Source: Candidatus Aldehydirespirator sp. (GTDB taxonomy: Bacteria > Actinomycetota > Acidimicrobiia > Acidimicrobiales > Aldehydirespiratoraceae). Taken from it: a stretch of 64,000 bases of DNA. Made by a program: the position numbers and the translations under genes. Positions 1-64,000 of the stretch are shown here, one piece after another. Below the pieces are notes generated by a model, which was given only the letters and a program-made list of their open reading frames with translations, was not told the DNA's origin and did not search any database. Numbering within the stretch: position 1 is the stretch's first letter; every line of letters starts with the position of its first letter. The stretch spans positions 4,521,839 to 4,585,838 of the forward strand of contig CBDHCM010000006.1 of NCBI GenBank assembly GCA_965261105.1. Direction: 5' to 3'.

Positions 1-112
1 TGGCCGGATCCTCGTCGGCAAACATTCGCTCGAATGCCCACAGAGCAGTTCGTCGCTGGAAGTCCTTGAGGCCGGCCAGCACCGCGTCGACATCGATGTG
101 CTGTCCGGTCAT
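1..112 (-). CDS. helicase-related protein, N-terminal fragment (gene continues beyond window start)
   Basis: Own reverse-strand translation from ATG 112-110: MTGQHIDVDAVLAGLKDFQRRTALWAFERMFADEDPA, open to position 1. The ATG overlaps the TGA (111-109) of the upstream PLD gene (ATGA). L-K-D-F-Q-R-R-T resembles the Q-motif region opening SF2 helicases. Too short to be sure. Confidence 0.35.
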   Translation of the reverse strand, partial: MTGQHIDVDAVLAGLKDFQRRTALWAFERMFADEDPA

Positions 113-1917
113 TGGGCCGCCGCTTCGGTTGCGGCCACATCGTGGATCATCCTCCAGAATTCGGCGAAGCCCTCCGGCAACGCATTGTCGGTCGCCAGGT
201 CCGAGACGAGCGGGTGGAGTCCGTCGAGCTTCGCAGGGTCGCGTCGCATCGTCCTCAGCAGCTTCTCCAATACAGGTAGGTGCGCCGTGCTGGCCGCTTC
301 GGCGCCGGCGTCTGTGCTGACCCTGTCGATCGCGTCACGCAGTCCCATCTGTTCCGCGTCCTCGTTGAGAAGCGCTAGGAGATATCGAAGGAACCGCTCC
401 GCGCTCCCGATGAGCAAGCGCAGCAGGGAACGATCACGATTCTCTGGCATGCCGGTCAGCGGTACCGGCACGGCGAACTCGGTTAGTCCGCCCTCTCTGT
501 CAGTGAGTTCGAAGGCCAGAAAGCCGCTGATGGCTTCGAGACTGGTCTCGAAGCGAACCTCGAAGGGCTCACCTCCCGCTACCCGTCGTCGATGCCCGGC
601 CGATGAGAGCGGCCAGCAGTGAATCTCTGTGTGGTCGAGGACCGGCATCGACTCCTCCGACCGGTAAGTGATCGCCCATCCCGTGCCGCTCTCCTCGACA
701 GACCCCTCGAATCGAAGTCCGGCGATGGCGCGACGAGCGCGATCAAACAGCGATGTTCCACCCGTTTCGTCGCTCGTTTCGGCTCTGTGATAGTCGGTGA
801 ACAGGGCGCGGATGCCTGGCTCATCGTCGGTGCCATCGCAGAGTCGGTCGATGCCGAGAACTGCTGCGGATCCGATCAGTTCCACCAGGATCTCGACGTT
901 GTTGTCGAACGCGGCGCCGGTCGCGTTCGCGGACCCGAGGAATATGTGCGCTCGGCCCTCGTTCTCGAAGGCGAAGACCTTGGCGTGCAGTCCCACAAGG
1001 GGTCGGCCGGGATCCAGCGGCGACAGCCGTTCTTCGTCTGCTGCGAGGTCCGGCGCGCTTCCGTCGTCGAACGCATACGTCTCCACCACGTTCTCGAGTG
1101 TGTCCGGTCTGAGGAGGTCCAGGGACTCAGGTCTGCTGACGAGTTTGCCGACTTGTGCGGGATGCACCCTTGTGAAGAAGTCGTCGCTCACGAACGGTGA
1201 GATGATCAGCGAGCGCTCGACGGTCTCGGGCAGCGGCGAGCGGGTGCGGGTCAGGCCCAGGACGTGAATCTGCAGATTGTCAACACCCTCGGGTCGAGCG
1301 AACCGTGCGGTTTGCAGCGCCTCCGACAGCGACCGCACACGGTTTTGATGGGCTGTCGAGGCTGTGCCGACGCGGTTCTCCAAGAGTCCCTCAAACAGAT
1401 CTCCTACAGGCGCCAGCACGGCACCGGCCGGATCTTCCGCTTCGTCAAGGCGAACCACGGTGTCCCAACTCTCGTCGAATGTGAGATTCCGGCTCGTGAT
1501 GAGCACCCGCAGCCGCTGCTCTGGTGGTTGGCTCTCTGGCCGCTTGCCAACAGCCTCATATCGAAGTACCCACACCTTTGGGTGGACGATCCCGCCTCGC
1601 GGGGCCACCACCGGGACGATTGCCCGCTCAAGGAAGGCGAAGACCCGATGCGATCGAGGCAGCGCGATCTCGCCGACTTGGCTGAACACGGTGAGCTTGC
1701 TTGCGTGGGACCGCAAAGCGTGTAGCAGTTCGATGGACGGCTCGCGCGGGCCGCGTCCAGAGGTGTCCGACGATTCTGCGAATGCCAGTGCCGCGGGCGC
1801 GGCCAGGAGGGCCTGGAGGTTGAGAGTGAACGTCACAGCCACAGCCGATTCGAAGCGAAAGCCAACCGGGGGTCGCATGGCGTCGATCAGGGTGAGCCGG
1901 TTGGTGGGCTGAAGCAT
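109..1917 (-). CDS. phospholipase D-like (HKD) nuclease family protein
   Basis: Two HKD-type motifs: IVHPKVWVLRYE and LHAKVFAFENEGRAHIFLGSANATGAAF. Start placed at ATG 1917 (MLQPTNRL), which overlaps the stop of the upstream gene (TGATG). The track ORF runs 109..1974. Confidence 0.75.
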   Translation of the reverse strand: MLQPTNRLTLIDAMRPPVGFRFESAVAVTFTLNLQALLAAPAALAFAESSDTSGRGPREPSIELLHALRSHASKLTVFSQVGEIALPRSHRVFAFLERAIVPVVAPRGGIVHPKVWVLRYEAVGKRPESQPPEQRLRVLITSRNLTFDESWDTVVRLDEAEDPAGAVLAPVGDLFEGLLENRVGTASTAHQNRVRSLSEALQTARFARPEGVDNLQIHVLGLTRTRSPLPETVERSLIISPFVSDDFFTRVHPAQVGKLVSRPESLDLLRPDTLENVVETYAFDDGSAPDLAADEERLSPLDPGRPLVGLHAKVFAFENEGRAHIFLGSANATGAAFDNNVEILVELIGSAAVLGIDRLCDGTDDEPGIRALFTDYHRAETSDETGGTSLFDRARRAIAGLRFEGSVEESGTGWAITYRSEESMPVLDHTEIHCWPLSSAGHRRRVAGGEPFEVRFETSLEAISGFLAFELTDREGGLTEFAVPVPLTGMPENRDRSLLRLLIGSAERFLRYLLALLNEDAEQMGLRDAIDRVSTDAGAEAASTAHLPVLEKLLRTMRRDPAKLDGLHPLVSDLATDNALPEGFAEFWRMIHDVAATEAAAQ

Positions 1918-3143
1918 CAGGAATCCAGTCCGGCCGCGGCGATATCTAGGAGGTAGGCCTTGGTGGTAGTCCACCGAAAATCGAGCTGACCGCCAGATGC
2001 GAGCCCATTCCAGTTCTCCAGGGCGGTTCGGTGTGACAGTCGGGCGCGTTTGGACTTGAGTCGGAGTTCTCGGTGCCGGACCAGTGTGTGGCTCTCGGGA
2101 CTCGCTGCAAATTCATCCGGATCGGCCACGACCCGCCTGACCACTTCATTCACGAAGTCCTGAGTTCTCGTACTGATGGAGTAGTCGGCCAGAACGGCCC
2201 AGAACCCTGGAAGATCGGCTGTCCATGAAGACAGTTCGACATGCCGGCCCTTCACTAATTCGATCCAACTCTTGATCCGGTCGCGCTGGTCCTCTTCGAG
2301 TTCCTTCGTGTCCCAGCCAAGCTCGTCCCTCGCGTCTCGCGCCAGCAGCAGGTTGTAGACGAGTCGCGGTCCGAGAGTCACTTCCGAGAAGCAGCGGGCG
2401 TGGTGCATAACCTCGACGAGACGGTTCGGCAGGCTGTCTGTTCGCAGGTCCCACGGGAAGTCAACGTCGAGCGACAATCCCGGCATGGCCGACAGGACAG
2501 CCACCAGCGTGTCTGGGTGCCGTCGCCGGATGCCGTCGGTCAAGACCTGTGCCTCGTCAGGCTCAAGCTCGAAGGTGATGTTGCTTGACCAGAAGTCCTC
2601 GGGGGCCGCAGGAATAGCCGCCCACATCGGCACCGTTGGCTCCGTGGCGTTCCCATCGTCGTCGCGTTCGGGACGGAGTCGCCCCGGCGTGGCCGCTTGC
2701 TGTGCGTACTGAGAGATGCTCATATCGAGCCGCCTGACGCCCCAGGCCTCCATACTTCCCCAATAGATGTCGCTCGGCATTCGCCTGAGGTCTCGGCCCG
2801 CCACGCGGCCGATCACGCCATGGCCCCGCCCCAGGTGGCGGAGGCGGTCGACGAGTTGCGCCTCGGCCTCGCGGAGCTTGCGGGCGAAGTTGGCCGCCGA
2901 GACGCTCTGGGATTCGAGGCGTTGGAAGATCCACGGCAGGAAGATGAAGTAGCGCAGTCTGGTCTGGACGGTCGAGGTGCCCGGGCTGAGCAAGTCTGAG
3001 AAGGCATCGCGCACTGTGCCGAGTCCCAACACGTCGAGGGTGGAGGGTTCTTCGAGTGAGCGCAGCAGAGTGCTCACTCGCTCGGTTGCCGCCGCATCGA
3101 AATCAAGCCAACCCATCGAAGAGGCTGGCGCGTAGGTGCTCAT
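1917..3143 (-). CDS. conserved protein of unknown function, first gene of the PLD/helicase cassette
   Basis: 408-aa ORF with no motif I can name (GWLDFDAAATERV...STVQTRLRYFIFLPWIF). Its stop overlaps the PLD start. From memory, unknown + PLD + helicase resembles Azaca-type cassettes; unverified. Confidence 0.5.
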   Translation of the reverse strand: MSTYAPASSMGWLDFDAAATERVSTLLRSLEEPSTLDVLGLGTVRDAFSDLLSPGTSTVQTRLRYFIFLPWIFQRLESQSVSAANFARKLREAEAQLVDRLRHLGRGHGVIGRVAGRDLRRMPSDIYWGSMEAWGVRRLDMSISQYAQQAATPGRLRPERDDDGNATEPTVPMWAAIPAAPEDFWSSNITFELEPDEAQVLTDGIRRRHPDTLVAVLSAMPGLSLDVDFPWDLRTDSLPNRLVEVMHHARCFSEVTLGPRLVYNLLLARDARDELGWDTKELEEDQRDRIKSWIELVKGRHVELSSWTADLPGFWAVLADYSISTRTQDFVNEVVRRVVADPDEFAASPESHTLVRHRELRLKSKRARLSHRTALENWNGLASGGQLDFRWTTTKAYLLDIAAAGLDS

Positions 3144-3199
3144 CAGCTCAAGTCAAGCACCGTCCTACGACAGGCGGGACCGGAGACGCTATTGGCAGA

Positions 3200-3228
3200 C
3201 TGAATCATGATGTTTCATGATGATTCAG
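3200..3228. promoter_or_regulatory. imperfect palindrome in a divergent promoter region
   Basis: ctgaatcatgatg-ttt-catgatgattcag (12 of 13 arm positions complementary) in the AT-rich gap between the minus-strand cassette (start 3143) and the plus-strand HNH gene. Confidence 0.3.
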
Positions 3229-3264
3229 TAGTATTTGTCGCACCTCGGGTGTATAGTTACATGC

Positions 3265-4449
3265 ATGGAATTAACTGTGGATTCGGATCAGAGGCGAGGC
3301 GTTGGAGCGTGTGTCGCCGATGCCGAAGTGGGCTCATTGAGTGATGTCGAACTGCTTGAGCGGCTGGTGGAGCTGGGGCGGGAGCGGTGCCGGGTGGAGG
3401 GGCAGCTGGCTGAGACCGCGGCGGAGATGCACCGCCGCAACGGCGGCCGAGGCGCTGCTGCGTTGATGCGCGAGCGGCTCAACGTGTCGGCGCGGCAGGC
3501 CACTGCGGAGGTGGAGTTGGCCGCGTCGCTGGCCTCGGAGTTCCCCGCGACGCTGGCCGCTTGGCGTGCTGGGGAGATCACCGGGGGCCATGCCCGGGTG
3601 ATCGCCCGGGTGGCCGCGAATCCCGACCATGCTGATGAGCCGGCGTTGTTGGAGATGGCCCGCGGCTATCCGGTGGACATGTTCGCTCGCATGACCCGCC
3701 ACTACATGAGCCCCGGTACCTCCAGCGAGGAGCGCAATCACCAGCACCAGAACCGCTGGGCGTCGCTCATACAGGACCCCGAAGGATCCTGGCGGCTGTC
3801 CGCGTACTTTGACCACGACACCGGCAAACGCGTCAGCATCTCTCTCAACCAGATGGTGCGTAACTATCGCAACAGCGAGCGGAGCCACCAAGGTGTGAGT
3901 TCCCAACAGCGCCGCGCCGACGCCTTGGCCAACCTGATCACCGGCGAGGGCCCCCACCAGCGTCCCAAGGTCACGCTGTTGATGATCGCGGACTACGACA
4001 CCGTCACACGCGAGTTCCGCAACCTGCGCTATGACGACGGCCTGCCCGTATCTGTCGACCAGATTGCCAAGCTGGCCTCCGACGTCAAGATCCTGCCCGC
4101 CATCTTCGACGCCGAAGGGGACCCGCTGTGGCTGGGACGGGCCCAACGCGACGCCAGCGCTGGACAGCGCATCGTGTTGGCGGCCCGCGACGGCGGCTGC
4201 GTCAACTGCGGCAGCCCCGTCGAGCGATCCGAACCCCACCACATCGAATGGTTCAGTCGAGGCGGCTCCACCGACATCGACAACCTCGCCCTGCTGTGTG
4301 AAAGATGCCACCACCTCATCCACGACGACGGCTGGCAACTCCATCGCAACAACGGACAGCACCAACTCCGACCGCCAACACATCGGCCAGTCCAGTCAGT
4401 CAATGGCTCGGCTGCCCACCCGGAACAGAACCCCGTCCTCCGAACCTGA
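3265..4449 (+). CDS. HNH endonuclease, DUF222 / 13E12-repeat type
   Basis: C-terminal CVNCGSPVERSEPHHIEWFSRGGSTDIDNLALLCERCHHLIH is an HNH motif. Ala/Arg-rich helical N-terminal region typical of actinobacterial DUF222 proteins. Start moved to ATG 3265 (MELTVDS). Confidence 0.8.
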   Translation: MELTVDSDQRRGVGACVADAEVGSLSDVELLERLVELGRERCRVEGQLAETAAEMHRRNGGRGAAALMRERLNVSARQATAEVELAASLASEFPATLAAWRAGEITGGHARVIARVAANPDHADEPALLEMARGYPVDMFARMTRHYMSPGTSSEERNHQHQNRWASLIQDPEGSWRLSAYFDHDTGKRVSISLNQMVRNYRNSERSHQGVSSQQRRADALANLITGEGPHQRPKVTLLMIADYDTVTREFRNLRYDDGLPVSVDQIAKLASDVKILPAIFDAEGDPLWLGRAQRDASAGQRIVLAARDGGCVNCGSPVERSEPHHIEWFSRGGSTDIDNLALLCERCHHLIHDDGWQLHRNNGQHQLRPPTHRPVQSVNGSAAHPEQNPVLRT

Positions 4450-4495
4450 CGGTGGCCCTCCGCGTCTGTGGTCGAGACGCAGGCCCGTTCCGTGC

Positions 4496-5440
4496 TCAGC
4501 GGGTGAAGATGAGCTGGAACTCCATGATGCCGTGGTCCTCGACCGAGACGACTATGGGTGCGGTCGGGGCGGTGACGCCGTAGTCGCTGAACACCACCTC
4601 GCTGGATCCGACGGCCACGATGGTGTCGCCTGCCAGCTGGACTTGCAGGTCGAAGGTGGCACGGTTGGTGACCCCCTTGATGGTGAGGTCGCCGTGGGCT
4701 GATCCCGAGAGGGACTCTCCCTCGGCCATGCCGGCGGGGAGCTCCAGCGGCTCGGTGAGCGTGAACGTGGCCACCGGGAACTCGTTGGTGTTGAGAGCCC
4801 GGCGGACCTGGCCGTCGCGGCTTCCGTTGTCGGTTCGAAGCGTGGACATGGTCACTTCGACGGTGACCGCCACCAGCGCAGTGTCGGTCAGCTCGATCGA
4901 GCCCGACACATCTGCGGTGCGGCCCACCGCGGTGAAGTCACCGATGCGGCCGCCCAGCACCTCGTTCACCCGGAATCCCGCGAAGCTGACAACCGGCTCG
5001 CCCTGCAGGTCGCCAGCGTCATCGGCCACCTGGACGGCCCACACTCCGGCGAGGCCGCCGAGCGAGTCAGCTGTCTGACCGGCCGATGTCGTCTCGGTGT
5101 CCGTGTCGTCGGTACTGGCGGTCGCGGTGTCCGTGTCGTCGGTACTGGCGGTCGCGGTGCCCGTGTCCGCTTCGGTCTCGGTGGAGCCTGTGGCCGAGGT
5201 GTCGTCGTCGTTGCTGGATGTGGTGCCGACATCCTCGCTGTCGTCGGTGGATGCGCTGGCCAACGGCGTGTCGGCGCTGTCGTCGGTGGTCTCGGCCGCT
5301 TCGATCCGGGCCACGGTCGCCTCCAGATCGACAGCCTCGGGGGCCTCGTCCCGCGTCAAGACGTACAGCGCTACCGCCACCACAACCACCACAACCACGG
5401 CGATGGCTGTCCCCGCGATGGTCTTCGTCCGTTTACTCAT
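4496..5440 (-). CDS. YceI-family protein with N-terminal membrane anchor and acidic Thr/Asp-rich linker
   Basis: FAGFRVNEVL...LRTDNGSRDGQVRRALNTNEFPVATFTL...GDLTIKGVTNRATFDLQV fits the YceI domain. N-terminal helix IAGTAIAVVVVVVVAVALYVL. Confidence 0.75.
   Translation of the reverse strand: MSKRTKTIAGTAIAVVVVVVVAVALYVLTRDEAPEAVDLEATVARIEAAETTDDSADTPLASASTDDSEDVGTTSSNDDDTSATGSTETEADTGTATASTDDTDTATASTDDTDTETTSAGQTADSLGGLAGVWAVQVADDAGDLQGEPVVSFAGFRVNEVLGGRIGDFTAVGRTADVSGSIELTDTALVAVTVEVTMSTLRTDNGSRDGQVRRALNTNEFPVATFTLTEPLELPAGMAEGESLSGSAHGDLTIKGVTNRATFDLQVQLAGDTIVAVGSSEVVFSDYGVTAPTAPIVVSVEDHGIMEFQLIFTR
5095..5154. repeat. 2 x 30-bp tandem repeat inside the YceI linker
   Basis: ggtgtccgtgtcgtcggtactggcggtcgc occurs twice back to back, encoding the TATASTDDTD repeat. 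Confidence 0.85.
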
Positions 5441-5467
5441 GTGCTTGACCCTATGAGCGTCACTGAG

Positions 5468-5635
5468 TCAGTACTCGATGCTCGGGGCCCCACCCTGACA
5501 GTTGGGGCACTTGCATTCGTGGATATCGACCCCGTTCGCTCCGTAGCAGTACCCACCGTGCAGGCACTCCAACTTGTGCGCGTATTGGTTGTAATGGTCC
5601 CCGGGGCACCCACGCGTGCCATGGTTCTTCTGCAT
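5468..5635 (-). CDS. small Cys/His-rich protein (55 aa from the ATG; frame open up to 5707)
   Basis: MQKNHGTRGCPGDHYNQYAHKLECLHGGYCYGANGVDIHECKCPNCQGGAPSIEY. Six Cys ending in C-x-C-x2-C. Lies between hemL and the YceI gene on the same strand. No convincing SD. Confidence 0.3.
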   Translation of the reverse strand: MQKNHGTRGCPGDHYNQYAHKLECLHGGYCYGANGVDIHECKCPNCQGGAPSIEY

Positions 5636-5708
5636 GTTGTCATTCACGCTGCCGACTTGAGTCCAAGGCCCCGAACCGGAGCGGAGCTCCGCGTTCACCG
5701 ATGGCACG

Positions 5709-7001
5709 CTAACGGGTCATCTCTTGGGCGGTTTCGGCCGCGGCGGCCACGGTGGCCTCCATCTCGGCCTCGGTGTGGGCCAGCGACGGGAAGATGGCCT
5801 CGTAGGCCCCCGGCGCGAAAGCCACACCCCGGCGCAGCATCCCGTGGAAGAAGGGGGGATAGCGCCCGTTATCGGCAGCCTTGCGGGCCTCGTCGAAGTC
5901 GGCGGGGGCTTCCTCGGCGAAGAACAGGCCCAGCAGGGGGCCGACCCGGGGCACCACCGCTGCGATGCCGGCCGTCGAGAACGCCTCCTCCAAGCCCTCC
6001 TGCAGCGTCGCGGCGGTGGCCTCCAGCTGCCGGTAGGCGCCGTCGTCGAGCAGGCCCAGAGTGGCCAGGCCGGCGGCGGTGGCCAGGGGATTGCCCGACA
6101 GGGTGCCGGCCTGGTACACGCCGCCCAGGGGCGCCAGCCCCGACATGATCTCGGTCGAGGCCCCGAAGGCGCCGATCGGCAGCCCGCCGCCGATGACCTT
6201 GCCGAAGCACCAGATGTCGGGCTGCACCCCGAACCACTCCATCGCCCCGCCCCGGCACAGGCGGAAGCCGGTGATCACCTCGTCGAACAGCAGCAGGGCC
6301 CCGACCTCGTCGCAGGCGTCGCGCAGGCCCTGCAGGAAGCCGGGCTCCGGCGCCACCAGGCCCATGTTGGCCGCCACCGGCTCCACGCACACCACCGCCA
6401 CCGTCTCGTCGAGCTCGGGGACCACGTTGTAGGGGGCGACGATGGTGTCGGCCACCGCGCCCGCGGTCACGCCCTCGGATCCGGCCAGGCCCTGCTGGGC
6501 CACGCCCGAGCCCCCCGCCACCAACAGGGCGTCGCTGTGGCCGTGGTAGCAGCCCGCGAACTTCACCACCGTCGCGCGGCCGGTCACGCCCCGGGCCAGC
6601 CGCACCGCCGACATCACCGCCTCGGTGCCGCTGTTGGTGAGGCGCACCATCTCCAGGCCCCGCACCCGGGCGCACATCTCCTCGGCCATCAGCACCTCGT
6701 TGCGGGTGGGCGCGCCGTAGCTGGTGCCCCGTGACGCGGCCCGCTGCACCGCCTCGACCACCGCGGGGTGGGCGTGGCCGCAGATGCCCGGCCCGTAGCT
6801 CTGGACGTAGTCGATGTAGCGGCGCCCCTCGACGTCGTACACGAACGGGCCCGAGGCCTCGGCCACGAAGTACGGCGTGCCCCCCACCGACCGGAAGGCC
6901 CGCACCGGGGAGTTCACCCCGCCGGGGATCACCCGCTGGGCCCGCTCGAACAGCGCCTCGTTGGTGTCGGCGGTGTCGCGGCCGCTCGCCGGGGCGTTCA
7001 T
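5709..7001 (-). CDS. hemL: glutamate-1-semialdehyde 2,1-aminomutase
   Basis: MNAPASGRDT...RAQRVIPGGVNSPVRAFRSVGGTPYF...; 430 aa. ATG 7001 overlaps the hemB stop (ATGA). The 768-aa track ORF is an artefactual 5' extension. Confidence 0.95.
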   Translation of the reverse strand: MNAPASGRDTADTNEALFERAQRVIPGGVNSPVRAFRSVGGTPYFVAEASGPFVYDVEGRRYIDYVQSYGPGICGHAHPAVVEAVQRAASRGTSYGAPTRNEVLMAEEMCARVRGLEMVRLTNSGTEAVMSAVRLARGVTGRATVVKFAGCYHGHSDALLVAGGSGVAQQGLAGSEGVTAGAVADTIVAPYNVVPELDETVAVVCVEPVAANMGLVAPEPGFLQGLRDACDEVGALLLFDEVITGFRLCRGGAMEWFGVQPDIWCFGKVIGGGLPIGAFGASTEIMSGLAPLGGVYQAGTLSGNPLATAAGLATLGLLDDGAYRQLEATAATLQEGLEEAFSTAGIAAVVPRVGPLLGLFFAEEAPADFDEARKAADNGRYPPFFHGMLRRGVAFAPGAYEAIFPSLAHTEAEMEATVAAAAETAQEMTR

Positions 7002-7978
7002 TGCATGGCCTCGGCCAGCCGGCGGGCGAAGTAGGTGAGCACCACGTCGGCCCCGGCCCGGCGGATGGCGAGCACGTGCTCGAACGCCACCGCGTCGAGG
7101 TCGAGCCAGCCCCGCTCGGCCGCGGCGCACACCATGGCGTACTCGCCCGACACGTGGTACGCGGCCAATGGCACGTCGAAGGTGCGCCGGGCGGCCGAGA
7201 TCACATCCAAGAAGGCCAGCGCCGGCTTCACCATCACCATGTCGGCGCCCTCGGCCACATCCAGGCGGATCTCCTCGATGGCCTCCCGGGCACCGGCCAC
7301 GGCCTGCTGGTAGGTGCGGCGGTCGCCCCCGCCCGCGATGGTCACGTCGACCGCGTCGCGGAACGGCCCGTACAGGGCGGTGGCGTACTTGGCTGAGTAG
7401 GCGAGGATGGCGGTCTGCTCGAACCCGCCGCCGTCGAGGGCGGAGCGGATGGCGCCGACCTGCCCGTCCATCATCCCCGACGGGGCCACGACGTCGGCGC
7501 CGGCGGTGGCCTGGGCGAGCGCGATGCGGGCGTAGACCTCGAGGGTGGCGTCGTTGTCCACACCGCCGCGGCCGTCGAGCACGCCGCAGTGGCCGTGGTC
7601 GGTGTACTCGTCCATGCACAAGTCGGCGATCAGCACCATCTCGTCGGCGAAGTCGGAGCGCAGGTCGGCCAGTGCCACCTGCACGATCCCGTCGGGGTTC
7701 CACGCTTCCGAGCCGATGTGGTCCTTGCGCTCGGGCACGCCGAACAGCACCACCGCCCCGATCCCCAGGGCGTGCAGCTCGGCGACCTCGGCTCGCAGCG
7801 ACGAGCGGGTGTGCTGGAACTGCCCGGGCATCGAGACGATGGGCTGGGGCTCGTCGATGCCCTCGCGCACGAACAGCGGCGCGATGAAGTCGGCTGGATT
7901 GAGCCGGTGCTCGGCCACCAGCCGCCGCAAGGCGGGTGTGCGGCGCAGCCGACGCATGCGCCGCTGCGGGAAGTTCAC
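6998..7978 (-). CDS. hemB: porphobilinogen synthase (delta-aminolevulinate dehydratase)
   Basis: RRMRRLRRTPALRRLVAEHRLNPADFIAPLFVREG...MVKPALAFLDVI...AYHVSGEYAM; hem operon context. Confidence 0.95.
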   Translation of the reverse strand: MNFPQRRMRRLRRTPALRRLVAEHRLNPADFIAPLFVREGIDEPQPIVSMPGQFQHTRSSLRAEVAELHALGIGAVVLFGVPERKDHIGSEAWNPDGIVQVALADLRSDFADEMVLIADLCMDEYTDHGHCGVLDGRGGVDNDATLEVYARIALAQATAGADVVAPSGMMDGQVGAIRSALDGGGFEQTAILAYSAKYATALYGPFRDAVDVTIAGGGDRRTYQQAVAGAREAIEEIRLDVAEGADMVMVKPALAFLDVISAARRTFDVPLAAYHVSGEYAMVCAAAERGWLDLDAVAFEHVLAIRRAGADVVLTYFARRLAEAMQ

Positions 7979-7987
7979 TCTGCGAGG

Positions 7988-8779
7988 CTATCCAGCGCCT
8001 TCGGGCGCCAACCACGACCGGGCGTGGCGGACCAGTGCGGCGACCACCCCGTCGATGGTGTGCTCGGCGGCCTCCACCGTGACCTCCAGGCCGTGGCCGG
8101 CCGCGGTGGCCGAGGTGGCCGGGCCGATGGACGCCACCAGGGGCGGCACCGCATCAGCACCGACTTCGGCCACCATGCGGTTCACCGTGGACGACGACGT
8201 GAACACCACGCCGTCAGCGGCGGCCACCGCCCGCCGCTGCTCGTCGCTGAGCGGTGCGGCCACGTTGCGGTAGGCGGCCACGTCGAGCACTTCCCAGCCC
8301 GCGGCTCGCAGCCCGTCGGGCAGCACCGAGCGGGCCACCGCGGCCCGGGCCAGCACCACCAGGCGGCCGCGGTCGGTATCGGGGGCCGGGAAGGCTCGCA
8401 TCAGACCCTCGGCGATCGACCGGTCGGGCACCATGCGCACCGTCAACCCGGCCGCGACGGCCCGCTCCGCGGTGCCCGGTCCGATGGCCGCGACGTTGAC
8501 GCCATCGGACAGCTTCCCGGCGGCCGCCGCCTTGGTCGCACCGTTCGGGCTTGTGACCACCAGCCAGTCGCCGCGCTGCAGCCGCGCCAGCGCATCCTGC
8601 AGCGCGTCACCGCCGTCGGCGGGATCGGTGATGGCGATCACCGGAGCGCTGACCACCTCGGCGCCGGCCGCGGTCAGGCTGTCGACCAGGAGCTTGGCCT
8701 GCTCGCGGGGGCGGCACACCACGATCCTCAATCCGGCCAGCGGCTTGGGCGAATGAGGCCGGGCCTTCGGCGGGTTCAC
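7988..8779 (-). CDS. hemD: uroporphyrinogen-III synthase
   Basis: LAGLRIVVCRPREQAKLLVDSLTAAGAEVVSAPVIAI... with HemD-like two-lobe repeat. 4-nt overlap with hemC. Confidence 0.85.
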   Translation of the reverse strand: MNPPKARPHSPKPLAGLRIVVCRPREQAKLLVDSLTAAGAEVVSAPVIAITDPADGGDALQDALARLQRGDWLVVTSPNGATKAAAAGKLSDGVNVAAIGPGTAERAVAAGLTVRMVPDRSIAEGLMRAFPAPDTDRGRLVVLARAAVARSVLPDGLRAAGWEVLDVAAYRNVAAPLSDEQRRAVAAADGVVFTSSSTVNRMVAEVGADAVPPLVASIGPATSATAAGHGLEVTVEAAEHTIDGVVAALVRHARSWLAPEGAG

Positions 8780-9678
8780 CGAGCGTCCCCCAGCAGCGCT
8801 TGGCCGCCGCGGTCGTTCAGCAGGTGTCGGGCGACTGCTCGGCCCAGCGTTTCAGGGTTGTTGCCTCGGCGGGTGTCGCGGATGAGCACGCGGCCATCGA
8901 GCGATGCCAGCAGGCCCGTGAGCTCAAGACCGCCCGCGGGGACGGTCGTGGCGTGAGCGCCGGCAGGCAGGCTGCAGTCGCCGCCCAGCTCGGCCAGGAA
9001 GGCTCTCTCCGCGTCGACGGCCCGCCGGCTCGGCTCGTGCTCGATGGCGGCCATCTGTTCCAGCACGGTCCGATCGCCGGCCCGGCATTCCACCGCGATG
9101 GCCCCTTGGCCGACCTGGGGCACCAAGACGTCGGGCTCGAGCACGTCGAGAACCTCCGGCTCGAGCCCCAGCCGCTGCAGGGCCACCGCGGCCATGACGA
9201 GGGCGTCGAAGGCGGCTGCCTTGTTGAGCCGGGTGGCGATATTGCCCCGCAGCTCGGCGAAGGCCAGATCGGGTCGCAGCCCGGCGAGCTGGGCCTTGCG
9301 TCTCACCGAGCCGGTGGCCACGGTCGCGCCGGCAGGCAGCTCGGCCAGCCGGCAGCCCACCAGGGCATCGCGGGGATCGCCGCGCCTCGCCACGGCGGCC
9401 AGAACCAGGCCCTCGGGTGTCGACGACGGCAGGTCCTTGGCCGAGTGCACCGCGATGTCGGCCCGGCCGTCGAGCACCGCGGCCTGCACCTCCTTCACGA
9501 ACACGCCCTTGCCCCCCATAGCGTGAATCGGGGTATCGGCGTGCCGGTCTCCTGTGGTGGAGACGGCGACCGGCTCCGTCGCAACCCCGCAGGCCTCGGC
9601 CAGCAACCCGGCCACGATGCCGGTCTGGCAGCGAGCCAGAGCACTGGTCCGGGTGGCGGCCCGCAGCACTACGGCCAT
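8776..9678 (-). CDS. hemC: hydroxymethylbilane synthase (porphobilinogen deaminase)
   Basis: TRTSALARCQT...TTGDRHADTPIHAMGGKGVFVKEVQAAVLDGRADIAVHSAKDLPS. Confidence 0.95.
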   Translation of the reverse strand: MAVVLRAATRTSALARCQTGIVAGLLAEACGVATEPVAVSTTGDRHADTPIHAMGGKGVFVKEVQAAVLDGRADIAVHSAKDLPSSTPEGLVLAAVARRGDPRDALVGCRLAELPAGATVATGSVRRKAQLAGLRPDLAFAELRGNIATRLNKAAAFDALVMAAVALQRLGLEPEVLDVLEPDVLVPQVGQGAIAVECRAGDRTVLEQMAAIEHEPSRRAVDAERAFLAELGGDCSLPAGAHATTVPAGGLELTGLLASLDGRVLIRDTRRGNNPETLGRAVARHLLNDRGGQALLGDAR

Positions 9679-9761
9679 CGGCGCGGCGGCGTGCGGCGGC
9701 GCTGATTCCGGGATCGGCCACGGAGGGTGGCGGCCCGCAGCACTGCGGCCATCGGCGCGGC
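9651..9761. repeat. 37-nt direct repeat duplicating the hemC start region
   Basis: gggtggcggcccgcagcac(t/g)(a/g)cggccatcggcgcggc at 9651-9687 and 9725-9761. The second copy carries its own ATG at 9752. Confidence 0.85.
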
Positions 9762-9763
9762 CC

Positions 9764-11023
9764 CTAAAGGTCGAACAGGTCGCGCAGCGCTTCGGCTAGG
9801 CGGTCGCCCCGTGCGTGGCCGGCCGCGTCCTTGAGCCTCACCGTCGGCTCGTGGAGCAGCTTGTTCACCACGCCGCGCAGCAGCGACTCCACCGCGACGC
9901 GCTGAGCCGCCGAAAGACCGATGAGGCGTGAGTTGTGGCGGTCCAGCTCGGCGGTGGTGACCTGATGGGCGCGGGCTCGCAGCGCCGCGATCAGGGGTGC
10001 GACTTCCCGGGCCGACGCTTCAATCAGATAGTGCTCGACTTCGTCGTCGACGATGGCCCGCACCGAGTCGATCTCCTGCTCCCGGCCGGACCGGCCCTGC
10101 CGGACGAAGTCGCCCAGGTCGTCCATGTCGAGCAGGGTCACGCCGGGCAGTCCCCGAACCGCCGGGTCGACGTCGCGGGGAACGGCCACATCGACGATCA
10201 ACAGCTGCGCTCCGCCCCGCCGGGTCATCACTTCGTCGATGTCGCTGTGCTCGAGCACGATGTCGGTGGCGCCGGTGGTGGTGATGACCACATCGGCGGC
10301 TACCAGGGCCGGCTCCACCTCGTCGAGAGCCACGGCTCGCCCGCTGCAGGACGCCGCGGCCGCCTCGGCCCGCTCCGGCGTGCGGTTGGCCACCGCGATG
10401 TCAGCCGCTCCGGCGCCGGCCAGCGACTTGAGCGTGCCCGTGGCCACATCTCCGGCGCCGAGCACCAGCACCCGCCGGCCCGCGAGGGTGCCGAGGCGCT
10501 CCTGGGCCAGCGCCACCGCGGCATGGGACAGCGATGCGATTCCGTGTGAGATGCCGGTGGTGGCCCTGACCTTCTTGCCGGCCACCACGGCTCGGCGGAA
10601 CAGCGGCTCGAGCACCGCGCCCACGGTGCCCTCGTCCCGTGCGGCCTGCCAGGCATCTCGTACCTGGCCCAGGATCTCGTGCTCGCCCACCACCACCGAG
10701 TCGAGCCCGGCCGCGACGCTGAACAGGTGCTGCACCGCGTCGACGTCGTGATGGGAGTAGAGCTCGTCGGCGACGGTCTCGGGCGGCAGTCCCGAGTGTC
10801 GGGCGAGCAGCTCGCGGATGTCGGCGTAGCCGCCGTGGAAGCGCTCGGCGTAGGCGTAGACCTCGGTGCGGTTGCAGGTGGACAGCAGCACCGCCTCGCT
10901 GAGGTGCTCGGCCGACGCAAGGTCGTGGAGCGCCTTGGCGAGGTCGGTGGGCGCGACCGTCATTCGCTCGAGCAGATCGAGCGGCGTAGACCGGTGATTA
11001 CACCCGACGACTACGAGCGACAT
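9764..11023 (-). CDS. hemA: glutamyl-tRNA reductase
   Basis: MSLVVVGCNHRSTPLDLLERM...LLSTCNRTEVYAY...VLVLGAGDVA. Start set at ATG 11023; the track ORF's 27 extra codons run into a repeat element. Confidence 0.93.
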   Translation of the reverse strand: MSLVVVGCNHRSTPLDLLERMTVAPTDLAKALHDLASAEHLSEAVLLSTCNRTEVYAYAERFHGGYADIRELLARHSGLPPETVADELYSHHDVDAVQHLFSVAAGLDSVVVGEHEILGQVRDAWQAARDEGTVGAVLEPLFRRAVVAGKKVRATTGISHGIASLSHAAVALAQERLGTLAGRRVLVLGAGDVATGTLKSLAGAGAADIAVANRTPERAEAAAASCSGRAVALDEVEPALVAADVVITTTGATDIVLEHSDIDEVMTRRGGAQLLIVDVAVPRDVDPAVRGLPGVTLLDMDDLGDFVRQGRSGREQEIDSVRAIVDDEVEHYLIEASAREVAPLIAALRARAHQVTTAELDRHNSRLIGLSAAQRVAVESLLRGVVNKLLHEPTVRLKDAAGHARGDRLAEALRDLFDL

Positions 11024-11078
11024 TGCGTCGGATGCTATCGCCGCCCGCCGGCCGACGGGCGGGGTCGGGTGGCTGCGA

Positions 11079-11180
11079 GTTCCGCTCTTGTTCGCTGCGC
11101 TCACGGGCCGCTCGGGCCACGGCCTCGCTCTGCGCTCCTGCGGAATTCTCGCGATCTGCGACCTGTCCGCTCGGCCTCTG
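11079..11180 (+). repeat. ~100-nt intergenic repeat family, copy A
   Basis: gttccgctcttgttcgctgcgc(t/c)cacgggccgct(c/g)gggccacggcctcgct...cctgtccgctcggcctctg matches the reverse complement of 17797-17898. Confidence 0.8.
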
Positions 11181-11266
11181 TCAACGGGCCAGGAAGAAGA
11201 GCTGCAACACCCCGGCCACCACGATGATCACGAGCAGCGCCACGATGACGACGGCGGTTCCCGGCC

Positions 11267-12217
11267 TCATGGTCCGCCTCCGGTGTCGTGTCTTGCCGGC
11301 GCCGCCGCACGGCGTCCCAGGCCCACCGGCGTGGCCGTGCCTCCAGCGCCGGTCAGGCGTCCGGTGGCCGCGGTCGTGAGCCTCACCTCGGCTCCCTCGT
11401 GAAGGCCCAGATCGTCGGCCGCGGACCGTCTCGGCATCGCTAGCGACACGAGTCCGCTCGAATCGGTGATCAGTCCCACCCGCCCCGCTGACACCTCGGC
11501 GTAGGCGCCGACCCGCTCAGCGGTGCGGAGGTCGTCGCCGGCCGCGATCTGCAGCGGCGCTCCGGCCGGAGCCAGCTCCTCGAGGTCGTCGGGTTCGAGA
11601 TTGAGCTGGCAGTTGCCGAAACGGTCGATCCACAGAACCTCGGCCACCAGGTCGTCGCCGTCGCGGTGGCTCACCGGGAGCATTCCGGGCGTCAGCGTGG
11701 CCGGATCGATGGCCGGCCCCAGAGCGCTGAGAGGCACCCCGCAGCAGAGGTGGGCGGCCGCGGGGGCGAACACGTCGCGGCCGTCGAAGGTCCTTCCCAG
11801 TTCGGCTTGGGCGTCGAGCCGGCAGTCGGGGCTGGCGAGCTGCACCGCCCGGCTGGCGCCCCCGACGAGGGCCACCGCCGGGGCCAGCAGCCCGTTGTCC
11901 GGCCCGACCAGGACGGAGGCACCGTCGCCGACTTCGACCGCCACCGGCCGCCGGTCGGTGCCCACGCCGGGATCCACCACCGCGAGGACTACGCCGGGAA
12001 GCAGGTACTGGGCGGCCCTGGCCAGAGCCAGGCCGCCGGCCCGCACGTCGTAGGGGGCGATGCCGTGGGTCACGTCCACCACCCGGACATGGGGCGCGAT
12101 CGAGGCGATCACCGATTGCACCACCCCGACGAACTCATCGTTGTGGCCGTAGTCCGACAGGAACGAGATCGTGTCGTATCCGCCGCGCCGCCGGCCGGCG
12201 TCAGCCGCGGCCGTCAC
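11267..12217 (-). CDS. SAM hydrolase / SAM hydroxide adenosyltransferase family protein (DUF62)
   Basis: ISFLSDYGHNDEFVGVVQSVIASIAPHVRVVDVTHGI...VLAVVDPGVGTDRRPVAVEV. Confidence 0.8.
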   Translation of the reverse strand: MTAAADAGRRRGGYDTISFLSDYGHNDEFVGVVQSVIASIAPHVRVVDVTHGIAPYDVRAGGLALARAAQYLLPGVVLAVVDPGVGTDRRPVAVEVGDGASVLVGPDNGLLAPAVALVGGASRAVQLASPDCRLDAQAELGRTFDGRDVFAPAAAHLCCGVPLSALGPAIDPATLTPGMLPVSHRDGDDLVAEVLWIDRFGNCQLNLEPDDLEELAPAGAPLQIAAGDDLRTAERVGAYAEVSAGRVGLITDSSGLVSLAMPRRSAADDLGLHEGAEVRLTTAATGRLTGAGGTATPVGLGRRAAAPARHDTGGGP

Positions 12218-13011
12218 TGGCCCAGCTCGCGGGAGCGCTTGGTGGCCGCGTCCACCACCCGGTCGATGAGGCCCATGAAATCGGCGTCGTCGAGCACGGC
12301 GAGGCCCGCCGCGGTGGTGCCGCCGGGGGAGGTGACATTCTCACGCAGGCGGCCGGGGTCCTCCCCGGACTGGGCCAGCAGGGTCGCGGCCCCCAGAAGG
12401 GTTTGGCGGGTGAGGGCATCGGCAGTGGCGGCCTCGAGGCCCTGGGCCGTTCCCGCGGCTCGCAGCGCCTCGGCCAGCCGGAACAGATAGGCGGGACCGC
12501 TGCCCGAGAGGCCGGTCACCGCGTCGAGGTCGGCCTCGCTCACCACCGCGACCGTGCCCACCGCTTCGAGGATCCTGCGAGCCCAGTCGAGATCCTCGGA
12601 CGCCGCCGCCGATCCGGGCGCTATGGCGGCCGCGCCCTTGCCGACCAGCGCCGCCGTGTTGGGCATGGCCCGCACCACTGGGGTTCCCGCCGGCAGCCCG
12701 GCCTCGATCGCGCCGGTGCGCACGCCGGCCGCAATGGACAGCACCCGGCCCACGTCGACGGCAGCCAGCGCCGGCAGCACCGCGGCCACCACGTCGGGCT
12801 TCACTGCGATCACTGCGTCGGTGTCGCGGACGGGTCCGCTGGACACTGACACCCCCGGCACGGCGGCCGCGACAACCTTTTGCCGCGCCGGGTCGGGCTC
12901 GACCACGTGCAGCTCGCCCGGCTCTGCCCATCCGTTGGCTACGAGCCCGACCAGCAGGGCCTCACCCATCTTGCCTCCGCCGATCACCTGGAGTCGAGCC
13001 ATGCCGGTCAT
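12214..13011 (-). CDS. proC: pyrroline-5-carboxylate reductase
   Basis: LQVIGGGKMGEALLVGL...MPNTAALVGKGA...GSGPAYLFRLAEAL. Start is ATG 13011 or 13002. Confidence 0.9.
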   Translation of the reverse strand: MTGMARLQVIGGGKMGEALLVGLVANGWAEPGELHVVEPDPARQKVVAAAVPGVSVSSGPVRDTDAVIAVKPDVVAAVLPALAAVDVGRVLSIAAGVRTGAIEAGLPAGTPVVRAMPNTAALVGKGAAAIAPGSAAASEDLDWARRILEAVGTVAVVSEADLDAVTGLSGSGPAYLFRLAEALRAAGTAQGLEAATADALTRQTLLGAATLLAQSGEDPGRLRENVTSPGGTTAAGLAVLDDADFMGLIDRVVDAATKRSRELGQ

Positions 13012-13017
13012 GCTAAG

Positions 13018-14656
13018 CCTGAATCCACCGACGGGTTTGTGGGTTCGACGGTTGGGGCCGGTTGGCGGCTGGGCTGGTGCGTGTGTGCGGGCCGACGCGT
13101 TTTGGGGCGTGCGAGGCTGGTGTGGGGGGCTGGTGCGGGTTGGTGGCGCTGGGGGTGCTTGTTGGCTGCGCCGGGCCGGGGCGGCCGGTCAGATGAGCAG
13201 GGGCAGGTTGCGGATCCGGTCGAGGGCGGTGGTGAAGGCCGTGGCCCATGGCCAGTTGAGCGGCAGGCGCAGTCTGTGTCGGCCGCTGTGGTTGACGAGG
13301 CGGCCGGGCACGGTGAGGAGCCGGTTGCGGATGGTGGCCGCGACGGTGAGCTGCGCTGTGGGGTGGGCGCGTCCGAGGCGGGCGGTCCAGCGGGCGAGGT
13401 TGTGGGCGAGCACGCAGCAGGCGAGCCAGGCGCCGTTGGCGGGGAACTGTCCTGAGGGGCAGCGGCTGAGCCCGGAGTTTTCTTTGAGGTCGCGAATGGC
13501 GAGTTCCACGGTGGCGTGGCCGCGGTGGTAGGCGTCGGCGGCGACGGTGTCGAGGTCGGCTCGGTCGGTGACGAAGCAGTGGTGGCGCCAGTTGGGCCAC
13601 AGCTCGGCTTGGGCGCCGAGCAGGCGGGTGCGGCGCACGACGAGCCGCAGCTTGGCCCGCTTGCCGTCGGGGCCGCGGAGCTTGTCGCCGCGGCGGCCGG
13701 GGTCGATGGTGGTCTCAGCGACCTGGGCCTGCGCGCCGCGGGTGTAGGCGATCGCCTGCCAGGCGTCGTCGCCGATGGCCGCTACAGCTGCTTTGACCTT
13801 GGCGTTCTGTGGGATCGTGATCGAGTAGGACGCGTTGTGGGCCCCGATGTCTGCGATCATGTCATAGGAGAAGAACCCCGCGTCGGCGCGCACCGCGACC
13901 GCCGCGTCCGGCGCCAGGCGCCGCACCCGGGCCAGGGCCTCGCGCGCGAAATGCTCGTTGGCGCGCTGCGACGATCCCGACCGCATCCGAGAGTGCAGCA
14001 CCTCGCCGGTGTCTGATCGCACCGCCACCAGCGGGTGATATCCCAACACGCCGGTGTGGCCGTACGCGGCGCCGTGCTTGGCCTTGCCGCACACCTCGCA
14101 GATCGTGGAGTCCAAATCCACGGTCATCTCCGCGGCAACCGGCGCGGTGCCCACAGACCACGCCCGCACCAGCGCCTGCTCGGCCGCCTTGTCGAGCTGG
14201 CGCACAGGCCCGAACCTGAACGACCGCAAGAACGACCCCACAGTCGACGGCGCCATCACCCGAAACGGCACCACCGCCTGCGACGCCGCGGCCCGCAGAC
14301 GGCCGGTGTCGTCGATGCAGCGGCCGCCCACCAGCATCGACGCCACCAAAGTCAACACCTTGCGGCCCGCCCCCGAGCCCGCCGAGCCCGGCGGGCGCAC
14401 CGTCTCGTCGATCAGCGACTCCAGCCCCAAGGCGATCCATCACCGTGCCCGCCGGCAACAACCCCGCATCGGCCACCAAAGAAGCGTCGTCGAACACTGC
14501 CTCCAACCCGTCGATCCCGCCCGCTATGCTCCTCACAGGAAGTGCCTCCTCACGCAGCTGGAATAACTGTCGTTATTAACAGTATTCTGCCACGTCAGGA
14601 GGCCTTTCTGGTGGATGCTCCAACCCCACAAACCCCACCGCGCCGGTGGATCCAGG
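13018..14656 (-). mobile_element. IS1380-family insertion sequence with 5-bp target duplication
   Basis: Inverted ends cctgaatccaccg (13018) and cggtggatccagg (14656). Direct repeat ctaag at 13013-13017 and 14657-14661. Internal transposase ORFs. Confidence 0.85.
13189..14536 (-). pseudogene. IS1380-family transposase split by a frameshift
   Basis: N-terminal frame MRSIAGGIDGLEAVFDDASLVADAGLLPAGTVMDRLG (from 14536) continues in another frame as LESLIDETVRPPGSAGSGAGRKVLTLVASMLVGG... (13189..14430). The shift maps to a C4 run at 14425-14428. Confidence 0.75.
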
Positions 14657-14658
14657 CT

Positions 14659-14815
14659 AAGAGGCCGAGCGGATAGACGACAGTCAACGAGGATCTCGCA
14701 AGGAGCTGAGCAGTCAACGAGGATCTCGCAAGGAGCTGAGCAGTCAACGAGGATCTCGCAAGGAGCTGAGCTGCCCTCATGGGAGGCCGGCTGTGTCACG
14801 GGCGTGCAGCTGGAG
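14659..14815 (-). repeat. ~100-nt intergenic repeat family, copy C (with internal triplication)
   Basis: agaggccgagcggatagacgacag...gatctcgcaagg parallels copy B (cagaggccgagcggacaggcgacac...aatctcgcaggg). The far end overlaps the 3' end of the EamA gene. Confidence 0.6.
14681..14770. repeat. 3 x 30-bp perfect tandem repeat
   Basis: cagtcaacgaggatctcgcaaggagctgag three times, with no spacers. Confidence 0.95.
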
Positions 14816-15673
14816 GTCGCGACCGATCACGGCGGCCAGCGCCGCCAGAACGACCGCACCGCCGATGGCTTGGGTGGCCCTGATCGGCTCGTCCACGAAG
14901 ATGGCGGCTCCGATCATCGACAGGGGAGGTGCGCCCAGCTTTGCCATAGACGCCACTGTGAGCTGCACGTGGCGGAGGGCCCAGTTCATCAAGAGGTGGC
15001 CGGTTCCCGGCACCGCCAGCAGAGCGGCGACCCAGACCAAGTCGTTGAAGGTCGGCACGAACAGATCACCGCTGGCAGCCGCGACCGGGACGACCACGGC
15101 TAGTCCCACCACCCACATGGCGGTCTGGAACTCCAACGCTCCCACCTTCTGGCGGGCTTCTTTGGCCAGCACGAAGTAGACCCCGAACAGCGCCAGGGCC
15201 AGCCCGGCCAGGGCATCGCCGCGGGCACTCCAGGTGGAGACCGACACCGATCCGTAGAGGACGAGCGCGGTGCCGGCCAGAGCGGCCGTGGCCAGGCCTA
15301 CCAGCCACCCCGAGATGGGCTCGCCGAAGCGTCGGGCGGCCACCGCGAACAGGACCATTGGCAGCAGCGCGCCGATCATGGTGGCGTTGGCGATCGTGGT
15401 CGACTTGAGCGCTTCGTAGAACACGATGGTCCACGCGCCCACGGCGAGCCCCGGTGGGACGCAGGTCCGAAACTGCGGCCATGTGATCCGTCGGCGCCGG
15501 ACGAGCAGGATCGCCGCATACACGAGCACCGCCAACAGGAGTCGCCAGAGAGCGAGAGGGATGGCGTCCAGTCCGGCCTCGCGCACCATGATGTTGCCCG
15601 CCCCCCAGCACGCCACGGCGCTGAAGGCGCTGACCAGCCCCAGTGGGTGCCGCTCGGTCGCCCGGGTTGTCAC
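14777..15673 (-). CDS. EamA/DMT-family transporter
   Basis: 298 aa, about ten hydrophobic helices in two EamA-like halves (GAGNIMVREAG... / ...GTGHLLMNWALRHV). GTG start lies inside a tandem repeat. Confidence 0.8.
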   Translation of the reverse strand: MTTRATERHPLGLVSAFSAVACWGAGNIMVREAGLDAIPLALWRLLLAVLVYAAILLVRRRRITWPQFRTCVPPGLAVGAWTIVFYEALKSTTIANATMIGALLPMVLFAVAARRFGEPISGWLVGLATAALAGTALVLYGSVSVSTWSARGDALAGLALALFGVYFVLAKEARQKVGALEFQTAMWVVGLAVVVPVAAASGDLFVPTFNDLVWVAALLAVPGTGHLLMNWALRHVQLTVASMAKLGAPPLSMIGAAIFVDEPIRATQAIGGAVVLAALAAVIGRDLQLHARDTAGLP

Positions 15674-15779
15674 AGGCCCGCCGGGTGCGGCCCGGTCGCC
15701 CGGGTTGTCACAGGCCCGCCGGGTGCCGCTCGGTCGCCCGGGTTGTCACAGGCCCGCCGGGTGCTGCTCGGTCGCCCGG
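15645..15779. repeat. about 3.5 x 38-bp tandem repeat covering the EamA start codon
   Basis: gggtgc(c/g)gc(t/c)cggtcgcccgggttgtcacaggcccgcc at 15645, 15683 and 15721, plus a partial copy at 15759. Confidence 0.9.
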
Positions 15780-15809
15780 TACGTCATCGTTCGGGGAAGG
15801 GCGTTCGGT

Positions 15810-16292
15810 TCAGGCGCCGACGGCTCGGATGGCCCGGCCCGTGGTGCCCTCGGGCAGCAGACCGGCATGGGCGCGGGCGTCGGCCCGCAGCACGGCATAG
15901 AGCTTGTCCGCCATGGGGGCCACCCGGTCGTTGCTGGTGTCGACGTGCAGCATCATCGACTCCTGGGTGGCTGCCGGCGCCTCGTCGCCGACCCGCCGCA
16001 ACTCGTGGAACAGGTGCACCCGTTTGGGGTCGGCGCCGGCCACGGTCGTGTCCACTGCCAGCGCCGCGTCCGGGGCCAGCTCGTCGACGAATACGATGTG
16101 GGTCTCCACGGTGTAGAACGATCCGCCCGTCGTGGTGCGGTAGTGCTCGTCGAACCCCATGCGGGTCAGGTACTCGTCGCTGGCCATGCCGAACACGACG
16201 CCGTAGAAGCCCTCGCTCATGTGGCCGTTGTAGTCGATCCACTCGTCGAGCACGGCCCCCCGCCAGATGCGCAGCGGCGCGCCGTCAGCCAT
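15810..16292 (-). CDS. hotdog-fold acyl-CoA thioesterase family protein
   Basis: 160 aa from ATG 16292: MADGAPLRIWRGAVLDEWIDYNGHMSEGFYGVVF...SFYTVETHIVFVDE (4HBT-like pattern). The rest of track ORF 15810..17621 is a shadow frame. Confidence 0.7.
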   Translation of the reverse strand: MADGAPLRIWRGAVLDEWIDYNGHMSEGFYGVVFGMASDEYLTRMGFDEHYRTTTGGSFYTVETHIVFVDELAPDAALAVDTTVAGADPKRVHLFHELRRVGDEAPAATQESMMLHVDTSNDRVAPMADKLYAVLRADARAHAGLLPEGTTGRAIRAVGA

Positions 16293-16342
16293 GGGTCGCG
16301 AGTCTACGTACCCCCGGCGGAGCTCCTGCCGGGGCGTCGGCG

Positions 16343-17710
16343 TCAGAACAGCGTGAGGTACTGGTTGACCTCCGAGGGGGTGACCTCGTGGTGGTGGGCC
16401 AGGAACTCCTCGCGCTTGACCTTCACGTAGTAGTCGCGGTACGGGCCCTCGGCGGTGTCGCCCAGGCCCCGGCCGATCACGTCGCAGGACGCGAGCGCCT
16501 CCGCGGCGTGCAGCAGCGTCGGAGGCAGGGCCTTGATGCCCTTGGCCGCCACCTGCTCGGCTGACAGCGCGAACAGGTTGTCCGTGTTGGGCTCGCCCGG
16601 GTCGATGTCGTTGTCGATGCCGTCGAGGCCGCATGCCAGCATGGCCGCGAACATCAGGTACGGGTTGGCCGCGCCGTCGCCGAGGCGGATCTCGATCCGG
16701 TCGGGCTCGGGCACGCGGATCATCTGGGTGCGGTTGTTGCCCCCGTAGACCGCGTAGGCAGGCGCCCACGTGGCCCCCGAGGTGGGTGCGCCCACCCCCA
16801 TGCGCTTGTAGGAGTTCACGATCGGGCACAGCACCGCCACCAGCGACGAGGCGTGCTTGATGATGCCGGCGGTGAACTTGTAGGCGGTGTCGCTCAGCCC
16901 CAGTCCCTTCGTGTCCGCCCCGCCGGCCCCTCCCCCGATGAACAGCGGCTCGTCGGAGTCGCCGGTCCACAGGCTCAGGTGGGTGTGCAGGCCGTTGCCG
17001 GTCTTGTCGGCGAAGGGCTTGGGCATGAACGTGGCGTAGCGGCCGTCGCGCTGGGCCAGGGTGTGCACCATCAGCCGGAACAGGATCAGCCGGTCGGCGG
17101 TGGTGAGGGCGTCGGAGTACTGCCAGTTCTGCTCGTACTGCCCGTTGGCATCTTCGTGGTCGTTGGCGTAGTTGCCCCATCCCATGGCGTCGAGGTTCTT
17201 GGAAACCGCGGTCAGATGGGGCAGCATCCGGGTGAGGCCCTTGGCGTCGTAGCAGGGCAGCGGCATGTTGTCGCGGTCGTCGGCCACCGCAATCGAGCCG
17301 TCGTCGCGCCGCACCACCAGCGAGTACTCGGCCTCCACGCCGCACTTGAGCACGACGTTGCGCTCGGCGGCGGCGCCGAGCGCCCGGCGCAGGATCACCC
17401 TCGGGGCGAACGGCCACAGCTCGCCCTCCACCGTCGGGTCGCACTGCATGGCGGCCACGTTCGGCTGCCAGGGCAACTGCGTGTAGGACGCCGGGTCGGG
17501 CAGGGCGAGTATGTCGGGGCTGGACGGGTCCTGGCCCATCGGTCCCGCCGCGAAGCCCGCGAACCCGGCCCCGTCGCTCATCAGCCCCTCGAGGGCGCCG
17601 ACCGGCACAAGCTTGGCGCACGGTTTGCCGTGCATCTCCACGAACATGGCGTAGATGAACTCCACACCGTCGGCCTCCACCCGGCCCCGGATCTCGTCGA
17701 GTGCGTCCAT
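16343..17710 (-). CDS. glutamine-synthetase-family ligase (GlnT / gamma-glutamylmethylamide synthetase-like)
   Basis: MDALDEIRGRVEADGVEFIYAMFVEMHGKP...FMPKPFADKTGNGLHTHLSLW...GGNNRTQMIRVP. Start at ATG 17710. Divergent from the glxBCD/mgsABC-like genes. Confidence 0.85.
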   Translation of the reverse strand: MDALDEIRGRVEADGVEFIYAMFVEMHGKPCAKLVPVGALEGLMSDGAGFAGFAAGPMGQDPSSPDILALPDPASYTQLPWQPNVAAMQCDPTVEGELWPFAPRVILRRALGAAAERNVVLKCGVEAEYSLVVRRDDGSIAVADDRDNMPLPCYDAKGLTRMLPHLTAVSKNLDAMGWGNYANDHEDANGQYEQNWQYSDALTTADRLILFRLMVHTLAQRDGRYATFMPKPFADKTGNGLHTHLSLWTGDSDEPLFIGGGAGGADTKGLGLSDTAYKFTAGIIKHASSLVAVLCPIVNSYKRMGVGAPTSGATWAPAYAVYGGNNRTQMIRVPEPDRIEIRLGDGAANPYLMFAAMLACGLDGIDNDIDPGEPNTDNLFALSAEQVAAKGIKALPPTLLHAAEALASCDVIGRGLGDTAEGPYRDYYVKVKREEFLAHHHEVTPSEVNQYLTLF

Positions 17711-17796
17711 GTCGTTCCCCCTGTGGTCGTGCCGTTGTCGGCTGGGTAGCGGCGCCCGAGAGTAGTCAACGATCACCTGGTCGGGGAATTGGGCCT

Positions 17797-17898
17797 CAGA
17801 GGCCGAGCGGACAGGCGACACTTCACCCCGAATCTCGCAGGGTGTCGAGCGAGGCCGTGGCCCCAGCGGCCCGTGGGCGCAGCGAACAAGAGCGGAAC
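17797..17898 (-). repeat. ~100-nt intergenic repeat family, copy B
   Basis: Reverse complement aligns with 11079-11180 over both ends and most of the 5' half. Confidence 0.8.
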
Positions 17899-18041
17899 GC
17901 AACCCCTGACCGCGAGGCGCTCACCACCTGTCCGCGCATGTTCTGAGGCGGGTAGCTGCCGGGCTGAGGTCACGAGCGCGCCGGGCGCTACCGTGCGGGC
18001 CGGACTTCGCCAGGAGGAGGGGTTTCCGGGGGAGAAGCGCT

Positions 18042-18941
18042 ATGTGCGGGATCGTGGGACTGTTCTGCAAGACCGAGACTCACCGCCACGAGCTGGGCCG
18101 GCTGACGGCGGTGATGCTGCGAGAGATGCGCGACCGCGGACCGGACAGCGCCGGGTTCGCGTCCTATGACGCCGGCGTTCCCGGACGCACCCGCATCACG
18201 GTGCTGGCCGAGGGCATCGAGGTGGACTGGAAGCCGGTGGCCGCGGCGCTGGAAGACGTGCTGGGTGCCGAGGTGACCGTTCGGGCTGTGCACGATCACG
18301 CCGTGTTTATCACTGACGGCGACGGCCGGGCTGCGCGCCAGTGGATCATCGACAACGTGGCCGGTGCCACCGTGCTGAGCTACGGCTCCCAGATCGAGCT
18401 GTACAAGGCGGTGGGGGATCCCGACCTGGTGGCCGAGCGCTACGACCTGGCCTCCCGCGCCGGCACCCACGCAGTGGCCCACACCCGCATGGCCACCGAG
18501 TCGGCGGTCACCACCAATGGCTCGCATCCATTCGCAACCGGCGCCGACACCTGCCTGGTGCACAACGGGTCGCTGTCCAACCACAACCGGCTGCGGCGGT
18601 TCCTCGAGGCCCGGGGCGAGTCGTTCCAGACCGAGAACGACTCCGAGGTGGCCGCGGGGTACCTGGCGTGGCGGATGCGCTCCGGTGACACGATCTCGCA
18701 GGCGCTGGAGGGGGCTCTGGACGATCTCGACGGCTTCTACACGTTCGCTATCGGAGTGGCCGACGGGTTCGCCATCCTGCGCGACCCCATCGCCTGCAAG
18801 CCGGCGGTGGTGGCTGAGACCGATGACTGGGTGGCCATGTCGTCGGAGTATCGGGCCATAGCCCGCCTGCCCGGCGCCACCGACGCCGAGGTGTGGGAGC
18901 CCGAGCCGGCCCGCATATACACCTGGAGCCTGGCCGCGTGA
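18042..18941 (+). CDS. class-II (Ntn) glutamine amidotransferase subunit (GlxB/MgsA-like)
   Basis: MCGIVGLF N-terminal nucleophile Cys; ...HTRMATESAVTTNGSHPF...LVHNGSLSNH. Confidence 0.85.
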   Translation: MCGIVGLFCKTETHRHELGRLTAVMLREMRDRGPDSAGFASYDAGVPGRTRITVLAEGIEVDWKPVAAALEDVLGAEVTVRAVHDHAVFITDGDGRAARQWIIDNVAGATVLSYGSQIELYKAVGDPDLVAERYDLASRAGTHAVAHTRMATESAVTTNGSHPFATGADTCLVHNGSLSNHNRLRRFLEARGESFQTENDSEVAAGYLAWRMRSGDTISQALEGALDDLDGFYTFAIGVADGFAILRDPIACKPAVVAETDDWVAMSSEYRAIARLPGATDAEVWEPEPARIYTWSLAA

Positions 18942-18967
18942 CCGGCCGCGATTCGGGAATGTGCGCG

Positions 18968-18992
18968 CTTTTCTGGGATTGTCCCGGAAAAG
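18968..18992. other. intercistronic hairpin/palindrome
   Basis: cttttctggga-ttg-tcccggaaaag (10 of 11 positions pair) between the amidotransferase and GXGXG subunit genes. Confidence 0.4.
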
Positions 18993-19017
18993 TACGCACA
19001 AAGGCCCGACGGGCGGC

Positions 19018-19734
19018 GTGAGCGGGGCCGTGCGCGCCTTCGACCTGGCTGAGGCGCCACGACGCGAGCTCAACCGGACCCTTCACGTCGCCTCCGACGG
19101 CGAGTCTCTCGAAGTGGTCAACCCTCGCGGCGCCCATGCGGTGGCCTGCGGCATCACCGCCGACATCGACGTGGTGGTGAGGGGCTCGGTGGGCTACTAC
19201 TGCGCAGGCATGCACCAGCGGGGCCGGGTGCTGGTGGAGGGCAACGCCGGCACGGGTCTGGCCGAGAACATCATGTCGGGCGTGGTGCGCATCACCGGCA
19301 ACGCCACCATGTCGGCAGGAGCCACCGGCTGCGGCGGCCTGGTGGTGGTGGGCGGCAACGCCGGTGCTCGCTGTGGCATCTCCATGAAGGGAGTCGACGT
19401 CGTGGTGGGCGGCAATGTCGGCCACATGAGCGCGTTCATGGCCCAGGCCGGGAACCTGGTCGTGTGCGGCGACGCCGCCGCCGACCTGGGCGACTCCATA
19501 TATGAGGCCCGGATCTTTGTTCGAGGCGACGCGGAGTCGCTGGGGGCTGACTGCATCGAGAAGGAGATGCGCCCCGAGCACCTTGAGGCGCTGGCCCGTC
19601 TGCTGGCCGCGGCCGCCCCGGCGACCGATGGCGCCGATCCGTCCCAGTTCCGCCGCTACGGCTCGGCCCGGCGCCTCTACAACTTCACCATCGACGACGT
19701 AGACGCCCTCGAAGCGGCCGAGGAGGCGGCCTGA
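19018..19734 (+). CDS. GXGXG-motif glutamate-synthase-family subunit (GlxC/MgsB-like)
   Basis: Beta-helix repeats GNAGTGLAENIMSGVVRITGNA / VVVGGNAGARCG / VVVGGNVGHMSAFMAQAGNLVVCGDA. Start uncertain: GTG 19018 or 18961. Confidence 0.8.
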   Translation: MSGAVRAFDLAEAPRRELNRTLHVASDGESLEVVNPRGAHAVACGITADIDVVVRGSVGYYCAGMHQRGRVLVEGNAGTGLAENIMSGVVRITGNATMSAGATGCGGLVVVGGNAGARCGISMKGVDVVVGGNVGHMSAFMAQAGNLVVCGDAAADLGDSIYEARIFVRGDAESLGADCIEKEMRPEHLEALARLLAAAAPATDGADPSQFRRYGSARRLYNFTIDDVDALEAAEEAA

Positions 19735-21095
19735 TGACTACGCCACTGCCCGACGGCGTCGAGCCTGTCGAAGCCTCCGACCCTGACTTCTGGCACCTGC
19801 GAGAATCGTACACGTTCGACCGCAACGTGATCGCTGAGATCCGCCGGGCCGCCAACACCGGCATCTACCGCATCCGGGGCTGGGGGGCCAAGCGCCGCCT
19901 GCCCACCCTGGACGACCTCGTGTTCCTGGGCGCGTCGATGTCGCGCTACCCGCTGGAGGGCTACCGCGAGGCCTGCGGCACCGACGTGGTGATCGGCGAG
20001 GATCGGGCCGAGCGCCCGGTGCACCTGAAGATCCCGGTCACCATCGCGGGCATGAGCTTCGGCTCGCTGTCGGCCCGGGCCAAGGAGGCCCTCGGCCGGG
20101 GCGCGTCGGCCGCTGGAACGTCGACCACCACCGGCGACGGCGGCATGACCGACGAGGAGCGCCGGCACTCCTCGGTGCTGGTGTACCAGTGCCTGCCGTC
20201 GCGCTATGGCATGGACCCCGACCACCTGCGGGTGGCCGACGCCATCGAGGTGGTTGTGGGCCAGGGGGCCAAGCCCGGCGGCGGGGGGATGCTGCTGGGG
20301 CAGAAGATCACCGAGCGGGTGGCCGAGATGCGCACCCTGCCCGAGGGCATCGACCAGCGCTCCGCCTGCCGCCATCCCGACTGGACCGGTCCCGACGACC
20401 TGGAGATCAAGATCGGCGAGCTGCGCGAGATCACCGACTGGCAGGTGCCGATCTATGTGAAGGTGGGCGCGGCCCGCCCCTACTACGACACCGCGCTGGC
20501 GGTGAAGGCCGGTGCCGACGCGGTGGTGGTGGACGGCATGCAGGGGGGCACCGCAGCCACCCAGGACGTGTTCATCGAGCATGTGGGCATCCCCACCCTC
20601 GCCGCCATCGGCGAGTCGGTGCGGGCTCTGCGGGAACTCGGAGTGCACCGCCGCGAGGTCAAGCTCATCGCCGCGGGCGGCATCCGTTCGGGCGCGGATG
20701 TGGCCAAGGCGCTGGCCCTGGGCGCCGACGCGGCCTCGATCGGCACCGCCGCGCTGATCGCCATCGGCGACAACGACCCCGCCTACGAGTCCGAGTACCG
20801 GGCCCTGGGGACCTCGGCCGGATACTGGGAGGATTTTCAGGCCGGCACCGACCCGGCCGGGATCACCACCCAGGATCCCAGCCTGTCGGCCCGCCTCGAT
20901 CCGGTGCTGGCCGGCAGGCGCCTGGCCAACTACCTGCAGGTCCTCACCATCGAGACCCAGATCCTGGCCCGGGCCAACGGCAAATCGCACGTGCTGAATC
21001 TGGAGCCCGAGGATCTGGCCGCTCTAACCGTGGAGGCCGCAGCAATGGCTAGAGTTCCGCTGGCCGGCACCAGTTGGGTGCCCGGCGCGGACTGA
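19734..21095 (+). CDS. FMN-binding glutamate-synthase-family subunit (GlxD/MgsC-like)
   Basis: VVVGQGAKPGGGGMLLGQK...VVDGMQGGTAATQ...AAGGIRSGADVAKALALGADA. Confidence 0.88.
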   Translation: MTTPLPDGVEPVEASDPDFWHLRESYTFDRNVIAEIRRAANTGIYRIRGWGAKRRLPTLDDLVFLGASMSRYPLEGYREACGTDVVIGEDRAERPVHLKIPVTIAGMSFGSLSARAKEALGRGASAAGTSTTTGDGGMTDEERRHSSVLVYQCLPSRYGMDPDHLRVADAIEVVVGQGAKPGGGGMLLGQKITERVAEMRTLPEGIDQRSACRHPDWTGPDDLEIKIGELREITDWQVPIYVKVGAARPYYDTALAVKAGADAVVVDGMQGGTAATQDVFIEHVGIPTLAAIGESVRALRELGVHRREVKLIAAGGIRSGADVAKALALGADAASIGTAALIAIGDNDPAYESEYRALGTSAGYWEDFQAGTDPAGITTQDPSLSARLDPVLAGRRLANYLQVLTIETQILARANGKSHVLNLEPEDLAALTVEAAAMARVPLAGTSWVPGAD

Positions 21096-21145
21096 ACCAG
21101 CCGGGGCCGGGTCAGCGGGCCCACGAATCGACGGAGGGGCGTTTC

Positions 21146-23605
21146 ATGGTTCAAGGGCTGCCCGACCGTGCTCAAGTGGTGGTGGTTGGCGGCGGCATCG
21201 TCGGATGCAGCGTCGCCTACCATCTGGCCCGCCGAGGCATCACCGACGTGGTCGTGCTCGAGCAGAACAAGCTCACCGGCGGCACCACCTGGCACGCGGC
21301 GGGGCTGGTGTCGCAGCTCAAGTCCACCCACAGCCTCACCAAGCTGGCCACCTACTCGGCCCGGCTCTTCGAGGCGCTGGAGGACGAGACCGGCCAGGCC
21401 ACGGGATGCCGCACACCGGGGTCGATCTCGGTGGCGTCCGACCCCGAGCGCTGGGAGGAGATCAGGCGGGGCGCGGCCATGGCCGTCTCGGTCGGGGTCG
21501 AGACCCGCGAGATCGACATGGACGAGCTGCGGGAGCGCTGGCCGCTGATCCGCACCGACGACATCGTGGGAGCGCTGTACATCCCCGGTGACGGCCACAC
21601 CTCGCCAGTGGACACCACCATGGCCTTGGCCAAGGGAGCCCGCAGCCGGGGGGTGCGCATCGTCGAGGACGTGGCCGTCACCGGGCTGCGCAGCCAGAAC
21701 GGCGCCATCTCGGGCGTCGACACCGAGCAGGGCAGCATCGAGGCCGAGACCGTGGTGCTGGCCACCGGCGTCTGGACCCGCCAGCTCGCCGCCCGGGTCG
21801 GGGTGAACGTGCCGCTGCAGGCCTGTGAGCACTTCTACATCGTCTCGGAGCCCCTCGGCTTGGACACCGACACGCCGGTGCTGCGCGACCCCGGCAACTA
21901 CACGTACTTCAAGGAGGAGACCGGCAAGATCATGGCCGGCTTCTTCGAGCCCCGGGGCAAGGTGTGGAACCTCGACGGCATCCCCCGGGACTTCTCCTTC
22001 GGCACCCTGCCGGAGGATTGGGACCACATCGGCCCGATCTTCGAACGATCCATCCACCGGGTGCCGGCGCTGGGGGAGTGCGGCATCCAACTGTTCCTCA
22101 ACGGCCCGGAGGCCTTCACACCCGACGGCGTGTACTACCTCGGCGAGGCGCCGGAGGTGGACGGCTGCTACGTGGCCGCGGGCTTCAACTCGGTGGGCAT
22201 CCAGTCCGCGGGCGGGGTCGGCTGGGCCCTGGCCGACTGGATCGCCGACCGCCATCCGCCCATGGACCTGTCCTCAGTGGACATCCGGCGGACGTTTCCG
22301 TTCCAGGCCGATCCGGCCTACCTGGCCGAGCGCGTCCCCGAGAGTCTGGGGCTGCTCTACGCCATGCACTGGCCCTTCTACCAGTACGAGAGCGCCCGGG
22401 GCCGGCGGGTGTCGCCGCTGCACGGTCGCTTGGACGCAGCCGGAGCGGTATGGGGCGAGACCGCCGGCTGGGAGCGGCCCAACTGGTACGCGTTCGACGG
22501 CCAGGCCCGCGAGTACGTCTACAGCTACGGCAGGCAGAACTGGTGGGCCAACGCCGGCGAGGAGTGCCGGGCAGTGCGGGAGCGGGTTGGGCTGTTCGAC
22601 CAGACGTCGTTCGCCAAGTTCACGGTGGACGGCCCGGATTCGCTGCTCGTGCTCGACGAACTGAGCACGGCTCGCATCGACGTGCCGGTGGGCAGGGCGG
22701 TGTACACCCAGTGGTGCAACGACCGGGGCGGGATAGAGGCCGACCTCACCGTGACTCGTCTCGGTCTGGACCGCTTCCTGGTGGTGACCGCGGCCGCGGC
22801 CCAGACCCGGGACTGGGCCCGCCTGCGCCGGGCCTGCCGCGGCCGCAACGTGGACATCGCCGACATCACCGAGCACTGGGCCATGATCGGGCTGATGGGT
22901 CCCAAGGCCCGCTTCGTGCTCGGCCCGCTCACCGACGCGTCGCTGACCAACACCGACTTCCCGTTCGGTACCTCCCAGCGCATCGATGTGGCCGGCATCG
23001 ACGTGCTCGCCCTGCGCATGAGCTACGTGGGCGAGCTGGGCTGGGAGCTCTACCTGCCCAATGGGCCCGCGGTGGAACTGTTTGATGTTCTCGTCGAGGC
23101 GGGCGGGCCCCACGGCCTGGCCATGGCCGGCTACCACGCCATGAACACGCTGCGGCTGGAGTCGGGCTACCGCCACTGGGGCCACGACATCACCGACGAG
23201 GACACCCCCGTCGAGGCCGGGCTCGGCTTCACCATCGGCTGGGACAAGCCCAACCCCTACAACGGCCGGACCGCGCTGGAGGCTCAGCGCGACCAGCCCC
23301 GCAACAAGCGCCTGATCCAGTTCCGCTTGGAGCACGCCGAGCTGCTGTGCTACCACGACGACCCGATCCTGCGCGACGGCGAGCCGGTGGGCAGCACCAC
23401 CTCGTCGATGTGGAGCTATGTCGAGGACCGCTGCCTGGCCATGGGCTATGTGCGCCGCGCCGGCGACGAGGGCGTGGTCCGGGACTGGCTCGACACGGGC
23501 CGCTTCGAGGTCAACGTCGGCGGTGAGCTGGTGCGGGCCACGCCGTCGATCCGCAGCTTCTACGATCCCCGCAACCAGAGAGTGCGCCTGGAGGACGGCC
23601 CATGA
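21146..23605 (+). CDS. FAD-dependent oxidoreductase fused to a GcvT-type folate-binding domain (dimethylglycine/sarcosine dehydrogenase-like)
   Basis: SD ggagggg then ATG 21146. VVVVGGGIVGCSVAYHLA (GxGxxG). C-terminal MSYVGELGWELYLP... aminomethyltransferase-like. Confidence 0.85.
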   Translation: MVQGLPDRAQVVVVGGGIVGCSVAYHLARRGITDVVVLEQNKLTGGTTWHAAGLVSQLKSTHSLTKLATYSARLFEALEDETGQATGCRTPGSISVASDPERWEEIRRGAAMAVSVGVETREIDMDELRERWPLIRTDDIVGALYIPGDGHTSPVDTTMALAKGARSRGVRIVEDVAVTGLRSQNGAISGVDTEQGSIEAETVVLATGVWTRQLAARVGVNVPLQACEHFYIVSEPLGLDTDTPVLRDPGNYTYFKEETGKIMAGFFEPRGKVWNLDGIPRDFSFGTLPEDWDHIGPIFERSIHRVPALGECGIQLFLNGPEAFTPDGVYYLGEAPEVDGCYVAAGFNSVGIQSAGGVGWALADWIADRHPPMDLSSVDIRRTFPFQADPAYLAERVPESLGLLYAMHWPFYQYESARGRRVSPLHGRLDAAGAVWGETAGWERPNWYAFDGQAREYVYSYGRQNWWANAGEECRAVRERVGLFDQTSFAKFTVDGPDSLLVLDELSTARIDVPVGRAVYTQWCNDRGGIEADLTVTRLGLDRFLVVTAAAAQTRDWARLRRACRGRNVDIADITEHWAMIGLMGPKARFVLGPLTDASLTNTDFPFGTSQRIDVAGIDVLALRMSYVGELGWELYLPNGPAVELFDVLVEAGGPHGLAMAGYHAMNTLRLESGYRHWGHDITDEDTPVEAGLGFTIGWDKPNPYNGRTALEAQRDQPRNKRLIQFRLEHAELLCYHDDPILRDGEPVGSTTSSMWSYVEDRCLAMGYVRRAGDEGVVRDWLDTGRFEVNVGGELVRATPSIRSFYDPRNQRVRLEDGP

Positions 23606-26139
23606 CCCAAGAGGCTCGGTGTGTGATCATCGGTGGCGGGGCCATGGGCGCGGGCCTGCTGTACTACCTCGCCCATGAGGGCTGGACCGACACCATCCTG
23701 CTGGAGAAGGGCGAGCTGACCTCGGGGTCGACGTGGCACGCGGCCGGGCTGATCCCAAACTTCATCGGCGACTTGAACATGGCCAAGGTTCACGAGGAGG
23801 CGGTGGCGCTCTACCCCCGCATCGAGGCCGAGACCGGGCTGTCGGCCGGTTGGCACGGCTGCGGCGCCATCCGGCTGGCCCGCACCGACGACGAAGTGGA
23901 CTGGCACCGCTACGTGCATGCCATGCTCACCCAGGTCGGCATCGAGTCCCACCTGATCGGCCTCGACGAGATCCGCGAGCGCCATCCCCTGCTGGAGGAC
24001 CTCAGCGACGTGAAGCTCGGGTTCTTCACCCCCAACGACGGCTGGACCGACCCGTCGGGCTGCACCAACGCCATGGCCCGGGGCGCCCGCAACCTCGGCT
24101 GTGAGATCCGTCGCCACACCCTGGTCTCCGACATGGGGCAGTTGCCCGACGGGCGATGGGAGATCATCGCCACGCCCAACGGCGCGGGCCCCGGACGCTC
24201 CAACGGCGACGACAGCTACCGGATCGTCTGCGAGCACGTGGTCAACGCGGCCGGCCACTACGCCCCGCAGCTCGGGGCCATGGTCGGCCTCGATGTTCCC
24301 GTCGTGTCGGTCATTCACCAGTACCTGGTGACCGAGCCTCTCCAGGCCATGATCGATCTCGGGTTCGAGCCCCCAGTGGTGCGCGACCCCAGATCGTCCT
24401 GCTACTACCGCCGTGAGATCGACGGCCTGCTCATCGGCCCCTACGAGATGTCCGGCTCCCGCACCTACGGCATAGACGGCATCGACTGGAGACTCCACTT
24501 CCACCTCACCGGCGAGGACCACGACGTTCTCGAGGAGTGCATCGAGTACGCCGCCATGCGCATCCCGGCCTTCATGGAGGCCGGAATCAAGCAGACCGTG
24601 TCGGGGCCGATCACCCACACCCCCGACTCCGGGTACCTGATGGGGCCGGCGCCCGGGCTGCGCAACTACTGGCACTGCAGCGGCGCCTCCATCGGCATCA
24701 CCCAGGGTCCGGGCGCGGGCAAGTACCTGGCCCAGTGGATGGTGCACGGTCAGACCGAGATCAACGTGCGGAGCATGGACCCCCGGCGCTTCGGCGACCA
24801 CACCGGCCCCCGTTCGTCCTTCGCCGTCGCCAAGGCCACCGACGAGTACCACGAGATGTACCAGGTGCGCCTTCCCGGCGAGTACCGGGCCGCGGGCCGG
24901 GCCCAGAAGGCCTCTCCCATCTACGACCGGCTCGACCGACTGGGAGCGCAGTGGCAGGAGGTGTACGGCTGGGAGCGACCCCAGTACTTCTCACCGAACG
25001 GCGCGGGCGAGCGGCACTCGTTCCGCCGGTCCAACGCTTTCGAGCCGGCGGCCGCCGAGGTGCGGGGCGTGCGCGAGCGGGTAGGGATCGCCGACATCAC
25101 CGCATTCGCGTCCTATGAAGTGGCCGGCGCCGACGCGGCCGCCCTGCTCGACCGCCTGTCGGCCAACCGGCTGCCGGCCCGCGACGGCGGCATCCGGCTG
25201 GTGCACATGCTCACCGAGCTAGGCGGCATCGAGTGCGAGATGACCATCGCCCGCCTCGCGCCCGACCGCTTCTACCTCACCTCGGCCATCATGGGCCAGA
25301 GCCACGACCTCGACTGGCTGACCCAGCACGCGCCCAACGGCGCGGATGTGGTCCTGCACGACACTCTCTCGATCCTCAGGGATGCGCCCAGTCGTAGGTT
25401 TCAGCGCGAGGATCTACAGATAAGCGATGTCACTGACTCCACCGGCATCCTGGCGGTGACCGGGCCCCGGGCCCGCGACGTGCTCGCCCCGCTCACTGGC
25501 GCCGATCTCAGCAATGAGGCGTTCAGGTGGCTCACCGCGGCCGAGATCACGGTGGCGGGCGTGCCTTGCCTGGCACTGCGGGTGAGCTATGTGGGGGAGC
25601 TGGGCTGGGAGCTGCACTGCCCCATGGATCGCCTGGCCGAGATGTACGACGCGGTGGTCGACGCGGGCGAGCCCCACGGCATGGTTCACTTCGGCAGCTA
25701 CGCCATGAACGTCATGCGCCTCGAGAAGGGCTACAAGGCGTGGGGCTCGGAGCTGACCACCGAGATCACTCCGATCGAGGCCCGCCTTGAGCGCTTCGTG
25801 GACTTCGGCCGGCCCTTCATCGGCCGAGACGCCACCGTGGCCCGCCGCGACCAGGCCGAGCCGCTGTCGATGGTGCTGGTGTACTGCGAGGTGGACGCCA
25901 CCGACAACGACGTGCGGGGCAATGAGCCTGCCTTCGACGGCGGCGGCAACGTCATGGGCATCGCCACCAGCGGCACTTGGGGCCACACCGTGGGCCGCAG
26001 CCTGGCCTTCGTGTATGTGGCCCCAGAGTTCGAGGCGCCGGGCTCGACGTTCGAGCTCGACCTGCTGGGGGAGCGCCGAGTTGCCACCGTACTGGCCGAG
26101 CCCGCCTATGATCCGGCCAACACGGCTCCGCGGGCGTAA
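23602..26139 (+). CDS. second FAD-dependent oxidoreductase + GcvT-domain dehydrogenase paralogue
   Basis: ATGA overlap with the previous gene. CVIIGGGAMGAGLLYYLA; RVSYVGELGWELHCP. Confidence 0.85.
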   Translation: MTQEARCVIIGGGAMGAGLLYYLAHEGWTDTILLEKGELTSGSTWHAAGLIPNFIGDLNMAKVHEEAVALYPRIEAETGLSAGWHGCGAIRLARTDDEVDWHRYVHAMLTQVGIESHLIGLDEIRERHPLLEDLSDVKLGFFTPNDGWTDPSGCTNAMARGARNLGCEIRRHTLVSDMGQLPDGRWEIIATPNGAGPGRSNGDDSYRIVCEHVVNAAGHYAPQLGAMVGLDVPVVSVIHQYLVTEPLQAMIDLGFEPPVVRDPRSSCYYRREIDGLLIGPYEMSGSRTYGIDGIDWRLHFHLTGEDHDVLEECIEYAAMRIPAFMEAGIKQTVSGPITHTPDSGYLMGPAPGLRNYWHCSGASIGITQGPGAGKYLAQWMVHGQTEINVRSMDPRRFGDHTGPRSSFAVAKATDEYHEMYQVRLPGEYRAAGRAQKASPIYDRLDRLGAQWQEVYGWERPQYFSPNGAGERHSFRRSNAFEPAAAEVRGVRERVGIADITAFASYEVAGADAAALLDRLSANRLPARDGGIRLVHMLTELGGIECEMTIARLAPDRFYLTSAIMGQSHDLDWLTQHAPNGADVVLHDTLSILRDAPSRRFQREDLQISDVTDSTGILAVTGPRARDVLAPLTGADLSNEAFRWLTAAEITVAGVPCLALRVSYVGELGWELHCPMDRLAEMYDAVVDAGEPHGMVHFGSYAMNVMRLEKGYKAWGSELTTEITPIEARLERFVDFGRPFIGRDATVARRDQAEPLSMVLVYCEVDATDNDVRGNEPAFDGGGNVMGIATSGTWGHTVGRSLAFVYVAPEFEAPGSTFELDLLGERRVATVLAEPAYDPANTAPRA

Positions 26140-26221
26140 TCTGGATCGAAATTGATGCAGCTGACTCTCCTGCAGGTGGAGAACTACGTCCATTTCGTGG
26201 AGATGATCGAGGAGACGGGGG

Positions 26222-27769
26222 GTGACGCTGATGGCTGACGACACCGGTGGCCCGCGCCGCGGCGGGGGACGGGCCGGGAGGATCGCGGCCCGGCAGGCGC
26301 CGCTCGAGGCCGACGAGCGGCCGGTGCGGCCCGGCCTGCCCGGCGGACGGTTCGCCCCGCTCACCGAGGCCGACATGCAGCAGGTGTACGACACCGCGCT
26401 GGCGCTGCTGGCCGACCTCGGCATGGGCTCGCCCATCGAGGAGTTCGTCGACGTCGTGACCGCCGCGGGCGGCCATGTCGACGACGACGGCCGCCTGCAT
26501 TACCCGAAAAGCGTGGTGGAGGGGGCCATCGGCACTGCGGCCAAGGAATGGGTCTGGCACGGATTCGACGACGACCGGTCCATCACCGTGGGCGGCGACC
26601 GGGTCCACTTCGGCACCGCCGGAGCGGCGGTTCTGATGTACGACCACGAAATGGGCACTTTCCGCCACTCCACCGCGAGCGACGTCTACGACTGCGCCCG
26701 CCTCGTCGACACGCTCGACAACATCCACTTCTACGTCCGCACCGTGGTGGCCCGCGACCTTGTGGACTCCCGGGAACTCGACCTCAACACGGCATTCGCG
26801 GCCATGGTCGGCACCACCAAGCCCATCGGCACGTCGTGGTTCGAGCGCGAGCACGTCTATGAGACAGTCGACATGTTCGACATTGCTCTCGGTGGCTCCG
26901 GCGAGTTCCGCAAGAGGCCCTTCGTGGCGGCCAACAACACCTTCGTGGTGCCGCCCCTGCGCTTCGCGGAGGAGTCGGCCCGGTGCATGGTGGCCCAGGT
27001 CGAGGCGGGCATGCCGATCAACCTGCTGTCGGCCGGGCAGGCCGGGGCCACTTCGCCTGCCGCGCTGGCCGGGTCGCTGGCCCAGGCCCTGGCCGAGTGC
27101 CTGGCCGCGCTCACCGCGGTGAACCTGCTCAACCCGGGCCATCCGTGCGTGATGGGCATGTGGCCGTTCGTGTCGGATCTGCGCACCGGGGCCATGAGCG
27201 GCGGGTCCGGGGAGGAGGGCATCCTCAACGCGGCCGCGGCCCAGGTCCTCAACTGGATGGGCCTGCCCTCGGGGGTGGCCGCGGGCATGGCCGACTCTAA
27301 GATCCCCGACAACCAGGCCGGCTACGAGAAGGGCCTCAACGTGGCCCTGGCCGGCCACGCCGGCGCCAACCTTGTGTACGAGTCGGCGGGGATGCTGGCC
27401 AGCCTGTTGAGCTGCTCGCTGGAGGCGCTGGTGATCGACAACGACATGCTCGGGGCGATCAACCGCACTGTGCGGGGCATCGAGGTCAACACCGAGACCC
27501 TCTCCGCGGAGCTGATAGCGCAGGTGGTGTCGGGGCCGGGCCATTTCCTGGGCTCGCCCCAGACGCTGGAGCTGATGCAGCGCGAGTACATCTACCCGGT
27601 GATCGGCGACCGTGACACTCCCGACAACTGGATGGACGCCGGCAGCAAGAATGCCCGCGATCGGGCCCATGAGCACGTCCAGCGGGTGCTGGCGGAGCAT
27701 CGCCCAAGCCATGTTCGCGCGGAGGCCGAAGCCCGCATACGGGCCGCCTTCCCGATCCGGCTGCCCTAG
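26222..27769 (+). CDS. trimethylamine-methyltransferase (MttB) superfamily protein, non-pyrrolysine type
   Basis: RRGGGRAGRIAARQ...PLTEADMQQVYDTALALLADLGMG... typical MttB-family N-terminus. The uninterrupted frame has no in-frame TAG. Confidence 0.8.
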   Translation: MTLMADDTGGPRRGGGRAGRIAARQAPLEADERPVRPGLPGGRFAPLTEADMQQVYDTALALLADLGMGSPIEEFVDVVTAAGGHVDDDGRLHYPKSVVEGAIGTAAKEWVWHGFDDDRSITVGGDRVHFGTAGAAVLMYDHEMGTFRHSTASDVYDCARLVDTLDNIHFYVRTVVARDLVDSRELDLNTAFAAMVGTTKPIGTSWFEREHVYETVDMFDIALGGSGEFRKRPFVAANNTFVVPPLRFAEESARCMVAQVEAGMPINLLSAGQAGATSPAALAGSLAQALAECLAALTAVNLLNPGHPCVMGMWPFVSDLRTGAMSGGSGEEGILNAAAAQVLNWMGLPSGVAAGMADSKIPDNQAGYEKGLNVALAGHAGANLVYESAGMLASLLSCSLEALVIDNDMLGAINRTVRGIEVNTETLSAELIAQVVSGPGHFLGSPQTLELMQREYIYPVIGDRDTPDNWMDAGSKNARDRAHEHVQRVLAEHRPSHVRAEAEARIRAAFPIRLP

Positions 27770-27801
27770 AGTTCCCCCACGCAGTCGACCAAGGAGGCAC
27801 G

Positions 27802-27999
27802 ATGAGGGTCCGCGTCGATCAAGAGGCCTGCCAGGGCCACAATCGCTGCTACATGTTGGCGCCCGAGCTGTTCGATGTGGACGACGAGGGCACCGCGTTC
27901 GAGATCGGCGACGGCCAGGTGCCCCCCGAGCTGGAGGACAAGGCCCGGCTGGCCTTTGACAACTGCCCCGAGTACGCGGTGGAGATCATCGAAGACTGA
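27802..27999 (+). CDS. small single-cluster ferredoxin
   Basis: 65 aa: MRVRVDQEACQGHNRCYMLAPELFDVDDEG...DNCPEYAVEI, the pattern of actinobacterial 3Fe-4S/4Fe-4S ferredoxins. Confidence 0.8.
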   Translation: MRVRVDQEACQGHNRCYMLAPELFDVDDEGTAFEIGDGQVPPELEDKARLAFDNCPEYAVEIIED

Positions 28000-28067
28000 C
28001 CTGGAGTTCAGCGGTCCTTGAGGTTCGCGAACTGACCTGGAAATCAGCGGTCCTTGAGGTTCGCGAG
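27996..28067. repeat. 2 x 36-bp tandem repeat duplicating the 3' end of the permease gene
   Basis: ctgacctgga(gt/aa)tcagcggtccttgaggttcgcga(a/g) twice. The first copy overlaps the ferredoxin stop; the second contains the permease stop. Confidence 0.9.
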
Positions 28068-29165
28068 CGGATGGCCGGTGCTGGTGGTCGCGGCCACGGC
28101 CGCGCAGGCCACCACGAGCACCGCGGTTGCGAGACCGGTGCCGAGCCAGCCGTGCAAGATCGAATCGGGATGGTAGCCGATGGCCAGCAGCCTGGCGGCG
28201 GCCGCGCCCACGACGGCCCCGGCGCCGGCCCCGACTGCCATCTCGATGGCGATCATCAGTCGGATGTCGTCTGGAGGCAGGCCCAGTGAGCGGTAGAGGG
28301 CGACCTCGGAGCGACGCGTCCACACAACGAATCGGCCGATAGCACCGAACGCCACCGCCACCGCCCACCAGGCGTGGCGGCTGAGCCGGGATCGGTGCTC
28401 CTCGAACGGCGACGCCACCAAGTCGGCGCCGGGCAGCACTCGTCGAAGGGCCGTGTCGCTGCGGCCGAAGGCGGCGCGCAGCGCTGACGCCAGATTCAGC
28501 GCGTTGGGCTCGAGCGCGACGATGCAGACGTCGCCAGTGCCGATTGGTGCCTCCGCGCCTATGACGGCGCCAACGAACCCTGGTGAGACCGTCCCCAGTG
28601 GTGCCTCCAGCACCCGTCGCCGGCCGTGGCCGCCCAGTCCGAGCGTTCGGCCCGACTCAAGCCCGAGGCGCTCGAAGCCGATCTCATCTGCGAGGAGATG
28701 GGCCGGATCGGGCTCGGGGCCATGCCCGACCGATCCGATCGCCGCGTACATTCCCGGAGTCACGCCGGTGACCTCGATCGTTGCACCGAGGTTTGCTGCC
28801 TCAACCTCGGTGACGGTGCCGGTCGCACCGGCGGCCGTCACTCCGGGCACGCCGTTGAGGCGCTCGCACGCCCGCTGGCTCAAGGGCTGGGGCCGGCCGG
28901 CGGGGTCTTCAGACACCGGGTCGACCGCGAACAGGTAACCGCCTCGGGCTCGGAAGTCCTCGAAATCATGTCGTGCCGACTCGGCTGATCGGGCCTCGGC
29001 CGTCGCGGCAATCGCGACCGCGGCTGCGGCCGCCAGCACTAGCAGCACGGTGCCGGCCCTGCCGGTCTCCAGGTTCTTGAGTGCCTCGCGGGCCAGGCGA
29101 CCAAGGCGGCTGCTCTTGGCGACTCGCGGCATCTCATACTCGGCGCTGTCCGGTTGATCAGCCAT
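28044..29165 (-). CDS. FtsX-like ABC transporter permease
   Basis: N-terminal helix after LGRLAREALKNLETGRAGTVLLVL, large extracytoplasmic loop, C-terminal FtsX-like helices. Start at ATG 29165 (MADQPD) overlaps the ATPase stop. Confidence 0.75.
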   Translation of the reverse strand: MADQPDSAEYEMPRVAKSSRLGRLAREALKNLETGRAGTVLLVLAAAAAVAIAATAEARSAESARHDFEDFRARGGYLFAVDPVSEDPAGRPQPLSQRACERLNGVPGVTAAGATGTVTEVEAANLGATIEVTGVTPGMYAAIGSVGHGPEPDPAHLLADEIGFERLGLESGRTLGLGGHGRRRVLEAPLGTVSPGFVGAVIGAEAPIGTGDVCIVALEPNALNLASALRAAFGRSDTALRRVLPGADLVASPFEEHRSRLSRHAWWAVAVAFGAIGRFVVWTRRSEVALYRSLGLPPDDIRLMIAIEMAVGAGAGAVVGAAAARLLAIGYHPDSILHGWLGTGLATAVLVVACAAVAATTSTGHPLANLKDR

Positions 29166-29814
29166 AGCGGGCAAGGCCGGCAGCCGACAGGCGGAAGCGA
29201 TGCTCGCATTGGCGCGCGACCTGCTCGTCATGGGTCACTATCAGCACGGTCGTGCGGGCCGGCCGGCGGTTCACCAGCGCGTCCACAACGTTGGCCGTGC
29301 TGTGCTCGTCGAGTTGGCCCGATGGCTCGTCGGCAAGGATGAAGGGGCGTCCGGCAGCGAGGGCCCGAGCCACTCCCAGCCGTTGCAGCTCGCCGCCTGA
29401 GAGCCGCCGGGCACGGTCATGGCGGCGCGGCGCGATCCCGACTGCGTGCAGAGCCTCCTCCGCCCGGCAGCGGGCCTCCTCGGTCCCGATGCCGAACAGG
29501 CGAAGCGGATCCGCCACATTGTCGAGCACCGACCTGTTGGCGAAGGCGTTCGATGTCTGGAACACCCACGACACCAGGCGAGTCTTTGGAGCGGGCCGCT
29601 CTTCGCCATCGAGCGCAGCACGGCCCTCGCGTGGTGCGAGGAGCCCCCCAAGAATGGACAACAGCGTCGTCTTGCCAACGCCCGACGGGCCCATTATGGC
29701 TGCACTGGCGGGATGCTCGACAAGCAGGTGCAGTCCACGGAACACCCAGCGGTCCCCGTAGCGATGCCCTAGGCCGGAGGCTTGCAGAGCCGGCTTGGGC
29801 GGCGCGGACATCAC
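29158..29814 (-). CDS. ABC transporter ATP-binding protein (MacB/LolD-like)
   Basis: Walker A GPSGVGKTT, signature LSGGELQRLGVARAL, Walker B FILADEPSGQLD. Confidence 0.92.
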   Translation of the reverse strand: MMSAPPKPALQASGLGHRYGDRWVFRGLHLLVEHPASAAIMGPSGVGKTTLLSILGGLLAPREGRAALDGEERPAPKTRLVSWVFQTSNAFANRSVLDNVADPLRLFGIGTEEARCRAEEALHAVGIAPRRHDRARRLSGGELQRLGVARALAAGRPFILADEPSGQLDEHSTANVVDALVNRRPARTTVLIVTHDEQVARQCEHRFRLSAAGLARYG

Positions 29815-29871
29815 GCTGGGCTGCCCGCAGGCACGGGACGCAGCTTCTCGGGTGGTTTCGCAGCGGGCATC

Positions 29872-30981
29872 TCAACACGAATAGGCGGCCACGGAGGGAT
29901 TCACGACCACTTGAAGCTCGAAGTCGAGCGCGGGCTCGATCTCGGTCACGCCCCCAACGCCGCCGGTCACGGCAACACCGAGGACGTCGCCCTGGCGCGA
30001 CACGACGCAGGTGGCGCCGTCGGGGCCCAGGATCACCGCTGCCGTTGGGACGGTTTGCAGGCGCCTGGGCTCCGCCAGCCGCACGACTCCTACGCTGGGA
30101 TCACTCGTTCCGAAACCGAGCTGCCCGGGTACTTCGGCCAGGGCCGGACTCGCGGCCCTGGCAGGACGGAGGCGGTCGGCAAGCGCGATCAGCGCGTCGG
30201 GGTCGCCGATCGCGCCGTCGGCGGAGACCGGTACAACCAGAGTGTCAGGGATCTCGAACACGATGGATCCCTCGGGCAGTACGAGACTGGAGCCCTGCGT
30301 GAGCGACACGACCGACGCGCCGGCAAGAGTCGCCTCGCCGGTCGCGATGAGGGTCTCGGCTTCAAGGAATGTGTTCACGTCCACCTCCACCCTGTCGATC
30401 ATGAAGGACTGCTCGGGTACCCAAACGACGTATTCCGGTTTGAAGATGCCGCTCTTTGGCCATCCGTATCGCTTCTCAAAATGTCGAACGGCAGACATGA
30501 ACAGCTCGTCGACTTCATTCTGGCCGGACAGTTCGCCAGATATGCCGAGGTCTGTCAGCAGGTCGGCTACGGCTTGAACATCGCCGCCTGCAGATCCCGG
30601 TGTAAGATTGCGCCAAAGCGGTTTCTCGGAAGTTATCGCCGGACGCTCAATGCCATTGACCTCGATCACAGCATCACCTTGGACTATTGGGTCGCCTGAC
30701 AAGACGACAGAGGTCACTCTGCCTTGTATCACTCCGCTGTTGATAACTGGCGTATTGTTCCAGATGCCCCGTACCCTGGCTAGCTGCCGTTCTGTAGTGG
30801 AGGACGTACCAATTGCCGCCAGTAGTGGCTCAGGCTCAGGATCGATTCCCCGCACTGGACCGAGCGTGTCCCGCATCAACACCAGAAGCAGTCCGCCGAT
30901 GACCGCTCCGATACCAGCGCCGAGAAGGAAGCCTCTTGAACCGAAAGACCTTGAACCTTCTTCGCTTCGCGACACCATCAC
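29872..30981 (-). CDS. membrane-anchored periplasmic-adaptor-like protein with a peptidoglycan-binding-like segment
   Basis: N-terminal TM helix (FLLGAGIGAVIGGLLLVL). GDVQAVADLLTDLGISGE...FMSAVRHFEKRYGWP resembles a PG_binding_1 insert. Sits in the ABC/FtsX operon. Confidence 0.55.
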   Translation of the reverse strand: MMVSRSEEGSRSFGSRGFLLGAGIGAVIGGLLLVLMRDTLGPVRGIDPEPEPLLAAIGTSSTTERQLARVRGIWNNTPVINSGVIQGRVTSVVLSGDPIVQGDAVIEVNGIERPAITSEKPLWRNLTPGSAGGDVQAVADLLTDLGISGELSGQNEVDELFMSAVRHFEKRYGWPKSGIFKPEYVVWVPEQSFMIDRVEVDVNTFLEAETLIATGEATLAGASVVSLTQGSSLVLPEGSIVFEIPDTLVVPVSADGAIGDPDALIALADRLRPARAASPALAEVPGQLGFGTSDPSVGVVRLAEPRRLQTVPTAAVILGPDGATCVVSRQGDVLGVAVTGGVGGVTEIEPALDFELQVVVNPSVAAYSC

Positions 30982-30991
30982 TACGGTAGCA

Positions 30992-31618
30992 TCAACAGGC
31001 GTTCGTCTGCAGCAGACGCATGTACTGGTCGAACCAGCCGGCCTCGGGTGACCCTATTGCCATCTCAGCATCCTGCAACGTGGGCGGGGAGCCGACGATG
31101 CCGTTGGCCTCCAGGCATGGATGAACTTCGCTGCTCCAGATCTCAAGGAACTGGGCGTCTCGTTGAGCTCTCACCGCAGGGCTGCCTTGGAACACGATGT
31201 CGACGAACATGTAGTGTTGCTCATAGCAGGACTCGACCCGGCCAGAATCGATTGTGCGGGAGTTGAAGTGCATCTCTCCCGTCTGGGGGTCCGCGCGGAC
31301 GTCCATAAGGTCTGTGCCCGCTTCTCTCACACACTGGCGGAACGCGTCGAAAGCGCGGCGATACTCTTCTGTGGTGACAACGTCATCATCCAACAGAGCC
31401 TGCTGTTCCGGTGAGGCTGTGCTCCGTAATTGCGCTAGAAGATCCTGACCGAATATGTCCTCTAGATTTTCGGCCGTATCATCGGATGAGGAGCCGTCGG
31501 CGGATGAGCCACAGCTCGCTAGCATGGACGCCGACAAGAGAACAGCCGCGATCCCTGTGAGAGATCGTGCCTTAAACAAGCGCGGTATCCGAACCAGTGA
31601 GCAATCACTGAGTGTCAA
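30992..31618 (-). CDS. lipoprotein of unknown function
   Basis: Signal peptide with lipobox ...AAVLLSASMLASCGSS. AT-richer than backbone. TTG start at the ISL3 junction. Confidence 0.6.
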   Translation of the reverse strand: MTLSDCSLVRIPRLFKARSLTGIAAVLLSASMLASCGSSADGSSSDDTAENLEDIFGQDLLAQLRSTASPEQQALLDDDVVTTEEYRRAFDAFRQCVREAGTDLMDVRADPQTGEMHFNSRTIDSGRVESCYEQHYMFVDIVFQGSPAVRAQRDAQFLEIWSSEVHPCLEANGIVGSPPTLQDAEMAIGSPEAGWFDQYMRLLQTNAC

Positions 31619-31624
31619 GTTCTT

Positions 31625-32979
31625 GAGCCTTCGCGGAAACGTGGGGAGCGGGGTGGTTGAGGGTCCCTGAGTAGGGGTCGAGGCCCTGCTGGAATCGGTG
31701 ATTGTGAGATCAACGATCCAGGAGGGCCCCGATGGCTTGCGATGTTATGACAGTTCGGCTGCACTTGGCGCAGATCCGTGTGCTGGAGGTGGTCGAGGAC
31801 ACCCCGGGCGCGCTCAGGGTGAGCGTCGAGTCCACGTTCAGGAGGCTGCGCTGCCCGCAGTGCGGGTTCAAGTGCCGCCGGGTGCATGACCGCCGCGACA
31901 AGAAGATCCGCGACCTGGAGGTGTCGGGACGGCGCACCGTGTTGGTGTGGTCGCGGCGCAGGATGGTGTGCGACAACTGCGACAGCCGCTTCTTGGAGGA
32001 CCATCCCGCGTTCGAGGGCGCGCTGACGGGGCGTCTGGCGCGTCGGCTGGTCGCTGACGCGAAGGTGATGACGTTCAGCGCGGCGGCGCGCCGCCACGGT
32101 GTGCACTGGCACGGTGTGCGCGCCCTGGTGGACGTCTGGTCGGCTCTGGTCGCTGAGCGGCGCCGCAGCCGCCGCTGCTCGGTGCTGTTGGTCGATGAGA
32201 CCTCGATGCGCAAACGGCACCGCTATGTGACCGTGATCGTCAACGGCGACACCGGCCGGACCCTGGCGATGGTCGAGCACCGCAACGCGGCTGCGCTGTC
32301 AGCGTTTTTGATGCAGCAGGGACATCGCTGGTGCAAGCAGGTCAAGGTGGTGGTCAGCGACGGATCGCGCGCCTACAAGGCGGCCATCGACGCCCACCTC
32401 GGCCACGCCCGCCATGTGCTGGACCGGTTCCATGTCATCAGATGGTTCGCGGCCGCTCTCACCCAGGTGCGCCGCGACGTCCAGCGCCGAGAGCCCCACG
32501 GCGTCAAGCCCGCCTTCGACCCCGAGGTGTTCCGGGCCCGGTTCGCGCTGCTGCGCAGAGGCGACACCCTCACCGACACCGACCGCGCCCGCCTCGACAA
32601 GCTGTTCGACGCCCACCCCCGCCTCAAAGCCGGCTGGCAGGCCCTGCAGGAGCTCCACGGCCTCTACACCGCCGACGACTATGACGGCGCCCTGGAAGCC
32701 CTCGGACGGTTCTGCGACCTCTACGAGACCGGCGAGCTGCCCGAGTACCACGACACCGTCGACACGTTCATCGCCTGGTCAGACGAGATCCTCAACTGGC
32801 ACTGTGCCGGCCGCCCCTCCAACGGCAGAATCGAGGGCACCAACAACCTCCTACAAGTCCTGCGCCGAAGCGCCCACGGGTTCACCAACCCACGCAACTT
32901 CGAAGCCCGCGGCATCCTCGTGACATAATGACCCCAACCGGTGCCAGCAACCCTCAATCCCACACTTACGCGAAGGGCC
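31625..32979 (+). mobile_element. ISL3-family insertion sequence with 8-bp target duplication
   Basis: Ends gagccttcgcggaaacgtgggga and tcccacacttacgcgaagggcc (imperfect inverted repeat). aagttctt at 31617-31624 and 32980-32987. Confidence 0.85.
31732..32928 (+). CDS. ISL3-family transposase
   Basis: RLRCPQCGFKCRRVHDRRDKKIRDLEVSGRRTVLVWSRRRMVCDNC zinc-ribbon N-terminus and a DDE region typical of ISL3. Confidence 0.9.
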   Translation: MACDVMTVRLHLAQIRVLEVVEDTPGALRVSVESTFRRLRCPQCGFKCRRVHDRRDKKIRDLEVSGRRTVLVWSRRRMVCDNCDSRFLEDHPAFEGALTGRLARRLVADAKVMTFSAAARRHGVHWHGVRALVDVWSALVAERRRSRRCSVLLVDETSMRKRHRYVTVIVNGDTGRTLAMVEHRNAAALSAFLMQQGHRWCKQVKVVVSDGSRAYKAAIDAHLGHARHVLDRFHVIRWFAAALTQVRRDVQRREPHGVKPAFDPEVFRARFALLRRGDTLTDTDRARLDKLFDAHPRLKAGWQALQELHGLYTADDYDGALEALGRFCDLYETGELPEYHDTVDTFIAWSDEILNWHCAGRPSNGRIEGTNNLLQVLRRSAHGFTNPRNFEARGILVT

Positions 32980-33082
32980 AAGTTCTTGACTTTCGTCGAC
33001 CTGTCGTTGGCCATCTGTCAGGATCCACGGGCGGCCGCTGATGGCGATCATCAAAAGGTGCTCGCTGCCTCGGTGTACTCAT
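32966..33082 (-). CDS. possible small ORF upstream of the lipoprotein gene, 3' end now inside ISL3
   Basis: aggagg, 8 nt, then ATG 33082: MSTPRQRAPFDDRHQRPPVDPDRWPTTGRRKSRT. The pre-insertion stop overlapped the lipoprotein TTG as TTGA; the frame now reads WPFA-stop in the IS end. Confidence 0.25.
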   Translation of the reverse strand: MSTPRQRAPFDDRHQRPPVDPDRWPTTGRRKSRTWPFA

Positions 33083-33274
33083 GGTGACGACCTCCTAGTC
33101 GCGTGCCTTGGTGGCTTGTGCTGATGGAGTTTCTACCTCCAAGAGGTAGTTCACTCAACGCCGACAGCGGCCACATTCTGGCCATTGCACAATCGACTGC
33201 GGCCATGAGCGGTCACGACACGGCCAGTAAACGGCCATCGAGCGGAGGTCCTGAGCGCTGTGCTGAACACTTAG

Positions 33275-33430
33275 CCTGGATCCACCGGCGCGGTGGGGTT
33301 TGTGGGGTTGGCGCGTCCACCAGAAAGGCCTCCTGACGTGGGAGAATACTGTTAATGACGACAGTTGTGCCAGCTGCGTGGGGAGGCACTTGCTGTGGGG
33401 AGCACAGCGGGCGGGATCGACGGGTTGGAC
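33275..33430 (+). mobile_element. solo end (about 156 bp) of the IS1380-family element
   Basis: cctggatccaccggcgcggtggggtttgtggggttgg...gggcgggatcgacgggttgga is near-identical to the reverse complement of 14500-14656. Homology stops after the first few transposase codons. Confidence 0.8.
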
Positions 33431-33562
33431 AGCGCCTCGAATGCCCGAGCCGCAGTGCTCGGCGCAGGGGCGGTCTGCATCCCGCTGGCCTTTGCCGGCC
33501 CGGCCCGGTTAGTGTCGGCGTCCCTCGCGTCCGCAGCCCACCCATAGGGAGGAACCGTCAGC

Positions 33563-35608
33563 GTGTCGTCGCAATCCATCAGAAACGTCGTCCTCGTCGG
33601 CCACAACGGCAACGGCAAGACCACCCTGGCCGAGGCGATGCTGTACCGGGCCGGCGTGGTGGGCCGGATGGGCCGTGTCGACGACGGCACCGCCCACTGC
33701 GACTATGACCCCGAGGAGAAGGCTCGCCACCAGAGCCTGAGCCTGTCGGTGGCGTCGTTCGACTGGCGCGACCACAGGATCAACGTCATCGACACGCCGG
33801 GCTACACCGACTTCGTGGGCGAGGCCGTCAACGGCATGCACGCGGCCGATCTGGCGGTGTTCGTGGTGGACGCCGTGTCGGGGGTCCAAGCCCAGGACCA
33901 GGTCATGTGGCGCCACGCCGAACGGTTGGGCGTGCCCCGCATAGTGTTCGTGAACGGCCTCGACCGCGAGCGCTCATCGTTCGAGCGCACTCTGGACGAC
34001 CTGCGGTCGCACTTCGGCGCCCATGTGGAGGCGGTGGAGCTCCCGCTCGGCGCGGAGGCCTCGTTCCACGGCATCGCCGATCTCGTGGGCGATGGCGCCC
34101 TCGACTACAGCAGCGGGCAGTCGGCGGCCGCCTCCGTCCCCGACGACCTGGCCGACGTCGCGTCCGACAGCCACATCCAGCTGGTGGAGGAAGTCGTCGA
34201 GGGCGACGACGAGCTGCTGGAGCAGTACCTGGAGGGGGTCGAGCCCACCCAGGAACAGCTGGAGCGGCTGATCCACGAAGCGGTCGACCATCGCAGCGTG
34301 TTCCCGGTGCTGTGCGGCTCGGCCGCCAAACCCATAGGCGTGGACCACCTTCTCGACTTCATCTGCAGGGTCGGCCCGGCGCCGGGCGAGACGGGCCCGG
34401 CCGAGGGAGTTCGCGGCGGTGAGCCCGTAGAGGTGGCCATCGACGCGGGCGGCTCGCCGGTGGCTCTGGTGTTCAAGACCAAAGTCGACGACTTCTTGGG
34501 GCAGATCTCGTTCATGAAGGTGCTGTCGGGCACGATCCGGTCCAACGACACCCTGGTGAACAGCCGCACCGGCGACAAGGACCGGCTCCACAACCTGATG
34601 TTGTTCACCGGTGCCGAGCACCACGCCATGAACCAAGCCTCCGCGGGCGACATCGTGGCCGCCACCAAGCTCGGCGACGTACGCACCGGTGACACGCTGG
34701 CCGACGACACCGCCCTCACGGTTCCCATAACCCCGCCGCCGACACCGGTGTACGGCGTGGCCATCCACGCTTCGGCGCCCGCCCAGGAGGACAAGCTGGC
34801 CTCGGCGCTGCGCCGCTTCGCGGTGGAGGATCCCAGTCTCGTCATTCGCCAGGACGCCACCACCCGCCAGACGGTGCTGTCGGGCGGCGGCGAGGCCCAC
34901 ATCCGGGTGGTGCGGGCCCGCTTGGAGCGCATGGGCATCGATTTCGAGATCGAGGGCCTGCGGATCGCGTACCTGGAGACGCTGGCCCGGCCCGCGGACG
35001 TGGAGGCCAAGCACAAGAAGCAGAGCGGCGGCCACGGGCAGTTCGCGGTGGCCATGGTGCGATTTGAGCCGCTGGCGCGGGGCACCGGCTACGAGTTCGA
35101 AAGCGAGGTGACCGGCGGCTCCATCCCCCGGGGCCTGATCCCCGCGGTGGGAGCCGGGATCGCGGAGGCCATGGCCAACGGAGGCAGGCACGGCTTCCCG
35201 ATGGTGGACCTGCGGGCGGTGTGCTACGACGGCAAGTTCCACTCGGTGGACTCATCGGAGATGAGCTTCAAGATCGCCGGGTCCCACGCCCTCAAGCAGG
35301 CGGTGGAGCAGGCCGGCAGCGCAGTGCTGGAGCCGGTCAGCGAGGTCCGCGTCGAGGTCCCCGACGCCTACCAGGGCGACGTGCTCGGCGATCTGAACTC
35401 CCGCCGGGGCCAGGTGTTCGGCACCGAGCCCGGCTCGACCGCGGGCGCCAGCGTGATCCGCGCCCGCGTGCCCACATCGGAGATCCTCAGCTACGTGATC
35501 GACCTGCGCTCGATGACTGGTGGCACCGGCACCTTCAGCGCCGAGCATTGCGACTACCAGCCGCTGCCCCACGCCCTGCTGGCCAAGGTCATGGCCAGCG
35601 ACGACTGA
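33563..35608 (+). CDS. elongation factor G paralogue (EF-G2-like GTPase)
   Basis: IRNVVLVGHNGNGKTTLAEAML (G1), VIDTPGYTDF (G3), EF-G domains II-V downstream. GTG start. Confidence 0.88.
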   Translation: MSSQSIRNVVLVGHNGNGKTTLAEAMLYRAGVVGRMGRVDDGTAHCDYDPEEKARHQSLSLSVASFDWRDHRINVIDTPGYTDFVGEAVNGMHAADLAVFVVDAVSGVQAQDQVMWRHAERLGVPRIVFVNGLDRERSSFERTLDDLRSHFGAHVEAVELPLGAEASFHGIADLVGDGALDYSSGQSAAASVPDDLADVASDSHIQLVEEVVEGDDELLEQYLEGVEPTQEQLERLIHEAVDHRSVFPVLCGSAAKPIGVDHLLDFICRVGPAPGETGPAEGVRGGEPVEVAIDAGGSPVALVFKTKVDDFLGQISFMKVLSGTIRSNDTLVNSRTGDKDRLHNLMLFTGAEHHAMNQASAGDIVAATKLGDVRTGDTLADDTALTVPITPPPTPVYGVAIHASAPAQEDKLASALRRFAVEDPSLVIRQDATTRQTVLSGGGEAHIRVVRARLERMGIDFEIEGLRIAYLETLARPADVEAKHKKQSGGHGQFAVAMVRFEPLARGTGYEFESEVTGGSIPRGLIPAVGAGIAEAMANGGRHGFPMVDLRAVCYDGKFHSVDSSEMSFKIAGSHALKQAVEQAGSAVLEPVSEVRVEVPDAYQGDVLGDLNSRRGQVFGTEPGSTAGASVIRARVPTSEILSYVIDLRSMTGGTGTFSAEHCDYQPLPHALLAKVMASDD

Positions 35609-35650
35609 CAACGACGCCTGACACCTAGTGGCAGCGGCTCGACCTCTCAG

Positions 35651-35725
35651 CGCGCTCGAAGGGACTCGAACCCCCAACCTTCTGATCCGTAGTCAGATGC
35701 TCTATCCAAATTGAGCTACGAGCGC
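35651..35725 (-). tRNA. tRNA-Arg (anticodon ACG)
   Basis: Hand-folded: GCGCTCG acceptor, D-arm GCTCAATTTGGATAGAGC, anticodon stem-loop TCTGA-CTACGGA-TCAGA, T-arm GGGGGTTCGAGTCCC. Confidence 0.9.
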
Positions 35726-36040
35726 TGGGGGCGCGCCAGTGTACGCCGCCGCAGGGCGAGGGGCTACGGGGATCGATGTCCGGCCACGATGGCCTTGCGC
35801 TCGGAAGGGCTGGGAGCGCGGCCCAGGAAGATCTCGAAGCAGGCCGCGGACGATTCGCCACGGCCGTCCGTCGGCGCCTCACCGTCGTCGTGCCATCCCA
35901 TCCGTGTGCCGTGCCATCCCATCTGTGTGCAGTAGAGGGTTTGGGCCCGACGCGGCGTCATCGCCAAGCCGTGGCCAGTGGAGAGTCGGCTATACACATA
36001 GGGCCGCCTTACACATGGGGCCGCCTTGAAGGGAGTCCGA

Positions 36041-44257: not shown

Positions 44258-45535
44258 CTATGAGCAGTCCACGCAGGCCACATCGTCGACGTCGGTGCCC
44301 TCCAGGAACGTGGTGAGCCAGTCGAGGAAGGCCACGCCCTCCACCTCCTGGGTGTAGAGAAGGTCGCGGTACAGGATCGTGTGGTCGGTGCCGGGGGCCA
44401 TGTAGCTCGCCTGGTTCACCCCGGCCGCCTCGATATTGGCCTCGTTCAGGTACATGAGTTGGTCAATGCTGCTGGCGTCGAATCCGGCCAGGCTCGCGAA
44501 GAACTCCTGGGTGCTGTCGAAGGCGTTGTCGTAGCGGGCGAACCGCACCCGGGGAGCATGCGTGCCCGCCCGGATGAACAGCTCCGGCAATCCGTAGTCG
44601 GCGGCCGTGGACCCCTCGTTGACGGGCCAGTCTGGTGCCACGTTGATTGTCCCCCAGAGTCCCCCGATGTAGGCGTTGATGCCGGGATCGCTCGGGTAGG
44701 CGCCGGAGGCGTCGGCCACCACGGCGATGCTGGCGTCAGCGAACAAGTCGGCGGCCAGGCCCCCGTACAGCGCGGCCGAAGCCGATCCCGCGCTCGAACC
44801 GGCCACCACCACCTCGGTCGCGCCGCCGAAGCGCTCGACCGCGGTGGCGAGAGCGGTGTTGGCGTTGACGAAGCCGTTGTGGTGCACCAGCACGTCGTTG
44901 CCGTAGTCGTAGGTGCGGTCTCCGAGGTGCACGTCGCCGGTGCAGTACAGCGCCACCACGAAGGAATGGTCCCTCAGCGGGTTGAGCGGATTGTCGAAAT
45001 CGAAGATGCCGCTCCACTCGCTGACATTGTTCGCCGTCAAGGAGATGTCGGTGTTGGTCTTGTAGGCGTTTCCCTCGCCGGTGAACGAGCAGCTCTCCTG
45101 GCTGAAGCACGCCCCGCCGCCCTGCAGGTAGAACACCAGCTTGGACGGGTCGCCCGCGCGTACCCAGTACTGGTAGTCGCTGCCGTCGGCACAGATGCAG
45201 TCGTCGCCGCCGGCGAGGGCTGTCCATTCTCCGGCGGTCGCCACCGCCTCGGCGCCCGCCGGAGCCGTCGTGGTCGTGGTGGCAGCTCCCGCGGTGGTGG
45301 TGGGTGGCGCGGTGGTGGCCGGTGGCGCGGTGGTGGTGGGCGCGGCGGTAGTGGTCGGGGCTGCGGTGGTGGTGGGCGCGGTGGTGGCCGGTGCCGCGGT
45401 GATGGTTGGCGCGGTCGTCGGCGCGGCCGTCGGCTCGGCTTCCTCGTCTCGGTCGGCGCCGTCGTCTGATCCGCCGCAGGCTGCGGCCACGAGAGTGATA
45501 ACGGCCAGGGCGGCCAGCAAGCGGATGCGGGTCAT
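44258..45535 (-). CDS. secreted lipoprotein, alpha/beta-hydrolase of the pectin-acetylesterase-like type
   Basis: Lipobox LVAAACGGS, Thr/Ala/Pro repeat linker (APTTTAAPTTT...), FYLQGGGACFSQESC and VVAGSSAGSASAALYG nucleophile-elbow-like motif. Confidence 0.5.
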   Translation of the reverse strand: MTRIRLLAALAVITLVAAACGGSDDGADRDEEAEPTAAPTTAPTITAAPATTAPTTTAAPTTTAAPTTTAPPATTAPPTTTAGAATTTTTAPAGAEAVATAGEWTALAGGDDCICADGSDYQYWVRAGDPSKLVFYLQGGGACFSQESCSFTGEGNAYKTNTDISLTANNVSEWSGIFDFDNPLNPLRDHSFVVALYCTGDVHLGDRTYDYGNDVLVHHNGFVNANTALATAVERFGGATEVVVAGSSAGSASAALYGGLAADLFADASIAVVADASGAYPSDPGINAYIGGLWGTINVAPDWPVNEGSTAADYGLPELFIRAGTHAPRVRFARYDNAFDSTQEFFASLAGFDASSIDQLMYLNEANIEAAGVNQASYMAPGTDHTILYRDLLYTQEVEGVAFLDWLTTFLEGTDVDDVACVDCS

Positions 45536-45598
45536 GGCGGCTCCTTCAGTGATCGTGTAAGCAGGCTAGGCCCGGTCGGCCCGGCGGGCCGCTGCACG

Positions 45599-45685
45599 CG
45601 GAGGGAGGGGGATTCGAACCCCCGGGACCCGTGAAGGCCCAACGGTTTTCAAGACCGTCGCATTCGTCCGCTCTGCCATCCCTCC
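45599..45685 (-). tRNA. tRNA-Ser (anticodon UGA)
   Basis: Hand-folded: GGAGGGA acceptor, anticodon stem-loop ACGGT-CTTGAAA-ACCGT, long variable arm, T-arm GGGGGTTCGAATCCCCC. Confidence 0.9.
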
Positions 45686-45728
45686 ACAGGCAAGGATAGG
45701 CGGGACTGTGGTCGCCCTGCGGGCGGCG

Positions 45729-46706
45729 CTACCAGAGGATCTTGGACCGCAACTCCTCGATCCAGACCCCGGCCATCAGCGTGTCGACCTGGTTCATCAT
45801 CCGGTCGTGCTCGCCTCCGGACGCCGACGGGTAGGAGCCGAGGCACTTGACGCGGGCCGTCTTGAGGCTCAGGTTGCGCAGGGCGTCGGCCACCACCTCG
45901 TCGGCGATGTGGCCCTCGCAGTCGAGCAGGAAGCAGTACTGGCCGAGGTTCGCCTTGGTCGGGCGGCTCTGCAGGCTGGTGAGGTTGATGGCCCGGGCCG
46001 CGAACTCCTGGAGGATTCCGATCAGCGAGCCCGGCACGTCGGATCGCTGGTAGACCACGAGGCTCGTCTTGTCGTGGCCGGTGGGTGGGGCGATCCCGTC
46101 GGCCCCGACGAGCACGAAGCGAGTCTTGTTGTCGGCTCGGTCCGCGATGTCGCCGGCCGCCACCTCGAGTCCGTACACCTCTGCCGAGCGCAGCGGGGCG
46201 ACGGCGGCCACAGTGCGCTCATCCGCATCGGCCAGGCGGCGGGCGGCGTCGGCAGTGGAGTTGGCGAGCTCGAAGACCGCCCCGGGGAGTCGTTCGGCCA
46301 GGCGTCCCCGGCATTGGGCATAGGCCACTGGATGGGAGCGGACCCGCTCGACGTCCTCGATCCGCACGCCCGGTTGCACCAGCAGATTGAGGTTGACGCC
46401 GATGATCACCTCTCGCTGGATGAACAACTCGGTGTCGAAGGCCAGGGCGTCGAGGGTGGCGGTCACCGATCCCTCGATCATGTTCTCGATGGCGACCAGC
46501 CCGAGATCGACCTCCCCGCTCTCCACGGCCCCGAGCACCTCGAAAACCGAGCCGAGCGGGCGATGCTCCATGCGGGCCAGATCGGGCTGGGAAAAGACGG
46601 CCTGCTCGGTGAACGTGCCAGCCGGTCCCAGGTACCCGATCTTGCGGGTCCCCGGATCGTCAACGGGATCCATCCGGGGCATGGTACGGCCGTTGCGGTC
46701 CATCAA
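45729..46706 (-). CDS. pheA: prephenate dehydratase
   Basis: IGYLGPAGTFTEQA...AIENMIEGSV...TRFVLVG...ACT domain SRPTKANLGQYCFLLDCEGH. True start probably one of the internal Met near 46673-46682. Confidence 0.88.
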   Translation of the reverse strand: MMDRNGRTMPRMDPVDDPGTRKIGYLGPAGTFTEQAVFSQPDLARMEHRPLGSVFEVLGAVESGEVDLGLVAIENMIEGSVTATLDALAFDTELFIQREVIIGVNLNLLVQPGVRIEDVERVRSHPVAYAQCRGRLAERLPGAVFELANSTADAARRLADADERTVAAVAPLRSAEVYGLEVAAGDIADRADNKTRFVLVGADGIAPPTGHDKTSLVVYQRSDVPGSLIGILQEFAARAINLTSLQSRPTKANLGQYCFLLDCEGHIADEVVADALRNLSLKTARVKCLGSYPSASGGEHDRMMNQVDTLMAGVWIEELRSKILW

Positions 46707-46729
46707 CGCTGTTTAGAAGACCCGTTAGG

Positions 46730-47452
46730 GTGGCGCAGGTGTCAGACCGCCTCTACTTCCGCCAGCTGCTGTCGGGGCGCGACTTTGCGGCCGGCGACGG
46801 GCTGGCCCGCCAGATGGTGAACTTCGTGTACGCCGTCGGCGATCGCCACACCGGCCAGGCCGTGCTCGTCGACCCTGCCTACGACACCGGCGGGCTGCTC
46901 GACCTGCTGGAGGCCGACGGCATGGCCTGCACCGGCGTGCTGGCCACCCACTACCACCCCGACCATGTGGGCGGCCAGATGATGGGCTTCGACATCGAGG
47001 GCGTCAGCCGGCTGCTGGAGCGGGTGTCGGTTCCGATCCACGTTCAGGCTGCCGAGGCCGATCTGGTGAAGAAGGTGACCGGCCTGGACGACGACTGCCT
47101 GGTCAGCCATGCCTCTGGCGACGTGTTGACCGTCGGCGCGGTCACCATCGAGCTCATCGCCACGCCGGGCCACACCCCCGGCAGCCAGTGCTTTCTGGTG
47201 GACGGCCGGCTGGTGGCCGGCGACACGCTCTTCCTGGAGGGCTGCGGCCGTATGGACCTTCCCGGCTCGGATCCGGCCCAGATGTACGAGAGCCTCACCA
47301 CAAGGCTGGCCCGGGTGCCCGACGACGCCGTGCTGTACCCCGGCCACCGCTACTCGCTGGAGTCGTCGGCCACCATGGGCATCACCCGCGAGCGCAACCA
47401 GGTGTTCCGCATACCCGGTCGCGACCAGTGGCTCGCCGCCTTCGCCGGCTGA
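46730..47452 (+). CDS. MBL-fold metallo-hydrolase (glyoxalase-II-like)
   Basis: LATHYHPDHVGG metal motif, ATPGHTPGS, FLEGCGRMD. Confidence 0.85.
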   Translation: MAQVSDRLYFRQLLSGRDFAAGDGLARQMVNFVYAVGDRHTGQAVLVDPAYDTGGLLDLLEADGMACTGVLATHYHPDHVGGQMMGFDIEGVSRLLERVSVPIHVQAAEADLVKKVTGLDDDCLVSHASGDVLTVGAVTIELIATPGHTPGSQCFLVDGRLVAGDTLFLEGCGRMDLPGSDPAQMYESLTTRLARVPDDAVLYPGHRYSLESSATMGITRERNQVFRIPGRDQWLAAFAG

Positions 47453-47462
47453 CGGCAACTGC

Positions 47463-47564
47463 GGCTCGTCTACTTGTCGTCCGCCGACGAGGCGATGGCT
47501 CGTCTACTCGTCGTCCGCCGACGAGGCGATGGCTCGTCTACTTGTCGTCCGCCGACGAGGCCAT
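47463..47564. repeat. 3 x 34-bp tandem repeat, each unit a GC hairpin
   Basis: ggctcgtctact(t/c)gtcgtccgccgacgaggc(g/c)at three times. Each contains cgtcg-tccgc-cgacg. Starts 11 nt after the MBL stop. Confidence 0.9.
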
Positions 47565-47631
47565 TCGAACCGACGCCTGGGAGCGAGCATCAGCGGGCTG
47601 CCGCAACGCCTGCTTGCTGTAGCCTGACTCT

Positions 47632-49089
47632 GTGAGCATTTCAGTCGAGTTATCCAATCTCGGGCCTCTACGCTCCGCCTCGCTGGAATTGGCGGACTTG
47701 ACGCTGCTCGTCGGCGAGAACAACACCGGTAAGACTTTCTTCGCCACGGTTCTGCATCGCCTTCTCAATAGTGCGCCCACTGCGCCTTGGTCACAGAGAA
47801 TCCGACCGGACGACACGCCGGTTCAAGTCAGAGACTGGATAACGGAGGTGCTCGATGATCCGGGCGGCGATGTGTCGGCGTCCAGCACCTGCGCCTTCGT
47901 GCCGAACGACAGCACCTCAAGATGGGCCAGGAAACTGACGAAGGACATCTTGGAGGCTTACGGTGATAGCGTCCGATACGACATCACGTACGCCTTTGGT
48001 GCAGAAGCATCTCGTTTGCGGCGAAGGACAGCGAGCAGGCACGCCTCTGGCTGCTATCTTCGGATATGCAATTCACATCCCAATTGGGAAGTCGAGATCA
48101 GATTTGATTCGAAATTGGTAACTGTAACGCCTCCTGATCCGCAGTCTTGGCTCATTCATGCCCTCGACCCGGATGAGATTCGCAAGACACCTCAAACATA
48201 TTCCCGACTGCGTCGTGCTTCATCTTTACGAGTTTCTGAGCATCTTGGCTATTCTCCCGTCGCGCTAAATTCATTGGTCAATTCTGCGTTGTTCGGTTCG
48301 TGGCCGCGCAACGCGATCCATTTGCCAGCCGATCGGACCGGTATTATTCAGAGCCACAATGTTCTAGCTGGTGCTACAGCTCGACAAGCAGCGAGAGCAG
48401 GTATCCGACCAATCGAGATTGAAACGCTACCCGGAACCTCTGCGGACTTTCTGTCATTGGTGCTTGAGATCCCCGAGGGAATGTCATACGCGACGGGTCG
48501 GACATCAAGATTCTCTCAGATTGTAGGTGAATTCGAGCAGGACATGCGGGCAGCCATCGAGATAGATCAGAGAGCAGACGGTATGGATGCGATAGTTGCT
48601 GTAACGTCCGAGGGGCGTTTCCCTATGGCACGGGCATCTTCGATGTTGTCCGAACTAGCACCTCTAATTCTAGTCTTGAAGTCGCCACACATTCTTGTTG
48701 ATCATTTGACGATAGATGAACCCGAGGCGCATCTTCACCCTGCAATGCAGATCCGCGTTGCGTCGTTCTTGGCAACTCTAGCAAACCAAGATGTCAGCGT
48801 CGTGTTGACCACTCATTCTGACTTCTTTGTGTCACAGTTTAACAACATGATGAGACTAAATGAGTTGTCTGGTTCGGGTAAGTCGAAATCCTACAACTTT
48901 CCTAGGCTAGATCGCTCAAGAGTTCGTGCACTCCGGTTTTCGCGAGAGAACGGGTGGTGCGTAGCGCGGACGTTGGAGCCGGACCGCGTCGATGGTATCG
49001 ATGAATCGACCTTCACGAGGGTCATGAGATCGCAGTTTAGCGAGACAGCTAGACTTGTGAACGAGTTGCTAGAGACTCACGAAGAATAG
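47632..49089 (+). CDS. ABC-type (AAA_15/21-like) ATPase, candidate defence ATPase
   Basis: Walker A LLVGENNTGKTF, LPADRTGI, signature-like ASSMLSELAP, Walker B/D-loop LTIDEPEAHLHP, H-loop LTTHSDFF. Visibly AT-richer codon usage. Confidence 0.8.
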   Translation: MSISVELSNLGPLRSASLELADLTLLVGENNTGKTFFATVLHRLLNSAPTAPWSQRIRPDDTPVQVRDWITEVLDDPGGDVSASSTCAFVPNDSTSRWARKLTKDILEAYGDSVRYDITYAFGAEASRLRRRTASRHASGCYLRICNSHPNWEVEIRFDSKLVTVTPPDPQSWLIHALDPDEIRKTPQTYSRLRRASSLRVSEHLGYSPVALNSLVNSALFGSWPRNAIHLPADRTGIIQSHNVLAGATARQAARAGIRPIEIETLPGTSADFLSLVLEIPEGMSYATGRTSRFSQIVGEFEQDMRAAIEIDQRADGMDAIVAVTSEGRFPMARASSMLSELAPLILVLKSPHILVDHLTIDEPEAHLHPAMQIRVASFLATLANQDVSVVLTTHSDFFVSQFNNMMRLNELSGSGKSKSYNFPRLDRSRVRALRFSRENGWCVARTLEPDRVDGIDESTFTRVMRSQFSETARLVNELLETHEE

Positions 49090-49096
49090 TTCCAAG

Positions 49097-49624
49097 GTGA
49101 ACCCGGATCCAGAGTCGTCGCGCTGTTCAGACGATAGATGTCAAGTTTGTCGGCTGTATTCGCAACTCCGATTCGACGGTGCTGAGCCTGTCGCGTTACA
49201 AGATATTCGTGAACATTCATGTCAGCTTAACGTTCACTTTAGTGGTGATCACAAGTGTATACACGGACTGCGCTTAGATGTGCAGAGCGCCAAGTTTCGG
49301 CGTGTCGCGAGGGGCAAGAGCAGAAGAATGTGTGACTTTGCTGTCTTAGCGCATCGTAGGAAAGTTGCTCATCTTGCGGCAATCGAGCTAAAGAGTGGAG
49401 CGGCAGATCCCGAGGATATTGAACAACTCAAAGAAGGTCTAGATCTGCTGCATAGCTACTTCGATTACGACGGACCCGAGCCGCGACTGGTAGCCTATTT
49501 TGTAGTAGGAAAAGAAGCGGAGAGGCTTGGGTTCGCCCTTCGAGACAGGCTCAGCACTCTGAGGTTCGGATCAAGGCCAGTCAAGCTAGAGATTCGAATT
49601 TGCGGTGAGTCCGTGCATCTATAG
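49097..49624 (+). CDS. small protein with a PD-(D/E)xK-like motif and an N-terminal Cys cluster
   Basis: 175 aa, 7 nt after the ATPase stop. CSDDRCQVC near the N-terminus. MCDFAVLAHRRKVAHLAAIELKSG fits D...E-x-K spacing. GTG start uncertain. Confidence 0.5.
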   Translation: MNPDPESSRCSDDRCQVCRLYSQLRFDGAEPVALQDIREHSCQLNVHFSGDHKCIHGLRLDVQSAKFRRVARGKSRRMCDFAVLAHRRKVAHLAAIELKSGAADPEDIEQLKEGLDLLHSYFDYDGPEPRLVAYFVVGKEAERLGFALRDRLSTLRFGSRPVKLEIRICGESVHL

Positions 49625-49699
49625 ACAAGTTGCGTTTCTGGCATCTTGAGTGGTGTATTCGCTGCAATCGGCCTTTCCGGCTAGCCGAATTCTTGCGTG

Positions 49700-49836
49700 T
49701 CGTTGCTGGCGACACGCTGCTCCTGGAGGGCTGCGGACGCATGGACGGTGAACTCCATCGGTGGATGCGACAGAGTGGTGTTCCGCGTTCCGGACCGCGA
49801 GCGCTTGGCTCGCCGCCTTCGCCGCTTGACGGCAAC
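49700..49836 (+). pseudogene. remnant copy of the MBL-hydrolase 3' end
   Basis: gctggcgacacgctgctcctggagggctgcggacgcatggac and ggtgttccgc...ggctcgccgccttcgccgcttgacggcaac match 47211-47258 and 47396-47459. The intervening ~135 bp is missing. Confidence 0.8.
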
Positions 49837-49883
49837 GGTCGGGAGAGCCGTCGGCGCTCGCTGACGGTCCAGACGCGTGAGGC

Positions 49884-51347
49884 CTACACCCAGGGGCAGT
49901 TGGAGTTGCGGTCGCCGAAGGTGGCCCCGGTGCGGTAGCGGTCGAGCGTGAACGGCTTCAGCTCGTCGGGCTTGTCGCCGTGCACGAGCATCTGGGCGGT
50001 CAGCTTGCCCACCCCGATCATCTTGAACCCGTGATTGGAGTCGGCGATCACCCAGGCGTTGTCGGCCACGTGGTCGAACACCGGCACGTTGTCGGGCGTG
50101 AATGCCCCGATGCCGCCGTTGCGGCGCTCCTTGAAGTACGGCCGCAGGTTCTCCAGGCGCTTGAACAGCATGCCCAGGGTGGCGCAGTAGTAGTCGGCGA
50201 ACCACTCCTCGGCCTGGTAGGTGTCGTTCAGGTGGCCGTAGGGCTCCACCGCCGCCGCGGGTCCGATCTTCACCGGAATCGTCCCGCCCTGAAGGCCGGG
50301 CGCCCCGACCCGCTCCGCGGCGTAGCGCACATAGGAGTAGAAGTGGTCCTTGAGGAGCCTGCCGTCGTCTGAGTAGACGGGCGTGTTCATGAGCTCCACG
50401 TGCAGCACCGGCGAGTCGCGGTGCTGGGCGGTGCGGAAGTCGACGCCCTCGGGCAGCAGGACCTCGCCCTCCAGCAGCCGCCAGTAGGTCCACATGTCCG
50501 TCTGCTCCTCGACGTGGCCGTCGGGATAGAGCACGTCGAGGCGGGAGGGGCCGCCCAGCCACTCCCAGTGCACCGGCGTCCACGCCCCCGCGCCCACGAC
50601 CACCTGCTCGCAGGCGATCGATCCCTGGTCGGTCTCCACCGCGGCCACCGACCCGGAGGCGTCGAGTTGGTAGCCGGTGACGGTGGCGCCGTACACCCGC
50701 CGCACGCCCCACTGGCGGCACTTCTGGTCCAGTCCCCACACCGCCATGTGGGTGCCGGCGTACCCGGAGCGGTGCTCGTGCAGCACCACGTCGCAGTTCT
50801 CGGTCTTGAAGTCGGGCCACAGGTTGGTGAGGAAGGCCCGGGCCTCCGAGCCGGTGTGGACGTCGGAGGGGTACCCGCTGGCCGCCTGCGACGCTTGGAG
50901 CTTGAGGTAGTCCTCGGTCTGGTTCGCCTCACCCACCGACACGTAGCCGACCTGCTGGAAGCCGAGGTTCACGGGGTCGGACTCCCACACCTCCACGCTG
51001 GCTCGCAGGATGGCGTGCAGCGGCCCGGTCATGTACATGTTGCGGATGCAGCCGCAGGCCAGTCCGGTGGCGCCCGCGCCCGGCCCCTGCTTGTCGATCA
51101 GCACCACGTCGCGGCCCGAGCCCTTGCCGGTGCGCTCCAGGCACCTGGCCAGGTGGTAGGCGCTCGACAGCCCGTGCACGCCTGCGCCGACCACCACGAA
51201 CCGGGCGCGGGGCGGCAGCGGCGCGGCGTCGAACACCGGGATGACGGCCGGGTTGACGGCGTGCCCGTGCACCTCGGGCGGCAGGGGCCGGTCGGCGAAG
51301 GGATACCACTGGTTGTGCTCGGTGGGGTTGGGGACGGTGCTGGTCAT
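49884..51347 (-). CDS. FAD-dependent oxidoreductase (DAO family)
   Basis: SD aaggagagg then ATG 51347. RFVVVGAGVHGLSSAYHLA GxGxxG. The remaining 5' part of the track ORF is a spurious extension across tRNA-Leu. Confidence 0.75.
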   Translation of the reverse strand: MTSTVPNPTEHNQWYPFADRPLPPEVHGHAVNPAVIPVFDAAPLPPRARFVVVGAGVHGLSSAYHLARCLERTGKGSGRDVVLIDKQGPGAGATGLACGCIRNMYMTGPLHAILRASVEVWESDPVNLGFQQVGYVSVGEANQTEDYLKLQASQAASGYPSDVHTGSEARAFLTNLWPDFKTENCDVVLHEHRSGYAGTHMAVWGLDQKCRQWGVRRVYGATVTGYQLDASGSVAAVETDQGSIACEQVVVGAGAWTPVHWEWLGGPSRLDVLYPDGHVEEQTDMWTYWRLLEGEVLLPEGVDFRTAQHRDSPVLHVELMNTPVYSDDGRLLKDHFYSYVRYAAERVGAPGLQGGTIPVKIGPAAAVEPYGHLNDTYQAEEWFADYYCATLGMLFKRLENLRPYFKERRNGGIGAFTPDNVPVFDHVADNAWVIADSNHGFKMIGVGKLTAQMLVHGDKPDELKPFTLDRYRTGATFGDRNSNCPWV

Positions 51348-51751
51348 TTCCTCTCCTTGTGAATTGGGGATCAAGTCTGGTCGCCGGCGGGCGGGAGCCG
51401 GTAGCCGGCTCCCAGGGTCCGCCAGATCAATGGGACGCCGGGCCGGTAGGCGAGGTGGCGGCGGCTGGGCGCGTCGAGGATGGTCGCATGGGCGTCGGAC
51501 AATAGGCGCGGCACCACATCGGCCGCGTTGCCGACCAGCCCCACCGACAGCGGGCGGCGGGACGCGACGGCCTCTCTGCCTGCTGCGGGCACCGCCGCAG
51601 CCGTCAGCCTGCTGCGGAGGAAAGTGCCCGGCCCCGGGCCTGATCACTGGCTGTCCCCCGAACTCGCGGCAGCCGACCGGATGCCGGCCGACGAGGCTCT
51701 GGTGGCCGCGGCGGCGGAAGCGACGGGCCCCCTCGTCTAATGGGTGAGCGG

Positions 51752-51835
<84 letters not shown>

Positions 51836-51959
51836 CGTGGCCTCGGCCCGCCGCCGGCGGACCGAGCGCGAGGCTAGCGGCCCGCCGGCCGAATCACCGT
51901 GTCACCGCCGGGCCCGGCCCCGTGCCGGAACCCCCCGTCGTCGCCACTAACATCCGCGC

Positions 51960-52745
51960 GTGCGCCTCGACTTCGGAGCGGCCAGCGACGTGGGCCTGCA
52001 CCGCCGTGAGAACCAGGATCGGTATCTCGCCGACGGCGCCCTGTTCGCGGTGGCCGACGGGCTCGGCGGCCACTCGGGAGGAGGCACCGCGGCGGCGATT
52101 GCCACCGACGTGCTCGCCCGCCGCGGCTGCCTCGACTCGCTGGGACATCTCATAGCCCTCGTGGGCACGGCCAACAGGGCCATATTCGAGGCCGCCATAG
52201 ACGATCCGCGCCTGAGGGAGATGTCCACCACGCTGTGCGTGATGGCAGCCGTCGGCAACGCCGCGGGTCCGGCCCGGCTGGCAGTCTGCAACGTTGGCGA
52301 CTCCCGCCTCTACGCGCTCACCGCCGGCCGTTTCAGCCGGCTCACCGTCGACCACACCATCTCCGAGAACCTGGTCCGCGACGGGGTCATCTCGCCCGCG
52401 GAGGCGGCCACCCATGCCGACCGCCACCAGCTCACCCGGGCTGTCGGATACGAGCGCCGGGTGCATGTCGACGGCTGGGAGCTGGCCGCGCTGGCGGGGA
52501 CCCGCTTCCTGGTGTGCAGTGACGGGCTGACCAACGAGGTGACTGATCCCGACATCGCCGAGATCCTGGCTTCCGTCGCCGACCCCGCGGCCGCGGCCGG
52601 CAGCCTCGTGGAGCGGGCGGTGCGGCCCGGTCACGGCCGCGACAACGCCACCGTCGTGGTCGTCGACGTGGCCGAGGGCGCCGCGTCCGGACCGGACGGC
52701 TCGGACCAGCTGGTGCTCGCCTCCAGGCCCGCCGTCTCGGCTTGA
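51960..52745 (+). CDS. PP2C-family Ser/Thr protein phosphatase
   Basis: SDVGLHRRENQDRY...FAVADGLGGH...VCNVGDSRLY...LVCSDGL...RDNATVVVVD. Confidence 0.9.
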   Translation: MRLDFGAASDVGLHRRENQDRYLADGALFAVADGLGGHSGGGTAAAIATDVLARRGCLDSLGHLIALVGTANRAIFEAAIDDPRLREMSTTLCVMAAVGNAAGPARLAVCNVGDSRLYALTAGRFSRLTVDHTISENLVRDGVISPAEAATHADRHQLTRAVGYERRVHVDGWELAALAGTRFLVCSDGLTNEVTDPDIAEILASVADPAAAAGSLVERAVRPGHGRDNATVVVVDVAEGAASGPDGSDQLVLASRPAVSA

Positions 52746-52841
52746 TTGTGGCACCAGTCCGGCCCGCAAGCCGCCCGTCGCCGGGGGACGGCGGGCGCGC
52801 CGTCTCCTTGGGTCAGGAGGCGACCGGTACAGTGGTCAACG

Positions 52842-55052
52842 GTGTCCGATGAGGGTCTGACCGTTTTCAACGGTCGTTACGAGTTGCTGCGCCGAATAGC
52901 GCGGGGAGGCATGGCCGACGTCTACCTGGCCCGCGACGTGTCCCTCGACCGGCAAGTAGCGGTGAAGGTCCTGTTCCCGGAGTTCGCCAACGACCCGAGC
53001 TTCGTGGAGCGGTTCCGCCGCGAGGCGAAGGCCGCGGCCAATCTCAACCACCCCAACATCGTCGGCATCTACGACTGGGGCCAGGAGCAGGGCACCTACT
53101 ACATCGTCATGGAATACGTCGTGGGCCGAAGCATGGCCGATGTGCTGCGGTCCACCGGGCCCCTCAGCCCCGACCGCGCTGCGGAGATCGCGTCGGACGT
53201 GGCCCAGGGCCTCAGCAGCGCCCACGGCGCCGGGCTCGTGCACCGCGACATCAAGCTCGGCAACATAATCGTCAGCGACGACGGCCAGGTGAAGGTGGCC
53301 GACTTCGGCATCGCCACCGCGCTGGCGCAGAGGGCGGGCGACAACCTCACCCATATCGGCTCGGTCATGGGCACGGCCACCTATTTCTCGCCCGAGCAGG
53401 CCCGAGGCAAGGCTCTCGACGGGCGCTCCGACCTGTACTCGCTGGGCGTCGTGCTCTACGAGATGATCGTGGGCAGGCCCCCGTTCACGGCCGACACCGC
53501 CACCGCGGTGGCTGTCAAGCACGTTCAGCAGCGCCCGCTTCCGCCCTCGATGCTGGGTGTCAGCATCGCGCAGTCGCTGGAGGCCATCATCCTCAAGCTG
53601 TTGGCCAAGAACCCTGCCAACCGCTATCCCAGGTCCGACGACCTGCGCGCCGACCTGCGCCGCTATCTGCGCGGCGCCCACAGGATTCCCGCTCACGGTC
53701 TCCAGTCGTCCCCGGAGCCGACTCAGGAGCGTCCCGCGGCCGGGCCGCGGGCGCAGAAGCCGGGTGGTCAGGCCCCGACCCGCCCGCGGACAGCCGCGGT
53801 TCCGACCGCCTCCCAGCCCCCCGTCCCCGTCCCCGGGGTCGGTGGCGCCGAGATGTCCGGGGCCCCACCGCCCGCGGCGCCTCCGCCCGGTGGGGGGCCG
53901 CCCTCCCAGTACGAGCCACCTGCCTACTACTACGAGGAGGTTCACCGCTCCGACAGCTGGAAGCGCACCCTGCTCATGTTCGTGGGTCTGGTCTGCCTCG
54001 TTGCCGCGCTCGGATTCCTGGGCGTCACCTTCTACCGCTCCCTGGGCCTCGACGACGAAGTCCCGCCGACCGCGACCACGTCGGGCAACGGCGCAGCCCT
54101 GGTGGAAGTGCCCGACGTGACGGGGCTCAGCTACGGGGAGGCCGGCGCTGAGCTGCGGTCCCTCGGGTTGGAGCCCGATCCGAGCTACCAGGTCAACATC
54201 GAGGTGCCCGAGGACACGGTGTTCGCGCAGCGTCCGCCCGCCGGCCAGAGGATCGCCGAGGACGGGACGGTGGCGCTCACTGTCAGCCGGGGCGAGACCC
54301 CCACAGTCCCGCCCGTCAGGGGCCGCAACCGGGTCGACGCCGAGGAGATACTTCAGAACGCCGGCTTCCAGGTCATCGTCATCGAGGGTCCCAGCCAGTC
54401 CGAGGCGGGTACCGTGGTCTTCCAGGAGCCCGCCTCCCGCGCTGAGCTCGCGCTGGGCGAGGCGGTGACCATCACCGTCTCCACCGGGCCGGGGCAGATC
54501 TTCGTGCCCGACGTCCGGGGCCAGACCCTTACCCAGGCCATCAATACCCTGATCGCACATGGATTCCGCGTCGGCGACAGGCATGAGCCCTCGGCCACCG
54601 TGGAAGAGGGAGAGATCATCGACACCGACCCCCCGAACGGCTTCCCGGTGTCGGCCGGACTGGAGGTGATCGTCATCATCTCCGACGGGCCTCCCCTCGT
54701 GGCCATCCCCGACGTGAAGGGCCTGCTGTTCGACACCGGCAGGCTGGCCATCGAGCGCGTCGGCCTCACCATCGGCGAGGTCGATTTCGAGCCCGTTGAG
54801 CCGGGATCCTCCGATGTGGGTCGCATCCTGGCCCAGGTGCCGCCGCCCAATCTCGAGGTGGCGCCCGAGACGCCGGTGGACGTCATGGTGGGCGAGCCGC
54901 CCGAGTTCGACTCCGGCCAGACTGACACCGAGCCGGCGGACGGCGGGAGCGGCGAGACCGAGGGCGAGGACCAGACCGGCGCGGGGGCGGGCGGGGAGCC
55001 CGCCGACGACGGCGAGACAGTCGAAGCGAGTCTCCAGACCAGCCCGGCGTAG
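52842..55052 (+). CDS. pknB: Ser/Thr protein kinase with four PASTA repeats
   Basis: GRYELLRRIARGGMADVYLARD, HRDIKLGNI, DFGIA, Pro-rich linker, TM helix, then four PASTA-like repeats. GTG 52842 chosen for normal N-terminal length. Confidence 0.9.
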   Translation: MSDEGLTVFNGRYELLRRIARGGMADVYLARDVSLDRQVAVKVLFPEFANDPSFVERFRREAKAAANLNHPNIVGIYDWGQEQGTYYIVMEYVVGRSMADVLRSTGPLSPDRAAEIASDVAQGLSSAHGAGLVHRDIKLGNIIVSDDGQVKVADFGIATALAQRAGDNLTHIGSVMGTATYFSPEQARGKALDGRSDLYSLGVVLYEMIVGRPPFTADTATAVAVKHVQQRPLPPSMLGVSIAQSLEAIILKLLAKNPANRYPRSDDLRADLRRYLRGAHRIPAHGLQSSPEPTQERPAAGPRAQKPGGQAPTRPRTAAVPTASQPPVPVPGVGGAEMSGAPPPAAPPPGGGPPSQYEPPAYYYEEVHRSDSWKRTLLMFVGLVCLVAALGFLGVTFYRSLGLDDEVPPTATTSGNGAALVEVPDVTGLSYGEAGAELRSLGLEPDPSYQVNIEVPEDTVFAQRPPAGQRIAEDGTVALTVSRGETPTVPPVRGRNRVDAEEILQNAGFQVIVIEGPSQSEAGTVVFQEPASRAELALGEAVTITVSTGPGQIFVPDVRGQTLTQAINTLIAHGFRVGDRHEPSATVEEGEIIDTDPPNGFPVSAGLEVIVIISDGPPLVAIPDVKGLLFDTGRLAIERVGLTIGEVDFEPVEPGSSDVGRILAQVPPPNLEVAPETPVDVMVGEPPEFDSGQTDTEPADGGSGETEGEDQTGAGAGGEPADDGETVEASLQTSPA

Positions 55053-55059
55053 GGCCCGC

Positions 55060-55638
55060 CTACCGGCAGCGGGCCAGGAAGTTGTCGAGCAGGCGCCGGC
55101 CCTCGTCGGTGAGAACCGACTCGGGGTGGAACTGCACGCCCTCGGTGGGGTGGCGCCGGTGCCGCAGCCCCATCACCAGGCCCCCGTCGCAGGTGGCCGT
55201 CACCTCCAGCTCGGGCGGGACCGAGGAGCGCTCGACGATCAACGAGTGATAGCGGGTGGCGGTGAGAGGGTTGGGCAGGCCCTCGAACACGCCTGTGGAG
55301 TCGTGCTCGATGACCGACGTCTTGCCGTGCATCACCTCGGGGGCCCGGATCACGTCGGCCCCGAACGCCTGGCCGATGCACTGCATCCCCAGGCACACCC
55401 CGAAGATGGGCACCTCGCCGCTCAGTGTCGCCAGCAGGTCGTTGCTGACGCCCGCGTCGTCGGGCGTTCCCGGACCCGGACTGATCAATATCCCGTCGGG
55501 CTGCATTGTGCGGACCTCGTCGGCCGTGACCGCGTCGTGCCGGTAGACCAACGGCTCGGCCCCCAACTCCCCCAGGTACTGCACCAGGATGTAGACGAAC
55601 GAGTCGTAGTTGTCGATCACCGCGATCCGGGGCCCCAC
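55060..55638 (-). CDS. trpG: anthranilate/aminodeoxychorismate synthase glutamine amidotransferase component
   Basis: IAVIDNYDSFVYILVQYL...ISPGPGTP...GVCLGMQCI...YHSL...GVQFHPES. Confidence 0.9.
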   Translation of the reverse strand: MGPRIAVIDNYDSFVYILVQYLGELGAEPLVYRHDAVTADEVRTMQPDGILISPGPGTPDDAGVSNDLLATLSGEVPIFGVCLGMQCIGQAFGADVIRAPEVMHGKTSVIEHDSTGVFEGLPNPLTATRYHSLIVERSSVPPELEVTATCDGGLVMGLRHRRHPTEGVQFHPESVLTDEGRRLLDNFLARCR

Positions 55639-55648
55639 CCCCGCAACG

Positions 55649-57844
55649 CTAGGCGCCGGCGCCGGCGTCGCGGGCTTCGACGGCCTCCAGCACGTGCAGG
55701 GCTATGTCGGCGACCTTGACGGAATCCTCGTCCACTCCCGCGGCCCGCACCCCGTCGTCCATCATGATGTAGCAGAACGGGCAGGCGGTGGCGATGCGCG
55801 ACGCGCCGGTGCCGAGCAGCTCCCGGGAGCGCTCGTCGTTCACCTTGGTGCCGATCGTCTCCTCCATCCACATGCGGGCCCCGCCCGCGCCGCAGCACAT
55901 CCCGTTGGTGCCGTTGCGGGGGGCCTCCACCAGATCGATCCCGCCCAGGGAGCCGAGCACCCGCCGGGGGGCCAGGTACACGTCGTTGTGGCGGCCCAGA
56001 TAGCAGCTGTCGTGGTAGACCACCCGCTCCTCGAGGGTGGCGCCGTCGAGGTCCAGCCGACCCTCGGCCACCAGCGTGTCCAGCAGCTGGCTGTGGTGGA
56101 CGACCTCGTAGTGGCCGCCGAGCTGTGGGTACTCGTTGGCGAGGGTGTTGAAGCAGTGGGGGCACTGGGTGACGATCTTGCGCACCCCCATGGAGTTGAG
56201 GGTCTCGATGTTGGCCGAGGCCAGCATCTGGAACAGGTACTCGTTGCCGGAGCGCCTCGCCGAGTCGCCGGTGCAGTTCTCGGCCGGGCCGAGGATGGCG
56301 AAGTCGATCCCGGCCCGCTCCATGAGCTGGGCCATGGCTCTGGTGACCTTCTTGTTCTTGTCGTCGAAGGAGCCCGCGCAGCCAACCCAGTACAGATACT
56401 CGGCGTCGAGGGGGTCGCCGCCGGCCACAACCCGCACCCCGTCGAGGTCCCGGGCCCAGTCGGCTCGCTCGGTCTGGCTCATCGACCACGGGTTGGACGA
56501 GTTCTCCATGCCCCGGAAGGCCTGGCCCAACTCCGAGGGGAAGTCGCTCTCCATCAGGGTGAGGTAGCGGCGCATGTCGAGGATCTTGTCGAGGATCTCG
56601 ATGTTGACCGGGCAGATCTCGTCGCAGGCCCTGCACGACGTGCACGCCCACAGCTCCTCGTTGCTGATCCGCTCGAACATCCAGTTGGCCGGCACCTTCA
56701 CCTCGGCCTCGCCGGTGCCCAGCGGCGGCGAGGTGGGCGGATTGCCGGTGCGGGCCATGATCTCGCCCGTCTTGAGCACGATCTCGCGGGGGTCGAGGGG
56801 CTTGCCGGTGGCGTGGGCCGGGCACACCGAGGTGCAGCGCCCGCACATGGTGCAGGCGTCAGTGTCGAGGAGCTGCTTCCACGAGAAGTCCTCGACCACC
56901 GAGGCGCCGAAGGTCTCCAGCTCGGTGTCGCCCTCCACCAGGTTGGGCATGGGGCGCATGGCGCCCTTGGGGCGGTCGCGGTGGTGCAGGTACATGTTCA
57001 GCGGCGACGTGAACATATGGCGCAGCATGGTGGTGGGCAGGATCACCAGGAAGGCCACGAACGCGACCACATGGGCCACCCACCACGCCTGGTGCCAGCC
57101 GTGCACCGCGCCTCCGTCGACGAGGGTGGCCAGCGGGTAGCCGATGAAGCTCCAGCGCTCGTGGTCGGGCAGGCCGTCGGCCGCAATGCGGAACGCCTCC
57201 GCGCCGAAGCCGGTCACGCCGATGGCCAGCAGGACGGCGCCGATGACCGCGTGCTCGGGCCGGGTCTTGATGCGGATGCGGTAGGGCCGCCACGGCGGCG
57301 GGCCGAAGCGGCGCACGATGGCCCACACCACCCCCACCACGAACATCGCCCCGGCGGCGTCGCCCACCGCGGAGTAGGCCCGGTAGACGTCGCCGTGCAG
57401 GAACTTGAGCCCGCCGGGGAGCTGGTGGTTGACCTCCAGGGTGGTGGTCACCCCCAGCAGGATCAGGAAGCTGAAGTAGATGAGCGAGTGCATCACCCCG
57501 GCGCCGGGCTCCCGAAGCAGGGTCCGCATGTAGACACCGGCCCGGAAGTCGGCCATGCGGTGCTTGGCGTTGTGCACCGTGGTGCGGCGGTTGTCGGGCC
57601 GGCCCCGCTGCCAGTTCTTCACCCGGTGGGCGAACAGGACCGCCCCGTACACCAGCAGCACGGGGATGATCGTGTAGAAGGCGACCTTCAGCGGGGCGGG
57701 GATGTTTCCGAACACCTCGCGGGTGATCGGGCTGTCGTCGTGGAAGCCGGCGAGGCCCGCCACGATGCCCGACAGGGCCGTGAACAGCGCGATGGCCACG
57801 CCGAGGGCGACGACCAGATGGTGGGGCTTGATCCGGATCCGCAT
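55649..57844 (-). CDS. membrane-anchored (Fe-S)-binding oxidoreductase (heterodisulfide-reductase-related)
   Basis: N-terminal polytopic domain, two ferredoxin-like Cys motifs (CTMCGRCTSVCP, CTSCRACDEICP), and two Cys-rich CCG-type regions. Confidence 0.8.
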   Translation of the reverse strand: MRIRIKPHHLVVALGVAIALFTALSGIVAGLAGFHDDSPITREVFGNIPAPLKVAFYTIIPVLLVYGAVLFAHRVKNWQRGRPDNRRTTVHNAKHRMADFRAGVYMRTLLREPGAGVMHSLIYFSFLILLGVTTTLEVNHQLPGGLKFLHGDVYRAYSAVGDAAGAMFVVGVVWAIVRRFGPPPWRPYRIRIKTRPEHAVIGAVLLAIGVTGFGAEAFRIAADGLPDHERWSFIGYPLATLVDGGAVHGWHQAWWVAHVVAFVAFLVILPTTMLRHMFTSPLNMYLHHRDRPKGAMRPMPNLVEGDTELETFGASVVEDFSWKQLLDTDACTMCGRCTSVCPAHATGKPLDPREIVLKTGEIMARTGNPPTSPPLGTGEAEVKVPANWMFERISNEELWACTSCRACDEICPVNIEILDKILDMRRYLTLMESDFPSELGQAFRGMENSSNPWSMSQTERADWARDLDGVRVVAGGDPLDAEYLYWVGCAGSFDDKNKKVTRAMAQLMERAGIDFAILGPAENCTGDSARRSGNEYLFQMLASANIETLNSMGVRKIVTQCPHCFNTLANEYPQLGGHYEVVHHSQLLDTLVAEGRLDLDGATLEERVVYHDSCYLGRHNDVYLAPRRVLGSLGGIDLVEAPRNGTNGMCCGAGGARMWMEETIGTKVNDERSRELLGTGASRIATACPFCYIMMDDGVRAAGVDEDSVKVADIALHVLEAVEARDAGAGA

Positions 57845-57874
57845 GGCGCCGCGACACTACTCGCCGCGCCCGCC

Positions 57875-58006
57875 TCAGGTCACAGAGGGACCGCGTTCGG
57901 CTTGGGCGGCTACCTCGGCTGCGGCTGCCGCAGCGGCGGCGGGATCGAGAGCGCGCTCCAGCGGGTGCTTCGGCTCCACCGGGAACCATGTCTCCGCCGA
58001 GCACGT
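57875..58006 (-). pseudogene. remnant copy of the gpmA 3' end
   Basis: Reverse strand reads VEPKHPLERALDPAAAAAAAAEVAAQAERGPSVT-stop versus the intact gpmA end IEPRHPLERALDPAAAAAAAAEVAAQAGRPA-stop. DNA similarity runs from 57898 to 58006 against 61335-61437. Confidence 0.8.
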
Positions 58007-58036
58007 TGAGGGGGACCCGGCTTCAGCAGCAGTGGA

Positions 58037-60220
58037 TCACCGCACCACCCTCACGACCCGCGCCCGCTCGGCCTTCGGGTGCACGGTGAGCCAGTGCTCG
58101 TGTGCCCAGGCGTCCACATCCTGGTCGGGGAGTTCGAGCACTAGGGCCGTGGTGTGGCAGTCGGCGCACCATGCCATGAGCACTCCGTTCCTCAACCCCC
58201 AGGTGATGTCACAGACCAAAGTAGTCGTGGCGTCACCGCTTGGCGGTTGGAGAGGACGTTTGCTCAGCAGCGTGTTGACGGACTCCTCAACGGACTGACC
58301 GACCCCGCTCTCGACTAGCTGCTTGCGTATGTTCGCTCGCATCGACCCGTGAGCCTTTGAGGGTTTGATCTCCAATCCGGAGACGAACTGCTCGGCTCGG
58401 CCTCCGAGGTCGGCCAGGGTTATGTGAAGCTCGTCGGTGGCGTCGTAGAGAGGTATCGGCAAATTCCACAGGTGCGAGCTGATGTGGCGTCCGCCGCCCT
58501 TGCCGGAGGTCATGAAGGGTTCCACGGCCTTCGTGACGGTCACGCTGTTGAGGATGCTGCACATGTAGCGGGCCTCCTCCACTGATCGTGCAGCAGCCCA
58601 GTTGAGTTGATGTTCCACGATTGCCTGCTCGTCGGTAATCCGACAGGCGGTGACGTGCATCCCGGATGCTCCGTAGACCACGCGGATGGGGGCGATGGGA
58701 AACTGGGAGGTCAGCTTGCGGTAGTGATCGATTGACTGATCCAAGCTGAGGTCACTCTTGCTGTGCTCGTCGGTAAGTCGGCGGGCCTGCGCCCACCAGC
58801 GCCGTAGCCCGTCGTAGTCCTCGATCTCGTCGTCTCGCATCATCTTGCCCTTACGGAGAGGAAGCACCGCCTCCGCAGGTGTCCGCTGCCAGTAGGGCAT
58901 GACCGACTCGCCCAGCAGAACCCGATGGATGAACTGGGACTCGATGACGCCAGTCATGTCGTCCATCGATTTCCAGTCGCCCTTCGGGTAGGTGCCCCGG
59001 TTGGAGCGGATTGGTCTGCGGCCTTCCCCGACGCCGAGGGGTGGGGTCTTGTCGGGCCGTACGACGATCAAGAGACGTGGGTAGAGGTTCGCCCCGTTCG
59101 CGAAGCGGCCCTTGTAGAGGGACTCGGACTGTTCCTCGTCATCGACGCTGGCCCGCTCTGCCTGTGTCCGGTCGATTGCTGGACGCACGTCGTCCCAGGA
59201 GGCGCTCGGGTCGGGGAGCTTGCCTGACCACCGTTCCACCTCATCGGGCAGAGCGGAGTGCTCTTCTGAGCGTCTGCCGAAGATGACACACGCTGTGCGG
59301 GGGAAGAACCGGTGGCTGATAGGTGAGATGTCCCAGGCGGTGTCGAACGCCACGAGTGTGTGGCCTCCCTTGTTGAGGGGGAACCTCCCGCCACGAAACC
59401 CTGCGGATTGGCCTCTGGTCAGCACACCTGCGGGCATCACGAACCCGAACCGCCCGTTGGGTGCGAGGTACTGCTCCACGGATCGGGTGACGAACAGGTC
59501 GGCGAGGTCTTGGTGCGTGGCGACGTTCCCACCCGCCCACAGCTTGCGTTCTTTGGCCATCAACTGGAACACGGTCTTCATGGAGTCGGTCATGAACCGG
59601 TACGCGAGCCACGGCGGGTTCCCGATCAGCACCGTTCTGCGGTTCTCCTCACGAGCCAGCCACGCGGGTCGAGCGAGGTTCCGCACGTAGTAACCCCAGA
59701 TGTGGTCCCGGCGCTCGTCGTGCAGGCGGCACATCGCCTTGAACGTCGCCTCAACAGTCTCCAGATCAGCCCCCGACAGACCGTGACGCTTGGCTATGTG
59801 AGAGATCGACGGCGCTTCTTCGCCTCGTTGCCGGTTGGTGGCCGACTCCGCGAGGTCGGCCACCAACGCGTCGAAGGTGTCAGCGTCGTCAAGTAGCCGT
59901 TGAGGGAACCGGAGGTGGTCAGCAAACAACTCTGCACCGTCGTCGGTGCTGACGTTGAGCGTCTCAGAAGCGAAGATGTCGCCGCGTTGGCCCCACTGCA
60001 CGCTGTCACCCAAGAACACCGGCACCCGCAACCGTCGCCGGTCAGCAAGCCGCGCTTCCAACTTCACATCGAGGACATCGCCCTCAGTGAGGTTCAACCC
60101 AGAAGCCAACAGCAGCATCCGCACACCCGCCTGCACATCCGCCTCGGTGCGGCTCCGAAGGGCACGATTCGCCAGTCGCCCTGCTAGCTCCCGAAGGTCG
60201 ATCCAGCCTTCCACAGCCAC
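58037..60220 (-). CDS. atypical N6-adenine-methyltransferase-like protein (NPPW motif), possibly degenerate
   Basis: VLIGNPPWLAYRF (motif IV). N-terminus TEADVQAGVRMLLLASGLNLTEGDVLDVKLEARLADRRRL resembles the nuclease-like opening of large actinobacterial RM methylases. I find no FxGxG motif upstream of NPPW. Confidence 0.55.
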   Translation of the reverse strand: MAVEGWIDLRELAGRLANRALRSRTEADVQAGVRMLLLASGLNLTEGDVLDVKLEARLADRRRLRVPVFLGDSVQWGQRGDIFASETLNVSTDDGAELFADHLRFPQRLLDDADTFDALVADLAESATNRQRGEEAPSISHIAKRHGLSGADLETVEATFKAMCRLHDERRDHIWGYYVRNLARPAWLAREENRRTVLIGNPPWLAYRFMTDSMKTVFQLMAKERKLWAGGNVATHQDLADLFVTRSVEQYLAPNGRFGFVMPAGVLTRGQSAGFRGGRFPLNKGGHTLVAFDTAWDISPISHRFFPRTACVIFGRRSEEHSALPDEVERWSGKLPDPSASWDDVRPAIDRTQAERASVDDEEQSESLYKGRFANGANLYPRLLIVVRPDKTPPLGVGEGRRPIRSNRGTYPKGDWKSMDDMTGVIESQFIHRVLLGESVMPYWQRTPAEAVLPLRKGKMMRDDEIEDYDGLRRWWAQARRLTDEHSKSDLSLDQSIDHYRKLTSQFPIAPIRVVYGASGMHVTACRITDEQAIVEHQLNWAAARSVEEARYMCSILNSVTVTKAVEPFMTSGKGGGRHISSHLWNLPIPLYDATDELHITLADLGGRAEQFVSGLEIKPSKAHGSMRANIRKQLVESGVGQSVEESVNTLLSKRPLQPPSGDATTTLVCDITWGLRNGVLMAWCADCHTTALVLELPDQDVDAWAHEHWLTVHPKAERARVVRVVR

Positions 60221-60698
60221 GGAGCGACTCTACGCCAGAGCCTCACCCCCTAACCACGGCACCTCTGCCCCTTACGAACACCGCAAGGATGTTGCTGCCC
60301 ACGTCACCACCGTCCTGATCGCCGCCACCGTCATCGCTTTGGCCGCGACCGGCACCATCTTCGCCCAGTCCAGCTGACGCTTTGGTGGCGTGCCGCTGAT
60401 CACTACGCCCACCAGGCAATCAACTGGATGGTCGACAACGGCATCACACGAAGGGCCCGAAGGGTTGTGGTGACGGGCCGAACCTCTGCCCGGACCGGCC
60501 CGGCCGCTATGCATCGCACGGCAGACCGTATGGGATCTGCGATTCCTTGGAGTCTGGTGCTGGTCAAGCGCTCGACCTGCCGGGCGGAGGGCGATGGCTA
60601 GCCTTCCACAGTGCTACCGTCGGGCTGTGGATGGGAAGAAAGTGATCCTGATGAGCACCGCATCGGCGATGGGGCTTGTTCCCCGATCAGGAGGCAAC

Positions 60699-60773
60699 AT
60701 GACATTGATAGAGTCCGCCGTCTTCGGCGCTGCGTCACCGGCCTCGTCTGTCACCGGCCTCGTCTCTAGATGA
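60699..60773 (+). CDS. possible 24-codon leader ORF
   Basis: caggagg, 5 nt, then ATG 60699: MTLIESAVFGAASPASSVTGLVSR. Contains a 16-bp tandem duplication gtcaccggcctcgtct. Ends 14-23 nt before the next ORF. Confidence 0.2.
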   Translation: MTLIESAVFGAASPASSVTGLVSR

Positions 60774-60786
60774 GTCGGCGCTGACC

Positions 60787-61185
60787 TTGCAGAGGATGCA
60801 TTTCTCCATCCCCGGCTCCCTGGCTCAGCAGCCCTCGTGGATCCACGCGGTCGATATCGAGATCAAGGGACTGCTGTTGCTGTCCGAGGGGTGGGATGGC
60901 ACCGCGGCCTACCCGGTATCCACCGAGGCAGTTAGCGACGCGCGCAGATTGGCGGCAGAGATCTGCGACGCTCTACCAGCACTGCGACATCCGACGGTAA
61001 TGCCGTCGATCGATGGCGGTGTCGTCCTTGAGTGGCATTCGCCTAACCGTCACATTGACTTCACTGTCGGGCGAGAGTCGATCGAAGTCTTCTACGAGGA
61101 TGACGAGCAGGGCTTGGACTGGGACGGACCGCTCCCCGATTCCCCCCTCAACCCTCTCACGTTTCTCGCGGCTCACAACTGGTAG
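60787..61185 (+). CDS. hypothetical protein
   Basis: 132-aa ORF (or from ATG 60796, MHFSIPG). ...SEGWDGTAAYPVSTEAV...PSIDGGVVLEWHSP... No family recognised. Confidence 0.45.
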   Translation: MQRMHFSIPGSLAQQPSWIHAVDIEIKGLLLLSEGWDGTAAYPVSTEAVSDARRLAAEICDALPALRHPTVMPSIDGGVVLEWHSPNRHIDFTVGRESIEVFYEDDEQGLDWDGPLPDSPLNPLTFLAAHNW

Positions 61186-61316
61186 GCGGCTCGGGGATAC
61201 ATGCCGGTCGATGGGGACGAGTCCGTCGGAGGCGGATGCCGTTGATGCTGGCCCCCTGCTTTCGGGCCCACCTGCACGGGCTGACGAGGGCTCAATCCTG
61301 ATGGACACGAATGGGG

Positions 61317-62081
61317 TTACGCAGGGCGGCCGGCTTGGGCGGCTACCTCGGCGGCGGCGGCGGCGGCCGCCGCGGGGTCGAGGGCGCGCTCCAGGGGGTG
61401 CCTGGGTTCGATCGGGAGCATGTCGGGGCCCAGCACGTAGTGCAGCGGCATGCCGGTGGGGATGTTGAGGACGCCGATGTCCTCGTCGGAGATCCGGTCC
61501 AGGTGCTTGGACAGGGCCCGCAGGCTGTTGCCGTGGGCCGAGACCATCACGGTGTGGCCCTTGCGCAGGTCGCCGACGATGGCGTCCCGCCAGTAGGGCA
61601 GCAGCCTGGCGAGCACGTCTTCGAGGCTCTCGGTCAGCGGCACCAGCTCGGGGGAGAGGTCCGCGTAGACCGCCGAGCCGTTGGGGTTGAACTCGTTGTC
61701 GGCGCGGATGGGCGGGGGCGGGGTGTCGTAGCCCCGGCGCCATCGCTGGAGCTGCTCGTCGCCGTGGGCGGCCCGGGTGGCGGCCTTGTCGAGGCCGGTC
61801 AGGTCGCCGTAGTGGCGCTCGTTGAGGCGCCAGCTGCAGTGAACCTCCAGCGAGCCGAGGCCGAGGGCGTCGAGGACGATCTCGGTGGTCTCGGTGGCTC
61901 GCTGAAGAACGGAGGTGTGCACCGCGGCAGGCAGCAGGCCGGCGGCCGCCAGCAGCTCCGCAGCCCGGCGGGCCTCGGCCCGGCCCGTGTCGTCGAGGGG
62001 ACAGTCGTGCCAGCCGGTGAACAGGTTCTTGTCGTTCCACTCGCTGCGGCCGTGGCGCAACAGGATCAGGTCGTGGGCCAT
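61317..62081 (-). CDS. gpmA: 2,3-bisphosphoglycerate-dependent phosphoglycerate mutase
   Basis: MAHDLILLRHGRSEWNDKNLFTGW...RLNERHYG...VSAHGNSLRAL. ATG 62081; the longer track ORF is antisense to dnaK. Confidence 0.93.
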   Translation of the reverse strand: MAHDLILLRHGRSEWNDKNLFTGWHDCPLDDTGRAEARRAAELLAAAGLLPAAVHTSVLQRATETTEIVLDALGLGSLEVHCSWRLNERHYGDLTGLDKAATRAAHGDEQLQRWRRGYDTPPPPIRADNEFNPNGSAVYADLSPELVPLTESLEDVLARLLPYWRDAIVGDLRKGHTVMVSAHGNSLRALSKHLDRISDEDIGVLNIPTGMPLHYVLGPDMLPIEPRHPLERALDPAAAAAAAAEVAAQAGRPA

Positions 62082-62108
62082 GGCCGCCAAGGTATCGGGG
62101 CCGAGCCG

Positions 62109-62141
62109 GAGAAACTTGATATGAATAGACTCAAGTTTCTC
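62109..62141. promoter_or_regulatory. HAIR-like inverted repeat (HspR operator type) upstream of dnaK
   Basis: gagaaacttga-tatgaatagac-tcaagtttctc, perfect 11-bp arms. Core cttgata-N7-actcaag resembles CTTGAGT-N7-ACTCAAG. Confidence 0.65.
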
Positions 62142-62214
62142 GTGTGGCTCGGAATGAACTTCGGTATCGTGTGCGTTGAAGGTTACACACGCACAGGCGA
62201 AAGGAAGCCTCACC

Positions 62215-64000
<1,786 letters not shown>

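Follow-up and report, generated by a model that had tools for sequence, protein, structure and literature searches.

Within a 64,000-nucleotide window of Candidatus Aldehydirespirator sp. DNA (the whole stretch that was analysed), two intact, co-directional open reading frames lie 7 nt apart on the plus strand, at the coordinates and spacing reported in a preliminary description of this sequence. The first (47632–49089, GTG start) encodes a 485-residue OLD/PD-T4-4_A-like ABC ATPase, presumed to be the sensor or regulator; the second (49097–49624, GTG start) encodes a 175-residue PD-(D/E)xK-type protein, presumed to be the nuclease effector. These are not chance open reading frames, because Pfam families AAA_15 (5.7e-19) and AAA_21 (3.1e-13) are matched and homologues of the small frame score up to 1e-56. 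Judged by alignment, the ATPase is rightly read from its long GTG start, as residues 1–22 are kept in homologues and align with the true PD-T4-4_A N-terminus; the public gene call for the identical ATPase sequence (P0018) is truncated, at 463 residues. A 67-nt leader (47565–47631, plus strand) precedes the ATPase gene and presumably holds the promoter and ribosome-binding region. It contained no sigma-70-type match, and scanning the island for promoters and terminators returned no more sites than shuffled sequence did. DNA similarity to independent insertions starts only at about 47609–47632.

The two genes sit within a 2.4-kb low-GC insert. GC content is 0.53 for the ATPase gene and 0.51 for the small gene, against about 0.69–0.70 in the flanks, and GC3 is 0.56 and 0.48, respectively, versus 0.89–0.97 in five flanking genes. 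The compositional difference pointed out in the preliminary description is thus real and large.

Upstream of the insert lies an intact MBL-fold (Lactamase_B) gene (46730–47452; called as PF00753 in public contig L004, which is identical), and the last ~247 nt of this gene recur on the far side of the cassette as two blocks of 87% and 82–94% identity. The blocks, seen as direct-repeat families D2, D3 and D5 and in a blastn comparison of the left and right flanks, gave 87% identity over 45 nt and 82% over 60 nt. The proximal copy (47213–47459, plus strand) comprises the 3′ end of the MBL-fold gene plus 7 nt and forms the left insert boundary; the distal copy (49702–49836, plus strand) is a degenerate, internally deleted and non-functional remnant of that 3′ end and forms the right boundary. 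Both terminate at TGACGGCAAC. Their blocks are spaced 2489 versus 2377 nt start to start, from which we deduce an internal deletion of ~112 nt in the distal copy. The duplicated target ends described earlier therefore exist as a duplication, but one copy has decayed and lost this internal segment. Between the copies we found no further open reading frame with a family match, in agreement with the proposal that the pair is the sole cargo.

Abutting the left duplication end is a tandem repeat (47463–47564, plus strand) of three 34-nt units, GGCTCGTCTACTTGTCGTCCGCCGACGAGGCGAT, and an inverted repeat lies within each unit. The unit gave three matches where none was expected and is absent elsewhere in the window. 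RNA folding of the repeat region was no better than that of shuffles (z = −1.3), and an Rfam search of the 38–53 kb interval returned three tRNAs and nothing else. A second foreign island, carrying two MTase-HNH genes, lies 4.3 kb from the cassette.

The GC3 contrast and the flanking duplication support horizontal acquisition of the pair, as had been suggested. Its transfer into the Acidimicrobiia chromosome, itself high in GC, was recent, and the donor had a GC content of roughly 52%. The probable route was a Campbell-type single crossover with a circular DNA that bore a copy of the MBL-fold gene 3′ end; such an event would keep the MBL gene intact and leave a duplicate, now decayed, on the far side. 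No empty site could be read in the metagenome contigs searched with the MBL-fold protein. The closest MBL-fold relatives in these contigs are only 74% identical, and they preserve the PDT–MBL synteny but not the DAO gene downstream of it.

The ATPase carries a complete ABC motif set: GENNTGKT (residues 28–35), LPADRTG (231–237), ASSMLSE (335–341), IDEPEAHLHP (361–370) and TTHSDFF (393–399). Walker A comprises G28, K34 and T35; R235 occupies the Q-loop position; the signature is S336-S337-M-L-S-E341; Walker B and the D-loop form D362-E363-P-E-x-H-L-H-P370; and H395 provides the H-loop. G28, K34, T35, R235, S336, D362, E363, H369 and H395 are invariant in homologues, and a long helical insert separates the two lobes. 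An AF2 model (pLDDT 79.5) matched PtuA, Rad50 and SMC heads in Foldseek with probability 1.00 and E ~1e-10, which, with the motif set, bears out the earlier identification of an ABC-type ATPase.

By sequence, the best matches of the ATPase are defence families rather than repair families, in support of the earlier proposal. PADLOC profiles ranked PD-T4-4_A first (7.1e-32), 7 to 11 orders of magnitude ahead of PDC-M47A (2.6e-25) and AriA (9e-21), with GajA (~1e-14) and Old (2e-14) following; relatives gave the identical ranking. No phage relatives of the ATPase were matched.

The small protein carries C10-SDDR-C15-QV-C18 near its N-terminus and MCDFAVLAHRRKVAHLAAIELKSG at residues 78–101, and every motif quoted for the two proteins in the preliminary description was found, with key residues invariant or nearly so among homologues. 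D80, E97, K99 and Q110 are invariant in all 39 small-protein sequences, and D61 is a further invariant residue; in a distant group, equivalents of D80, E97 and K99 are present in 25/25, 24/25 and 25/25 members. Seven cysteines are conserved (C10, C15, C18, C42, C54, C79 and C169). The distant relatives (the intermediate group, A2) also have C42, C79 and C169, while C10-x4-C15-x2-C18 and C54 occur in this branch alone.

In the AF2 model of the small protein (pLDDT 84, pTM 0.82), D80 opens a strand (81–87) and ExK lies within the next (90–102), followed by a helix carrying Q110 (105–121), a further strand (130–139) and a helix (141–151). The predicted core is thus beta-beta-alpha-beta-alpha, with D80 and ExK on consecutive strands. 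The D…ExK nuclease fold suggested earlier agrees with this strand and helix order and with the invariant residues; the superfamily is defined by a catalytic D and (D/E)-x-K placed on successive strands of an alpha-beta-beta-beta-alpha-beta core. A PD-(D/E)xK assignment fits the protein by its motifs, the topology predicted for it and remote profile matches. Structural searches with the model were less informative: Foldseek against the PDB returned nothing at E ≤ 0.001 (best E 0.04), the weak matches, all with TM-scores ≤0.33, including HamA, Can2, XisH, BamHI, EcoO109I and PaqCI, and the best BFVD match (E 0.003) was not significant. Pfam assigned no family, and NCBIfam (urease beta, 0.018) and a PDB sequence search with the small-protein family profile (E ≥ 0.76) gave noise only.

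Profile comparisons place the small protein in a wider superfamily. Its sole PADLOC match is PDC-M47B (E = 0.032, residues 73–118 in both protein and profile), a profile also matched by 7 of 14 close family members (best E = 0.00098) and by 12 of 25 distant relatives (best E 1.7e-7). PD-T4-4_B was matched at E ≤ 1 neither by the window protein nor by 13 close relatives, and the distant relatives gave faint matches to PD-T4-4_B, Cas4c (1.5e-3) and CARF-PDDEXK (0.035). With hhalign, the small-protein alignment (A4) joined A2 at 99.9% (6.7e-32), and A2 joined PD-T4-4_B at 78.8% (1.7e-5); aligned directly, A4 and PD-T4-4_B gave 46–52% (E ~2e-4) over a core of only 42–76 columns. Measured directly by profile, the tie to validated PD-T4-4_B is therefore weak, and the stronger tie is to PDC-M47B, a computational candidate. 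True PD-T4-4_B proteins themselves cross-match PDC-M47B, which implies that PD-T4-4, PDC-M47 and the small-protein family form one superfamily.

The two genes are adjacent, ATPase first, in 16 of 16 independent loci, with small-protein identity falling to 31%; co-occurrence of the two families, a check proposed in the preliminary description, is thus complete in this set. Both frames are intact and the catalytic residues are all kept across 31–99% identity, which indicates purifying selection, and in one MAG (L019) the small gene is truncated. Some pairs adjoin mobile or defence genes: a type I R-M system with DUF87 and transposases (L103), ISL3 transposases on both sides with HicA nearby (L101), or HigBA and a DDE transposase (L006). 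Association with defence islands is only partial, however, as several pairs (L001, L005 and L102) sit among housekeeping genes. Neither the small protein nor its distant relative was matched in plasmid, phage or IMG/VR collections. The small gene is often uncalled or called from the internal Met78, with 17 word-indexed matches to its product, compared with more than 590 to the ATPase, its obligate partner. The small protein is consequently under-represented in protein databases, and the branch looks rare.

Taken as a whole, the locus is best explained as a recently integrated cassette of two genes directed against phages or mobile elements, of the class that joins an OLD-type ABC ATPase to a PD-(D/E)xK nuclease, with an abortive mode of working proposed here, and we regard this explanation as likely. 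Within this class, mechanistic data exist for WonAB alone (AWB73975.1 and AWB73976.1), which is encoded by the V. cholerae WASA-1 prophage and related to PD-T4-4 according to the paper describing it (PMC12137116). WonAB is abortive and needs both ATPase and nuclease: it depends on the motifs of the former and on the lysine of the latter, and aborts infection through a block of translation that leaves genomic DNA intact (PMC12137116). By analogy, the cassette is probably an abortive-infection system. Its ATPase would dimerise via composite ATP sites and hold the small nuclease inactive in a complex; a phage-derived cue, sensed via the variable ATPase insert, would lead to ATP-dependent licensing of the nuclease, which would then cut an essential nucleic acid and abort the infection. 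The target may be RNA (tRNA or rRNA) rather than DNA, given that translation stops while DNA stays intact with WonAB and that EcPD-T4-4, which forms higher-order complexes, cut none of 11 DNA substrates as a purified complex.

These two observations also bear on a different working within the same class, in which the ATPase would recognise foreign DNA ends or structures, as do Rad50/SbcC, OLD and Gabija, and the PD-(D/E)xK subunit would cut phage DNA directly, so that the cell survives without abortion. Among the closest solved folds of the ATPase are indeed Rad50 and SMC heads, which sense DNA ends, PD-(D/E)xK enzymes are mostly DNases, and other PD-(D/E)xK nuclease–NTPase systems degrade DNA in vitro; nevertheless, with genomic DNA intact under activated WonAB and no DNA substrate cut by EcPD-T4-4, we think direct DNA targeting unlikely. 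More doubtful is that the pair serves as a toxin–antitoxin or addiction module stabilising the mobile DNA that carries it, with the small nuclease as toxin and the ATPase as neutraliser. Pfam labels AAA_21 as "AbiEii toxin, type IV TA", the genes are compact and tightly coupled, their distribution is sporadic and resembles that of mobile elements, HigBA and HicA are neighbours in some loci, and WonB is toxic alone upon overproduction (PMC12137116). Yet toxicity of the WonAB nuclease depends on an active ATPase (PMC12137116), which rules out simple sequestration, and the chromosomal cassette has no recognisable mobile backbone to stabilise. An addiction role and abortive defence are, moreover, not mutually exclusive.

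We consider it very improbable that the genes are a housekeeping DNA-repair or recombination pair, of an SbcCD/RecN-like ABC ATPase and a nuclease, or that they are decaying cargo, inert and at present without function. The Foldseek likeness to Rad50 and SMC heads, the loci amid metabolic genes and the truncated small gene in one MAG would suit such readings, but the ATPase lacks a coiled-coil of SMC/Rad50 length, its top matches are to defence rather than repair families, the distribution is sporadic and the codon usage strongly foreign, and the purifying selection on intact frames and catalytic residues speaks against decay. Abortive defence by a horizontally acquired ATPase–nuclease pair accordingly stays our preferred account.

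Nothing in the cassette overturns current understanding. With it, the PD-T4-4/WonAB class reaches uncultured Acidimicrobiia as well as MAGs labelled Gemmatimonadota. WonAB homologues were reported mainly in Gram-negative bacteria (PMC12137116). The branch escapes PADLOC's B-component models, and there is a case for cataloguing it by adding branch profiles and by searching DNA instead of predicted proteomes. The cysteine-rich variant could also serve as a useful biochemical handle. As a speculation to which we give little credence, the seven cysteines might coordinate a metal or Fe-S centre, or two of them, beside D80, E97 and K99, making this branch a metal- or redox-dependent RNase of endonuclease fold that halts translation upon phage sensing. 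If that were true, it would be a mechanistically distinct effector inside the PD-T4-4/WonAB class, and one systematically overlooked by current defence finders and even by gene callers.

How the cassette relates to known systems can be gauged best against PD-T4-4 of E. coli ECOR58, a validated defence system annotated as "ATPase, nuclease" (Vassallo et al. 2022, PMC9519451) and described as a PD-(D/E)xK protein plus a P-loop NTPase. In both, two co-directional, nearly abutting genes encode an ATPase of ~460–485 residues and then a nuclease of ~175–210 residues, over a total of 1,973 nt in ECOR58 and 1,993 nt here; on verified PD-T4-4 plasmids the ATPase gene likewise comes first. The ATPase and true PD-T4-4_A are equal in length with collinear lobes, the small protein and verified PD-T4-4_B have a common register, C-D-x16-(D/E)-x-K-S-x10/11-Q-L, and both systems are found on mobile DNA, which for PD-T4-4 comprises small Col plasmids, an IncX4 plasmid and an ICE. 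The two also differ. Identity between the ATPases is ~30% and confined to the N- and C-terminal lobes, the central insert being unalignable; the PD-T4-4_A score is 109 bits in two local stretches here against 300–870 bits at full length for verified members; PD-T4-4_B lacks the N-terminal ~75 residues and the seven-cysteine set of the small protein, keeping only the "CD" cysteine; and the host is an acidimicrobiian rather than one of the Enterobacterales.

PDC-M47, an unvalidated candidate of PADLOC-DB v2 for which we found no describing paper in the literature, supplies the second-best profile match of the ATPase, at 87 bits for PDC-M47A as against 222–307 bits for PD-T4-4 members. The PDC-M47 matches of both proteins are weak, cover the core only and would fail a system caller. 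The cassette does not map cleanly to a named system, with 109 bits to PD-T4-4_A and no match to PD-T4-4_B. These bit scores, and PDC-M47B at only E = 0.03, make it neither a clean PD-T4-4 member nor a new family of system. Of the earlier suggestion of a new variant or family, the variant survives, as an uncatalogued distant relative, and the new family of system does not. Nor is the architecture undescribed, since an ABC ATPase with a nuclease that is neither HNH nor TOPRIM was already known from PD-T4-4 and WonAB, both validated, and from the candidate PDC-M47.

PARIS, Septu, Gabija and OLD resemble the cassette in that a nuclease works with an ABC ATPase of the OLD family as sensor, but their effectors differ, with TOPRIM in AriB, GajA and OLD and HNH in PtuB. 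TOPRIM, HNH and helicase domains, a GajB-like helicase among them, are absent from both proteins and from the sequence between the island boundaries, and we rejected membership of PARIS, Septu and Gabija on these grounds. WonAB, compared through the text of its paper at the level of architecture and motifs, has the cassette's layout: an OLD-type ABC ATPase followed by a small variant PD-(D/E)xK protein. WonA resembles the ATPase here in that its Walker A lysine is K34, its Q-loop position carries an arginine and its H-loop histidine is conserved. WonA inserts appear shorter by the reported numbering (E300 and H333, against E363 and H395 here). By its description, the operon that Krishnan et al. 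2020 named "OLD-ABC ATPase + novel REase" has the same architecture as the cassette, which looks like an uncatalogued, distant branch of the described PD-T4-4/WonAB class rather than a new kind of system.

The ATPase gene (47632–49089, 485 aa) and the small gene (49097–49624, 175 aa) are co-directional on the forward strand, both begin with GTG, and the second starts 7 nt after the first. All of the peptide motifs quoted for the pair in the preliminary description lie within these two frames at these coordinates. GC content across the pair is 0.50–0.55, against about 0.69–0.70 in the flanks, and GC3 is 0.56 for the ATPase gene and 0.48 for the small gene, compared with 0.89–0.97 in five neighbouring genes. 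The different codon usage described earlier is therefore real, and this contrast points to recent horizontal acquisition. The first 22 ATPase residues are nearly invariant in homologues and line up with the start of verified PD-T4-4_A, the ATPase component of a described defence system; the long GTG start is thus the correct one. The public call on an identical sequence (P0018, 463 aa) is 22 residues short.

Upstream of the pair lies an MBL-fold gene (46730–47452; PF00753), whose last ~247 nt are repeated downstream at 49702–49836. This distal copy retains two blocks, at 87% over 45 nt and 82% over 60 nt, and has lost ~112 nt internally; both copies share the end TGACGGCAAC. With duplication copies on either side, the inserted DNA measures about 2.4 kb, and its coding cargo is the two genes only; the proposal that they are the sole cargo of a small island with duplicated target ends was borne out, the duplicate being diverged and internally deleted. 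No integrase or transposase was found inside or adjoining the ~2.4-kb insert. Campbell-type single crossover of circular DNA with a homologous segment leaves a diverged duplication of a gene’s 3′ end, with the functional copy on one side, and we infer that the insert arose in this way from circular DNA carrying a segment of the MBL-fold gene. A metagenome search for the empty site returned MBL homologues at most 74% identical, with the downstream gene not kept, and gave no readable empty site. The insert’s left junction coincides exactly with a near-perfect, threefold tandem repeat (47463–47564) of a 34-nt unit that is unique within the window and contains an inverted repeat (CTCGTC...GACGAG); the predicted RNA fold of this region was no better than those of shuffled sequences, and it had no Rfam match. 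Among independent insertions, DNA similarity sets in about 0–23 nt upstream of the ATPase start codon and stops at the small-gene stop codon, so the recurring unit is the two genes alone.

Three tRNA genes fall inside 8 kb around the insert: tRNA-Ser(gct) (44138–44230), tRNA-Ser(tga) (45598–45685) and tRNA-Leu(cag) (51751–51836). A mechanically listed long open reading frame at 49884–51830 runs through tRNA-Leu; the real gene there, of the DAO family, is 49884–51347. Beside tRNA-Ser(gct), 4.3 kb from the ATPase pair, is a second foreign low-GC island (39961–43311, reverse strand; GC 0.51–0.55, GC3 0.59–0.63 against a host value of ~0.9). It holds two tandem paralogous genes encoding 558-aa and 533-aa proteins, each an N6/N4 DNA methyltransferase domain (about 1e-40) fused to a C-terminal HNH nuclease domain; this doubled arrangement is unusual, and PADLOC reads both fusions only as type II methyltransferases. 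Between this island and the tRNA gene is a 170-aa reading frame with no family match (43413–43925, forward strand), and a GC dip occurs at 30001–32000 (0.61 against ~0.69).

The ATPase matched AAA_15 (5.7e-19) and AAA_21 (3.1e-13) in Pfam. Its best PADLOC matches were PD-T4-4_A (7.1e-32), PDC-M47A (2.6e-25; the ATPase of a PADLOC candidate system) and AriA (8.7e-21), followed by NsnB, GajA and Old, and in NCBIfam there were only sub-threshold matches (retron Eco8 effector, PtuA and MADS3). Across 40 homologues of 42–68% identity, the residues kept were G28, K34 and T35 of Walker A, R235 at the Q-loop position, S336 and S340 of the signature, the Walker B and D-loop stretch D362-E363-P-E-x-H-L-H-P370, and H395 of the H-loop. 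An AlphaFold2 model (pLDDT 79.5, pTM 0.80) matched ABC heads with a Foldseek probability of 1.00, those of Retron-IA and Septu PtuA, Rad50 and SMC at E ~1e-10.

The small protein has no Pfam family match. A word-indexed protein search gave 17 relatives, and an exhaustive profile search 93 cluster representatives, which include many fragments beginning at internal Met78. D61, D80, E97, K99 and Q110 are invariant in 39/39 full-length members. Seven cysteines (C10, C15, C18, C42, C54, C79 and C169) are conserved in 31–38 of the 39, three being common to A2, a more distant group found by profile search with the small-protein family, and four branch-specific; the conserved cysteines suggest that the protein may have a structural or catalytic metal site. 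In a confident AlphaFold2 model (pLDDT 84.4, pTM 0.82), D80 opens strand 81–87, E97-x-K99 lies within the next strand (90–102), and helix 105–121 (with Q110), strand 130–139 and helix 141–151 follow, an order of elements that is canonical for the PD-(D/E)xK core. Foldseek returned no significant match for this model (best E-values 0.04 in PDB and 0.003 in BFVD), with HamA, Can2, XisH, BamHI, EcoO109I and PaqCI as weak matches at TM-scores ≤0.33; support for a PD-(D/E)xK fold therefore comes from motif, topology and remote profile matches.

The small-protein family looks far rarer than its ATPase partner because the gene is uncalled or miscalled in public records, and its rarity is largely an annotation artefact. 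Using tblastn and hmmsearch, we found the full small gene directly after the ATPase gene in five contigs. It was uncalled in L004 (the window’s own contig; 7400–7924), L005 (7452–7991), L101 (8450–8995) and L103 (8449–9009), and in L006 (7447–8001) just a 100-aa piece had been called. Calls begun at Met78 stand in protein databases as 98–102-aa fragments.

When co-occurrence was checked, a family ATPase lay immediately upstream of the small gene in all 16 independent loci with sequence on both sides, with small proteins down to 31% identity. Each of the nine species-genome matches fell in an Acidimicrobiales or Ca. Aldehydirespiratoraceae MAG. Further afield, a Gemmatimonadota-labelled MAG is among the sources of more distant ATPase homologues, and searches of viral and phage collections gave no relatives. 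The GC content of the pair is far below that of some hosts (0.52 against 0.71 in L005) and nearer the host value in others. Locus contexts vary: the pair adjoins type I restriction–modification genes, a DUF87 protein and three DDE_3 transposases in L103, adjoins HigBA and a DDE transposase in L006, and sits among metabolic genes in L001, L005 and L102. In L101, from the Gemmatimonadota-labelled MAG, it lies between two ISL3 transposases of identical length, near rve integrase fragments, a HicA toxin and a second AAA_15/AAA_21 ATPase (11912–13303, reverse strand; 463 aa) 3.5 kb from the first; this region may be a composite-transposon-like defence patch. One Ca. Aldehydirespirator MAG has two copies of the pair on separate contigs (L017 and L019), and the L019 small gene (5992–6378), matching residues 2–115 only, is possibly truncated, a pseudogene or misassembled.

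WonAB of Vibrio cholerae suggests by analogy that the ATPase would dimerise, hold the small nuclease and regulate it until a phage cue sets off ATP-dependent activation, with abortive infection as the outcome. WonAB defence is lost in ATPase-motif mutants and in a nuclease lysine mutant, and its nuclease is toxic only alongside active ATPase (PMC12137116). The pair might instead restrict phage DNA directly; we consider an abortive mechanism, possibly directed at RNA, more likely than such restriction because WonAB activation halts translation without loss of genomic DNA integrity (PMC12137116), and because purified EcPD-T4-4, which formed higher-order complexes, cut 0 of 11 DNA substrates, its authors suggesting that a viral cue was absent or that the target is RNA/tRNA. 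The pair adds to catalogue completeness and may also be of use in the biochemical study of its class.

Defence systems that pair an ABC/P-loop ATPase with a PD-(D/E)xK nuclease are well documented in the literature. PD-T4-4, an ‘ATPase, nuclease’ system validated in E. coli with ORFs spanning 1,973 nt (PMC9519451), has been placed among PD-(D/E)xK nuclease–NTPase systems and also among ABC-ATPase defences; WonAB combines an OLD-type ABC ATPase with a variant PD-(D/E)xK protein, and the study describing it links it with PD-T4-4 and with the ‘OLD-ABC ATPase + novel REase’ operon of an earlier ABC-ATPase survey (PMC12137116). The preliminary description was right about a defence-type ATPase–nuclease pair on a small foreign insert, but wrong that its architecture might be undescribed.

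For comparison we took, from enterobacterial plasmids, three operons verified as true PD-T4-4 (A, 364–870 bits; B, 147–358 bits). The E. marmotae IncX4 plasmid PD-T4-4_A (870 bits to the PADLOC model) has the same length as the window ATPase, to within two residues (483 and 485 aa), and the lobes align at matching positions, N-terminal (window 3–61, PD-T4-4_A 1–58) and C-terminal (328–444 and 327–440; 31% identity), whereas the central insert is unalignable. The PD-T4-4_B references carry S-C-D-L ... F-D-Q-K-S-K ... Q-L-E-N-S where the window protein carries M-C-D-F ... I-E-L-K-S-G ... Q-L-K-E-G; both have a D-to-(D/E) spacing of 17 residues, but PD-T4-4_B retains only the ‘CD’ cysteine of the seven. 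In profile–profile comparison, the alignment of the window family matched A2 at 99.9% (E = 6.7e-32, 161 columns), A2 matched PD-T4-4_B at 78.8% (E = 1.7e-5), and the direct match to PD-T4-4_B, at 46–52% (E = 1.4–2.1e-4), covered the core only. PDC-M47B was matched by 12 of 25 A2 members (best 1.7e-7) and cross-matched by true PD-T4-4_B proteins; the best A2 match to PD-T4-4_B was 3.3e-4, and one A2 member matched Cas4c (1.5e-3). The one A2 member with a placeable locus follows an ATPase 32% identical to that of the window, with the same motifs. Together these matches argue for placing the pair in one superfamily of two-gene systems with PD-T4-4 and PDC-M47. Within PADLOC, the window small protein had no PD-T4-4_B match and reached PDC-M47B only at E = 0.03, and those of close relatives had no significant match; the pair would therefore form a separate, uncatalogued branch, overlooked by the HMM catalogues and gene callers now in use. 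It fits best within the PD-T4-4/PDC-M47/WonAB class, as a divergent, cysteine-rich branch centred on Acidimicrobiia.

Follow-up and report, generated by a model that had tools for sequence, protein, structure and literature searches.

Why does the 3′ end of gpmA, the phosphoglycerate mutase gene, occur twice within 3.3 kb of the Candidatus Aldehydirespirator genome G000, and can the DNA between the two copies still move? A first-pass annotation of the window (the whole 64-kb stretch of DNA analysed here) had taken the duplicated gene end for the footprint of an integration without a recombinase. The features that make up the two junctions are the following.

55649..57844, minus strand: flanking membrane Fe-S oxidoreductase gene, 731 aa (Pfam CCG, Fer4 and Nitrate_red_gam; synteny)
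57845..57896, minus strand: native gpmA tail, ERGPSVT-stop, and native gpmA-to-oxidoreductase spacer, collinear with the empty sites of G017, G011, G012, G018, G008 and G009
57898..58006, minus strand: left repeat copy, a frame-broken gpmA 3′ remnant forming the attR-like junction (repeat search, alignment, blastn)
57897-57918 and 61330-61351, minus strand: 22-nt block GCCGAGGTAGCCGCCCAAGCCG (gene sense), identical in both copies in the alignments; candidate crossover core
61186..61329, minus strand: island-proximal arm (P′-like) with the substitute gpmA tail, its stop codon and ~120 nt (alignment)
61331..61438, minus strand: right repeat copy, the 3′ end of functional gpmA, forming the attL-like junction (repeat search, alignment, blastn)
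61317..62063, minus strand: intact gpmA, 248 aa as analysed (Pfam His_Phos_1, 3.9e-30)

Blastn aligned the two copies (58006-57898 with 61438-61331) at 81.7% identity over 109 nt (E = 2e-24), and a repeat search paired 57893-57984 with 61326-61417 at 83% over 92 nt. In gene sense, the copies agree at 54 of 72 nt upstream of the Ala tract, 18 of 24 nt inside it and 23 of 27 nt past it, the last stretch including the identical 22-nt block; these matches on both sides refute a similarity confined to the low-complexity tract. The minus-strand reading of the remnant runs ...FPVEPKHPLERALDPAAAAAAAAEVAAQAER, then GPSVT-stop, and its frame is broken upstream by a 1-nt insertion in the alignment (GACATGGTTCCC versus GACAT-GTTCCC). 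The duplicated terminus, the reading to a stop and the upstream frame break had all been described correctly from the first reading of the DNA. The two copies in the window are the only gpmA ends in the whole genome, and when 301 genomes of the order were sampled, with only one congener among them, none besides G000 showed a second C-terminal fragment of gpmA.

Comparison with relatives revealed what the unoccupied locus looks like. In G017, G011, G001, G012, G018, G008, G009, G002 and metagenome contig L131 (n = 9), the gpmA stop lies ~45 bp from the oxidoreductase start. Given this single gpmA end and empty site in relatives, the 3.3-kb block is an insertion, and the earlier choice of an integration footprint over a local duplication is upheld. 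GC content falls from ~70-72% outside to 60-66% between ~58050 and 61300, and the 3.3-kb block was put at 6-8% lower. Intact gpmA has single-copy orthologues in 18 congeners, to which it is 77-90% identical. In the alignment, the right copy tracks relatives as far as the core, its arm upstream of the core matching sister genome G017 most closely (78 of 85 nt, 92%), and then turns into island DNA, where the final five codons of intact gpmA (AGRPA-stop), unlike the native tail, are located. Positions 61211-61329 had no match in 39 genomes of the genus. The left copy diverges upstream of the core, yet matches G017 along the tail and spacer and into the start of the oxidoreductase gene, and in this native tail and spacer region blastn query positions 35-196 align with L003 as one piece. 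A distance of 3.3 kb now separates the native tail ERGPSVT-stop from functional gpmA. Upstream of the core, the left arm shares 78% identity with gpmA of its own genome and 86% with that of G012, the highest among other species, a comparison of 88 nt that is too short to tell native from foreign origin. Judged from these alignments, the two repeats form an attL/attR-like pair, the footprint that a single-crossover insertion leaves.

The cargo had been listed as a 727-aa NPPW-containing ORF, a 132-aa ORF and short ORFs, and this inventory stands:

58037..60220, minus strand: 727-aa ORF, in-frame deletion relic of a 1088-aa type IIG restriction-modification enzyme (PADLOC; collinearity with G006)
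60033..60045, minus strand: deletion junction within the relic gene; an imperfect 12-nt direct repeat, CTGACCG.CG.CG, lies at it and occurs twice in the intact G006 gene
60221..60786, no strand: spacer in place of the relatives' 278-aa gene (sequence comparison)
60787..61185, plus strand: 132-aa hypothetical gene, the one remaining member of a conserved module of three genes (150 aa, 132/156 aa, 278 aa TIGR04255 family)

The ORF first called a methylase-like gene does carry NPPW (motif IV) and keeps the C-terminal part of the enzyme; its identity is corrected to a deletion relic of the type IIG protein. It lacks approximately residues 56-426 of the intact protein (~370 codons), among them the N6_Mtase motif I region, and its only Pfam match, to Eco57I, falls below the cut-off. 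PADLOC REase_MTase_IIG (PDLC03630) matched the relic at 9.2e-29 over profile positions 478-770 of 1100, short of the full-length match expected of an N-terminal nuclease, methylase and target recognition in one chain. The intact 1088-aa enzyme of G006 occupies the same place, is ~85% identical at the nucleotide level and matched the same profile at 8.1e-79 over positions 300-773, with Pfam N6_Mtase at residues 306-410, Eco57I, and MmeI_Mtase below the cut-off. Of the two motifs of the gamma-class N6-adenine methylase domain, motif I and NPPW/Y motif IV, G006 has both and the relic only the second. No intact copy of the enzyme was found in G000, and the G035 homologue bears a different internal deletion (residues 241-1063). 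The deletion takes out the SAM-binding region, and the relic gene is presumably inactive.

The 132-aa protein is 66-84% identical in amino acid sequence to copies in G006, G043, G035, G040, G014 and G010, and weakly matches the C-terminal part of PADLOC PDC-M32A (6.6e-8). Its three-gene module stands at the gpmA site of four congeners (G006, G035, G040 and G043); the 150-aa and 278-aa neighbours are missing here. In and beside the spacer that replaces the latter, 60272-60660 had no match in the genus and 60080-60398 matches metagenome contig LXNI01000833.1 at 92% identity. The remaining short ORFs between the copies gave no Pfam match. Sequence divergence of both the module and the restriction-modification gene roughly parallels that of host genes; some of the block may thus be of old, vertical descent instead of belonging to a single incoming element. 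Rather than a single clean element, this is an old, composite island.

The gpmA end is a variable hot spot that has been filled, emptied and refilled in related bacteria. In G043, gpmA and another gpmA-end remnant enclose a separate 3-kb island without a recombinase, whose cargo encodes a DUF4041-T5orf172 protein and a coiled-coil-like protein of 437 aa. This bears out the repeated use of hot spots suggested earlier. The G043 remnant has lineage-specific bases in common with its own gpmA, so a native origin fits it better than a foreign one. In G040, the three-gene module is accompanied by a second partial gpmA-tail copy adjoining the oxidoreductase gene.

We looked for the enzyme that might have made these junctions. 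A six-frame Pfam search of the whole 64-kb window detected no tyrosine or serine recombinase (PF00589, PF00239), in agreement with the first-pass annotation, and apart from the methylase remnant the island ORFs gave no Pfam match, integration and transfer genes included. Near gpmA, no recombinase was present among the matches listed for 39 genus genomes, set against the gpmA positions known for G001-G018. Of 56 metagenome matches to the core, two carry gpmA, neither with a recombinase in the sequence examined. Across the genus matches listed, the 301 order genomes and the metagenome core matches, no integrase-bearing element using the gpmA end was found. G000 itself has 54 tyrosine-recombinase matches at E <= 0.01 and 46 at E <= 1e-5, versus 2-21 in congeners, and many of them sit on contigs C1-C5.

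The island at the MBL gene had been credited with the same footprint, a sameness that the comparison does not show. A shared att core was sought between the gpmA and MBL junction sets, and none appeared beyond chance. At MBL, it is the remnant that is native, and the last ~250 nt of the intact gene are foreign; the crossover lies at the opposite (upstream) end of the homology, whereas the best-fitting gpmA crossover is in or near the 22-nt block. Across the genome, nine candidate islands were compared at their ends, and no common motif emerged. Without a common core or end motif there is no evidence for a single "family", and the proposed family of integrase-less islands is not supported. Further candidate recombinase-less cassettes with gene-end repeats occur in the genome, at a MOSC gene with AAA_21 and RloB and at a glyoxalase gene with a HipA-like and a HIRAN protein.

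With somewhat better than even confidence, we regard the locus as a composite, decaying, horizontally acquired defence island at the gpmA hot spot, made by the integrase of an element whose recombination module was then lost, and resembling a CIME. CIMEs are cis-mobilisable elements, decayed derivatives of ICEs or IMEs that have attL and attR and are devoid of integration and transfer genes (PMC5704250). Incoming DNA bearing its own gpmA-like end would have entered the last ~40 codons of gpmA by Campbell-type (single-crossover) recombination, with the exchange probably in or near the 22-nt block. The functional gene now consists of native gpmA, the 22-nt core and an island-supplied five-codon tail, and the other product, 3.3 kb away beside the Fe-S oxidoreductase gene, of a gpmA-like arm, the core, and the native tail and spacer. 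The most likely enzyme would be a site-specific integrase with the conserved gpmA end as its attB. Later deletion of the recombination module would have left a CIME-like relic with attL and attR kept and the integration and transfer genes gone, and ~370 codons of the type IIG gene, the SAM-binding region included, were lost through microhomology deletion. Today the block is probably immobile, a commonplace remnant of a mobile island whose restriction-modification gene is presumably dead. Several points weigh against this reading. No integrase-bearing element that uses the gpmA end appeared in the sets covered above. Element-borne homology reaches ~90 nt upstream of the presumed crossover, and an integrase needs none of it to restore the gene. 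The remnant could also be a fully native, decayed end, with the exchange, as at MBL, at the homology's upstream edge. The native-like G043 remnant and the host-like divergence of the three-gene module and the type IIG gene, noted above, tell in the same direction. With other recombinase-less cassettes in the same genome, the supposition that all of them lost their integrase becomes less economical.

An alternative is recombinase-independent, homology-anchored acquisition, in which related-lineage DNA with the cassette already beside its own gpmA end enters by host recombination. We consider this rather unlikely. A circularised fragment could enter through one RecA crossover, or homology-facilitated illegitimate recombination could anchor one end in gpmA and the other by putative microhomology in the recipient gpmA 3′ region; by either route the gene end is duplicated without an integrase. 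Such entry agrees with the lack of an integrase at the gpmA site in any genome examined (for the genus, among the matches listed), with long, imperfect homology (~110 nt at 82%) on both sides of the candidate crossover, and with the opposite position of the MBL crossover, as expected where crossover position is free. The target genes differ with no core or end motif in common, and the MOSC and glyoxalase cassettes are likewise recombinase-less with gene-end repeats. By contrast, RecA is expected to cross over only very rarely where identity is 82% and the sole perfect block measures 22 nt, the origin of the first cassette-plus-gene-end unit is left unexplained, and repeated insertion exactly at the gpmA terminus in G000, G043 and G040 looks site-specific.

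A broader version of the same idea, which we hold to be doubtful, is that small defence and toxin-antitoxin cassettes of this Acidimicrobiia lineage move without a dedicated recombinase, each carrying a 3′-end copy of the adjacent core gene, and are inserted at the same gene of a new host by its homologous recombination, through either a single crossover or illegitimate joining facilitated by homology. If true, such movement would keep the target gene intact and leave a displaced gene-end remnant, and it would account for the gene-end-repeat islands at gpmA, MBL and the MOSC and glyoxalase candidates, for the refilling of the gpmA site in congeners and for the absent common att core.

It is slightly more doubtful again that the island is still mobile in trans, as a cis-mobilisable or satellite cassette whose attL and attR are recombined by an integrase elsewhere (e.g., on the small recombinase-rich contigs) or by an incoming adjacent element. 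CIME-ICE accretion and co-transfer are known in streptococci (PMC5704250), both attL-like and attR-like repeats remain, along with their identical 22-nt block, G000 is rich in tyrosine-recombinase matches (the 46 noted above), and sister G017 has a clean empty site, as after precise excision. Mobilisation by an element encoded elsewhere, raised in the first-pass annotation, gained no support: the genome holds no other gpmA-like att copy, and so no resident element with the same att. Also against it, the repeats are only 82% identical with the remnant frame-broken, the cargo has decayed, and an exact-pattern scan of metagenome contigs gave 0 matches to attB-type or attP-type joints. Simple local duplication or low-complexity coincidence, which a poly-Ala (GCN) tract within the matching stretch of a 70% GC genome might suggest, has a negligible probability given the similarity flanking that tract (E = 2e-24), the single gpmA end and empty site in relatives, and intervening DNA that is compositionally foreign and homologous to the G006 and G035 islands.

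The preferred reading, a CIME-like relic, has a close parallel in Streptococcus thermophilus, where CIMEs of the ICESt1/ICESt3 family sit in the 3′ end of fda. Like these, the gpmA locus is a cargo-only block between direct repeats of the 3′ end of a glycolytic housekeeping gene; one copy of the 109-nt repeat ends gpmA and the other abuts native downstream DNA, and neither integration nor transfer genes were detected (Pfam on the island ORFs; PF00589/PF00239 in the window). Repeated use of the site and restriction-modification or defence cargo are further likenesses. Unlike CIMEs, the locus has repeats that are only 82% identical, no conjugation context, and no integrase-bearing parent with the same att in the genomes and metagenome matches examined. 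The host also differs from streptococci, being an uncultured, probably sponge-associated member of the Acidimicrobiia; the homologue-bearing MAGs are recorded under the names Candidatus Poriferisocius and Aldehydirespirator.

Lambdoid phage 21 and e14 insert in the 3′ end of Escherichia coli icd with an integrase gene beside att, and their homology lies downstream of the crossover. As in those elements, the end of a metabolic gene is hit, a diverged substitute end (here AGRPA-stop) keeps the gene intact, and a partial end is displaced to the far side. The MBL island shares their homology downstream of the crossover; unlike phage 21 and e14, the gpmA island supplies a substitute of five codons only, has its homology mostly upstream of the candidate core and contains no integrase gene.

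Tycheposons of Prochlorococcus are defined by tyrosine recombinases and, in the examples considered here, are located at tRNA genes (10.1101/2020.12.28.424599). Repeated integration at one proximal site, scattered partial att copies, an accumulation of degenerated elements and of other hosts' flanking DNA, and defence cargo recall tycheposon-driven island growth as outlined there (10.1101/2020.12.28.424599). Unlike tycheposons, the gpmA locus has neither a recombinase nor a recombinase fragment, and the tycheposon set of a tycheposon-type tyrosine recombinase, replication or packaging genes, and a tRNA gene or gene end is not assembled at this site. The window contains no recombinase, and the likeness is limited to the island-growth model.

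Among the cargo, the intact G006 orthologue resembles MmeI/Eco57I-like type IIG single-polypeptide enzymes by both PADLOC and Pfam. The window copy departs from these enzymes in lacking the N-terminal third and motif I, and it has a ~75-aa C-terminal extension that is absent from more distant homologues.

A blastn comparison confirmed that the 3′ end of gpmA occurs twice in the window, as the first-pass annotation had claimed: 58006-57898 matches 61438-61331 with 81.7% identity over 109 nt (E = 2e-24), and a repeat search of the window paired 57893-57984 with 61326-61417 (83%, 92 nt). The similarity extends to either side of the poly-Ala tract, with 54/72 identical positions upstream of it, 18/24 within it and 23/27 downstream. 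The features of the locus are as follows.

57844: ATG of the membrane Fe-S oxidoreductase gene
57898-58006: left copy, the gpmA-end remnant, read on the minus strand
58037-60220, minus strand: ORF of 727 aa
60787-61185, plus strand: gene for a 132-aa protein
61331-61438: right copy, the 3′ end of intact gpmA

Common to both copies is an identical 22-nt block, GCCGAGGTAGCCGCCCAAGCCG in gene sense (plus-strand positions 57897-57918 and 61330-61351), which we treat as the candidate crossover core. The minus-strand translation of the remnant reads ...FPVEPKHPLERALDPAAAAAAAAEVAAQAER, followed in a multiple alignment by GPSVT and a stop, and its frame is broken upstream by a 1-nt insertion. A whole-genome search of the host assembly (G000, 4.95 Mb; window at G000:C6:4521839-4585838) found these two gpmA-end copies only, and among 301 genomes sampled across the order G000 alone carries a second gpmA C-terminal fragment. 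GC content is 60-66% inside ~58050-61300, compared with about 70-72% outside.

We next turn to the same site in related genomes, all of them Acidimicrobiales or Acidimicrobiia MAGs, including Candidatus Aldehydirespirator (the sister genome G017) and Candidatus Poriferisocius. In G017, G011, G001, G012, G018, G008, G009 and G002 the site is empty, with the gpmA stop codon ~45 bp before the start of the oxidoreductase gene, and metagenome contig LXNJ01018918.1 likewise has an empty site with a ~45-bp gap. The single gpmA end and empty site in relatives identify an insertion and exclude a plain local duplication. The right copy is collinear with relatives until the 22-nt block, after which come GGCCGCCCTGCGTAA and then island DNA, while the left copy has both island DNA and diverged gpmA-like sequence before the block and a native tail and spacer after it, collinear with G017 as far as the oxidoreductase ATG. 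The two junctions are thus what a single crossover (Campbell-type insertion) yields. In the part upstream of the block, the right copy matches G017 at 92% (78/85). For the left copy, identity is 78% with the host's own gpmA, 80% with G017 and at most 86%, with G012. On the simplest reading, the left arm would have been carried in by the island from another lineage, with the crossover within or just before the 22-nt block. Alternatively, the whole remnant is a decayed native end, in which case the crossover would lie where the homology begins upstream, and some 110 nt at the end of the working gene would be imported; the native-versus-foreign comparison of the left arm rests on 88 nt, too short to choose between the two readings. 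The 45-bp spacer carries a strongly conserved GGCGAGTAGTGTCGCG just before the oxidoreductase start (window 57845-57880 and the relatives' empty sites), which is retained in every island variant and might serve the oxidoreductase gene as a promoter or 5′ leader.

Across the genomes examined, the gpmA 3′ end exists in at least seven occupancy states, which marks it as a hot spot of repeated insertion in this uncultured, probably sponge-associated genus of Acidimicrobiia. Congener G043 has a separate ~3-kb island (L060 446-3445, C1), flanked by its intact gpmA on one side and by a degenerate gpmA-end remnant on the other. Encoded there are a 514-aa DUF4041-T5orf172 (MUG113) protein and a 437-aa protein whose N-terminus is coiled-coil-like and rich in Glu, Ala, Arg and Gln, and no recombinase domain was found in the island. 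The G043 remnant has lineage-specific bases in common with that genome's own gpmA. In G040, part of the gpmA tail sequence is present a second time, adjoining the oxidoreductase gene. The "ASRPx" gpmA tails of G001, G002, G003, G004 and G006 were considered as element-derived scars, a reading we dropped because LXNJ01018918.1 shows that a small indel can turn the native tail into one of this type.

The island is composite: the 132-aa gene of the window proved to be the middle member of a three-gene module (genes of 150 aa, 132/156 aa and 278 aa, the last NCBIfam TIGR04255) whose 150-aa and 278-aa genes are missing from G000. G006, G035, G040 (where the partial gpmA tail follows it) and G043 (after the remnant) have the module between gpmA and the oxidoreductase gene, and in G014 and G010 it sits at other loci. 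Window positions 60272-60660 and 61211-61329 are without a match in the genus. The 32-kb metagenome contig LXNI01000833.1 carries, in order, gpmA, an AT-rich motif also present in the 544-bp insert of G003, a region 92% identical to window 60080-60398 that lies upstream of the type IIG restriction-modification gene described below, and a 45-codon stub of that gene. The motif, which follows the gpmA stop in both (L017 ~14880-14935 in G003), is promoter-like: TTGACA ... ATTGTCAGATA(A/G)CTT ... GGGTCAGCCTCGC.GCCGGGCT. In a local tree of dnaK and gpmA, G000 groups with G003 and G017, and G001, G002 and G006 form the sister group, so that the distribution of the island is patchy. Parts of the island may be old, because the divergence of its genes roughly tracks that of the host genes. 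The 132-aa and 278-aa TIGR04255-family proteins recur as a neighbouring gene pair, and five or more congeners carry distant paralogous pairs (25-40% identity) elsewhere in their genomes (L049-L054, and L055-L059 from G044, G017, G003, G002 and G048), pointing to a possible two-gene system that is conserved. In PADLOC, the 132-aa protein has a weak match to candidate PDC-M32A, in the C-terminal part of the latter.

The only Pfam match of the 727-aa ORF is Eco57I, around NPPW and under the curated cut-off. At the same position, G006 has an intact 1088-aa ORF with Pfam N6_Mtase (residues 306-410), Eco57I and PADLOC REase_MTase_IIG (8.1e-79). The window copy aligns in frame to residues 1-66 and 420-1079 of this G006 protein at ~85% nucleotide identity. 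The deletion junction falls on an imperfect direct repeat, CTGACCG.CG.CG, which occurs twice in the intact gene, so a microhomology deletion took out the N-terminal third together with the SAM-binding region, and the 727-aa relic has presumably lost its activity. G035 has another internal deletion at this site (residues 241-1063), so the intact gene of G006 and the two differently deleted ones form a clear natural decay series of a type IIG enzyme. A genome search found no intact copy in G000. It did find an N-terminal fragment (C6:4142186-4142878, residues 1-232) and a second truncated open copy of 654 aa (C6:2470576-2472541; L082 8566-10530, minus strand; residues 431-1079), 91% identical in nucleotides to the window copy and cut within ~25 nt of its deletion junction. 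The same C-terminal 650 aa are kept open in two G000 copies. A tandem of three ORFs (740, 434 and 393 aa) lies about 2 kb from the 654-aa copy, and matches to the tyrosine-recombinase family PF00589 fall in two of them. The final ~75 aa of the G000 and G006 ORFs (window 58037-58260) are missing from homologues in other phyla, whose matches stop at residue 1013, and in G017 the corresponding segment sits ~700 bp downstream of the gene (L030 13732-13932), suggesting that this part is a fused small downstream ORF. Type IIG homologues elsewhere in Acidimicrobiia (79-85% identical) occupy unrelated low-GC defence neighbourhoods, and a search for a vehicle through them found no gpmA, three-gene module or adjacent integrase among the scanned ORFs.

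The first-pass annotation had likened the gpmA locus to another island in the window (47211-49836), at an MBL gene, and had proposed either a family of small integrase-less islands or repeated use of hot spots by an element encoded elsewhere. The MBL island is absent from all 12 congeners searched. Its remnant (49700-49836), which has an internal deletion of ~170 nt, matches G017 exactly over 30 nt, whereas the intact MBL gene end differs at 8 of these 30; this identifies the working 3′ end as imported and the remnant as the native end, displaced. The junction geometry is that of phage 21 and e14 at icd, where the element brings a substitute 3′ gene end and displaces the native one. A shared att core was rejected, as local alignment of the two gpmA junctions with the two at MBL, in either orientation, did no better than shuffled sequence and their cores have nothing in common beyond chance. 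Comparison of G000 with itself for short-range direct repeats around lower-GC blocks, with a high-GC3 gene ending in one copy and no recombinase inside, yielded further candidates.

Table. Further candidate repeat-bounded islands in G000
MOSC-domain gene; G000:C6:1994770-1998754; repeat 273 nt, 99%; cargo AAA_21 ATPase and RloB
Glyoxalase-family gene; G000:C6:5295-8275; repeat 191 nt, 96%; cargo HipA-like and HIRAN proteins
Beta-lactamase-family gene; G000:C6:4184937-4187598; repeat 175 nt, 95%; cargo HTH-Peptidase_M78 protein
AsnC-family regulator gene; G000:C6:4611727-4612694; repeat 62 nt; 0.85-kb block, no ORF of at least 150 aa

The insertion geometry thus recurs in G000, with cargo that is mostly defence or toxin-antitoxin. 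The beta-lactamase locus is more complex than a simple insertion, because the first 80 nt of the island match a site upstream of the gene in G017. Two further positions, C6:2920372 and C6:3676656, were rejected as core-gene ends; their flanks are IS (rve) transposase ends and reverse-transcriptase fragments. Nine candidate islands were compared for common end motifs or hairpins, which yielded only chance matches of 13-15 nt, and we find no evidence for one family or one enzyme. The earlier interpretation is partly supported: it stands as to insertion without a recombinase, a shared core is rejected, and a single family finds no support. What G000 does contain is recombinase-less defence cassettes at gpmA and MBL, each bounded by gene-end repeats, and two to four further genes are candidate sites of the same sort.

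In the best-supported account of the gpmA locus, DNA with a gpmA-like end would have entered by Campbell-type insertion and then decayed. We lean towards a site-specific integrase that made the gpmA junctions and was later lost, leaving a CIME-like relic (CIME as defined in PMC5704250). A six-frame search found zero matches to PF00589 or PF00239 in the whole 64-kb window, bearing out the reported lack of a recombinase, and none lay near the known gpmA positions of G001-G018 among the matches listed for 39 genus genomes. A genome search found no other gpmA-like att sequence in G000. In metagenome contigs, a degenerate exact pattern for attB, attP, attL or attR joints gave 0 matches, and a 20-nt core gave 56, just two of them relevant. 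Recombinase-independent, homology-anchored insertion is a possible but rather unlikely alternative, to which several observations point: an integrase was not found at the gpmA site, long imperfect homology flanks the candidate core on both sides, the crossover geometry at MBL is opposite, and G000 holds several similar recombinase-less cassettes. If such cassettes do insert by host recombination rather than integrases, this would bear on how defence islands that lack mobility genes spread. Mobilisation in trans, conceivably continuing today, seems improbable.

The gpmA feature is of a known kind, a decayed island that holds cargo alone and sits at a hot spot in a gene end. The integrase reading is also consistent with the tycheposon model, which, in its treatment of island growth, has degenerated elements build up along with "flanking DNA from other hosts" (10.1101/2020.12.28.424599). 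Taken alone, the gpmA island is an ordinary fossil: of the integrated island only cargo remains, including a presumably dead restriction-modification gene. As a separate observation, tyrosine-recombinase matches in G000 number 54 at E ≤ 0.01; at E ≤ 1e-5 there are 46, compared with 2-21 in 38 congeners, whose genomes measure about 2.1-4.9 Mb against its 4.95 Mb. On C6, four occurrences of a recombinase pair (474 aa and 746-861 aa) were seen. The small contigs C1-C5 of G000 may be plasmids or unplaced mobile DNA, because they are rich in tyrosine and serine recombinases.
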